A stretch of 41,378 nt of DNA from a virus (taxonomy: Duplodnaviria > Caudoviricetes): positions 1 to 41,378 of the IMG/VR virus record IMGVR_UViG_3300030102_000576; one strand, written 5' to 3'. Positions 1-41,378 of this stretch are shown piece after piece. The first letter of the stretch is position 1; the number at the start of each line of letters is the position of its first letter. The position numbers were made by a program, and so were the translations under genes. The notes beneath the pieces were generated by a model, which ran no database searches, was not told the DNA's origin, and saw only the letters and a program-made list of their open reading frames with translations.

Positions 1-333
1 AAAACCACCTAAGTAATCTTGATCCATTGTTGAAATCACAGTATTAAACCGCTTATCATTTATTTTAAGTGCATCTGCCAATCCATCAATGCCTGACTTC
101 ATTCTTGCGACTAAATTGTCACGGTCATAACACCGCCTATCAGGTGGTATAAAGGTCATCTCTAAAACAAGGCGTTCTGGTAATGAATCATATTTATATT
201 TTTTTAGTTGTTCCTTAGAAACACTATTGCAAATAGCTCGGTATTCTTTTTTAGCTTTAGCTAGTCTTGCCCAATGTAATCTAGCGTTAGGACTTAGATC
301 ACTTGGTGGCCAACCTAAAACTATTTCAATCAT
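1..333 (-). CDS. rusA: RusA-like Holliday junction resolvase (3' end runs off the window)
   Basis: Manually translated, not in the ORF track: MIEIVLGWPPSDLSPNARLHW...FIPPDRRCYDRDNLVARMKSGIDGLADALKINDKRF. Shows the P-S-N start, the D-x-D-N motif and the D-G-L...D-D-like acidic residues typical of RusA. Confidence 0.8.
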   Translation of the reverse strand, partial: MIEIVLGWPPSDLSPNARLHWARLAKAKKEYRAICNSVSKEQLKKYKYDSLPERLVLEMTFIPPDRRCYDRDNLVARMKSGIDGLADALKINDKRFNTVISTMDQDYLGGF

Positions 334-478
334 GTTGTTGCTCCAACTCAGCTATACGTTTAACAATAGCTCTATATTGAACTATGTATGATTTAGGATT
401 CAGTCCTTCAAATCTGTACTTAACTTGTAGGTTCATAAGTTTCTGTTTGTAGTTTGCAATTTCTAGAATGTTGCTCAT
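326..478 (-). CDS. small hypothetical protein (50 aa)
   Basis: Manual translation MSNILEIANYKQKLMNLQVKYRFEGLNPKSYIVQYRAIVKRIAELEQQHD. Its stop overlaps the rusA start and it fills the operon gap. Confidence 0.6.
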   Translation of the reverse strand: MSNILEIANYKQKLMNLQVKYRFEGLNPKSYIVQYRAIVKRIAELEQQHD

Positions 479-1223
479 TTCTTTTTGGGTACGGTTTAAT
501 AAATTCTGCTATTTGTTTTTTGTAGTGTTGCTTTTCTTTTTTGTTACCTAAAAAATAAAAGTATCTACCCTTACTAGCCTGCGGTACAAACTCCGCATCA
601 GGAAATCTTTTTAATATTTCTTCTTGACTTTCTGTGCCATACCTTATGTGCATTGTACGACTACCATATATTTTACCGTTTATTTTTACACCAAACCTAT
701 CGTTCTCCCTACTGTTTACTTTAGGATTGTTTTCTCTCATAGATCCTATGTAAACAAAATTGCAGGCTTGATAGATAGTACCTATCTCACCTGCTTGAGG
801 ATCTACAGTTGCTGTAACAACCTTGTATTTTTCTGGCAACATCTTCATAGATGTAGTTATTAATTTGGATGCACTGTGCGGATGCGACCAATGTACACAA
901 GCACCTCTTGATAACAAGATCATCTTGCCTGTGTAATCGTACTTGTCCCAGTGCCCTAGGTTCTCACTGTATTCAACCGAATAAACTACAGCTCCACCAA
1001 GGTTACCTTCAAAGTAAATACCAAAACAATACTTGACCATAGCAGGCATACATTGCAACCACTCATATCTTTGTATAAGGTTTGCTGCTGTCTTGTAATC
1101 AATGGGTTTGACTTCAGCTTTTTTAATGTCTGTGTCTACCTGCTCCCACCATTTGCCAAACAAGTTCCATGCATCTTCCTCGGCCATCTTATCTTTGATA
1201 AGTTTTTGATGTGCAACTGTCAT
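420..1223 (-). CDS. mom: Mom-like (GNAT-fold) DNA adenine modification protein
   Basis: Motifs LSRG...SKLITTSMKML, TVDPQAGEIGTIYQACNFVYIG, K-x-RY and near-terminal PYPK match the phage Mu Mom family pattern. Confidence 0.75.
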   Translation of the reverse strand: MTVAHQKLIKDKMAEEDAWNLFGKWWEQVDTDIKKAEVKPIDYKTAANLIQRYEWLQCMPAMVKYCFGIYFEGNLGGAVVYSVEYSENLGHWDKYDYTGKMILLSRGACVHWSHPHSASKLITTSMKMLPEKYKVVTATVDPQAGEIGTIYQACNFVYIGSMRENNPKVNSRENDRFGVKINGKIYGSRTMHIRYGTESQEEILKRFPDAEFVPQASKGRYFYFLGNKKEKQHYKKQIAEFIKPYPKRNEQHSRNCKLQTETYEPTS

Positions 1224-1468
1224 GTATTACTGCAATCAACTAAATTTAATCTGTAGTTTGGAACACCGTTGCGTTCTTCGGCAGGTATGCCCATGCGTTT
1301 TTCTCGCTCCCATGCATCACGCATTCTGCAATACAACTGCTCGTCATATTTTGCATCCATAAAATCATATCTACCTGCAATGCCCATAACAATAAAAAAT
1401 GTAATGAACACTCCAAGAGTAATCATCGTACCTCTAAAAGGTATGTAAATGTCATAGCGTTTTTTCAT
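1220..1468 (-). CDS. hypothetical protein with one N-terminal hydrophobic segment
   Basis: 82-aa ORF with MITLGVFITFFIVMGIAG; ATGA coupling to the mom-like gene; GGAG upstream. Confidence 0.6.
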   Translation of the reverse strand: MKKRYDIYIPFRGTMITLGVFITFFIVMGIAGRYDFMDAKYDEQLYCRMRDAWEREKRMGIPAEERNGVPNYRLNLVDCSNT

Positions 1469-1547
1469 TTAGTCTCCATAGTTTGATAAGGGTTTCTAGT
1501 TCTTTGATGCGAGCAGTAGCTGCAGCAATTTTTTCTTTAGTGTTCAT
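1452..1547 (-). CDS. small hypothetical peptide (31 aa)
   Basis: Manual translation MNTKEKIAAATARIKELETLIKLWRLNEKTL; ATGA overlap with the dnaC-like stop. Confidence 0.55.
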   Translation of the reverse strand: MNTKEKIAAATARIKELETLIKLWRLNEKTL

Positions 1548-2320
1548 AGATTTTTTCTATAACTTTCCCAATCAAAACCAATCATCTTACCACCGTTCTC
1601 ACGTAACCTATCAGTTACACGTTCACCAAGGTAATCGTTTAGTTGATCAGTAGGAATGTTAGATAAAAGAATAGATGGTTTAAGTTTTTCATAGCGTTCA
1701 TTGAGTACATCAAACAACAATTGTTTTTCAAACTCTGACCCAAACTGCACACCTACCTCGTCCAGTATCAACAAATCAGGCGATGCAAATGCATCTACTA
1801 CTTCGCTTTCTGTTTCGGTTTTAGTGTGCCAACTATCTTTTACCCTTCTTATAAGACGTTGTACGGTGACAAATAAAGGTGACCGTTGTTGTTGCATTAT
1901 GCTCAACGCAATGCCGATAGCTAAGTGGGTTTTGCCAGTACCTACCTTGCCAACAAAGATTGCAGAACGTCCTGTTTTTAAAACCTGATCAAAATTTTCT
2001 GCATACTCTTTTGCAAAAGCTAATGCTTTTTTCTGACCAGTTGTTTTAGCTATGTAGCTATCCAATGTGCGATCCTTAAATCTATCTGGTATAGCTGCAC
2101 CCTTTATCTTACCTAACCATTTACGATTTGCACGTTCTTTCGCTTGTGCTCTGTACTTTTCTTCTTCTTGCTTTTCTATCTTCTCCCTTTTTATGGCTAC
2201 GCAACTAGGACAATCTGTCCAATGCTCACCTATAAAGTTTGTTGATGTATAGTCACCATGCCTAGAACATTTTCCTATTCTTGTTTTTTTATTTTTGTTT
2301 ATTAAATTATCTAGGCTCAT
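1544..2320 (-). CDS. dnaC: DnaC/IstB-like AAA+ helicase loader
   Basis: N-terminal CxxH...CxxC, IPDRF, Walker A GKVGTGKT, Walker B LLILDEVG, RYE...PSILLSN, GERVTDRL; lies directly downstream of the initiator. Confidence 0.9.
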   Translation of the reverse strand: MSLDNLINKNKKTRIGKCSRHGDYTSTNFIGEHWTDCPSCVAIKREKIEKQEEEKYRAQAKERANRKWLGKIKGAAIPDRFKDRTLDSYIAKTTGQKKALAFAKEYAENFDQVLKTGRSAIFVGKVGTGKTHLAIGIALSIMQQQRSPLFVTVQRLIRRVKDSWHTKTETESEVVDAFASPDLLILDEVGVQFGSEFEKQLLFDVLNERYEKLKPSILLSNIPTDQLNDYLGERVTDRLRENGGKMIGFDWESYRKNL

Positions 2321-2985
2321 ATGTCTTGCTCTCCTTCAAAGTAAGTTTGATTTGACAAGACTAATTTCTTAACCTCTCTGTCACTAATTACCCACTCTGA
2401 TTTAAAACCACGCCATCCTCTAACCTGACACATAGTTAAAGCTTCTTCCAATGTGATACTAGCTTTTGCTGCTTCACTTGTTATACCTTTAAGTGCTGTT
2501 TCTGTTAATGGTGCTTTGACGTTCTTCCTATGTTTTAAAAAATCATCCCAAGTTTTTTTAGTAACAGTGTTGGGACGCTTTAGCGTCTTACTAATTGGTT
2601 TATGTTTCTTGGTTATTGGTTCTTGTTTATTGGTTGGTTGAACGTCTGTCGAACTGGCGTTAGATCTAGCAAGAGCTGATGCTTTGCCTGCCCTTGATGC
2701 TGCTTGTACCTTGGCGTGGTACTTTTCTATCTCTTCATCTGCTCTACGCAGTGTCCACCCTTTGCCAGTGTCTAAATTAAAATACTCTGTCAGTATTTGA
2801 TTAACCTCTGTCGGATTGTCTGGCATCCTGATAAGTCGGGCAACTTGTGTTACATCTTCGGGCAATGGTTTTTCATGCAAATAGTAAATGTCCATGCATC
2901 TTCTATATGCGAGATCTTCAAGCAAACTTAAATGGCCTGTGTGGCTCATGTAATCGCTGATGTTGTAGGAAAAATAATGCATCAT
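2317..2985 (-). CDS. phage replication initiator, DUF1376/YdaU family (lambda O analogue)
   Basis: MHYFSYNISDYMSHTGHLSLLEDLAYRRCMDIYYLHEKPLP N-terminus and WDDF...RK...APLT...GWRGFKSEW C-terminal domain. Start moved to ATG 2985, which gives ATGA coupling with the upstream gene. Confidence 0.8.
   Translation of the reverse strand: MMHYFSYNISDYMSHTGHLSLLEDLAYRRCMDIYYLHEKPLPEDVTQVARLIRMPDNPTEVNQILTEYFNLDTGKGWTLRRADEEIEKYHAKVQAASRAGKASALARSNASSTDVQPTNKQEPITKKHKPISKTLKRPNTVTKKTWDDFLKHRKNVKAPLTETALKGITSEAAKASITLEEALTMCQVRGWRGFKSEWVISDREVKKLVLSNQTYFEGEQDI
2594..2635. repeat. six tandem imperfect heptamers in the initiator linker; candidate replication origin
   Basis: ATTGGTT TATGTTT CTTGGTT ATTGGTT CTTGTTT ATTGGTT read directly. 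Lambdoid origins lie within the initiator gene. Confidence 0.55.
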
Positions 2986-3179
2986 ACTGTCGTGTTCGCT
3001 TCTAACCATTCTTGTACATGGATTCTCATGTACCGAACCAAGCCCCTAGTTTTAAAAAACTTGGGACCTGTTCCGTTTGACCTCCACTTACGTAAAGTTT
3101 GTTCGTTGACTTTTAAATGGTCAGCTACTTCTTTTGAAGTAAGTAATGTAATATCTAGCGGTGGTTTACTGTTGGTCAT
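2982..3179 (-). CDS. excisionase/AlpA-like HTH DNA-binding protein
   Basis: LLTSKEVADHLKVNEQTLRKWRSNGTGPKF...VRY...VQEWL is the typical HTH_17/MerR-like Xis pattern. Confidence 0.8.
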   Translation of the reverse strand: MTNSKPPLDITLLTSKEVADHLKVNEQTLRKWRSNGTGPKFFKTRGLVRYMRIHVQEWLEANTTV

Positions 3180-4017
3180 TGTTTACCTCCTTATGCTTTC
3201 TAGATTCTTGTTGACCTTTTAATTCTTCAATTAAATTATTAGCCATAACCGATGCATCAGATTCATCTAAACCAATAGATTGTTTTAATCGAGACAATGG
3301 TTTAGTTTCTTCTGGAGGTGTAATGTCTACAGGTTTTCTGTCTGTATCAAATCCAGAAGCTTCTAAGTCTGCTTTCATTACTGCGTCAACGTCAGCAGAT
3401 GATGGTAGTTTTTTGGACATTCTTCTGATAACAGTTTTCTTTGCCATCTCGTCATACCACTCTTTCCAAGGACCATATTGGCCTGACCTAGAAGTTCTCC
3501 TAACTTTCTCTACCTCATCGATTGTCATCACTTCCCTGTAAATACCACCGTCTTTTGTTTTGGCTATTGCGTAAACAGCAATCTGTCTACCTCTGTCACC
3601 AAGTAACAATGGTTTGTGAACGATACGCTCATCATCTCCTAATTCATAATCAAAAAGATCTTTTTCGTATACAACATGGGCAGCTATGCTCATAAGCATT
3701 CCACTGTTACGAATCTTTTTCAGCAGGCCGTTAAGCATGGGCATATAAACCACAGACTTACCACCCTTACCACCAAAGATTACAGGAGCTGCTTCTCTAC
3801 CATCGAGAAGCAATCCATCTTGTGCAGCTTTCATGCAAGTGCCATACAAACTTTTTCTGTCTGCTTGTAATAGGTCAGGATTCATCTGCACTGCTGTAAT
3901 TGTTGTGCGGATAAATTTTTCTACAGGTATTTGTGGTGGCAAAGCAGCTTCAAACTCTTTGCTCATAGATGTTAGTGCCTGACGCACTGCGTCCATTGGT
4001 GTGATTGATGATGTCAT
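3166..4017 (-). CDS. recT: RecT-family single-strand annealing recombinase
   Basis: ALPPQIPVEKFIR, SLYGTCMKAAQDGL, VYEKDLF, GPWKEWYDEMAKKTVIRR..K.LP.S are RecT signatures. Confidence 0.93.
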   Translation of the reverse strand: MTSSITPMDAVRQALTSMSKEFEAALPPQIPVEKFIRTTITAVQMNPDLLQADRKSLYGTCMKAAQDGLLLDGREAAPVIFGGKGGKSVVYMPMLNGLLKKIRNSGMLMSIAAHVVYEKDLFDYELGDDERIVHKPLLLGDRGRQIAVYAIAKTKDGGIYREVMTIDEVEKVRRTSRSGQYGPWKEWYDEMAKKTVIRRMSKKLPSSADVDAVMKADLEASGFDTDRKPVDITPPEETKPLSRLKQSIGLDESDASVMANNLIEELKGQQESRKHKEVNNDQQ

Positions 4018-4021
4018 TTGT

Positions 4022-4966
4022 TTAGTTTGATTTAGGTGAATTGAAACGGAACATTCTGTAAGACTTTCTTGGGTTTACATACTGTCCGACCATGTCTTGG
4101 GTAATAAGTTTTCCCTTACTTTCTTTGCTCATGCCACAAGAGATTGTTCCATTGGCTGAAATAATCTTGGATGCATTCTGACTTAGATCTAAAATCTGTG
4201 CCTTAATTGCATCTTTTGTTTTACCCAGTGAATAGTATTCCCTGCTCACTGTGTTGTATTCATCAACCAACTTATCCATGTCCTCATCAGCAGCAAGAAT
4301 TACACCTGCTTCTGCTTGGTTACGTAGTTTTTTAATGATGTAGTCAGCATCTCGTAAGTAATCAATTTTAGGTGGAGTACCTGCATCGACTCTGTTCCAG
4401 AATGCTTTTACTTTTTCAGTTATGTCGTTACCAATCTGTCTGTCTCTATCTCGGTAGATAATTTTTTGTGTGTTACCACCGACCAAACAAACAAGAGCTG
4501 TCCAATCTAAATTGGCTACCTCCATTTGGTGTTGAATCTGAAGTTCGATATGTTCTGGCCCTTCGATGTTCACGCCATCATCTTTCCAGTTATTGCGGTA
4601 GGCAACTGCGTCTACGTTCTTAATTTCTAGAATGCCATCGCCATCTTCAACACTATGTATTTTGTAGTCAAAGGAACTTCCAAGTCTGTTTTCATTTCTC
4701 ATGTAAACATCAAACTTAGAAATATCCCATCCCATATCTTCAGCAGCTCCATGAGCTATTGCTGATTCTAAATTTCTGCCCCAACGCATTCTTTCGTTGT
4801 CAGAAATTTCTACGATTGTTTGGTTTCTTTTTTCTTGGTAAAGATCAAACTCTGTTCTGTATGGTGACAAGTCATACAATGCTGAGACTTCTGTTGAAGT
4901 AATGTCGTGTAGTCTTGCTTGTAACCATGATTGTTTATCGGTTACTGGAATTGTTTCCGTTGTCAT
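4022..4966 (-). CDS. YqaJ/lambda-exonuclease family nuclease
   Basis: WLQARLHDITSTEV, WGRNLE, SSFD, LEIK, QIQHQM; adjacent to recT. Confidence 0.9.
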   Translation of the reverse strand: MTTETIPVTDKQSWLQARLHDITSTEVSALYDLSPYRTEFDLYQEKRNQTIVEISDNERMRWGRNLESAIAHGAAEDMGWDISKFDVYMRNENRLGSSFDYKIHSVEDGDGILEIKNVDAVAYRNNWKDDGVNIEGPEHIELQIQHQMEVANLDWTALVCLVGGNTQKIIYRDRDRQIGNDITEKVKAFWNRVDAGTPPKIDYLRDADYIIKKLRNQAEAGVILAADEDMDKLVDEYNTVSREYYSLGKTKDAIKAQILDLSQNASKIISANGTISCGMSKESKGKLITQDMVGQYVNPRKSYRMFRFNSPKSN

Positions 4967-5199
4967 AGGTTTAGTTCTCCTTGTTGTTCTTGTTTTGGGA
5001 TTGAATAAACAGCAACTTTCTTGCCGTTTTTTAATTTTTTGATTTCTGTCTTGATGTTATGGCCTGACTCTTTTAGATCTAAGATCCTTGCTGAGAGTCT
5101 GAAACATCCATACAGTTCGAGGGCATCTATTGGAGTGAGTGGTCCATAGTGCTGAAGGTGTTCGAGGATTCTTTCACCTTGGCTTCTTTTGGGGGTCAT
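4963..5199 (-). CDS. winged-helix DNA-binding protein (HTH_39-like)
   Basis: SQGERILEHL...LTPIDALELYGCFRLSARILDLKESGHNI...VAVY. Confidence 0.8.
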   Translation of the reverse strand: MTPKRSQGERILEHLQHYGPLTPIDALELYGCFRLSARILDLKESGHNIKTEIKKLKNGKKVAVYSIPKQEQQGELNL

Positions 5200-5402
5200 G
5201 CTAGTTCAACCCCCAAGTTCTTTTTTGCTGCTTCTTCACAATCAAATTTGTTATCAGTGAGTGCGGTAATAATTAAACTTTCTTTATCCCTGCCGTAGGT
5301 TAATTTAATTAATCTATAGAACCTTGATTCTTGTGATGAATCTTCTAAAGGTAGGATTGGACCTACCTCTATGTTTGTGACGTTGTGAATGTTTAGGTTC
5401 AT
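5196..5402 (-). CDS. hypothetical protein (68 aa)
   Basis: Start reassigned to MNLNIHNV at 5402, which gives ATGA coupling on both sides. Confidence 0.6.
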   Translation of the reverse strand: MNLNIHNVTNIEVGPILPLEDSSQESRFYRLIKLTYGRDKESLIITALTDNKFDCEEAAKKNLGVELA

Positions 5403-5710
5403 AGCTCTGGATTTTTTTGAAAGTCTACATAGTCTTGATCTGGCACGACTTCCATTTTCCATCTGCCAGTAGTGACCATTGGATTGCAACTGCTCCAAGT
5501 AGGATCTTCTTTGTCGTACTCGTAATCAGTAAGAAGATGTTCCTTTTCTTCGTCAATGCGACCTGTTAATTTTTTAGTTCTTGTTTTAGAGCTATCAATG
5601 TTTGAAGGATAAGGCCAGACAATATTTGAAATAGAATGATCTATTTCTCTTAATCTGTCACGAACAGAGTATTCGCTGTTGGCATAAAAGGTAACTGTAA
5701 ATTTTCTCAT
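5399..5710 (-). CDS. hypothetical protein
   Basis: 103-aa ORF, ATGA-coupled in the early operon. Confidence 0.65.
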   Translation of the reverse strand: MRKFTVTFYANSEYSVRDRLREIDHSISNIVWPYPSNIDSSKTRTKKLTGRIDEEKEHLLTDYEYDKEDPTWSSCNPMVTTGRWKMEVVPDQDYVDFQKNPEL

Positions 5711-5853
5711 GGGTTTAAAAAAGAGATGTACTGAGGGTGGTCTTGTAATTCACATTCGAGTCTGAGTTCTTCGTCCCAGTTTTCTGATGTGTGTTTCTCG
5801 TAAGGAAGGTTAGCCAAGAAGGCCAACCTTTCTAGTTTCTGAAGATCGTTCAT
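5707..5853 (-). CDS. small hypothetical protein (48 aa)
   Basis: Manual translation MNDLQKLERLAFLANLPYEKHTSENWDEELRLECELQDHPQYISFLNP; ATGA overlaps at both ends. Confidence 0.7.
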   Translation of the reverse strand: MNDLQKLERLAFLANLPYEKHTSENWDEELRLECELQDHPQYISFLNP

Positions 5854-6356
5854 AGATCTTCCCTCAAACAAACATATCCATATAGCTTTTTCAGACGTTT
5901 ACCTCTGCTATCCCATGTATCCCAGATAGCTCCATCTCTAACTGCTACCCAGTGTCTGTTGACATGAGCTATGCATCTGTCAGGAAGATTACCTGCATGA
6001 AAATACATATAGATTTCTTTGCCTGCACAATCGGTATTGGTTGTGTGCTTGTAAACAACATCAAGACCAAGGTCTTTTAATGTTTCCATGCAAGCTTCTT
6101 TATTTAAACCTTTACCTGCATCAGGAGTGGTTCTGTAAATGTAATCTTGTGCTGCTACAGACCAATAGCTATTGTCATCAGCATTTAGTCTTTTGTTTGT
6201 AGTAGCAAGTTTAAAAACTTTTTCGTAGTCTTGGTCAAAAGCTAAACATATAGCTCTGACTCCGCAATCCCTAATTAATTCCTTTTGAGGATGTGGGTTG
6301 CGTTTCATGTATCTCAAACCTGAGTGGTGTGATGATTTTGGAAATTGAACTGTCAT
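5850..6356 (-). CDS. hypothetical protein, probable papain-like Cys-His-Asp fold
   Basis: DCGVRAIC ... HWVAVRDG.IWDTWDS spacing resembles C39-like peptidase folds. The ORF is solid; the function is inferred. Confidence 0.55.
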   Translation of the reverse strand: MTVQFPKSSHHSGLRYMKRNPHPQKELIRDCGVRAICLAFDQDYEKVFKLATTNKRLNADDNSYWSVAAQDYIYRTTPDAGKGLNKEACMETLKDLGLDVVYKHTTNTDCAGKEIYMYFHAGNLPDRCIAHVNRHWVAVRDGAIWDTWDSRGKRLKKLYGYVCLREDL

Positions 6357-6404
6357 TAGATTTTGTAAATAAAAATTGTAAGGGATCTAATTTGAAGGAG
6401 ATAT

Positions 6405-6446
6405 GAGTCCTTCATGGAAGGCTCGGAAGCCCTCCAAGAAAGATTC
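6405..6446 (-). other. intergenic long imperfect stem-loop
   Basis: Minus strand GAATCTTTCTTGGAGGGCT-TCCG-AGCCTTCCATGAAGGACTC, about 17 pairs including G-U; no U tract. Confidence 0.5.
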
Positions 6447-6455
6447 AGTAATCAG

Positions 6456-7457
6456 TTACCAGATAGCTGATTTGAAATGCTCTCTGTTGTTGCAGGTAAG
6501 GCTAAAGATTGATCTAACCTTTTCCTCATTGTTTAACCAAGCTTGAACTTGTTTCTTGTAATGTTCAACAACCTCAAGCTCTTTGGTTAGATTTGAAACA
6601 TACCATTCTTGGTCAAATGTAACTCCATGAAATCTAGTTTCAGTGCGTTCTTTAGCAGCTTGAATGCCTACTGGAGATAGCTCCTTTGTAAGCTTCTTGA
6701 TTTCTTTGTCAGCCCATCTGTCGATCTGGTCTGGTAGTTTTGCAAATCTCTCCCACTTGGCTTCGTTCTTTGCAATTAGTTCAGCTTGCTTGGCATCTGC
6801 CTTTGCTTGCTTCTCCTGCTCAGTAAGTCTCTGAAGAACTGTTTTGCCTTCTTGCCTAGCACCTCTTCTGTCACTTCTGAACTGAACGTATTGTGTAAGG
6901 TAACCATTTGCTGAGTTAGCTCCGTAACGGTAGTTCCAAATCATTTTGGTGTAGATCTTAAACTCTTCACCTTTCTCTGTAGTACCAATCACAAAGCCTT
7001 CAATAAAGTAGCCCTTGCCAAGTTCTAAGTTGATGTCAGTGATCTTGTCAGTAACTGCAAGATGACCGTTGACTCTGCTTTCTAAAAGACCAACGCTCTG
7101 TCTTGTCTGTGCCTTTGCATTTTCTTTGACAGCGTCATAATTAACTGTGCAGCTCTTTGGTCTGTAGTAGTCAGTGTATGGTGTATCCCACTCATGCTCT
7201 GGCTCAGTCTGGAAAAACTCAATGTTAAGTAAACCACCAACGTGCTTATGCCAATTGATTTTTTGCTCAACATCTGTTGCCTGACCTCTGACCCACTTAG
7301 TACGCATATAGAAATGATACTTCTCACCTCTTTGCTCTCTGGCTGCCCAATCGCCATTCCATTCTGCTGCTCTAAGTTCAACAGCAGACTCTAATTTCTC
7401 ATAGATCTCTTGCTCTAAGTGATTTACAAGTGTTGTTGGAAGTTTGAATTGTGTCAT
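6456..7457 (-). CDS. hypothetical protein, first gene of the leftward early operon
   Basis: 333-aa ORF; no family recognised. Confidence 0.8.
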   Translation of the reverse strand: MTQFKLPTTLVNHLEQEIYEKLESAVELRAAEWNGDWAAREQRGEKYHFYMRTKWVRGQATDVEQKINWHKHVGGLLNIEFFQTEPEHEWDTPYTDYYRPKSCTVNYDAVKENAKAQTRQSVGLLESRVNGHLAVTDKITDINLELGKGYFIEGFVIGTTEKGEEFKIYTKMIWNYRYGANSANGYLTQYVQFRSDRRGARQEGKTVLQRLTEQEKQAKADAKQAELIAKNEAKWERFAKLPDQIDRWADKEIKKLTKELSPVGIQAAKERTETRFHGVTFDQEWYVSNLTKELEVVEHYKKQVQAWLNNEEKVRSIFSLTCNNREHFKSAIW

Positions 7458-7517
7458 TTGTTTGTTGTTAATGAATTAGTAAGGGAAACAAAACACTCGG
7501 CAAGCGAGTGATACCCT

Positions 7518-7546
7518 AGATTAACATGGATATCAACATACGTCAA
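7518..7546 (-). promoter_or_regulatory. sigma70-type leftward early promoter
   Basis: TTGACG (7546-7541), 17-nt spacer ending TGT, TAATCT (7523-7518): a -35 plus an extended -10. Confidence 0.65.
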
Positions 7547-7610
7547 CAACAATCTACAAGTTAGGTAATGTTTGGATTGCTAAGTGTTGAATAAATGTCA
7601 TCATATATAT

Positions 7611-7814
7611 ATGACTCCTGTAGAACTTTGTATCTCCCACTTTGGTGGGTTAAGACAGTTGGCAAAAGCCATACATAGAGATCCTGCTGCCGTAAGTCGG
7701 TGGAAATCTACGCATGGTTGCATTCCTCATACTGTCCAAAAAAAATTGCTGCAAGCAGCATGGGATAGAGGTATCAATATCTCAGCTCACGATATTATCT
7801 TTGCCAAAGAATGA
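7611..7814 (+). CDS. Cro/YdaS-like HTH regulator
   Basis: ISHFGGLRQLAKAIHRDPAAVSRW...G.IP pattern; divergent from the early operon; ATG 7611 preferred as start. Confidence 0.8.
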   Translation: MTPVELCISHFGGLRQLAKAIHRDPAAVSRWKSTHGCIPHTVQKKLLQAAWDRGINISAHDIIFAKE

Positions 7815-8440
7815 ACTATCAATACGATTTATTTAATGAAAGTGGTAAAACGCACAATGCCATAAAGCATGACAGATTAAGAGCTAAACAATCTGATTAT
7901 CTAGATAGCCACCATCACCCACAAGAAAAAATAAAACAGTTATGCAAACTAGATAATTATATTTATGGCGACATACTGGAGCTGTTTGCAGGGCAGGGTA
8001 ATTTATCTAAACACTACAAAACAAAAGGTAATTTATATAAATGTACAAAAGAAACTACAGGTGATAGTTTCCAACATTTATTTGAATTAATTAATAATAA
8101 AAAAAGTTTTGATGTTATTGATATTGATTCTTATGGTTATCCAAGCCAGTTCATGGACAATGTTTGGCACGTAATGAAACCTACAAGCACTTTGATAATT
8201 ACTTTTCCAGTTATGGGTGTTCAATGTGTTAACGGAATAGTCGAACAACACTTTATTAATTTTTGGAGGTCCGCAAGGCCAACCACAGGTGATGTAGTAG
8301 GAGCTGTAACTGACTACGGATTAAAGTATTGGTACTTACCTAAACTTATTGATGTTGTAAAAATAAAACCTATCTGGAGATTTGTTTTTCAATGTGTCAG
8401 AGTAAAAGCAACTGAATTTTGTACAACTAAAAACAGGTAA
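7811..8440 (+). CDS. class I SAM-dependent methyltransferase-like protein
   Basis: Motif I ILELFAGQG and strand-4 motif FDVIDIDSYGYP. Confidence 0.7.
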   Translation: MNYQYDLFNESGKTHNAIKHDRLRAKQSDYLDSHHHPQEKIKQLCKLDNYIYGDILELFAGQGNLSKHYKTKGNLYKCTKETTGDSFQHLFELINNKKSFDVIDIDSYGYPSQFMDNVWHVMKPTSTLIITFPVMGVQCVNGIVEQHFINFWRSARPTTGDVVGAVTDYGLKYWYLPKLIDVVKIKPIWRFVFQCVRVKATEFCTTKNR

Positions 8441-8442
8441 TT

Positions 8443-8607
8443 ATGAATTGTTATTGGTGTCTCAGTACAGAACTAATCACTGGCGGTGATATCGACATAG
8501 AAGAGGGCATGAATGGTTACCCTGAGTTCTCAGTGATGACTAATCTTACTTGTCCTAAATGTCACAGTGAATACGAGATATTAAAAAAAAGAGATGCTTT
8601 TGACTAA
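8443..8607 (+). CDS. small zinc-ribbon protein (54 aa)
   Basis: Manual translation MNCYWCLSTELITGGDIDIEEGMNGYPEFSVMTNLTCPKCHSEYEILKKRDAFD; two CxxC pairs. Confidence 0.75.
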   Translation: MNCYWCLSTELITGGDIDIEEGMNGYPEFSVMTNLTCPKCHSEYEILKKRDAFD

Positions 8608-8611
8608 CCAC

Positions 8612-8642
8612 TGTTGCAGTAACAACAATATTATTATATTTT
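8612..8642 (+). promoter_or_regulatory. possible promoter overlapped by inverted repeat TGTTG-N6-CAACA
   Basis: TTGCAG (8614-8619), 17 nt, TATTTT (8637-8642); palindrome at 8612-8627; AT-rich intergenic gap. Confidence 0.35.
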
Positions 8643-8668
8643 TAAGGTAATTTATTTAAAATATTTCG

Positions 8669-8929
8669 ATGACACTTGCCCCAGTAAAAACTATTGTCGT
8701 AGGTGTTAATGAAACTGGTTACAGAGTTGGTTCTCACCATCACAACCACAACCCTAAAATTAGTGATGTGATAGTCGATGCATTGCGTGACCTACATGAA
8801 GATTATGGTATTGGTTATTCAACACTGGCCAAGATCTTTAATTTAAATAAACACACCATAGCCAAGATATGTCGTTATGAGCGAAGAGCACAGTACCCTG
8901 ACCGTTTCAAAACAATCAAAGTTAGGTAG
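8669..8929 (+). CDS. HTH DNA-binding protein
   Basis: LRDLHEDYGIGYSTLAKIFNLNKHTIAKICRYERR; sits just upstream of terS. Confidence 0.7.
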   Translation: MTLAPVKTIVVGVNETGYRVGSHHHNHNPKISDVIVDALRDLHEDYGIGYSTLAKIFNLNKHTIAKICRYERRAQYPDRFKTIKVR

Positions 8930-9356
8930 ACCCAAAGCAGTTCCTGATGAAAAAATTATGAATGAAGTAATCGATTGGATTGCTCATGGAAATACTTTGC
9001 GTTCTTATTGCAGGCAGAAAGGAAAACCATCTTGGAAAACTATTTATAGATGGCTAGAAAAGTCTGATGACGACTCAGAAACTAAATCTTTTATGACACG
9101 TTTCGCACACGCACGAGACATGGGAGCTGATGCAATAGCAGAAGAGTGCTTGGAAATAATTGATGCTCCCCCTCCTCTCTGCGGTTCTGAGGGCAATGAG
9201 AGGTACGATCCTGCTGCAATACAGCAAGCCAAGAATCGTGTAGAAGCCAGATTAAAACTCTTAGCAAAATGGAATCCCAAGAAGTATGGAGAGAAGGTTG
9301 GATTAGATCATTCTGGAGGAATATCATTGTCTGTGCATACTGGCGTACCTGAGTGA
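8877..9356 (+). CDS. terS: terminase small subunit (Sf6 gp1-like)
   Basis: GRP, IA.G.TLR, PSWKTIYRW, AREMGAD-like ARDMGADAIAEE, W.PKKYG; immediately precedes terL. Confidence 0.88.
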   Translation: MSEEHSTLTVSKQSKLGRPKAVPDEKIMNEVIDWIAHGNTLRSYCRQKGKPSWKTIYRWLEKSDDDSETKSFMTRFAHARDMGADAIAEECLEIIDAPPPLCGSEGNERYDPAAIQQAKNRVEARLKLLAKWNPKKYGEKVGLDHSGGISLSVHTGVPE

Positions 9357-10702
9357 GAATGCCTTTATTAAAGCTTCAGTATCAGCCAAGGCTATGGCAG
9401 CGTCAGTGCCATCTTCTACATCGTAAAACTAGATTCCTGACTCTGGCAGTTCACAGACGCTCTGGCAAGACGGAGTTGGCCTTGATGACCCTGATTGATC
9501 ATGCGTTAAAAACAACCAAAGAACTAAGCTTATATCTGTACGTAGCCCCCCTCCTAAAACAATCGAAAGCTATTGCATGGGTGAGATTGAAAGCAAAGTG
9601 TGAGCCACTGCGTAGGGTCAATGCAATAGAGATCAACGAGGGTGAGCTGTACATACGTTTTAAACACAATGGTGCAATCATCAGACTATATGGAGCTGAC
9701 AATCCAGATTCGATACGTGGATTACGTGTATCAGGAGCAATCCTAGATGAGGTAGCTCAGATGAAACCAGAGGTGTTCTATGACATCTTGCAGCCTGCAT
9801 TATCTGACTTAGCACCTGAGTCATTCTGTCTGTTTATTGGTACACCACAGGGCATCAATATCTTCTCTGAATTGTTCTACAAAGGACTAGGCAATGATGA
9901 GGGATGGGCTAGTGCCAGATTCACAGTGCATGACACACAATCAATACGGCAGGAGGAGGTAGAGAGATTGCAGAGGGATATGCCAGAGCAATCCTTTGCA
10001 AGAGAATATCTATGTGACTTCTCAGCTAGTGGCGTAGATCAGTTGGTGTCTCTGGGTGATGCAGAAGACGCTGCAAAGCGTGTGTATCAAGCAGCAGATG
10101 TAAAGCATAGTCCAACAATTCTAGGGGTCGACATAGCTAGATTCGGAGATGACCGTTCAGTCGTATTCAAAAGGCAGGGCAAGCAAGCATTCAAACCAAT
10201 CATCTATCGAGGTGTAGACAACATGGACTTGGCAGCTCGTGTAGCCAATCTGATCGAGGAGCACAATCCTGATGCTGTGTTCTGTGATAGTGGTGCAGGA
10301 GGTGGTGTCATCGATAGACTCAGACAACTCTCATACGATGTGATAGAGATACCATTTGGTGGCAAGGCAACAAAACCAGAAAAGTACATCAACCGTAGAA
10401 CTGAGATGTGGTATCTGATGAAGGAATGGATAGAGATGGGAGGTGCAATACCAAACGACATGGCACTCAAACAAGAGTTAGCTACACCCACATATTGGTT
10501 TGACAATCAGGGTAGGAAAGTCTTGGAATCTAAGGATCAAATCAAGAAGAGATTGCAGGGAGCAGGGTCACCTGATTTAGCGGATGCACTAGCTCTAACC
10601 TTTGCCCTACCAGTAGCCAAGAAAGAGATGGAGGACATATACATCAAAAGGCGAAGAGAAGCCACACAAAAGAAAGATTATGACCCATACAAAATACTTT
10701 AA
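9353..10702 (+). CDS. terL: terminase large subunit
   Basis: Walker A HRRSGKT, Walker B ILDE, coupling motif GTP, REYLCDF, nuclease motifs GVDIARFGDD and SPDLADALAL. Confidence 0.95.
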   Translation: MRMPLLKLQYQPRLWQRQCHLLHRKTRFLTLAVHRRSGKTELALMTLIDHALKTTKELSLYLYVAPLLKQSKAIAWVRLKAKCEPLRRVNAIEINEGELYIRFKHNGAIIRLYGADNPDSIRGLRVSGAILDEVAQMKPEVFYDILQPALSDLAPESFCLFIGTPQGINIFSELFYKGLGNDEGWASARFTVHDTQSIRQEEVERLQRDMPEQSFAREYLCDFSASGVDQLVSLGDAEDAAKRVYQAADVKHSPTILGVDIARFGDDRSVVFKRQGKQAFKPIIYRGVDNMDLAARVANLIEEHNPDAVFCDSGAGGGVIDRLRQLSYDVIEIPFGGKATKPEKYINRRTEMWYLMKEWIEMGGAIPNDMALKQELATPTYWFDNQGRKVLESKDQIKKRLQGAGSPDLADALALTFALPVAKKEMEDIYIKRRREATQKKDYDPYKIL

Positions 10703-11240
10703 ACGCATAGCACAAGGGCTAGATGTAGAGCCATTGCTTAAATTATTGGATGCCAAACCTGAGTTATGGAAGGAGATACAACATCGTCAATTCTTTACTG
10801 GCACACCACATCGTGATACGGAAACTATCTACGTCAGAGGACCTCTCAAGATGACTCCTTACTACGTGATGTATGACCTCGGATCGTATGACTACCCATC
10901 AATGGAGTACTTCAAGTCAGCACTACTACCACTAATGCAACCAGTACTACAGAAATTAGACGTTAAAGACTTAGGTAGGTTACTTATTGTCAATCTCAAA
11001 CCTAGTGGCCATGTAAAGAAACATAATGATCAAGGTACATATGCAGATCACTACGCCAGATTTCATTTAGTACTAAAGACAAACCAGTGGTGTAGTCAAA
11101 CTTGTGGGGATGAGAAACAAAAGTTTGAAGCAGGAGAGGTTTGGTGGTTCAACCATAAGAAAGACCATACAGCGGACAATATTGGCACGACAGACAGAGT
11201 GCATATAATATTTGATTGTGTAACCAATTATTTATTATGA
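10680..11240 (+). CDS. aspartyl/asparaginyl beta-hydroxylase-like 2OG-Fe(II) dioxygenase
   Basis: LKPSGHVKKHND (HxD), RFHLVL, GEVWWFNHKKDH (distal His), DRVHIIFD. Confidence 0.85.
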   Translation: MTHTKYFKRIAQGLDVEPLLKLLDAKPELWKEIQHRQFFTGTPHRDTETIYVRGPLKMTPYYVMYDLGSYDYPSMEYFKSALLPLMQPVLQKLDVKDLGRLLIVNLKPSGHVKKHNDQGTYADHYARFHLVLKTNQWCSQTCGDEKQKFEAGEVWWFNHKKDHTADNIGTTDRVHIIFDCVTNYLL

Positions 11241-11746
11241 GTGGTGTGACCGTAACTAAAGAATCTGCTTGTACATTAAACAAAAGTAGAGTACCTAAAA
11301 CAGAGATTAAACTCTGCACCTACGATGAATTTGTTGTTTTAGCAGATCCATTATTTGAAGAGCATTACGAAGAGATTGCTCGCAACAAACAGATAATGAA
11401 GCTAAAGCCAAACTACAAGCTGTATGAAGCATTAGATTCTACAGGTTGGTTATTCATCTATGTAGCTATGCAAGACGATGTCTGTATTGGTTATTCTATG
11501 AACATAATGATGCATCACTTGCATTATGCTGATCTACGTATCGCTCAGAATGACATTTTGTTTGTCAAAAAAGAGTTCAGAGGTGGTCGATTAGGTTTAC
11601 GTTTGTTGAAAGTCACAGAGGATCATGCCAGATCTGAGGGCTGCAAACTAATGTTATGGCACGCTAAAGAGAACACCGCTTTGGCAAAGCTGCTACCAAA
11701 ACTAAAGTATGGTGTTCAAGAAATCATGTATTCCAAGGAGATTTAA
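11237..11746 (+). CDS. GNAT-family acetyltransferase
   Basis: LFVKKEFRGGRLGLRLLK acetyl-CoA motif A; ATG 11237 is coupled (ATGA) to the hydroxylase stop. Confidence 0.85.
   Translation: MSGVTVTKESACTLNKSRVPKTEIKLCTYDEFVVLADPLFEEHYEEIARNKQIMKLKPNYKLYEALDSTGWLFIYVAMQDDVCIGYSMNIMMHHLHYADLRIAQNDILFVKKEFRGGRLGLRLLKVTEDHARSEGCKLMLWHAKENTALAKLLPKLKYGVQEIMYSKEI
11244..11277 (+). promoter_or_regulatory. late-promoter-like motif, copy 1
   Basis: GTGTGACCGTAA (11244-11255), 16 nt, TACATT (11272-11277). Confidence 0.7.
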
Positions 11747-11748
11747 AA

Positions 11749-12063
11749 ATGGTAGTTTCAGCCGTTGTCGCCACAGTTGCAAGTACTGCAAGCTCGTACA
11801 TACAGGGTAAGAAGCAGGAAAGAATGCAAAAGAAACAGTTGGCAGCTCAAGAAGCAGCTAATAAAAAAGCAGCAGCTCAAGCTGACGCACAACAGCAACA
11901 GGCTGATCAGGAATACAACAAAGCTAACCAAAAGAAAGTTGATACAGCAGGAATTATGGGTAGATCTAGTCAAGGAGAAGGCGGTTCTACATTACTTACT
12001 GGTCAGCAAGGTGTAGATCCTGAGAAGTTAAAACTAGGTGGTAACACATTATTGGGCGGTTAA
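11749..12063 (+). CDS. small virion-associated protein upstream of portal (T7 gp7.3-like position)
   Basis: A/Q-rich with STLLTG...TLLGG C-terminus; GGAG RBS; conserved position in podoviruses. Confidence 0.65.
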   Translation: MVVSAVVATVASTASSYIQGKKQERMQKKQLAAQEAANKKAAAQADAQQQQADQEYNKANQKKVDTAGIMGRSSQGEGGSTLLTGQQGVDPEKLKLGGNTLLGG

Positions 12064-12066
12064 TCA

Positions 12067-13749
12067 ATGAAAACCAAACGAGCTAAACTACTGACGAGGT
12101 GGGGTCATCTCAGATCAGAGAGGGCTACTTGGTGGTCGCATTGGCAAGAAATAACAACCTATTTATTACCAAGGAACGGACGTTATTTTGAGCAAGATAG
12201 AAATAAAGGGCATAGAAGACATAACTCTATATACGACAACACTGGTACAAGAGCATTAAGAACTCTTGGTGCAGGCATGATGGCAGGTGCAACATCTCCT
12301 GCAAGACCTTGGTTTAGACTTGGAACGGCAGATCCTGACTTAAATAAGTATCCACCAGTGCAAGCGTGGTTGGCAGATACAACAGAACGTATGCAATTAG
12401 TGTTTACAAGGTCTAATACATACAGAACATTACATGGAATCTACGAAGAACTGGGAGCATTTGGTACGGCAGGTTCTATTGTTCTCCCTGATGCCAAAAA
12501 TGCTATACATCATTACGCTTTAACTACAGGTGAGTATGCAATTGCTACAGATTATCAGGGCAGAGTTAATACTTTGTACAGAGAATTTCAAAAAACTGTT
12601 AGTGAAGTAGTTAGAGAGTTTGGATATAACAAATGTTCAACGTCTGTTAAAAACTTGTACGACAGAGGTTCATTAGATCAGTGGATAACAATCATTCATG
12701 CTATAGAACCAAGGGATGATAGAGAGCGTGACTTTAGTAAGAAGGATAATTTAAACATGAAATACAAGTCTTGTTATTTTGAACAGGGCGGTGAAGGAGA
12801 ACAGGTATTAAGAGAAAGTGGATTTAAAGATTTTCCTGCGGTTGTACCCAGATGGGGTTTAGCAGGTGGCGATATCTATGGTAATTCACCAGGAATGGAA
12901 GCATTAGGTGACGTAAAACAGCTACAACATGAGCAATTACGTAAGGCACAAAGCATTGACTACCAAACAAAGCCACCATTACAAGTACCTAGCTACCTAA
13001 AAAACCGTGACGTAGACAGTCTTCCTGGTGGTGTAACCTTTGTAGACGGCCAACAAGGCAAGATTGAGACAGCATTTGCTGTAAATTTAAACCTTCAACA
13101 CCTACTACAAGACATACAAGACGTAAGAAGTCGCATCAATAGTTCGTTTTATGCTGATTTATTTCTTATGTTGGCCAATGCAACCGATACACGCATGACT
13201 GCAACAGAGGTAGCAGAGCGTCACGAAGAAAAATTACTTATGTTAGGTCCTGTTTTAGAACGATTACACAATGAATTGCTAGATCCTTTAATAGATAACA
13301 CGTTTAACAGGATGATAGAAGCAGGATTAGTACCACCTGCACCAGAAGAATTGCAAGGTATGGACTTAAATGTTGAGTTTGTGTCAATGCTTGCCCAAGC
13401 ACAACGTGCGATTGGTACAAATAGCGTAGATAGATATACAAATAGTCTTGGTATGGTTGCACAATTTAAGCCAGATGTACTGGATAAGTTTGATTCTGAC
13501 AAATGGGCTAACGCTTATGGTGAAATGTTAGGTATTGATCCTGATTTAATTGTGCCTGATAAGCAAGTAGCGTTGATAAGACAGCAACGTGCAGAAGCAC
13601 AGCAGGCAGCAGCACAGCGAGAAGCACAGCAACAAGGTATAGATAACGCAGTCAAGCTAAATAATAGTAAGCAAACTCAAGATCCATCTATGATGGACAT
13701 GATAAACCAGTTTAGTGGTTACAATTCACCATCACCTTTGGAGGTATAA
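12067..13749 (+). CDS. portal (head-tail connector) protein
   Basis: SPARPWFRL, YGNSPGMEAL, MTATEVAERHEEK...LGPVLERL; T7 gp8/BPP-1 type; 560 aa. Confidence 0.95.
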   Translation: MKTKRAKLLTRWGHLRSERATWWSHWQEITTYLLPRNGRYFEQDRNKGHRRHNSIYDNTGTRALRTLGAGMMAGATSPARPWFRLGTADPDLNKYPPVQAWLADTTERMQLVFTRSNTYRTLHGIYEELGAFGTAGSIVLPDAKNAIHHYALTTGEYAIATDYQGRVNTLYREFQKTVSEVVREFGYNKCSTSVKNLYDRGSLDQWITIIHAIEPRDDRERDFSKKDNLNMKYKSCYFEQGGEGEQVLRESGFKDFPAVVPRWGLAGGDIYGNSPGMEALGDVKQLQHEQLRKAQSIDYQTKPPLQVPSYLKNRDVDSLPGGVTFVDGQQGKIETAFAVNLNLQHLLQDIQDVRSRINSSFYADLFLMLANATDTRMTATEVAERHEEKLLMLGPVLERLHNELLDPLIDNTFNRMIEAGLVPPAPEELQGMDLNVEFVSMLAQAQRAIGTNSVDRYTNSLGMVAQFKPDVLDKFDSDKWANAYGEMLGIDPDLIVPDKQVALIRQQRAEAQQAAAQREAQQQGIDNAVKLNNSKQTQDPSMMDMINQFSGYNSPSPLEV

Positions 13750-13752
13750 CTA

Positions 13753-14118
13753 ATGGACATGATCGATTTAAAAAAAGATCCATCATCTAATAATCAAAAT
13801 GAGATGTATGATGAACCGATGTATAGCTACGGTTTGTGCATATCACTTGGCGATGAAGAACTAGAAAAATTAGGTATAGAAAAGTTACCAGAAGCAGGTA
13901 GCGAGATGTTGATAAAGGCTATGGCGTATGTAAAGAATGTTAGCGAAAGAAAAGAACAGGAAGGCGTGAGCCAAAATGTTGAGCTACAAATTTGTGCAAT
14001 GGGTATAGAAACTATTGACAAGAGCAAAGACAGAGCTGAAGGTTTGTATAGCAAAAAATCAGCTCCTTCTGCACCTCCCAAGGAGCCATCTGCTCCAACC
14101 TCAACTTATTTAGCATAG
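13753..14118 (+). CDS. probable capsid-associated (staple-like) protein
   Basis: YSYGLCISL...LEKLG...LP..G...VELQI pattern recalled from epsilon15-like phages; GGAGG RBS. Confidence 0.5.
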   Translation: MDMIDLKKDPSSNNQNEMYDEPMYSYGLCISLGDEELEKLGIEKLPEAGSEMLIKAMAYVKNVSERKEQEGVSQNVELQICAMGIETIDKSKDRAEGLYSKKSAPSAPPKEPSAPTSTYLA

Positions 14119-14127
14119 GAGATCGCT

Positions 14128-14265
14128 ATGGGCTTAATGAAAAACCTCGAAAAAAAGAAAGCTGCTGAAGCCAAAACAAAACTACAAGTTGGTGGTTATG
14201 GCAAGCTAAATGCAAAAGAAAAAGAGTTGCTTAAAAAGTATTACCCAAATTCAAACATGAATTGA
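14128..14265 (+). CDS. small basic protein (45 aa)
   Basis: Manual translation MGLMKNLEKKKAAEAKTKLQVGGYGKLNAKEKELLKKYYPNSNMN; AGGAG RBS. Confidence 0.7.
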   Translation: MGLMKNLEKKKAAEAKTKLQVGGYGKLNAKEKELLKKYYPNSNMN

Positions 14266-14267
14266 TT

Positions 14268-14423
14268 ATGAGTTTATACGAAAACATTCACGCAAAACGC
14301 AAAAGAATCAAGGCAGGTTCTGGCGAGAAAATGAAAAAAAAAGGTCAGAAAGGTAGACCTACTGCAAAAGATTTTGAAAATGCAGCTAAGACTGCAAAGA
14401 AAATGTACCCAAATCAGAAATAG
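14268..14423 (+). CDS. small highly basic protein (51 aa)
   Basis: Manual translation MSLYENIHAKRKRIKAGSGEKMKKKGQKGRPTAKDFENAAKTAKKMYPNQK; resembles a peptide family recalled from aquatic phages. Confidence 0.75.
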   Translation: MSLYENIHAKRKRIKAGSGEKMKKKGQKGRPTAKDFENAAKTAKKMYPNQK

Positions 14424-14457
14424 GTGTGACCGTAATCCTGTTATAACTCGATATATT
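14424..14457 (+). promoter_or_regulatory. late-promoter-like motif, copy 2
   Basis: GTGTGACCGTAA (14424-14435), 16 nt, TATATT (14452-14457); ATG follows 5 nt later. Confidence 0.75.
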
Positions 14458-14462
14458 AGAGC

Positions 14463-14807
14463 ATGAGCGATTACAATCCCCTCGATCTTAAGAGTCAACA
14501 GAAGACTAAAGACGATAAAAAGTCTTTGGAACGAATTGATAAACAGAACGAGGAATCGGACATAAAATGGCTTATGAGCAGCAAGAGGGGTCGCAGATTT
14601 ATCTGGAGACTTCTGGAACTGGCAGGTGTATTTCGATCATCGTTTAACACCAACGCAATGGCTATGTCATTTAGCGAAGGTAACAGGAACTATGGTTTGC
14701 AACTCCTTAACCAAATCCACACTCTCTGCCCAGAATTGTATCCGACTATGATTAAGGAGCAAAAAAATGTCAGAAATGCTGATGACGGAAGCCGACCAAC
14801 CCAATGA
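14463..14807 (+). CDS. Bbp19-like conserved head-module protein
   Basis: LMSSKRGRRFIWRLL...F..SF......FSEG.RN.GL; located before the scaffold. Confidence 0.75.
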   Translation: MSDYNPLDLKSQQKTKDDKKSLERIDKQNEESDIKWLMSSKRGRRFIWRLLELAGVFRSSFNTNAMAMSFSEGNRNYGLQLLNQIHTLCPELYPTMIKEQKNVRNADDGSRPTQ

Positions 14808-15420
14808 AGGCGACACGCAGCAACCTGTAGATCAATCTACAGATACAGAGCAGCAAACTGAAAGTGTACAGGAACAACAAGTTTCGGATGAAACCGCTGT
14901 TGAAAGTGAAACTAGCGAGACAGATGCTCCACAAGGTGCACCTGATCAATACGAGTTCAACGATACGGTGGCTGACGCACCAGAGGTACTCGACCCCGAA
15001 GTCTTAACTGCATTCGGTGAAGTCGCTAAAGATCTGAACCTGCCACAAGAGGATGCACAAAAAGTATTAGATAAGGTTGCTCCTGTAATACAGGAAAGAC
15101 AAGCCAAAGAACTAGAGCGAGTGCAAGCCGAATGGGCTAATGAATCTAAATCAGACAGTGAGTTTGGTGGTGAAGCATTAAGTGACAATATCGGTGTTGC
15201 AAAAACTGCCTTAGATACTTTTGGTACTGATGCTTTAAAGTCGCTGCTACAGGAAACAGGCTTTGGAAATCACCCTGAGATTATCAGGTTTATGTACAGA
15301 GCAGGTAAGGCAATCAGTGAAGATAGTTATGTTGGAAATTCTACAGGTGCTAATTCTCAAGGCATTCCTAAAGATTTCAACGGCATAGCTAATGCACTGT
15401 ATTCTAATCAGCAAAAATAG
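14767..15420 (+). CDS. capsid scaffolding/assembly protein
   Basis: Acidic disordered N-terminus, APDQYEF, GFGNHPEIIR, ISED, C-terminal ANALY; directly upstream of the capsid gene. Confidence 0.8.
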   Translation: MSEMLMTEADQPNEGDTQQPVDQSTDTEQQTESVQEQQVSDETAVESETSETDAPQGAPDQYEFNDTVADAPEVLDPEVLTAFGEVAKDLNLPQEDAQKVLDKVAPVIQERQAKELERVQAEWANESKSDSEFGGEALSDNIGVAKTALDTFGTDALKSLLQETGFGNHPEIIRFMYRAGKAISEDSYVGNSTGANSQGIPKDFNGIANALYSNQQK

Positions 15421-15434
15421 TAAGGAGTTATTAA

Positions 15435-16454
15435 ATGGCTACTCTCTCAAGTTCTAATTTAACCCTAGCGGATTGGGCAAAAAGATCTGACCCAGACGGT
15501 AGAGTTCCAATCGTTGCAGAACTGTTATCACAGTCAAACGAAATCCTAGATGACTGCGTTTTTAAAGAAGGTAATCTACCTACTGGAGAACGTGTAGTTA
15601 TCAGAACAGGTCTACCAGGCGTTTACTGGAGGGCACTTAACCAAGGTATTCCATCAAGCAAGTCAACAACAGCTCAGATTGATGAAGCTTGCGGAATTCT
15701 AGAAGCACGTTCTGAAGTTGACAAAGACTTGGCAATGTTAAATGGTAACACTGCTCAGTTCCGTTTATCTGAAGATACAGCTTTCTTAGAAGCAATGAAC
15801 CAGACACAAGCTGAGACAATGTTCTACGGCAACCCTGGTACAGATCCTAAGAAGTTTCTAGGTCTTGGGCCAAGATATGGTGACTTATCAGCAGACAATG
15901 CTGTTAACATCCTTGACGCAGGTGGATCAGGTTCAGATAATGCTTCTGTATATCTAGTTGTTTGGGGTGATAACACTGTTTATTGTCCTTTCCCTAAAGG
16001 ATCTAAAGCAGGTTTAACACACGAAGATCTAGGCGAACAAACTGTTTACAACAGTGACGGTACAAGACTACAAGCTTTTGCTACTCGTTATCAGTGGAAG
16101 AACGGTTTGGTTGTTAAAGATTGGAGATACGTTGTTCGTATTTGTAACATTGACATTTCTGACTTACTAGGAAGCACAGGTACACAAGCTTCTTCTGCAT
16201 CTACAGCTCTTGTTAAATTAATGGCTAGAGCATTGTACAGAATACCAAACATGGCTATGGGTAGAGCAGCATTCTATATGAACAGAACAGTTCATTCTGG
16301 ATTGTCTATTGCTGCACTCGATAAGTCACAAAACGTCCTATCAATCCAAGAAGGATTAAAGCAGTTTGGTACAGCACAAAGCTATCTATCATTCCTAGGT
16401 GTTCCTCTAAGAAGAGTCGATGCGTTGATCAACTCTGAAGCTCGTGTGACTTAA
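15435..16454 (+). CDS. major capsid protein (BPP-1/epsilon15 type, HK97 fold)
   Basis: LTLADWAKR, ELLSQSNEILDD, RTGLP..WR..NQG, GL.VKDWRYVVRICNID, FLGVPLRRVDAL; TAAGGAG RBS. Confidence 0.93.
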   Translation: MATLSSSNLTLADWAKRSDPDGRVPIVAELLSQSNEILDDCVFKEGNLPTGERVVIRTGLPGVYWRALNQGIPSSKSTTAQIDEACGILEARSEVDKDLAMLNGNTAQFRLSEDTAFLEAMNQTQAETMFYGNPGTDPKKFLGLGPRYGDLSADNAVNILDAGGSGSDNASVYLVVWGDNTVYCPFPKGSKAGLTHEDLGEQTVYNSDGTRLQAFATRYQWKNGLVVKDWRYVVRICNIDISDLLGSTGTQASSASTALVKLMARALYRIPNMAMGRAAFYMNRTVHSGLSIAALDKSQNVLSIQEGLKQFGTAQSYLSFLGVPLRRVDALINSEARVT

Positions 16455-16499
16455 TAGTTACTGAGTTTATAATTTTATTTTTTTGGAGATTATCACAAA

Positions 16500-16931
16500 A
16501 TGATTACTGACAAACTGCTCCGTGTGAGCGAAGATCAAGCGGTTACATCTACTGCTGTTTCTACTGACACTATTGATTTAGTAGTTGCTAGAGATATCGG
16601 TGAAGGTACACCACTATATATGAACTTTGCTGTAACAACTGCAATGGCAGGTGGTACAAGCATTAAGTTTGAGGTTATTACAAGTGCTAATGCTAACTTG
16701 TCTAGCCCAACTGTTATTGGTAGCAGCGATGCAATCACAACAGCTAACCTAACACTAGGCAAAAACGTAGTTGTACGTCTAAACCCAGAGATCGCAGGCA
16801 AGGGCCAAAGATACTTAGGTGCAAGATACACAGTGTCTGGTACTTATTCTGGTGGTAAAATTACAGCAGACATAGTAGAGACTATCGGTGACGGTAGAAA
16901 GTACTATGCTTCTGGCTTTACCGTAGTATAA
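16500..16931 (+). CDS. capsid cement/decoration protein (Bbp16-like)
   Basis: MITD.LL..S..QAVT..AVSTDTIDL...DIGEG, RYLGARYTV; follows the capsid gene. Confidence 0.8.
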   Translation: MITDKLLRVSEDQAVTSTAVSTDTIDLVVARDIGEGTPLYMNFAVTTAMAGGTSIKFEVITSANANLSSPTVIGSSDAITTANLTLGKNVVVRLNPEIAGKGQRYLGARYTVSGTYSGGKITADIVETIGDGRKYYASGFTVV

Positions 16932-16944
16932 TTAGGAGTGATCG

Positions 16945-17241
16945 ATGCCAATTTACAAAGCTAAAATCAAATGTTTTGTGGACAATAGTCTACGTGAAGC
17001 AGGCGAAGAGTTTGAGTATAACGGTGAGTATTGCAAGCATTTAGAGTTAGTAGGTGGATCAAAAGCTGAACTGCCTGTGGCGTCAAACACAACCGTGGAT
17101 TCGGTAGACGATACATCTATTGACTATGAAGCTATGACAAAACGCCAGTTAGAGGAATATGGTCGCACTATCGGCATTGAGCTAGATAGACGAGCTACAA
17201 AAGTTTCTCTAATAGAAAAACTTGAAGCAGCAAGTAAATAG
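16945..17241 (+). CDS. hypothetical head-module protein with C-terminal HeH/SAP-like helix pair
   Basis: AMTKRQLEEYGRTIGIELDRRATKVSLIEKL; AGGAG RBS. Confidence 0.6.
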   Translation: MPIYKAKIKCFVDNSLREAGEEFEYNGEYCKHLELVGGSKAELPVASNTTVDSVDDTSIDYEAMTKRQLEEYGRTIGIELDRRATKVSLIEKLEAASK

Positions 17242-17269
17242 GCTCGGTCTTCTTATTTGACTATTCATG

Positions 17270-17304
17270 GGGGGCTAGTAGTAACACTGCTAACCTCCTC
17301 TTTT
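17270..17304 (+). terminator. probable intrinsic terminator after the head genes
   Basis: GGGGGCTAGTAGT-AAC-ACTGCTAACCTCC stem (G-U pairs, one mismatch) followed by TCTTTT. Confidence 0.55.
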
Positions 17305-17317
17305 ATTAGGAATTGTT

Positions 17318-18001
17318 ATGGCAACCGAAGTCGATATTTGCAACCTTGCCCTTGCACACTTGGGTGACGATGCAACAATAGCTTCTATAAAACCCCCAGA
17401 GGGATCAGCTCAAGCTGAGAAAGCTGCACGATTTTATCCAATAGCTAGAGATACATTGTTAGATTCTCATACATGGAATTTTGCAATGAAACGTGCGACT
17501 ATACCATTGACTACTAATACATTAGACCAATGGGATTATGCATATACAGCACCCATTGATATGTTGTCGCCTATATCTATAATCTCTCCAACAGCCCAAA
17601 ACGACTACGCTACAAGAATGTCGGCAGGCGATACACCAGGTGGCATAACATCTAACTACGCACCAACAATAGTTGCAGGTCAATATACTCCACAACAGTT
17701 TGCATTAGAAACAGATGCAAATGGTTTGACTTTAATTTATACAAATCAAGAAAATGCTTTGTTGCGATACACGGCATACGTCAGTGACCCATCTAAGTTT
17801 TCACCTTTGTATGTAATTACTTTGTCATGGCATCTTGCGTCTATGCTTGCAGGTCCTGTAATCAAAGGTGATCAAGGTATGGCAGAAGCAAAACGATGTA
17901 CTCAAATGATGAATAATTATTTAGTACAGGCAAAACAACAAGACAATATGCAACGAGATATAAGCATAGAACATATAGTGCCTTGGACATCTGGGAGGTA
18001 A
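17318..18001 (+). CDS. tail tubular protein A (adaptor)
   Basis: VDICNLALAHLG, H.WNFA.KR, W.YAY..P.D, LAS.LA; position. Confidence 0.85.
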   Translation: MATEVDICNLALAHLGDDATIASIKPPEGSAQAEKAARFYPIARDTLLDSHTWNFAMKRATIPLTTNTLDQWDYAYTAPIDMLSPISIISPTAQNDYATRMSAGDTPGGITSNYAPTIVAGQYTPQQFALETDANGLTLIYTNQENALLRYTAYVSDPSKFSPLYVITLSWHLASMLAGPVIKGDQGMAEAKRCTQMMNNYLVQAKQQDNMQRDISIEHIVPWTSGR

Positions 18002-18004
18002 TTA

Positions 18005-20470
18005 ATGCCAACGACACGCACGTTTAGTCAAGCTTTTGCAGGCGGTGAGATATCACCAGAAATGTTTGGTCGTATATCAGATACTAAATATCAAACAGGT
18101 GCAGCAAAAATGCGTAATTTTATTGCTAAACCACAAGGACCTGCTGAAAACAGAGCAGGTTTAAAATTTGTAAAAGAAGTAAAAGATAGTACAAAAGCTA
18201 CAAGATTATTATCATTTACATTCAATACCACCCAAACAATGGTTATTGAAATGGGTGATCAATATTTTAGGTTTCATACTCAAGGATTAACACTGCAATA
18301 CACTGCAGGTGCTGCTTGGAATAGCAGTACAAATTATTCTATTGGAGCTATAGCTTCTAGTGGTGGTAATAATTATTATTCAAGAACTGGCGGTACTAAT
18401 AAGGCTTTGTCTAATGCTACACATTGGTATTTGTTGCCTGCTGATTTAACCTACGAAATACCTTCAGATTATTTAGAAGCAGAATTATTTGATGTTCACT
18501 ACGTGCAGTCAGCAGACATTATTACACTAGTGCATCCTAATCACCCACCTAAAGAATTAAAAAGATTTGGTGCAACTAATTGGCAATTAGAAACTATTAA
18601 TTTTGGTACTCCTATTGCTGCACCTACTGGTGTGTCTGCAAGTAGATCTATACCAAACTCTGCCAATGTCCAAACAGATACTTATGAATCACACAAATAT
18701 AAAGTTACAGCAGTTTTGGCAGATCAAGTTAGTGAAAGTTCTGGATCTTCTACTGCATCTGTAAGCAATAATATTTACGTCACAGGTGCTAAAAATACAA
18801 TAACTTGGAACGCAAGAACAGGTGCAAGCACATATCGTGTCTACAAAGAACAGGGTGGTATATTTGGTTTTATCGGAGAAACTGCAACTACAACTTTAGT
18901 TGACAACAATATAGGACCAGACTTTTCTAGAACACCTCCAAAGTTTGAAAACGAGTTTCAATCTACTGGAAATTATCCTGGTGCAGTTTCTTATTTTGAG
19001 CAACGCAGAGTATTTGCAGGTACTAATAATGAACCGCAAAGTATTTTTATGACTAAGTCAGGTACTGAAAGTAATTTATCTTTTGGCTTACCTATACGTG
19101 ATGATGACCGAGTTAAGTTTAAAGTTGCTGCTCGTGAAGCAAATACAATTCGACACATCGTACCACTGACACAACTTGTATTGCTTACAGGATCAGCAGA
19201 GTGGAGAGTATCTTCTATTAACAATGACGCTATTACACCGTCATCTATATCTGTAAAACCACAATCATATGTTGGATCTAACAATGCACAGCCTGTAATT
19301 GTAAATAACAGTATGGTTTATGCAGCAGCTCGTGGAGGTCATATTAGAGAACTAGGCTATAACTGGCAGGCTAATGGTTTCATTACAGGAGATTTGTCAT
19401 TACGTGCTCCGCATTTGTTTGATAATTTAACTGTTGTAGATATGGCTTTATCTAAATCACCAATACCAATTGTTTATTTTGTAAGTAGTAATGGCAAGAT
19501 GATTGGTCTTACATATGTTCCAGAACAATCCATAGGTGCATGGCATCAACATGATACAGACGGTTTGTTTGAAAGCGTTGCAAGTGTATCTGAAGGTAAT
19601 GATGATGTTATATATGCAGTAGTAAAAAGAACTGTTAATGGTAATAGTGTTAGATATGTAGAACGTATGGGAACTAGATTGTTTGAAAATCCAAGAGATT
19701 GTTTTTTTGTTGACGCAGGTGCAACACTTAATGGTACTAACACAGATCCAACAAGAACTGTAACTATCACAGGCGGTACTACTTATAAAAAAGGAGAGAT
19801 CATAACAATAACCACAAACTATGATTTATTTAATGCACCACCTAGCACTGATGATGTTGGTGACGCAATAGTATTAGTAGACGGCACAAACTATTACAGA
19901 TTAAATATTGTTGCTACATCGACCCAAAGAATAGCTACAGCTAAATTAGACAGAGATTTACCTGTTGCACAACGCAATACTGCAATATCAAGTTTTGAAG
20001 TAGCACGTAATAAAATCTCAGGTATTACATGGTTAGAAGGAAAAACAGTAAGCATACTTGCAGATGGTGCAGTACATCCACAAAGAGTTGTAACTAGTGG
20101 CACTATTACTTTAGATCGTGCGTCTTCTATTGTGCATTTTGGTTTGCCTTACGATAGCGATTTAGAAACTTTACCTTTAGCGTTACAAGCAGAAGCATTT
20201 GGTCAAGGTCGTGTTAAAAACTTAAATCATGCTTGGTTACGAGTATTAGAATCTTCGGGTATCTTTGCAGGTCCTACACCAGATAAATTAGTAGAAGCAA
20301 AGCAACGTACAACAGAACCATATGGAACACCACCTGCTCTAAAAACAGAGGATATAAAAATAATGTTAACTCCTACGTGGTCAGATTATGGACAAATATT
20401 TATAAGACAAAATGACCCATTACCTTTGACTATTGTAGGTATAACCTTAGAAGTAGCTGTAGGTGGATAG
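18005..20470 (+). CDS. tail tubular protein B (nozzle)
   Basis: FAGGEISP...GR.., PQG...R.G..F, QSAD, YP..V..FEQR..FA, AWHQH, PLPLTI; 821 aa. Confidence 0.9.
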   Translation: MPTTRTFSQAFAGGEISPEMFGRISDTKYQTGAAKMRNFIAKPQGPAENRAGLKFVKEVKDSTKATRLLSFTFNTTQTMVIEMGDQYFRFHTQGLTLQYTAGAAWNSSTNYSIGAIASSGGNNYYSRTGGTNKALSNATHWYLLPADLTYEIPSDYLEAELFDVHYVQSADIITLVHPNHPPKELKRFGATNWQLETINFGTPIAAPTGVSASRSIPNSANVQTDTYESHKYKVTAVLADQVSESSGSSTASVSNNIYVTGAKNTITWNARTGASTYRVYKEQGGIFGFIGETATTTLVDNNIGPDFSRTPPKFENEFQSTGNYPGAVSYFEQRRVFAGTNNEPQSIFMTKSGTESNLSFGLPIRDDDRVKFKVAAREANTIRHIVPLTQLVLLTGSAEWRVSSINNDAITPSSISVKPQSYVGSNNAQPVIVNNSMVYAAARGGHIRELGYNWQANGFITGDLSLRAPHLFDNLTVVDMALSKSPIPIVYFVSSNGKMIGLTYVPEQSIGAWHQHDTDGLFESVASVSEGNDDVIYAVVKRTVNGNSVRYVERMGTRLFENPRDCFFVDAGATLNGTNTDPTRTVTITGGTTYKKGEIITITTNYDLFNAPPSTDDVGDAIVLVDGTNYYRLNIVATSTQRIATAKLDRDLPVAQRNTAISSFEVARNKISGITWLEGKTVSILADGAVHPQRVVTSGTITLDRASSIVHFGLPYDSDLETLPLALQAEAFGQGRVKNLNHAWLRVLESSGIFAGPTPDKLVEAKQRTTEPYGTPPALKTEDIKIMLTPTWSDYGQIFIRQNDPLPLTIVGITLEVAVGG

Positions 20471-20503
20471 TGTGACCGTAATCCTATAAAGTGTTTGTAT
20501 AGT
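20470..20503 (+). promoter_or_regulatory. late-promoter-like motif, copy 3
   Basis: GTGTGACCGTAA (20470-20481), 16 nt, TATAGT (20498-20503). Confidence 0.75.
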
Positions 20504-20549
20504 ATAAAAAATAGAAGGTGTTGATCTTATGTCAAAGGAGGTAAGATAA

Positions 20550-21122
20550 ATGGCAATGAGTGCTAATGCAATAAGCAATTTAAATAAATTTGGTGCTGTT
20601 ATGCAGGTTGGTGGTCTTGCCACTGGTTTGGTCGGGTCATATTTCCAATCAAAATTTCAAGCTAATAAATTAAAGAGTCAGGCACTACAGTTTGAACATC
20701 AACAGACAATGGCAAAAATAAATGCCAGAGCAATAGAAAGTCAGGCACAACATATAGCAAGACAATATGATAAGCAACTACAAATTAAGACCTTACAACA
20801 AGGACAGCAAGCAGGTAAAAGAAGAGCAAGTACTGCTGCTAGAGGTGGTGCTATAGGATATGGAAGTTCAAGAGATGTGGCTGCAAGCCAAGAAATATTA
20901 AATGAAATAGATAAGTTAACTATCAATGTTAATAAAGTCAAAGCCGTAGGTAATATGCGGACTAGAGGTGTAGACGCAAAGATAAGATCAGATATGTTGG
21001 GAGTATCGGCAGGCAATATGTTTGCCAGTGCTAATTCTGTTAGTCCGTTTTTAAATATGAGTAGCACATTGTTAACTGGTGTTGGACCTGCTGCAACATC
21101 AATCGCTAAAGCATTTGGTTAG
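20550..21122 (+). CDS. internal virion (ejection) protein, T7 gp14-like position
   Basis: G/A/Q-rich helical protein with hydrophobic termini; AAGGAGGT RBS; first of three core genes. Confidence 0.7.
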   Translation: MAMSANAISNLNKFGAVMQVGGLATGLVGSYFQSKFQANKLKSQALQFEHQQTMAKINARAIESQAQHIARQYDKQLQIKTLQQGQQAGKRRASTAARGGAIGYGSSRDVAASQEILNEIDKLTINVNKVKAVGNMRTRGVDAKIRSDMLGVSAGNMFASANSVSPFLNMSSTLLTGVGPAATSIAKAFG

Positions 21123-21124
21123 TT

Positions 21125-23509
21125 ATGGCATTACAAGTTCCCTCAGTACAAATAGAAGGTGGTGGTGTACCTATGCTTCAAGGCGGTTCAGTAACACCGC
21201 AACAAGATACTGTCACAGGTGACATAAAAAAACTAGGACAAGCACAACAACAAGCAGGACAACAAATATCAGCAATAGCAGAAAAGCTACAAGACGAGCG
21301 TGACGATGCTGTTTTTAAGGAAAAACATAATGAATATGTAAAAGCAGTAAGCGAAAAAAAATTAGAGTTTGCAAGATTACAAGGTAAAAATGCAATTGAA
21401 AAAGTTAGTGAAAGAGAGGATGGAACACCAATAACAAAACTTGATCAGGTAAAACAAGAGTTATCTGATTTAATGACGGAGTTTGAAGGGCAACTAGAAA
21501 ACGAAGATCAAAAATATATGTTTAGGACAGCATCAGCTAGTACTCTAAATTCTGCTAGTACAATGATGACTAAGCATGAAATTATAGAAGGACAGAAATA
21601 TCAAAATGCACAACACAAAGCAGGTATAGATTTAGCTGCTGATACTACAGGACAATCGTATGAAGATTGGCATGACCCAGAAGGTGAATTTAAAAAGAAT
21701 GCTTTAGTAGGTCTTAAATTAATTGCAGATCATGGCATGAGAACAGGTATGTCAGAGCTGCAAATACAAGCAGAAGTTGTCAAATTTCAAAACAAAGTAC
21801 ACTCATCTACACTTAATCAAATGATGGGTAATGATGATTACTTAGATGCAAAAGCTTATTTAGAACAAGCGGTATCAACAGGCAACATGGATGCAGCTAC
21901 ATATTCATTGTTTGCAGAAAAAGTAGAAAAAGGTTATGACGAATTTAAAGGTAAATATAAAGCAAACGCATTATTAAATTTTGAAGGTAATACAAATGAT
22001 GGTAATGCTTTGACCAGTATTAACAGAGTGCTGTCGTTAGATAGTTTTAATCAATACGACAATGGTGCAGGTGAACACGTTGAGTATGGTCACGTTCCAT
22101 CTAAACATAATACAAATGGAATGACGGAAGAAAATGCAAAAGTAAATTTAGAAAATTTGCAAAAAACTTCTAAGTTTTATGTAGAAGGTCAAGGTATTTC
22201 TTTAGAACCACAGCATCAAACTTCGCATTTATTTATGGCACAAATTTTTGGTGTTGAAAAAGCAGATCAATTTTTTAGTAAAGCTAAAAAGGATCTAGGA
22301 GATATTGATAAAGAAAGAATGAAAACAGATGCAACTTATGCAAAACAAGTTAATCAAAGTTTATTACAAGGTGCAATAAATTATGCAAACAATTCAGCTA
22401 AAGAAAAATTTACTGAAGACAATTCTAGATACGCAGATATTGTTGCTAATGATTTAGAAATATTAAAAGGAGAAACAGATTACACAGGAGAACAGATTGT
22501 AAGAAGAGATGACAAAACAGGATTAGAATTAAAAGCTGATTTAAGAAAAAAATTAAAAGAAAGAATCCAAGATAAAGATCAACTTGAGTATGCACTAGCT
22601 GAATTAGATTCTAATTACGATGATATAAAAACCGATAGAGAAGAAGCATATGATGCAGATTTAGAAGAAGCATACAAAATAGCGTTTGCAAAACCAAATG
22701 GATTTAAAGACATAAAAGATATTGATAGATTTTTACCAGAGGATATTACAAAACTAAAAAATGGTCACCCAGAAAAATCTGAAACATCAGCAATAAATGA
22801 ATTATTGAGTGATCCTATGAATCTAAAAAACATAGAACAATACCGACATCGTTTAACGCAATCTGATTATTTTACTTATAAACAAAAGGCAGAAAAACTT
22901 GGTGGATCTTCTAGTGGAGCAAACTACATAGAAGCATCAGGTGACGCTGCTGTTTTTAAAGATCAATTAAGATTATATGATTTAGGAGATTTACTTGGTT
23001 CTAAAGAAAATCAGAAAGCAGGTTATAACAAACTTATGGTTACTTGGGAAAACGAAATAGATCTTGCACAAATAGCAAATAATAATAAAAAAATTAGTCG
23101 TGCCGAAAAAACATTATTACTAAAAAAAATATTAGAAGATAAAGTCTTTAGGACTAATTCTTTAAATCGTGATGGCGGTGTAAATAGGTTCTTGTTATCA
23201 GAACAAGCATTAAAAGCAGCATATGTAAAAGTTGTAAACCCAAATACTATGAAAGTAGAAAACGTAAAATTATCACATATACCAAGAGAGATAAACACAG
23301 AATTAGAAAAACAAATGAGAGCTAAAGGTTTGACGGTTACAGGTCAGACGTTAGTACAAAAATGGGTTGACTATGGTAAGCCAAGAAATCTAGATGATTT
23401 AGAAGAATATGTAGACAGAGTTAAAACAACAGATAATTTTGTAGAAGCTTTAAAGTCAAGTGGTAGTGGAGAGGACAATAGTTTTTCAGCATACAGAGGT
23501 AGTTTATGA
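21125..23509 (+). CDS. internal virion (ejection) protein, T7 gp15-like position
   Basis: 794-aa charged helical protein; assigned by synteny only. Confidence 0.65.
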   Translation: MALQVPSVQIEGGGVPMLQGGSVTPQQDTVTGDIKKLGQAQQQAGQQISAIAEKLQDERDDAVFKEKHNEYVKAVSEKKLEFARLQGKNAIEKVSEREDGTPITKLDQVKQELSDLMTEFEGQLENEDQKYMFRTASASTLNSASTMMTKHEIIEGQKYQNAQHKAGIDLAADTTGQSYEDWHDPEGEFKKNALVGLKLIADHGMRTGMSELQIQAEVVKFQNKVHSSTLNQMMGNDDYLDAKAYLEQAVSTGNMDAATYSLFAEKVEKGYDEFKGKYKANALLNFEGNTNDGNALTSINRVLSLDSFNQYDNGAGEHVEYGHVPSKHNTNGMTEENAKVNLENLQKTSKFYVEGQGISLEPQHQTSHLFMAQIFGVEKADQFFSKAKKDLGDIDKERMKTDATYAKQVNQSLLQGAINYANNSAKEKFTEDNSRYADIVANDLEILKGETDYTGEQIVRRDDKTGLELKADLRKKLKERIQDKDQLEYALAELDSNYDDIKTDREEAYDADLEEAYKIAFAKPNGFKDIKDIDRFLPEDITKLKNGHPEKSETSAINELLSDPMNLKNIEQYRHRLTQSDYFTYKQKAEKLGGSSSGANYIEASGDAAVFKDQLRLYDLGDLLGSKENQKAGYNKLMVTWENEIDLAQIANNNKKISRAEKTLLLKKILEDKVFRTNSLNRDGGVNRFLLSEQALKAAYVKVVNPNTMKVENVKLSHIPREINTELEKQMRAKGLTVTGQTLVQKWVDYGKPRNLDDLEEYVDRVKTTDNFVEALKSSGSGEDNSFSAYRGSL

Positions 23510-26500
23510 CTGATTCTTTTAATGATTTAGTAAACCGCAGACCTAATCAAAACATAGGACACTTTAGCCAAAAAACTGGTTTTGATTATTTATTGCAAAG
23601 AGAAGAAGACGAAAGAGAAAAGCAAATAAAACAAATGTTAAAACTTATCTCTGACAAAGATCCTGACAGAGTAGGTGAAGCACAGAAATTAGCAGCAAGT
23701 TTAAATTTACCTGCAAGCGTAGCGTTAGACAGTGATGATGCCGTACAACGACTTGCACAGTTAAATAAACAAAAACAAATAGATGAAGTCAGATTTGCAG
23801 GTGTAAATCCTATTTTAGAAAGACAGATGTTAGATAAAAATTTTGCTGCTATAGCACACGATAATGTTGAAGAACTTGGATTAATTGAAGGTACATTTAC
23901 AGGTATAAAAAATCTGCCTGACAACTTAGCTCAAGGTTTTGAAAAAGGCAGATTAATGGACGAGCTAGGTCGTTTAGGATTTAGACAACAATTAGGCAGA
24001 ATAGGTGGTACAGAAGAAGGGCAAAAAGTCATAGAACGTGTTAACGAAATAAACAAACGTATACAAGAATTAGACAGTGATGGTTCTGGTATGTGGGAAA
24101 ACACATCAGAATTTGTTGGGCAGTGGTCTAAGACAATGCCTAAAGCTATAGGATTTGGTACAGCAACTGGTGCGACTTGGGCAGTAGTTGGTGGTGCAGT
24201 CGGTGGTCCTTTTGCTCCTGCTACAGCAAAGGGTGGTTTTGTGTCAGGATTTATGGCAGGTTTTGTCGGCTCTATGACAGTCGATGGTTTTATTGTAGAA
24301 AGTGGTCATGCATACCAAGAAATGATTAGTAGTGGTGTAAGCCATGAAGTGGCCAGAAATGTAGGCTTTGGTGTGGGTGCAGTGAACGCAGCTCTAGAAG
24401 TAGTTGGTACAGGATTTGCTGTTGCACCATTTAAAAAATTATTAGTAAGAGAGGTAACAAAAAAAGTTAGCAAACAATTATTAAAACCAACATTCTCAAG
24501 AGTCTTAGTTGAAACATCTAAAGATGCATTTACATCTTGGGCAGGAGAAGTTGGCACTGAAGTTTTACAAGAGCTGTCAAATATTGCAGGTAACGATATA
24601 GCAAAATCATTTGAAAAAGGTGAATTTGAAACTTTAATACAAACAGAACAAGGTCGCAGTGAAATAGCAACTAGATTAGTTCAAATCATACAGAAAGTAG
24701 GAACAGGAATGATACCACTAGCAGGTCTTGGTGGTGCTTCTACATTTATTGGAAATTATGGACGTATAACAAAAGCAGAAAAGGAACAAACTTTTTTAAA
24801 AGACTTGATGAATTTATCAAGCACTAATAAGACAAGACTAAGAAATCCTAATTTCTTTCAAACATATATGCAAAAAGTTGCTAATGGCAATGACGTACCA
24901 AATGTATTTGTAGATAACGAAAAATTTAACCAAGCCATGAAAGACACTGGTGTCACTATGGAACAGTTAGAATTGTTCGCACCAGATTTAGCAGACTCAA
25001 TAAAAGAATTAAATGGAGCAGGTGGTCAGGGAGATGTAGAGATTGAAACAGGATTCCTTGCATCAAAGTTAGGCGGTACAGATTTAGGCGATGCATTGCA
25101 ACCTCACATACGAGTTAAGTACGATAGTTTTTCTGCACAAGAAGCTTTTGAGTTTTCACAAAACAGAACTGATTTTACGCAACAAGCGTTAGACGTAATG
25201 GTAGAAGAAGACAAAAAAGGTCAAGCATTTAGAGAAGAAGCAGAGCAAGTAAGAAAAGATATGGTAAGGCAAATATCTGCTTTAAATTTAAGATTTTCAA
25301 AACAAACAATTAATAATTACGCAGCATTTTATAGAGACTTTATTGTTACACAAGCAAATGCTTTAGGAATGTCACCTCTTGAGTTTGCAGAAAAAAATGG
25401 TTTAAAAGTCATAACACAACAACAAGCAACGACTAGATCATTAAGTAGATTGTTTAATCAAAATGGTACAGCCAAAACAACTAGTGCTGCTTTTAAAAAG
25501 TTTTTTGGAAAATCAGTTTTAAAAAATAAAGACGGTACACCACAAGTACTAATGCATGGTACTGCTGATAGTATTGATGGTTTTAATTTAAATTACTCAC
25601 ATAAACGAGATAGTGGTTGGGGAGGATCAGGTGTTTATCTAATTGATAATGAAGTAATTGCTAACATAAATCAAAGCCGTAAAGAACAAAAGAAAATAAA
25701 CGGACAGTTAGTAAATGATGGTAAGGGCAAAAATATGATGCGATTATTCGCACGTTTAGAAAATCCATACTTTGCAACGCATGATGATAAACAAGCATTA
25801 ATGAACAATAGTAAAGAAGCATCAAATGCATTTAAAGAAAAATTAATTAACGAAGGCTATGACGGTATTATTTACAAACAAAAAGGTTTTAATGAATATA
25901 TTATTTTTGATAATGACGCAGTTAGATCAGAGTCTAATAGTGCTTTATGGGAAAATGAAATAGAACAGGCGTTAACTGAACAAGCCCTAGAAGAAGAAGT
26001 ATTTAACCAAAAACAAAAACAAGAACAAGGCAAACCAATTCCAGATTTTCTTGTTGGTATTGCAAAGCTTGCAAATAGTTTTAAATTTGCAGGACAAAAA
26101 CAATACCAAACTAATCGTGATTTTAAAGTTGCATTACAAGATAGACTCAAATCTGAAGCAAAAAAAGCAAGCGTTGATCTATCACAATTTACTGTAGAAG
26201 CACAAAAGTATTTAGTAAAAACATTATTAGAAGATGCAAAATTTGCATTAGAAACAAATCCTAATGCTGTTGGTTGGTATAACGAAAAAGTTACTAAGGC
26301 ATTGGCTGTACTATCAAAAATCCATCCCGAAATAGCTACAGACCCACAGGCTAAATTTGCATTTATTTGGGCACTAGCTAATACTTCCAATGGTTTGAAA
26401 GTAGATAAAAATTTTGAATTAGCACAACAAGCATATAGTTATTATTCAGAAAACGGAGTTATGCCAACAGACATTGGTATAGGAGATGCAAGTGCTGCAA

Positions 26501-29500
26501 TAAATAACAACATGAAATTGTTTAACAGATTAATGGATGAAAAAGGTTTTGAAGACTTTGAGCAATTTATGAAAACTATGCATACTGTCAAAGAAGTAGA
26601 AGCATATACTGGCAGTACTGTATCTGGCGAAAACAAAACAGAATTAGTTTATGGGGCAGCAGTTATGGGTCCTAAAATTGGTAATGGATTTTTTGCAAAC
26701 TTATATGGCAACTTTGAACAATTAACTATGGATAGATGGTTAATGCGTACATGGGGTCGCATGACAGGTACATTAATAACAGACTATACAAAACAAGCAA
26801 AAACAAAACGCACACAATTAAAAGGATTAATAAAAGGTTTATCTCTTAAAGATAAAAAAGCATTAGAAGCAATAATTGGTATAAAAATAAAACTCTCTGA
26901 TTTAGATGCGGTAGCAGTAGCAATACAAAAGGCAAGTATGAAACCTGCCAATAGAAAAGCTATGGCTAAGATTGCCACTATAGAAAATGTTAATAATGCA
27001 AATTACATTACAGAAATACTAGGTGACCCAAAAAGAAATATTGAAAGAATTGGTATTGGAGATGAAATACGTAAAGGTGGTAATGGTTTAGCCAAGTTTC
27101 TTGATGGGCAGAAAGAAGCACCAAGTGGACCTGTTGAAAGACGCAATATAAGAAAAGTATTTAATGAAGCGTTGACGATATTGCAACAGAGTGAAAAATC
27201 GCTTACAATGGCAGATCTACAGGCTCTTGTTTGGTATCCAGAAAAACGTCTGTATGATTCTGCAAAACTAAGTGAACAAGAACAGAATACAGGTTATGAG
27301 GATAACGAAGCACCTGACTATTCAAATGCTGCTGTTGACTTAGCACTTAAACTCGGTGTACCTGATGCCGAGATACAAACCACATTACAGGAGGTAGACA
27401 ATGAACTCAAACGTCAGGCCACTATCGGCACAGGAGGAAGTGAACTTGGAGAAGGAGCAGGAGGAACTATACAACGAGATAATATTGAAACAGACGAAGC
27501 AACAGGACTCCCCCTCAATCCAGACGGAACAGTTACCGTCTACCACCACACCAACAAACGAGCAGCAGAATCAATCAGAGAGTCCAGTGAACTTAGAAGT
27601 TCTGGAGAACCTGATGTCTACGTTACCACCAGAGATATCCCAGACACTGGCTATGGTGATACCTCAGTTGCAATCAGAGTCGACCCTTCTAGACTTAGTC
27701 TCGATGATGAATTCCCTAACGGACGAAGAGATTACAGACTCTCAGTTGGAAAGCCTAGAGGAACTATTCGAGTAGATGTAGGCGAATATTACGAAGATTT
27801 TAAAAAGCAAAGTGAAGTATTTTCACAGCAACAAATTCCTACTGAGGGTAATAGAGGACAATTTGATCCTAAAAAATTAACAGCAATATTAGGTCAGGAT
27901 GCTGATCTGTCTACTTTCTTGCATGAGTCAGCTCACTATATGCTGACTGTTATGGAAAATATAGTTTTATCTGGTCAGGGTACACAACAAATAAACGATG
28001 ATTTTAATGTATTACTAGATTTCTTTGGTGTTAAAGATGTTAAAGAATGGAGTAAGTTAACTACAAATAAAAAGAGAAAATACCATGAAGCATTTGCATA
28101 TAACTATGAACTATATTTATTTGAAGGCAAATCACCAAGTCTAAAATTAGCAGAACTATTTCATAGATTTAGTGGATACATAAGAGCTGTATATAAAACA
28201 GTAACTGGCGAGTTAAACGATGCATATAGAAAAGAAAATGGCAGAGATCTACCAATACTTACTGACGAAGTACGTGGTGTTATGGACAGATTACTTGCTA
28301 GTAAAGAGCAGATTTCAGAAGCACAAGCTGTATATGAAATGAAGCCTATGTTTGAAACGCAAGAGAGTAGTGGCATGAATGATGCTGATTGGGCTGAATA
28401 CACTAAAGCTATTAAAGCTGCAGTGGAAGCAGCAGTCATGTCTAATGATCAGGCAAACTTAAAACAAATGAAATGGCTTGATAACGCAAAAAGAGGTGTA
28501 TTAAAAGACTTGCAAAGAAAAGAAAATAAAACACGCAAAAGAGTAAAAGAAGAAGAAACTGTGAAAGCAGAAAACTTACCAATTTATAAACTAATAAAAT
28601 ATTTAAAAACAGGTGAAATCATTAATGCACAAGGTGAAAAGATAATACTAGAAAGTGGTTTTAAAATTAGTATCCCAGACTTACAAGAAATTTTGCCAGT
28701 AAATTTAAAATCAGAAAAAAATATTTATATGGCTTATAAAAAGAAATTACGTTACATGACTAGTGAAGATGGTATGTCTGTGTCAATGATTGCAGAGATG
28801 TTTGGTTTTGAAGATCCACTAGGAATGATTAATGAAATAGTACAAGTACAACCAATAAACGATTATATAAAAGATAAAACTGAACAACGTATGCTAGAAG
28901 AATACAGTGATTTAATGGACGAAAGAATAAAAGAATTACGTGTACAAGAAGCATTGCACAATGAAGCAAGAGCAAGATTTATATCTACAGAACTTAGATA
29001 TTTATCTAAATCTGGACAACCAGTTCGTTTCCAAGTGCAAGCTGCTAAACAAGTAGCAAGAGAAATATTGGGTGACAAAGTTTTAGCAGAAATACGTCCG
29101 ACTGTATTTGCACGTAACGAAGCAAGAGCTGCAAAAAAAGTTATGGAAGCATTAAAGAAAGGTGATTTAGAAGCAGCAATAGAAGCAAAACGAGGTCAGC
29201 TTATACAAAACCAATTAGCGAAAGAAGCAGTAGAAGTACATAAACGATTTGATAAATTTGAAAAATTAGCTTCAGATATATTTAATTCTGGCACAGATGA
29301 AAAGATAGCAAAATCTAGAAATATAAATAAAGTTAATGCTGCCAAGGCAATACTTGCACACTATGGATATGGTCCTCAAGTCGACAATCCTAGAAAATAT
29401 GTAAAGACATTAGAAACCAACGATCAATCTACATACGAACAAATATCACCATTGATAGATGATTTAACTGATTTAAGTTCTGCTGACGTTAAAGAGTTAA

Positions 29501-31845
29501 CAGGATATGAATTTGATACTTTATTTGAACAGATAAAAGGTATATATAGTCAGTCACGTAGGGAAATGCAAGTTTTGATTGATGGTAAAAAAATGGAAGT
29601 TAATGCAGTAGGGCAAGAACTAGCAGGGCTAATGGAAGATATGCCTTCGGGTGTAGGTGCAGATATAGGTAAGAGAGGGCCTGCAACTAGGAAAGAAAAA
29701 ACAATATTATTTTTACAAGGATTAAGATCTGTACTTAGAAGAGTAGAGCATTGGGCAGATGGTATGGATGGAGCTGTAAAAGGTGCTGCTAAAAAAGCAG
29801 TAGGTACAGTTATTAATCGTAAAGACGGTCAGGCAGGACAGTTTACAAGATACATCTGGCGACCAGTAAGAGAAGCATTAGACGAATTTAGACCATTAAG
29901 AAATAAATATACAAAGCGTTATTCTCAAATGGTTTCTGATTTAGAAGCAAAAGGTCGTATGTCTATGTCTGCCATACCTGCTCCAGAACTTGGATACACA
30001 TTTGGTAATGGCGGTACTGTATCAGGCAAAGCACAACTTCTTGGTGCAATGCTACATACTGGCAACGCTAGTAACTATAGAAAATTATTGTTAGGTAGAG
30101 AAGGATGGGGAAGCCTAAACGAAGATGGAACATTAAACGATACAAGATGGAAAAAGTTTATAGAACGTATGGAAGCAGAAGGTTATTTAAATAAAACCGA
30201 TTACGATTTTATACAAGCAGTATTTGATATGAACAATGAAATTAAACCCTTAATACAAAAAGCACATTTTGATTTGTATGGATATTACTTTAAAGAAATA
30301 GAACCTACACCAATGATTACTCAGTTTGGTGAATATCGTGGTGGTTATTTTCCTGCTAAAGGTGATCCTGTAATGACCAAGGCTATAGAGACAAGAGTAG
30401 AACTACAAGATCTTGATAAAGAATTTAGAAATTCATTACCTACAACTGGCAATAAATTTACAATTTCAAGAACAGAAAAGAATAGACCATTGTCTATTGA
30501 TTTACGTATTATGACTAAACATATTGATGACACATTACGCTATGCAACAGTGCAACCTGCAATAAGAGATGTATATAAAATTATTAAGCAGAAAGATTTT
30601 GAGAGAGAAATGAATCGTATAGATGATGAAACTTTAAAGACTGTTTTAATACCGTGGTTACATAGAGCTGCCACTCAGCAAACAACATTGTCAGGTATGC
30701 GTCCTGGTATGGATCAATTCTTTACAGCAGTTAGAAAGAGAACAGGTATCGGCATTATGTTTGCAAATATTACTAACGCAATGCAACAATTTACAGGTTA
30801 TTTTCCTGCGTTATTAAAAGTAGAAGCTAAATATTTGGCATCTGGATTTTCGCAATATTTAAAAAATCCTATGGCGGTACAGAATGAGATTGCATCATTG
30901 TCTACATTTATGGCAGAACGTCAAAGCAACCAAATTTTTGACATACAAGATACTCTTAATGATCTATTGATCAATCCTAATCAGTTTCAAAAATTAGAAG
31001 CATGGACAAGGAAGCATGGTTATTTTATACAGCAAGCATTTCAGAATCAGGTTGATAGCGTTGTATGGATAGGTGCATATGAAAAAGCATTAACAGAATT
31101 GCCAGTAGATATGTCAGATGTAGAAGCAAGAAAAGAAGCTATACGCCAAAGCGATGCTGCTGTACGTATGACACAAGACAGTTTAAATCCAGAAGATTTA
31201 GCAACATATCAAGTTGGTACACCATTTTATAAATCAATGGTTCAGTTCACTGGTTATTTCAATATGCTTGCTAATTTAAATGCTACAAATTACAAAAAAA
31301 TATTTAGAGATTTAGGATGGAAATCTAATAAAGGGCAATTAGCTTATACATTTTTATTTGGTTATATAATGCCTGCTGTAGTTTCTGAGATAATAGTTAA
31401 AGCGTTAGCAGGCGATTTAGAAGATGATGATGGTGATGGTTATTTAGACGATGTAGCAGGTTGGTTCTTTAGTTCTACATTACGAGCAGGTGCGTCATTT
31501 GTACCTATAGGTGCACCTGCAATAGCAGTAATTAATTCTTTTAATAACAAACCATATGATGATCGTATAACAACTAGTCCATCAATATCATTTTTAGAAG
31601 CATCTACTGTAGGTACTGTAAGAACACTAGTTAACCTGTTTGATCCTAATAAAGATGTAACTGGCAAAAATGTTAGAGATGTTTTAACTGGCTTATCATT
31701 ATTAACTAATATGCCGTTCACAGTATTAGGTAGACCACTCGGATACATAATAGATGTTGAGCGTGGCAAGATTGATCCAGAAAATTCTATTGATGCATTA
31801 AGAGGTGTCGTTACAGGTAAAGCAAGTCAAAGAAGTAGGAATTAA
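23506..31845 (+). CDS. giant internal virion/polyvalent protein (T7 gp16-like position) with ART-like, HhH-like and zincin modules
   Basis: 2779 aa with G/A-rich hydrophobic N-region; MHGT...GSGVYL...LENPY...GYDGII...EYIIFD; GPKIG...TMDRW; VYHHT...VYVTT; TFLHESAHY; hydrophobic C-region. Confidence 0.8.
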   Translation: MTDSFNDLVNRRPNQNIGHFSQKTGFDYLLQREEDEREKQIKQMLKLISDKDPDRVGEAQKLAASLNLPASVALDSDDAVQRLAQLNKQKQIDEVRFAGVNPILERQMLDKNFAAIAHDNVEELGLIEGTFTGIKNLPDNLAQGFEKGRLMDELGRLGFRQQLGRIGGTEEGQKVIERVNEINKRIQELDSDGSGMWENTSEFVGQWSKTMPKAIGFGTATGATWAVVGGAVGGPFAPATAKGGFVSGFMAGFVGSMTVDGFIVESGHAYQEMISSGVSHEVARNVGFGVGAVNAALEVVGTGFAVAPFKKLLVREVTKKVSKQLLKPTFSRVLVETSKDAFTSWAGEVGTEVLQELSNIAGNDIAKSFEKGEFETLIQTEQGRSEIATRLVQIIQKVGTGMIPLAGLGGASTFIGNYGRITKAEKEQTFLKDLMNLSSTNKTRLRNPNFFQTYMQKVANGNDVPNVFVDNEKFNQAMKDTGVTMEQLELFAPDLADSIKELNGAGGQGDVEIETGFLASKLGGTDLGDALQPHIRVKYDSFSAQEAFEFSQNRTDFTQQALDVMVEEDKKGQAFREEAEQVRKDMVRQISALNLRFSKQTINNYAAFYRDFIVTQANALGMSPLEFAEKNGLKVITQQQATTRSLSRLFNQNGTAKTTSAAFKKFFGKSVLKNKDGTPQVLMHGTADSIDGFNLNYSHKRDSGWGGSGVYLIDNEVIANINQSRKEQKKINGQLVNDGKGKNMMRLFARLENPYFATHDDKQALMNNSKEASNAFKEKLINEGYDGIIYKQKGFNEYIIFDNDAVRSESNSALWENEIEQALTEQALEEEVFNQKQKQEQGKPIPDFLVGIAKLANSFKFAGQKQYQTNRDFKVALQDRLKSEAKKASVDLSQFTVEAQKYLVKTLLEDAKFALETNPNAVGWYNEKVTKALAVLSKIHPEIATDPQAKFAFIWALANTSNGLKVDKNFELAQQAYSYYSENGVMPTDIGIGDASAAINNNMKLFNRLMDEKGFEDFEQFMKTMHTVKEVEAYTGSTVSGENKTELVYGAAVMGPKIGNGFFANLYGNFEQLTMDRWLMRTWGRMTGTLITDYTKQAKTKRTQLKGLIKGLSLKDKKALEAIIGIKIKLSDLDAVAVAIQKASMKPANRKAMAKIATIENVNNANYITEILGDPKRNIERIGIGDEIRKGGNGLAKFLDGQKEAPSGPVERRNIRKVFNEALTILQQSEKSLTMADLQALVWYPEKRLYDSAKLSEQEQNTGYEDNEAPDYSNAAVDLALKLGVPDAEIQTTLQEVDNELKRQATIGTGGSELGEGAGGTIQRDNIETDEATGLPLNPDGTVTVYHHTNKRAAESIRESSELRSSGEPDVYVTTRDIPDTGYGDTSVAIRVDPSRLSLDDEFPNGRRDYRLSVGKPRGTIRVDVGEYYEDFKKQSEVFSQQQIPTEGNRGQFDPKKLTAILGQDADLSTFLHESAHYMLTVMENIVLSGQGTQQINDDFNVLLDFFGVKDVKEWSKLTTNKKRKYHEAFAYNYELYLFEGKSPSLKLAELFHRFSGYIRAVYKTVTGELNDAYRKENGRDLPILTDEVRGVMDRLLASKEQISEAQAVYEMKPMFETQESSGMNDADWAEYTKAIKAAVEAAVMSNDQANLKQMKWLDNAKRGVLKDLQRKENKTRKRVKEEETVKAENLPIYKLIKYLKTGEIINAQGEKIILESGFKISIPDLQEILPVNLKSEKNIYMAYKKKLRYMTSEDGMSVSMIAEMFGFEDPLGMINEIVQVQPINDYIKDKTEQRMLEEYSDLMDERIKELRVQEALHNEARARFISTELRYLSKSGQPVRFQVQAAKQVAREILGDKVLAEIRPTVFARNEARAAKKVMEALKKGDLEAAIEAKRGQLIQNQLAKEAVEVHKRFDKFEKLASDIFNSGTDEKIAKSRNINKVNAAKAILAHYGYGPQVDNPRKYVKTLETNDQSTYEQISPLIDDLTDLSSADVKELTGYEFDTLFEQIKGIYSQSRREMQVLIDGKKMEVNAVGQELAGLMEDMPSGVGADIGKRGPATRKEKTILFLQGLRSVLRRVEHWADGMDGAVKGAAKKAVGTVINRKDGQAGQFTRYIWRPVREALDEFRPLRNKYTKRYSQMVSDLEAKGRMSMSAIPAPELGYTFGNGGTVSGKAQLLGAMLHTGNASNYRKLLLGREGWGSLNEDGTLNDTRWKKFIERMEAEGYLNKTDYDFIQAVFDMNNEIKPLIQKAHFDLYGYYFKEIEPTPMITQFGEYRGGYFPAKGDPVMTKAIETRVELQDLDKEFRNSLPTTGNKFTISRTEKNRPLSIDLRIMTKHIDDTLRYATVQPAIRDVYKIIKQKDFEREMNRIDDETLKTVLIPWLHRAATQQTTLSGMRPGMDQFFTAVRKRTGIGIMFANITNAMQQFTGYFPALLKVEAKYLASGFSQYLKNPMAVQNEIASLSTFMAERQSNQIFDIQDTLNDLLINPNQFQKLEAWTRKHGYFIQQAFQNQVDSVVWIGAYEKALTELPVDMSDVEARKEAIRQSDAAVRMTQDSLNPEDLATYQVGTPFYKSMVQFTGYFNMLANLNATNYKKIFRDLGWKSNKGQLAYTFLFGYIMPAVVSEIIVKALAGDLEDDDGDGYLDDVAGWFFSSTLRAGASFVPIGAPAIAVINSFNNKPYDDRITTSPSISFLEASTVGTVRTLVNLFDPNKDVTGKNVRDVLTGLSLLTNMPFTVLGRPLGYIIDVERGKIDPENSIDALRGVVTGKASQRSRN
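27401..27775 (+). CDS. candidate nested (+1 frame) acidic protein, 124 aa
   Basis: AGGAGGT at 27389-27395, 5 nt before ATG; host-frame codons avoid NTA+purine across the whole ORF; 24 D/E versus 4 K/R. Confidence 0.6.
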   Translation: MNSNVRPLSAQEEVNLEKEQEELYNEIILKQTKQQDSPSIQTEQLPSTTTPTNEQQNQSESPVNLEVLENLMSTLPPEISQTLAMVIPQLQSESTLLDLVSMMNSLTDEEITDSQLESLEELFE

Positions 31846-31846
31846 G

Positions 31847-31880
31847 GTGTGACCGTAATGTTAGAAATGAGATGTAAATT
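31847..31880 (+). promoter_or_regulatory. late-promoter-like motif, copy 4
   Basis: GTGTGACCGTAA (31847-31858), 16 nt, TAAATT (31875-31880). Confidence 0.75.
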
Positions 31881-31907
31881 ATATAAGATAACCAAGGAGT
31901 TTAGTCT

Positions 31908-33026
31908 ATGACGATAAATTCGCTTATAAGAAAGACTAGCCCCTTTGTGGGTAATGGGTCGGTAGCTACATTTCCTTTTACATTTAAAGTATTTACACAG
32001 AACGAAGTTGTTGTAGTAAAAAAAGAAAACGCTACAAGTCAAGAAACAACTTTAACAATAACTGCTGATTACACTGTTACTCTTAATCCTGACCAAAACG
32101 GAAACCCTGGTGGGAGCGTAACTTTAACAGCAGGTAATCTTGCAACAGGATTTACTCTTGTTATTACTTCTGACTTAGAAGCGTTACAACAAACAGATTT
32201 AACAAACCAAGGTGGATTTTATCCAGAGGTTATTAATGACGCTCTTGATAAATCGGTGATCTTACATCAACAGCAACAAGATGAATTAAATAGATCTATT
32301 AAATTTTCACTTACAAATAGTATTGGTAGTTTAGAAATTACTGAAGATGCTGCAGCTCGTGCCAATAAGGTGTTAGCTTTTGATGGAAGCGGTGAGTTTC
32401 AAGTTGCACAGGAATTAGGTGTATTTAGAGGTGATTGGGCAGCAGGTGTTACTTATAACAAACGAGACTTAGTTAGAGATAGTGGTAATTACAACGTATA
32501 TATATGCATAGGCAACCATACTTCTAGTGGTGCTTTACCTGTAAAAACAAATGCAGATATAGCAAACTGGACATTAATAGTAGATGCTGAGTATGCAGGT
32601 CAACAAGCAACTAATGCAGCAGCATCTGCTGTACTAGCTCAAACAGCAGAACAGAATGCTGAACAAGCAAAAGTTCTTGCTATACAAGCAAAAGATGCAG
32701 CAGCACAAACAGAAGCTACTGTTATAGCTGCACGAAATGCAGCACAAGCAGCAGCATCAGGTGCTCAACAAAGTGAGACAGATGCACAAACTGCTGAAGC
32801 AGCAGCAGTTGTTGCAAAAGATCAAGCCGTTGCAGCAGCAGCCAGTGCCATCGCTTCCTCTGGAGGTGGTGCTGTAAAAGTTACTGTTAACGACAATCAG
32901 GCTGACACTTTGTCTAACAAAATTGTCCCTGGTATTGGAGTTTCAACTCGTGTCACCAATGCAGGTGGTAACGAAAAACTTGAGGTCAACTCAGACGCAA
33001 TCATTTACGCCATCGCACTAGGTTAA
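31908..33026 (+). CDS. tail fibre/adaptor protein
   Basis: T7 gp17-like N-terminus (GNGS..TFPFTF...DYTV...GG.V...ALD...QQ), short W....Y...D.V module, Ala-rich coiled coil, C-terminal AIIYAIALG; AAGGAG RBS. Confidence 0.85.
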   Translation: MTINSLIRKTSPFVGNGSVATFPFTFKVFTQNEVVVVKKENATSQETTLTITADYTVTLNPDQNGNPGGSVTLTAGNLATGFTLVITSDLEALQQTDLTNQGGFYPEVINDALDKSVILHQQQQDELNRSIKFSLTNSIGSLEITEDAAARANKVLAFDGSGEFQVAQELGVFRGDWAAGVTYNKRDLVRDSGNYNVYICIGNHTSSGALPVKTNADIANWTLIVDAEYAGQQATNAAASAVLAQTAEQNAEQAKVLAIQAKDAAAQTEATVIAARNAAQAAASGAQQSETDAQTAEAAAVVAKDQAVAAAASAIASSGGGAVKVTVNDNQADTLSNKIVPGIGVSTRVTNAGGNEKLEVNSDAIIYAIALG

Positions 33027-33040
33027 AGGAGTAAAAACTA

Positions 33041-36000
33041 ATGGCAAAAAAAATTATCCATAGATATGTTTTTGACGCATCAGCCAAAACCGTATTGATC
33101 AATGAAGTAATTGCACAGAAACGTCTGTTGACAATTACCAACGTAACTAAAAACGAAATCATATATGCTTTTCCTGATTCAGTAAGAGGTGCAGCTTCGT
33201 ATGTAATAGATACAGCAGCTAAAACAACAACGATTACATTAGATTTTGATACAACATCACACGCTGACACTGACGAATTACAGATATTTATAGAAAAAGA
33301 TAGTACAGAAATGCGTCCAGACAAGACGTACACTGACCCAGTATCTAAATTTCGTGTATCACAACCTGAGAACTTAATTGATACCGACTTTGAATATGGA
33401 TTGCAATCTACTAAATGGGAAACATTAGAACTAATAAGAAATATTCCTACATTCTTTAGCCGTCATGGTGACCAAGATTTGGAAGTATCAGAAATGACTT
33501 CTACAAAAGATAGTAATTTAGTAAGAGTTACTACTGCAGATCAGCATGGATTAGTACAAGGTAACCCAATATTTGTAATAGGTAGTAGAACTAATCAAGC
33601 TAATGGTGGATTTGTTGTAACTAAAGTTATAGATGACAACACATTTGTATTTAACGCAAAGGCAAACATACCAACAACAGGTTCTATAAAAGATACATAC
33701 ACACAGATTTTCTTAGCATCTATTTATCAAGGTACAGAATTTAAATTAGAAAACGTCAATGGTATTACTACTGATAATGCTAGTCCATCTAAATTAACAG
33801 TATCTACAGAGTATCCATTAGGACTTAATGAAGGAACTTCATTCTTTTTAGTTAACTCAGTTGGACAAAAAGTTGTGCCATTTACAGCAGGTGCACCTAA
33901 TGTTGTACACGAAAATTTTCTTAACCGAGGTAAATCAACACAGGTTAATGTATTTACAAATGAAACTGGTCATAGATGGACAGTTGGTGCAGTTGATGAA
34001 CATAACTGGATACCAAAGCATTCACCTGCTGACGGACTAAATGTAAAATTTTTCATATCTACTTCAGACGCATCAAAAAGAACAATAACTTTAAACACCG
34101 CAGGTGGTGTAGAAACAATAACCTTTAATGATGGACCACATGGTTTTAGTGATAATGACTATGTTGTCTACCTACACGGTTGTAACAATGGTGCTATGGG
34201 TGGTCTTACAGATACAAGACCATATTATGTAAGAGTTGTAGACGCCAACACAATTTATCTTGTAACTAGTTCGGGTTCCAATTCACGAGTTAACTTGTCA
34301 AGTTATGGATCATGGGGTCAGGTAGCTAAGTCTTGTTTTGTTACTGCATTTAATCCAGTTCAAATTTATACAGGATCTTCAGATGAAAAAGTAAGATTTG
34401 ATAGTGTTATTCCTTTAGTTGGCAGTGATCCTAATCAAGCGTTTATGACCTTCTATTCATACGTTGGTATAAACAGTACAAGTTACTACACAAATAACAG
34501 TGAATATCTAGATAGATGGACTCAAAACTCTTACCAAGTACATTACCCAAGAAATGTTCAAGTCATAAATGGTGAGACTCATATGCAGTTTGCACGGACA
34601 CCTAATGCTGCTGCTATCAATATGAGTCGAGGAACTCACACTGGTGCAATCGTTTTAATGGACCCCAATCCATATAAAAATACTGTTTATTTTGCAGATC
34701 ATGGATTACAAACTGGTGATGTTATATATCTGCAATCAACATCTGGCAGTATGCCTGCAGGTTTAGCAAGAAATTATTATCATAATGTCTATGTTGTCGA
34801 TAAAGATAGATTCCAATTCTCTCAATACAATCGAAATGACATACAAAATATTTATGGTTTAGGTTCTGTTTCTGCAACTTTATCTTATACAGGTTGGTCA
34901 GCAGTAGATGGTGCAGACTTTATTGATTGTACACAAACAATTACACCTGCTCCTACAACTACAACTTTTGCAGTGACAGTAGCCACTGGGCAGGGTGGTG
35001 CAAATAAATTTTATATAGATGGTGTTGAAGCACCCACAGGTGCAGACGAACTTGTTTTGGTTGAGGGCAATACTTATGAGTTTGATCAAAGTGATGTGTC
35101 AAACACTACTCATCCTTTACGTTTTTATACAGCAGCAGATAAGACAGGTGGAGAATACACAACAGGAGTTACCGTCAGTGGTACACCAGGAACTGATGGA
35201 ATGACAACAATTGTTGTACCAGTAGGAGCACCAACTCTTTTCTATCAATGTTCTGCACACGCAAATATGGGAGCACAAGCCACAACCCCTGTACCTTCAA
35301 CACAAGATGTTGGTCATGGTTTAACAGATGGTGATGCTGTCGTATATACAGATGAAGGCAACACAGCAATAAATGGTTTAACTAATTCACAAACATATTA
35401 TGTTGCTAACGCAACTGAATTTAAGCTACAACTATCAACCTCACCAACTGGATATACAGGGCCTGACTTTACATTTGCTAACAGGATGAGTTCTGGAAGT
35501 ACTACTACAGGTCGCATACAAGGCTATTGGTATATTTGGAAAAATAATCATGGTCTTGTTACAGGTGACCGTGTTCAATACACATCCAACACACCAGTTC
35601 CTGGTCTTAGAAATGGAGCGTTTTATTACATAAGAAAAATTGATAACAATAGATTTTATTTCTATAGAACATTAGCAGGAGCACAAAGTAGTGCATCATG
35701 GCCTGATCGTATCTTGATGACTTATCCAGTGTCAGGTACAAGTCGTGTAAGAAAAACAGACATTATTGATTTAACTGGTGCAGGTTCAGGTAATCAGAAA
35801 TTAACTGCAAGTATTGATGGTGCATCTGATGCAGTTTATAACCTTACAAAAATTGTTGATGATAGAACATTTGAGATGAATGCTACATCACAAATACCAC
35901 CAAGAGCTATTGCATTTGCTCCAGAAACAGCCGTTTGGGTAGAGCAAGACGCATTTAGAATACCTGATCATTTCTTCCGCACAGGTTATAGCGTGACGTT

Positions 36001-38671
36001 GTCAGCAGGTTCTACAGTTGTTGGAGGATTAACTGACAATACTGTTTACTACGTTATTCGTATATCACAAAACTGGATTAAATTAGCAGCTACTGAACAA
36101 GATGCTTTGGACGGTACACCAATTACTATTACTTCTAAGGGTGTTGGACAGCATACTTTAAATACTCCAAACATTATTGGTGAGGTTCTTGGTCAAGGTA
36201 CTGCAACACTTGATTTAGATAAAACAATTATTGAAGGACAAGGCACAAACTTTACTTCATTCTTTAAAACTGGAGATGACGTTACTTTATACAAACCAGA
36301 AACATTTGATGAAAAAACTATATCAAGTATAAATACAGGTAATAATAGATTTACTACTTCAACTAACCACGGATACACAACAGAAGATGCGGTTATATTT
36401 GAAGCTACCTCTTCACCTACAGGAGTTACAAGCGGATTTATTTATTACGTTAGGGTGCATGATAATAACGAAGTTTATCTTGCCCCAACTGCTGCGGATG
36501 CCACAGCAAACACAAACATAATATCCATAAGTGGATCAATCACAGGTGGTAAATTTAAAAAGATACTAACTATTGGAGACACTGTTGTTCAAAATGTTTT
36601 ATCTGTATTGTCACCAACCAAAATGCAGATAGAAGTTCCTGGTGAAGAAACTTTAGCTGACGTTAAATACTCTGTTGCATCTTCACTTATTCTACGAGCT
36701 GACGGTTTTGCATTACATAGACCATACGATGGTGGTGTTGAACTAATACCAAGTACTAATCCTGATTCTCAGATGATTAGACAGACTCGTAAATATTTTA
36801 GATATCAATCTGGTAAAGGTATACAGGTTTCATTTGCTGTTAACTTTAGTCCTACAACACAAATAGAACGTATTGAATATGGAGGGACAGGAACTCAGGC
36901 TAGAGTATATACAAAATTCCCACACAGATTAACTGTAGGTTTAAACATAACAATCAAAGATGTAGACAAGATTAATGGCGTAGATTATTTCAATGGAGTT
37001 AAAACTGTATCAACTATATATGACGATTACAGTTTCCATATAACATTAGGTTCTACTCCAACATCGATTGTAAGTACAGGTGGTTATGGTTTCTATCATG
37101 TAAATGCATGGAACAATAGTGAACTACGTTGTGGTTTATTCGATGATCAAAACGGAATGTTCTACGAGTTTGACGGACAGAACCTAAAATGTTGCAGACG
37201 TAAATCTATAAAACAAATAGCAGGTACAATGACCGTTACCTTTGGTGCAGGTATTGTACAAGGATTAAATACTAAATTTGTTTCTCAATGTAATGTTGAT
37301 GAATACATAGTATTAAAAGGTCAATCGTATCAAATAGCAAAAATAGATAGCGATACAGTAATGTACATTACGCCTTCTTATAGAGGTACAACACAAAGTG
37401 GTGTAGTTGGTACTATCACTGAAACTATAAAAGTAAACCAAGCAGATTGGAATATAGATACTGCTGATGGAACAGGTCCTACAGGATATGTCTTAGACCT
37501 CAATACAATACAGATGGCCTACATCGATTACTCTTGGTACGGTGCAGGTAAAATTAGATTTGGATTTAAAGATCAAGATGGTGACGTTCAATATGTACAC
37601 GCATTTATACACAACAACTTAGAAACAGAAGCATATATGAGATCAGGTAATATGCCTGCTCGTTATGACATACAAAACAGAGGTACACCAACTTACGTAC
37701 CTGCCTTGGCTCACTGGGGTACATCTGTAATTATGGATGGTAGGTTTGACAATGACAAAGCATACGTCTTTACTGCGTCATCTAATGACGTTGCTGTTAC
37801 AGGTACTGCATCAGTCAGCGTTACAGGTAGAGTTGTATCTCGTGATTACTACCACTCAGTTATAGACAATAGATGGAGAAGGATTGGTTATGCTTTAGAA
37901 ATTACTCCAAGTTCTCTATTCAACCAGTTTACAAGTGGTATGACTATAACTGGAGCTAACCTAGATTCAAACACTAGAATCCGCAACCCACTAGATTCAC
38001 GAGTAACACCTTATGCTCCATATGTTCCTGAGATACTATCAGTTCCAAACTATGACTATAACGGTAGATCAGTTAGAAACTTACTAGTACTTGACCGTAG
38101 ACCTACAGGTACAGCAGGTTCTAACAGCTCATATACAGTAACCTTATCTAGTGCATCAACACCTGTTGTTTATGACATACCACTTATTAGTATTAGACTT
38201 GCACCATCTGTAGACACAGGTACTATTGGTCGTCTTGGTGAGCGTGAGATTATTAACCGAATGCAGTTACTACTTAACTCTGTTGGTATCTTGACTACTC
38301 ATACTATTGAAGTTGTATTGAGACTAAACGGTGCGATAGATAACGCAAGTTGGCAGGGAGTAGAAAGTCCTTCACTATCACAACTTATCTATCATGGTAC
38401 AGGTGACAGCATAGATGGTGGAGTAAACCTATTTAAGTTCCGTGCACCAGGAACATCAGGTTCCTCTAATAGAACACAAGCAGTTACAGAGCAAACACTA
38501 GGTGAGGTTGCATCTCTTGGTAATAGCATCATGGGTGGTGACAACACATTCCCAGATGGACCTGACATACTTACAGTAGTTGCAAGACTTACTGAAGATC
38601 CAAGTACAGTAACAACATCTAACCCATTAATAATTAACTCAAGAATATCTTGGTCAGAATCTCAGGCATAA
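33041..38671 (+). CDS. large repeat-containing tail fibre/receptor-binding structural protein
   Basis: 1876 aa, T/G/S-rich, about 8 HG(L/F/Y).(T/D)GD.V.Y...YYV-type repeats, RQTRKYFRYQSGKG domain; AAGGAG RBS. Confidence 0.75.
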   Translation: MAKKIIHRYVFDASAKTVLINEVIAQKRLLTITNVTKNEIIYAFPDSVRGAASYVIDTAAKTTTITLDFDTTSHADTDELQIFIEKDSTEMRPDKTYTDPVSKFRVSQPENLIDTDFEYGLQSTKWETLELIRNIPTFFSRHGDQDLEVSEMTSTKDSNLVRVTTADQHGLVQGNPIFVIGSRTNQANGGFVVTKVIDDNTFVFNAKANIPTTGSIKDTYTQIFLASIYQGTEFKLENVNGITTDNASPSKLTVSTEYPLGLNEGTSFFLVNSVGQKVVPFTAGAPNVVHENFLNRGKSTQVNVFTNETGHRWTVGAVDEHNWIPKHSPADGLNVKFFISTSDASKRTITLNTAGGVETITFNDGPHGFSDNDYVVYLHGCNNGAMGGLTDTRPYYVRVVDANTIYLVTSSGSNSRVNLSSYGSWGQVAKSCFVTAFNPVQIYTGSSDEKVRFDSVIPLVGSDPNQAFMTFYSYVGINSTSYYTNNSEYLDRWTQNSYQVHYPRNVQVINGETHMQFARTPNAAAINMSRGTHTGAIVLMDPNPYKNTVYFADHGLQTGDVIYLQSTSGSMPAGLARNYYHNVYVVDKDRFQFSQYNRNDIQNIYGLGSVSATLSYTGWSAVDGADFIDCTQTITPAPTTTTFAVTVATGQGGANKFYIDGVEAPTGADELVLVEGNTYEFDQSDVSNTTHPLRFYTAADKTGGEYTTGVTVSGTPGTDGMTTIVVPVGAPTLFYQCSAHANMGAQATTPVPSTQDVGHGLTDGDAVVYTDEGNTAINGLTNSQTYYVANATEFKLQLSTSPTGYTGPDFTFANRMSSGSTTTGRIQGYWYIWKNNHGLVTGDRVQYTSNTPVPGLRNGAFYYIRKIDNNRFYFYRTLAGAQSSASWPDRILMTYPVSGTSRVRKTDIIDLTGAGSGNQKLTASIDGASDAVYNLTKIVDDRTFEMNATSQIPPRAIAFAPETAVWVEQDAFRIPDHFFRTGYSVTLSAGSTVVGGLTDNTVYYVIRISQNWIKLAATEQDALDGTPITITSKGVGQHTLNTPNIIGEVLGQGTATLDLDKTIIEGQGTNFTSFFKTGDDVTLYKPETFDEKTISSINTGNNRFTTSTNHGYTTEDAVIFEATSSPTGVTSGFIYYVRVHDNNEVYLAPTAADATANTNIISISGSITGGKFKKILTIGDTVVQNVLSVLSPTKMQIEVPGEETLADVKYSVASSLILRADGFALHRPYDGGVELIPSTNPDSQMIRQTRKYFRYQSGKGIQVSFAVNFSPTTQIERIEYGGTGTQARVYTKFPHRLTVGLNITIKDVDKINGVDYFNGVKTVSTIYDDYSFHITLGSTPTSIVSTGGYGFYHVNAWNNSELRCGLFDDQNGMFYEFDGQNLKCCRRKSIKQIAGTMTVTFGAGIVQGLNTKFVSQCNVDEYIVLKGQSYQIAKIDSDTVMYITPSYRGTTQSGVVGTITETIKVNQADWNIDTADGTGPTGYVLDLNTIQMAYIDYSWYGAGKIRFGFKDQDGDVQYVHAFIHNNLETEAYMRSGNMPARYDIQNRGTPTYVPALAHWGTSVIMDGRFDNDKAYVFTASSNDVAVTGTASVSVTGRVVSRDYYHSVIDNRWRRIGYALEITPSSLFNQFTSGMTITGANLDSNTRIRNPLDSRVTPYAPYVPEILSVPNYDYNGRSVRNLLVLDRRPTGTAGSNSSYTVTLSSASTPVVYDIPLISIRLAPSVDTGTIGRLGEREIINRMQLLLNSVGILTTHTIEVVLRLNGAIDNASWQGVESPSLSQLIYHGTGDSIDGGVNLFKFRAPGTSGSSNRTQAVTEQTLGEVASLGNSIMGGDNTFPDGPDILTVVARLTEDPSTVTTSNPLIINSRISWSESQA

Positions 38672-39163
38672 ATGGAAATTGAATTACCTGATCTGCCTGA
38701 TTCAAGTGATTTAAATTTAACTATACCTAATACCGAATTTGTTTTTCCAATTGCGGAAGTCCCATATCTAGATCCAAGTCTTCTACCTTCTCTGGAACAG
38801 GTACAGGGGGGACTTCAAAATCAGGAATCTTTGTCTTCTGAAGGTGATAAAGAAAAGTCAACGGAGGAAGTACAACCAATAACACCACCGCAAGGACTGA
38901 ACAACCTGCCAACCACCAAAGAAACTTTATCAACTGAAGAACCTGTAGCTACTTTCAATATACCATTTTTCGGTGAGATGCCTATACCTGCCCCAGAAGT
39001 AGTAGCATCAAGTGTCATCAGTGCAGGTGCTGCATCCATTGTGACCGTTACAGGTTCAATTGCAATGCAAGCCGTGGTTGCACAAATCAAAAAAATATTT
39101 AAAAAGATATTTACTAAGGTTCTAAAGAAGGAGATTGCGAATCGTCAAAAAGATCAGAGTTAG
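38672..39163 (+). CDS. hypothetical protein, acidic/Pro-rich with C-terminal hydrophobic segment and basic tail
   Basis: Starts right after the fibre stop; VVASSVISAGAASIVTVTGSIAMQAVVAQIKKIFKKIF. Confidence 0.7.
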   Translation: MEIELPDLPDSSDLNLTIPNTEFVFPIAEVPYLDPSLLPSLEQVQGGLQNQESLSSEGDKEKSTEEVQPITPPQGLNNLPTTKETLSTEEPVATFNIPFFGEMPIPAPEVVASSVISAGAASIVTVTGSIAMQAVVAQIKKIFKKIFTKVLKKEIANRQKDQS

Positions 39164-39680
39164 CCTTGACATAAGCTTTGATGTTTATAACATCAGCACA
39201 TAGGAATGCGTATTCCGACTTAGGATTTATCATGTAGCCCGATGCGTGGAGTTGTTGACATTTTAAAATCCGTACCAAATTTTTATCGTATATATTTTTT
39301 TCTAGTTCTTCTTTGGCTAGTTTTAGCTTTACGGCTGCTAAGTCTGAGCAAGTTTGATTATCACTTCCTAGTGGTATCATCCAACTTAACTGCACTCCCC
39401 ACCCTTGGTTAATAGTATAAGTAGGATTTTCTGCGTAAGGATTTTCTGCTTCGTTGCCTGTATAAAATGGAGTGACTGCCATTGTGGGCTGACTACAAAC
39501 TAAACCTCCAAACTGTTGTTTGCCTGTCATCCCATTATTAATATTCATATTCTGATTGATAATACTAGAATTACCTACCGCATTTGGTTGGGCTATAACA
39601 TCTGTATTACCTTCTGCCAGTACTGGATTACTGACTAAACACACTAAGAGAAGTGATAACTGAGGTCGTAGTGATATCAT
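39114..39680 (-). CDS. hypothetical exported protein
   Basis: Signal-peptide-like N-terminus (LSLLLVCLVSNPVLA-E); four further Cys. Confidence 0.7.
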   Translation of the reverse strand: MISLRPQLSLLLVCLVSNPVLAEGNTDVIAQPNAVGNSSIINQNMNINNGMTGKQQFGGLVCSQPTMAVTPFYTGNEAENPYAENPTYTINQGWGVQLSWMIPLGSDNQTCSDLAAVKLKLAKEELEKNIYDKNLVRILKCQQLHASGYMINPKSEYAFLCADVINIKAYVKANSDLFDDSQSPSLEP

Positions 39681-39999
39681 CCGTTTGAGTTATCTGCTCG
39701 GTTAAAGTTGAAGCTGCTCGTGTTGTAGTAGTCAATGACCAATCAGCAGTATTATCTGTTGGTGTAAAGATAGCGTCTGCAGCTTCTATGCCACCACTAG
39801 TTGCTGACGTTACAGTGATGTTTGAACCTTCCCAAGAATTTAGGGCCGACCCATATTTCTCAGTAACTATGGTGCGATCTATTGTCTGAGTAATATTCTC
39901 AGTTTTATTACTAGATCCTGTAGTCCAAGCAGGCTGTACTCCATTGGCATAAGCAGATACTGGTAATGCAAGTACAACTAATAAGAGAAATTTTTTCAT
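39628..39999 (-). CDS. hypothetical exported Thr-rich protein
   Basis: MKKFLLLVVLALPVSAYA signal peptide; alternating Thr-rich beta pattern; ends SVFSQ. Confidence 0.75.
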   Translation of the reverse strand: MKKFLLLVVLALPVSAYANGVQPAWTTGSSNKTENITQTIDRTIVTEKYGSALNSWEGSNITVTSATSGGIEAADAIFTPTDNTADWSLTTTTRAASTLTEQITQTDDITTTSVITSLSVFSQ

Positions 40000-40000
40000 G

Positions 40001-40249
40001 TTACTTTTTTGTCTCTTTGTTTATTGTAGGCGATTGTGTAGTTTGATTATTGTTACCCTTCTTACCAATACTCAATCCCAAACTAGCAGTTGATGCACTG
40101 AAGATACTAGCTATAAAGGTCGGATCAAAATCCACAATCTTTTTACCACTTGGTGGTTCCCAATATGAAAGTGTTAATAAAGCTGCAGACCATATCAAGA
40201 TAGCAACCTTAACAATAGTCTCAACTTTGTTTTCTTTATCGTCTTCCAT
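40001..40249 (-). CDS. small two-helix membrane protein
   Basis: IVKVAILIWSAALLTLSY and DPTFIASIFSASTASLGL hydrophobic segments. Confidence 0.75.
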   Translation of the reverse strand: MEDDKENKVETIVKVAILIWSAALLTLSYWEPPSGKKIVDFDPTFIASIFSASTASLGLSIGKKGNNNQTTQSPTINKETKK

Positions 40250-40266
40250 AATAGGTTTTATTAGTC

Positions 40267-40295
40267 ATACTATACATAATCATAAGTTAAGGCAA
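40267..40295 (-). promoter_or_regulatory. sigma70-type promoter for the inverted three-gene cassette
   Basis: TTGCCT (40295-40290), 17 nt, TAGTAT (40272-40267). Confidence 0.5.
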
Positions 40296-40456
40296 TGCCT
40301 GAGATTTACGCAGCATTAATAGGTGCATCAGTTACTGCAATAGTAGTGATGATATCTAACATGAGTAATAAAAGAGAAAGAGATATAAGAGACATATACT
40401 TTAGGCTAAACAAGTTGTCTGAAGCGGTAAGCAGAATAGAAGGCAAGATACAATAA
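40295..40456 (+). CDS. small membrane-anchored coiled-coil protein (53 aa), possible lysis accessory
   Basis: Manual translation MPEIYAALIGASVTAIVVMISNMSNKRERDIRDIYFRLNKLSEAVSRIEGKIQ. Confidence 0.65.
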   Translation: MPEIYAALIGASVTAIVVMISNMSNKRERDIRDIYFRLNKLSEAVSRIEGKIQ

Positions 40457-40487
40457 CGTGTGCTATGTTTGGAAAAACAAACAAACT

Positions 40488-40652
40488 ATGTACAAGATTC
40501 TTAAGCCAATAATTTTACGCTTCCTTTCAACGACTGCTGCGAAGAGACTTGTGGTGGAGCTCTGTCGGGTCTTCGTTAAGCAGACCTCGAATACCGTGGA
40601 CGATAAGTTAGTTGATTTGCTTGAGCAAAATTTGTTCCCCAAATTGAACTGA
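40488..40652 (+). CDS. small amphipathic protein (54 aa), possible holin-like
   Basis: MYKILKPIILRFLST...KRLVVEL...KQTSNTVDDKLV; T.N..DD motif recalled from cyanophage small genes; function unproven. Confidence 0.6.
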   Translation: MYKILKPIILRFLSTTAAKRLVVELCRVFVKQTSNTVDDKLVDLLEQNLFPKLN

Positions 40653-40927
40653 TGGACAAGGGTAAATTTCTCAACATCGAAATTGAAGAGCCACCTGTAG
40701 AGTTGCAGCTATCGGTTGAGATGCGAGTCAGAGAAATTTTAAAAAGTGATGATGTAATAGGGGTTAAAAAATATTGCACTCATTTGATAAGACATCAGAT
40801 GAAACAAGATGTATTCTTAGCAAGTTTGTTAGGCAGAATAATAGAATTAGAAGCAGCACTTGATAAAAAATACAGAGCAGATGAGTTAAATACTATGGAC
40901 AAAATAAAAAAGTTCTTTCATAATTAA
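40652..40927 (+). CDS. hypothetical helical protein, weakly NblA-like
   Basis: 91 aa, coupled to the upstream stop; PVELQLSVEMRVREI...D...KKYCTHLIRHQMKQDVFLASLL. Confidence 0.6.
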   Translation: MDKGKFLNIEIEEPPVELQLSVEMRVREILKSDDVIGVKKYCTHLIRHQMKQDVFLASLLGRIIELEAALDKKYRADELNTMDKIKKFFHN

Positions 40928-40943
40928 AAAAAAAGTAATTATT

Positions 40944-40988
40944 ATGCCTAAGAAATCTTACGGTAAACCCAAGCCACCAAAGAAATAA
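40944..40988 (+). CDS. possible basic micropeptide MPKKSYGKPKPPKK
   Basis: 14-codon ORF after an A-rich leader; too short to confirm. Confidence 0.3.
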   Translation: MPKKSYGKPKPPKK

Positions 40989-41006
40989 AGCAGTGGTGTG
41001 GCTTGG

Positions 41007-41076
41007 TAGGTTCTAGTTCTCCCCAATTCTAGAGCCTAGCCCCAGAGTGATAAAGGTTCGTGTCATTCTGGGGCTA
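41007..41076 (+). terminator. two adjacent hairpins between convergent transcription units (terminator or structured RNA)
   Basis: TAGGTTCTAG-N12-CTAGAGCCTA and TAGCCCCAGAGTGATA-N8-TGTCATTCTGGGGCTA. Confidence 0.55.
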
Positions 41077-41078
41077 TC

Positions 41079-41378
41079 CTAAAATGGCATCTCGTCTGAA
41101 GGTACTTTATTAAAGCTTTGTAAATCATCATTACCTTTATACGTTGGTGTATTAGGGTTTGGTTTTCCTGGTTGGTAATTATTATCGGCATCAAAAATAG
41201 TAACCATTACTGCTGATGGATTTGGTTTGTTACCGAAGTCGGGTAAGCCTGCTAGGTTAACCCATCTGTCTATAAGCATATATTGTTTACCCTCGTCATT
41301 CTCCATAATGACTCCAATGTTTTGCCAGTTTGCTTTTTTAACTCCGTCTTTCACATATTCTCGTGTCTTGACTGATAG
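41079..41378 (-). CDS. SSB-like protein (5' end beyond the window)
   Basis: Frame stays open to the window edge (LSVKTREYVKDGVKKANWQNIG...); P/N-rich linker and acidic DEMPF tail typical of SSB-type proteins. Confidence 0.6.
   Translation of the reverse strand, partial: LSVKTREYVKDGVKKANWQNIGVIMENDEGKQYMLIDRWVNLAGLPDFGNKPNPSAVMVTIFDADNNYQPGKPNPNTPTYKGNDDLQSFNKVPSDEMPF

What the first reader, a model, noticed from the sequence alone, without database searches (positions are those of the whole stretch)
27389..27775. Overprinted acidic gene nested over an ART-like module of the giant virion protein: candidate hidden effector-inhibitor pair
Seen in sequence: AGGAGGT lies 5 nt before ATG 27401 and opens a 124-codon +1-frame ORF. 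It covers the Gly-rich linker and the whole VYHHT...VYVTT...GYG module and stops at the module's end. Stops in +1 arise from host-frame NTA+purine or NTG+A. In this stretch all 8 Leu codons are CTC/CTT, Val is GTT/GTC until the terminating GTA-G, and the only ATA is followed by C. Elsewhere the gene is full of TTA/ATA/GTA. The product has 24 D/E and 4 K/R. Inference: this is a selected dual-coding region. The acidic product could be an inhibitor, chaperone or nucleic-acid mimic that keeps the ART-like or upstream HhH-like domain inactive during virion assembly, and nesting would keep the two together during domain shuffling. Caveat: a recently imported GC-richer segment could also lack NTA codons, and GGA/AGA codons give acidic +1 residues automatically.
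Basis: partly seen in the sequence, partly recalled or inferred. Interest (0 to 1): 0.9.

Follow-up and report, generated by a model that had tools for sequence, protein, structure and literature searches.

The report
Hidden partner gene inside phage effector
A second, out-of-frame gene that evolution protects lies inside a marine phage's giant virion-protein gene, and its product is predicted to plug the conserved core of the domain encoded just upstream, so it likely works as a built-in inhibitor that travels with that domain.

Summary
The nested +1 gene is real. 73 of 80 relatives picked by the host module share its stop. All 84 in-clade segments have ATG, TTG or GTG at one column behind a Shine-Dalgarno motif. 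Stop-making codons are absent (0 of 1156), and the C-terminal half is predicted to be a four-helix bundle under purifying selection.

The gene follows the upstream DUF7178-like (HhH-like) domain, not the ART-fold module. Its N-terminal motif persists in 18 of 22 relatives with no ART module seen, and ART modules elsewhere lack the frame. Where the upstream domain ends its protein, a small acidic gene overlaps the stop, as in toxin-immunity pairs. Co-folding of residues 1-37 with that domain scored ipSAE 0.87 (best control 0.00), touching invariant GPKI and MDR residues.

Best reading: an effector-inhibitor cassette absorbed into a polyvalent ejection protein, extended here over a folded ART module. 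Translation, toxicity and inhibition are untested. The scan noted nested genes in giant virion genes before, on other DNA; my three look-ups for this family found none.

The parts
23506..31845 (+). Host gene: 2779-aa polyvalent virion protein, Bbp10 (BPP-1) homologue in its C-terminal half, probable ejection protein
   Evidence: ORF; LPD22 and ART-PolyVal above Pfam cut-off; phrog_9880; tblastn to BPP-1 bbp10, 27%
25525..25941 (+). ART-PolyVal domain of the host protein (aa 674-812), a separate ART upstream
   Evidence: PF18760, E 6e-9
26068..27399 (+). DUF7178-like domain (host aa 855-1298) with invariant GPKIG and TMDRW; predicted partner of the nested protein; HhH resemblance is recalled, not from a call
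   Evidence: Atlas 0.96 to a cluster with 33% DUF7178; weak PF23802 hits in 19 of 21 diverse members, below cut-off; invariants; co-fold
27389..27395 (+). Shine-Dalgarno motif AGGAGGT, written as host Gln-Glu-Val with codons rare in this gene
   Evidence: SD-like motif in 84 of 84 in-clade segments; Glu codon GAG in 83 of 84, against GAA 171: GAG 25 elsewhere in the window's gene
27401..27775 (+). Nested +1 gene, 124 aa, acidic
27401..27484 (+). Nested residues 1-28: older N-terminal motif (PxSAQQExNxExE) and helix; predicted to bind the DUF7178-like domain
   Evidence: alignment A5; profile hits in 18 of 22 loci with no ART module seen; ipSAE 0.87 vs control 0.00
27593..27769 (+). Nested residues 65-123: predicted four-helix bundle written over the ART module; clade-specific extension
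   Evidence: pLDDT 79-85; host-silent, nested-changing differences at 0.15-0.17 of the doubly silent rate, against 1.07-1.28 in flanks
27490..27786 (+). Small ADP-ribosyltransferase-fold module in the host frame (YHHT, EPDVYVTT, GYG, DDEFPxGRxD)
   Evidence: AlphaFold pLDDT 93.7; best fold matches RhsP2, TreTu, Tpt1/KptA; 450 relatives at 50% clustering

Best explanation
The +1 frame is a conserved second gene whose product is predicted to bind the conserved core of the DUF7178-like domain encoded just upstream, and it likely acts as that domain's cognate inhibitor in the phage-producing cell. Steps: (1) shown by sequence comparison: the domain and a small acidic +1 gene form a cassette; where the domain ends its protein the small gene overlaps the stop, and where the domain is internal the host frame reads through the small gene as a Gly/Arg-rich linker. 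(2) Inferred: a ribosome starts at the internal SD on the late mRNA, so both proteins are made together. (3) Predicted: residues 1-28 dock on the domain and touch GPKI and MDR. (4) Inferred: the domain is a DNA-acting, HhH-glycosylase-like effector that would harm the phage's own DNA or the producer cell; it is kept silent until the giant protein is packaged and injected without the partner. (5) Shown by comparison: in this low-GC clade the small gene runs on across the neighbouring ART module, and that extension is under purifying selection. What the extension does is open.
For: Gene is real: 73 of 80 loci picked by the host module share the stop; start is ATG 61, TTG 17, GTG 6 of 84 while the host residue varies N/L/D/S; synonymous diversity halves in the module, 0.16 vs 0.32-0.33; 0 host-silent stop differences vs about 11 expected. 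Tied to the upstream domain: a profile from the clade's first 32 residues alone hits the +1 frame behind the domain in 18 of 22 loci with no ART module seen, at GC 0.51-0.67, and these are the 18 best loci among 3920 stop-free stretches; L080 has domain plus ART module, and its +1 ORF stops before the module; in L355, L364 and L361 the domain is C-terminal and a 55-86 aa ORF overlaps its end. Co-fold: ipSAE 0.87, best of 3 controls 0.00; this mark was reached by 116 of 157 solved and 2 of 215 mismatched pairs (counts hold only roughly with my own alignments); runs share at least 85% of contacts; partner pLDDT at least 74. A small ORF right behind a toxin domain is the usual immunity layout in MuF toxins (PMC5576092, passages).
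Against: No translation, toxicity or inhibition data. The upstream domain has no tool-confirmed fold or activity: PF23802 hits are below cut-off and the HhH reading is recalled. The interface is no more conserved than the domain as a whole (0.69 vs 0.72) and is not basic. The 16 more distant loci (most at 30-40% domain identity to the window) carry +1 ORFs that the profile does not recognise (0 of 16), and in GC-rich loci open frames are cheap (+2 control open for 40 or more codons in 26 of 43, +1 in 42 of 43). Binding fits an activator, chaperone or packaging adaptor as well as an inhibitor.
Confidence: 0.58

Rival explanations
1. The nested protein binds the upstream domain as a folding chaperone, structural subunit or packaging adaptor, not as an inhibitor.
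For: The co-fold and co-inheritance evidence is the same. The best-scored contacts are helix-helix packing on residues 143-148, 296-304 and 328, away from the invariant motifs.
Against: The interface also includes invariant N108, G201-I204 and M221-R223. Partner sequences diverge much faster than the domain (mean column identity 38% vs 69%) and sit in the toxin-immunity position.
Confidence: 0.22
2. The C-terminal bundle inhibits the ART module it overlaps, and this is the gene's main job, or a second job of a two-headed inhibitor.
For: The bundle is predicted folded and is under purifying selection. In another lineage (L241, L243, L246) an acidic open +1 frame also covers the ART module, behind different upstream domains.
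Against: 10 ART-module loci read basic in +1, 8 of them with stops. L080 stops its nested ORF before the module. Seven segments have lost the module's EPxxY motif (Glu in 149 of 149 representatives) yet keep the bundle.
Confidence: 0.13
3. The +1 frame is reached by ribosomal frameshifting and gives a shortened giant protein with an acidic tail.
For: In some GC-rich relatives (L311, L318, L319) the +1 frame is open far upstream with no start codon at the window's column.
Against: In the window an in-frame stop lies one codon before the ATG, and SD plus start codon are kept in 84 of 84 segments.
Confidence: 0.04
4. Chance, or a recently imported GC-richer segment with no selected second gene.
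For: C-ending codons are raised in the overlap (22% vs 5% at four-fold sites), so the module may well have come from a GC-richer phage.
Against: Stop-making NTA 0 of 1156 while harmless NTA is 18% and A-ending four-fold codons 53%; start-codon switching; site-specific invariance beside freely varying sites.
Confidence: 0.03

Closest known systems
Polyvalent proteins of phages (Iyer et al. 2017, PMC5512222; passages read)
   Same: Giant multidomain protein among late genes, with LPD22 and ART-PolyVal domains; proposed to be packaged and injected.
   Different: The words 'overlap' and 'glycosylase' do not occur in that paper's main text; no nested partner genes appear in the passages I saw. Supplements not read.
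MuF polymorphic toxin-immunity pairs of temperate phages (PMC5576092; passages read)
   Same: Phage head protein with an effector domain followed by a small ORF under 150 aa (89.4% of 191 toxin genes there). L355, L364 and L361 have this layout.
   Different: No MuF domain here. The effector is internal, so the small gene is fully nested in +1. Toxicity and rescue are untested.
Embedded same-strand phage genes such as lambda Rz1 in Rz (recalled)
   Same: Fully nested +1 gene with its own start whose product partners the host-frame product.
   Different: Cytoplasmic acidic protein, not a lipoprotein spanin; it pairs with one domain of a giant protein and overlaps a second folded domain.
Small ART toxins RhsP2 (7rt7), TreTu (7zhl) and Tpt1/KptA phosphotransferases
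   Same: Best structural matches of the overlapped module: Foldseek probability 0.99, TM 0.54, E 0.035; Z 6.8, rmsd 2.9-3.0 A over 79-83 residues.
   Different: 11-18% identity, Z under 8, substrate unknown; internal module of a virion protein.

Membership tests
Overprinted (nested) protein-coding gene | Open frame longer than the host protein and codon usage allow | tested here: met
   0 of 20000 and 0 of 2000
Overprinted (nested) protein-coding gene | Conserved start, ribosome-binding site and stop in relatives | tested here: met
   84 of 84 starts and SD-like motifs; 73 of 80 shared stops
Overprinted (nested) protein-coding gene | Purifying selection on the second frame | tested here: met
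   the doubly silent class rests on only 13-18 differences
Overprinted (nested) protein-coding gene | Translated in vivo | not testable with these tools
   only short contigs from RNA libraries
Phage polyvalent protein (host gene) | Multidomain protein with LPD and effector domains among virion genes | tested here: met
Toxin-immunity (effector-inhibitor) pair | Small gene directly behind and co-inherited with the effector domain | tested here: met
Toxin-immunity (effector-inhibitor) pair | Direct binding to the effector | tested here: inconclusive
   model supports binding, ipSAE 0.87 vs best control 0.00; not a measurement
Toxin-immunity (effector-inhibitor) pair | Effector is toxic and the partner neutralises it | not testable with these tools
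   needs expression tests
DUF7178 (PF23802), upstream domain | Score above the Pfam gathering cut-off of 27 bits | tested here: not met
   window 14-15 bits; best E 6.6e-5 among 21 members; 0 of 5 records over cut-off. A relative, not a member.
HhH DNA glycosylase superfamily, upstream domain | HhH fold with catalytic Lys/Asp | tested here: inconclusive
   invariant GxK and TMDRW recall the motif; PDB sequence profiles gave no related hit; no fold search was run on this domain
ADP-ribosyltransferase fold, overlapped module | ART core with conserved His and aromatic NAD-site motifs | tested here: met
   weak Tox-ART-HYD1 (16 of 52) and PTS_2-RNA (18 of 52) hits below cut-off
ADP-ribosyltransferase fold, overlapped module | NAD-dependent transfer activity | not testable with these tools
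   needs an assay

The most novel reading that the evidence does not exclude
Polyvalent ejection proteins are built from effector-inhibitor cassettes whose inhibitor genes stay inside the giant gene as +1 'linkers'. Here one such inhibitor grew over the next effector and became a two-headed inhibitor: its N-terminal helix blocks an undescribed HhH-like DNA effector, and its de novo four-helix bundle blocks the ART domain encoded by the very same bases.
Probability: 0.15. Interest if true: 0.92.

Novelty: new variant of a known kind. Interest (0 to 1): 0.78.

Why it matters
It offers a testable answer to how a phage can make a giant protein full of effector domains without harming itself before injection. 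It also assigns a predicted partner to one of these hidden genes and gives a cloning handle on an uncharacterised domain family. The overlap is a natural case of two predicted folded domains written on the same 180 bases, with outgroups that show the states without overlap. Annotation misses these genes: the cultured Limnohabitans phage DC33 has an unannotated 71-codon +1 ORF at the same place.

Tried and rejected
Nested protein look-ups: no Pfam family, no PDB sequence hit, no Foldseek viral hit at E 0.001 or better, best VIA Z 5.5, within background for helical bundles, Atlas best 0.79 with low recognition. phrog_1371 (unknown function) matches 34 of 64 members weakly, best E 1.9e-6; it also rings in a control genome, so I give it no weight. 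All 72 protein homologues looked like the same nested product or gene-caller chimeras in the 11 that I read; no stand-alone form was seen, and longer or shorter forms were not searched. No match for either frame among 50,697 annotated phage records. A likeness between the L315 extension and the bundle was not confirmed: the alignment covers only the first 30 residues. RNA libraries hold only short contigs of the region, which cannot show transcription or translation. A branch-wise substitution count was not obtained, so selection rests on disjoint pairs of extant sequences. No conserved second nested ORF was found in the giant genes of the 88 other distinct segments (7 singletons). Paper searches showed no report of nested partner genes in polyvalent proteins and no paper naming DUF7178; the library lacks most subscription journals.

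Full report
Setting. The window is a 41-kb virus record with terminase, head-tail connector, GP7-type capsid and tail genes. Its closest host-assigned relative by capsid is Limnohabitans phage DC33 (85%). Gene 23506-31845 encodes 2779 aa with LPD22 and ART-PolyVal domains, and its C-terminal half matches BPP-1 Bbp10. That makes it a polyvalent virion protein in the sense of PMC5512222 (passages read). That it is ejected is inferred from position and family. 'Marine' rests on the seawater libraries that hold short pieces of the region.

SD 27389-27395, ATG 27401, stop 27775, the codon skew and the charge are as described. No synonymous re-coding kept the frame open (0 of 20000), and no gene-wide permutation gave so long a run (0 of 2000).

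It is a selected gene. Of 80 loci fetched with the host module (best 80 of 120), 73 share the +1 stop, one stops 11 codons early, one is cut by its contig end while open, and five lack the frame. Adding 77 loci fetched with the nested protein (a biased set) gave 89 distinct segments with the window. I set the five outliers aside. All 84 others have ATG (61), TTG (17) or GTG (6) at the same column, with an SD-like motif, while the host residue there changes among Asn, Leu, Asp and Ser. In the 78 segments with full flanks, synonymous diversity at conserved host columns is 0.16 in the module against 0.32-0.33 outside. In 37-38 disjoint pairs, host-silent differences that alter the nested bundle occur at 0.15-0.17 of the doubly silent rate (flanks 1.07-1.28; only 13-18 doubly silent differences), and none makes a stop against about 11 expected. 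Import of GC-rich DNA does not explain this: A-ending four-fold codons stay at 53%, harmless NTA at 18%, stop-making NTA at 0 of 1156. These cells count sequences, not independent events. C-ending codons are raised, so a GC-richer origin of the module remains likely.

Both frames are predicted to fold. The host module gives pLDDT 93.7. Its best matches are RhsP2, TreTu and Tpt1/KptA; by title most of the 50 VIA rows are ART-fold proteins as I recall them, though Z stays under 8 and no Foldseek E reaches 0.001. It is a mobile module with 450 relatives at 50% clustering, 65 of 149 in proteins over 1000 aa. The nested protein has a weakly predicted N-terminal helix, a disordered Thr/Gln/Pro stretch, and four helices at pLDDT 79-85 over residues 65-123, with no clear structural relative.

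The gene belongs to the upstream domain. Ten ART-module loci outside the clade read basic in +1, eight with stops. Conversely, relatives of the upstream domain that lack the module keep the nested N-terminus: a profile of the clade's first 32 residues hits the +1 frame right behind the domain in 18 of 22 such loci at E under 0.01, ahead of everything else among 3920 stop-free stretches (alignment; one of the 22, L300, ends soon after the domain). The 16 more distant loci were not recognised by the profile (0 of 16), but most show a +1 ORF that is often acidic and often starts inside the domain's last Asp-Tyr motif. Over 43 distinct segments the +1 frame is open for 40 or more codons in 42 and richer in D/E/Q than +2 in 42; the +2 control is open in 26, so length alone is weak evidence in GC-rich DNA (two loci had no anchor). 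L080 has domain and ART module, and its 51-codon +1 ORF stops before the module. In L355, L364 and L361 the domain ends a protein of about 790 aa and the small ORF overlaps its stop, the position of immunity genes behind MuF toxins (PMC5576092, passages). DC33 has an unannotated 71-codon +1 ORF with an SD at the same place, different in sequence.

Binding model. Domain (444 aa) plus nested residues 1-37, each as a 36-row alignment, scored ipSAE 0.87, 0.90 and 0.86; the three controls scored 0.00. The mark was reached by 116 of 157 solved and 2 of 215 mismatched pairs in the calibration, which holds only roughly for my alignments. Runs agree in at least 85% of contacts and partner pLDDT is at least 74. 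I found no solved relative of either chain, so a pass from memory is less likely. Contacts include invariant N108, G201-I204 and M221-R223, but the interface overall is not more conserved than the domain and is not basic. The model supports binding; it does not show it.

What the domain is. It is related to DUF7178 but below cut-off. Invariant GxK and TMDRW resemble the HhH glycosylase motifs as I recall them; no call confirmed the fold. HhH glycosylases act in phage-bacterium conflict on the host side (bioRxiv 10.1101/2025.10.29.685425, passages). No paper in the library names DUF7178.

Mechanism and rivals. I favour a cognate inhibitor made with the giant protein in the producer cell and left behind at packaging (0.58). 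A chaperone or structural subunit fits the same data (0.22). An ART inhibitor as main or second role (0.13) has some support: another lineage also keeps an acidic open frame over the module. Against it, seven segments lost the module's EPxxY motif yet keep the bundle. The bundle's role is untested.

Novelty. Nested phage genes and toxin-immunity pairs are known kinds, and earlier scan notes describe nested genes in linkers of other giant virion genes (unchecked). What this case adds is a predicted cognate domain, the terminal-overlap form of the same cassette, and extension of the nested gene over a second folded domain. My paper searches (listings and abstract starts, plus passages of three papers; no supplements) found no report of this arrangement.

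Noticed in passing
L240-L245, L247-L249 (start at 3001; 981 in L244): A second nested +1 family (motif DNPFVKGLKEQ) starts behind a different upstream domain. It is 55 aa and linker-only in L248 and L249, and 144 aa running over the ART module in L241-L244.
   Followed up: partly
L246 about 2785-3225: An acidic open +1 frame over the ART module, behind a third kind of upstream domain.
   Followed up: no
L089, L145, L148, L149, L152-L154 (ART module): The host motif SAGEPDVYV is replaced by YTTxSDPFF, losing a Glu found in 149 of 149 representatives, while the nested bundle changes conservatively.
   Followed up: partly
L069 1706-2617: Stand-alone 304-aa protein ending in the ART module; its +1 frame still resembles the nested protein but is broken by stops, like a relic.
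   Followed up: partly
L335 4091-4306 (Limnohabitans phage DC33, PQ492659.1): Unannotated 71-codon +1 ORF with SD behind the same domain in a cultured phage. The record's taxonomy line says Inoviridae, although its capsid protein is 85% identical to this window's GP7-type capsid.
   Followed up: partly
window 420-1223 (-): Mom-like DNA modification protein (phrog_1384); it could bear on what a DNA-acting effector must spare.
   Followed up: no
P0066, P0070, P0072, P0035, P0055: Database proteins that mix the host and nested frames, probably gene-caller frameshift artefacts caused by the dual coding.
   Followed up: no
L356 (about 130-250 codons past the domain): Two +1 ORFs in tandem behind the domain, 44 and 61 codons; the second resembles the tails of the L304 and L334 nested ORFs.
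   Followed up: no
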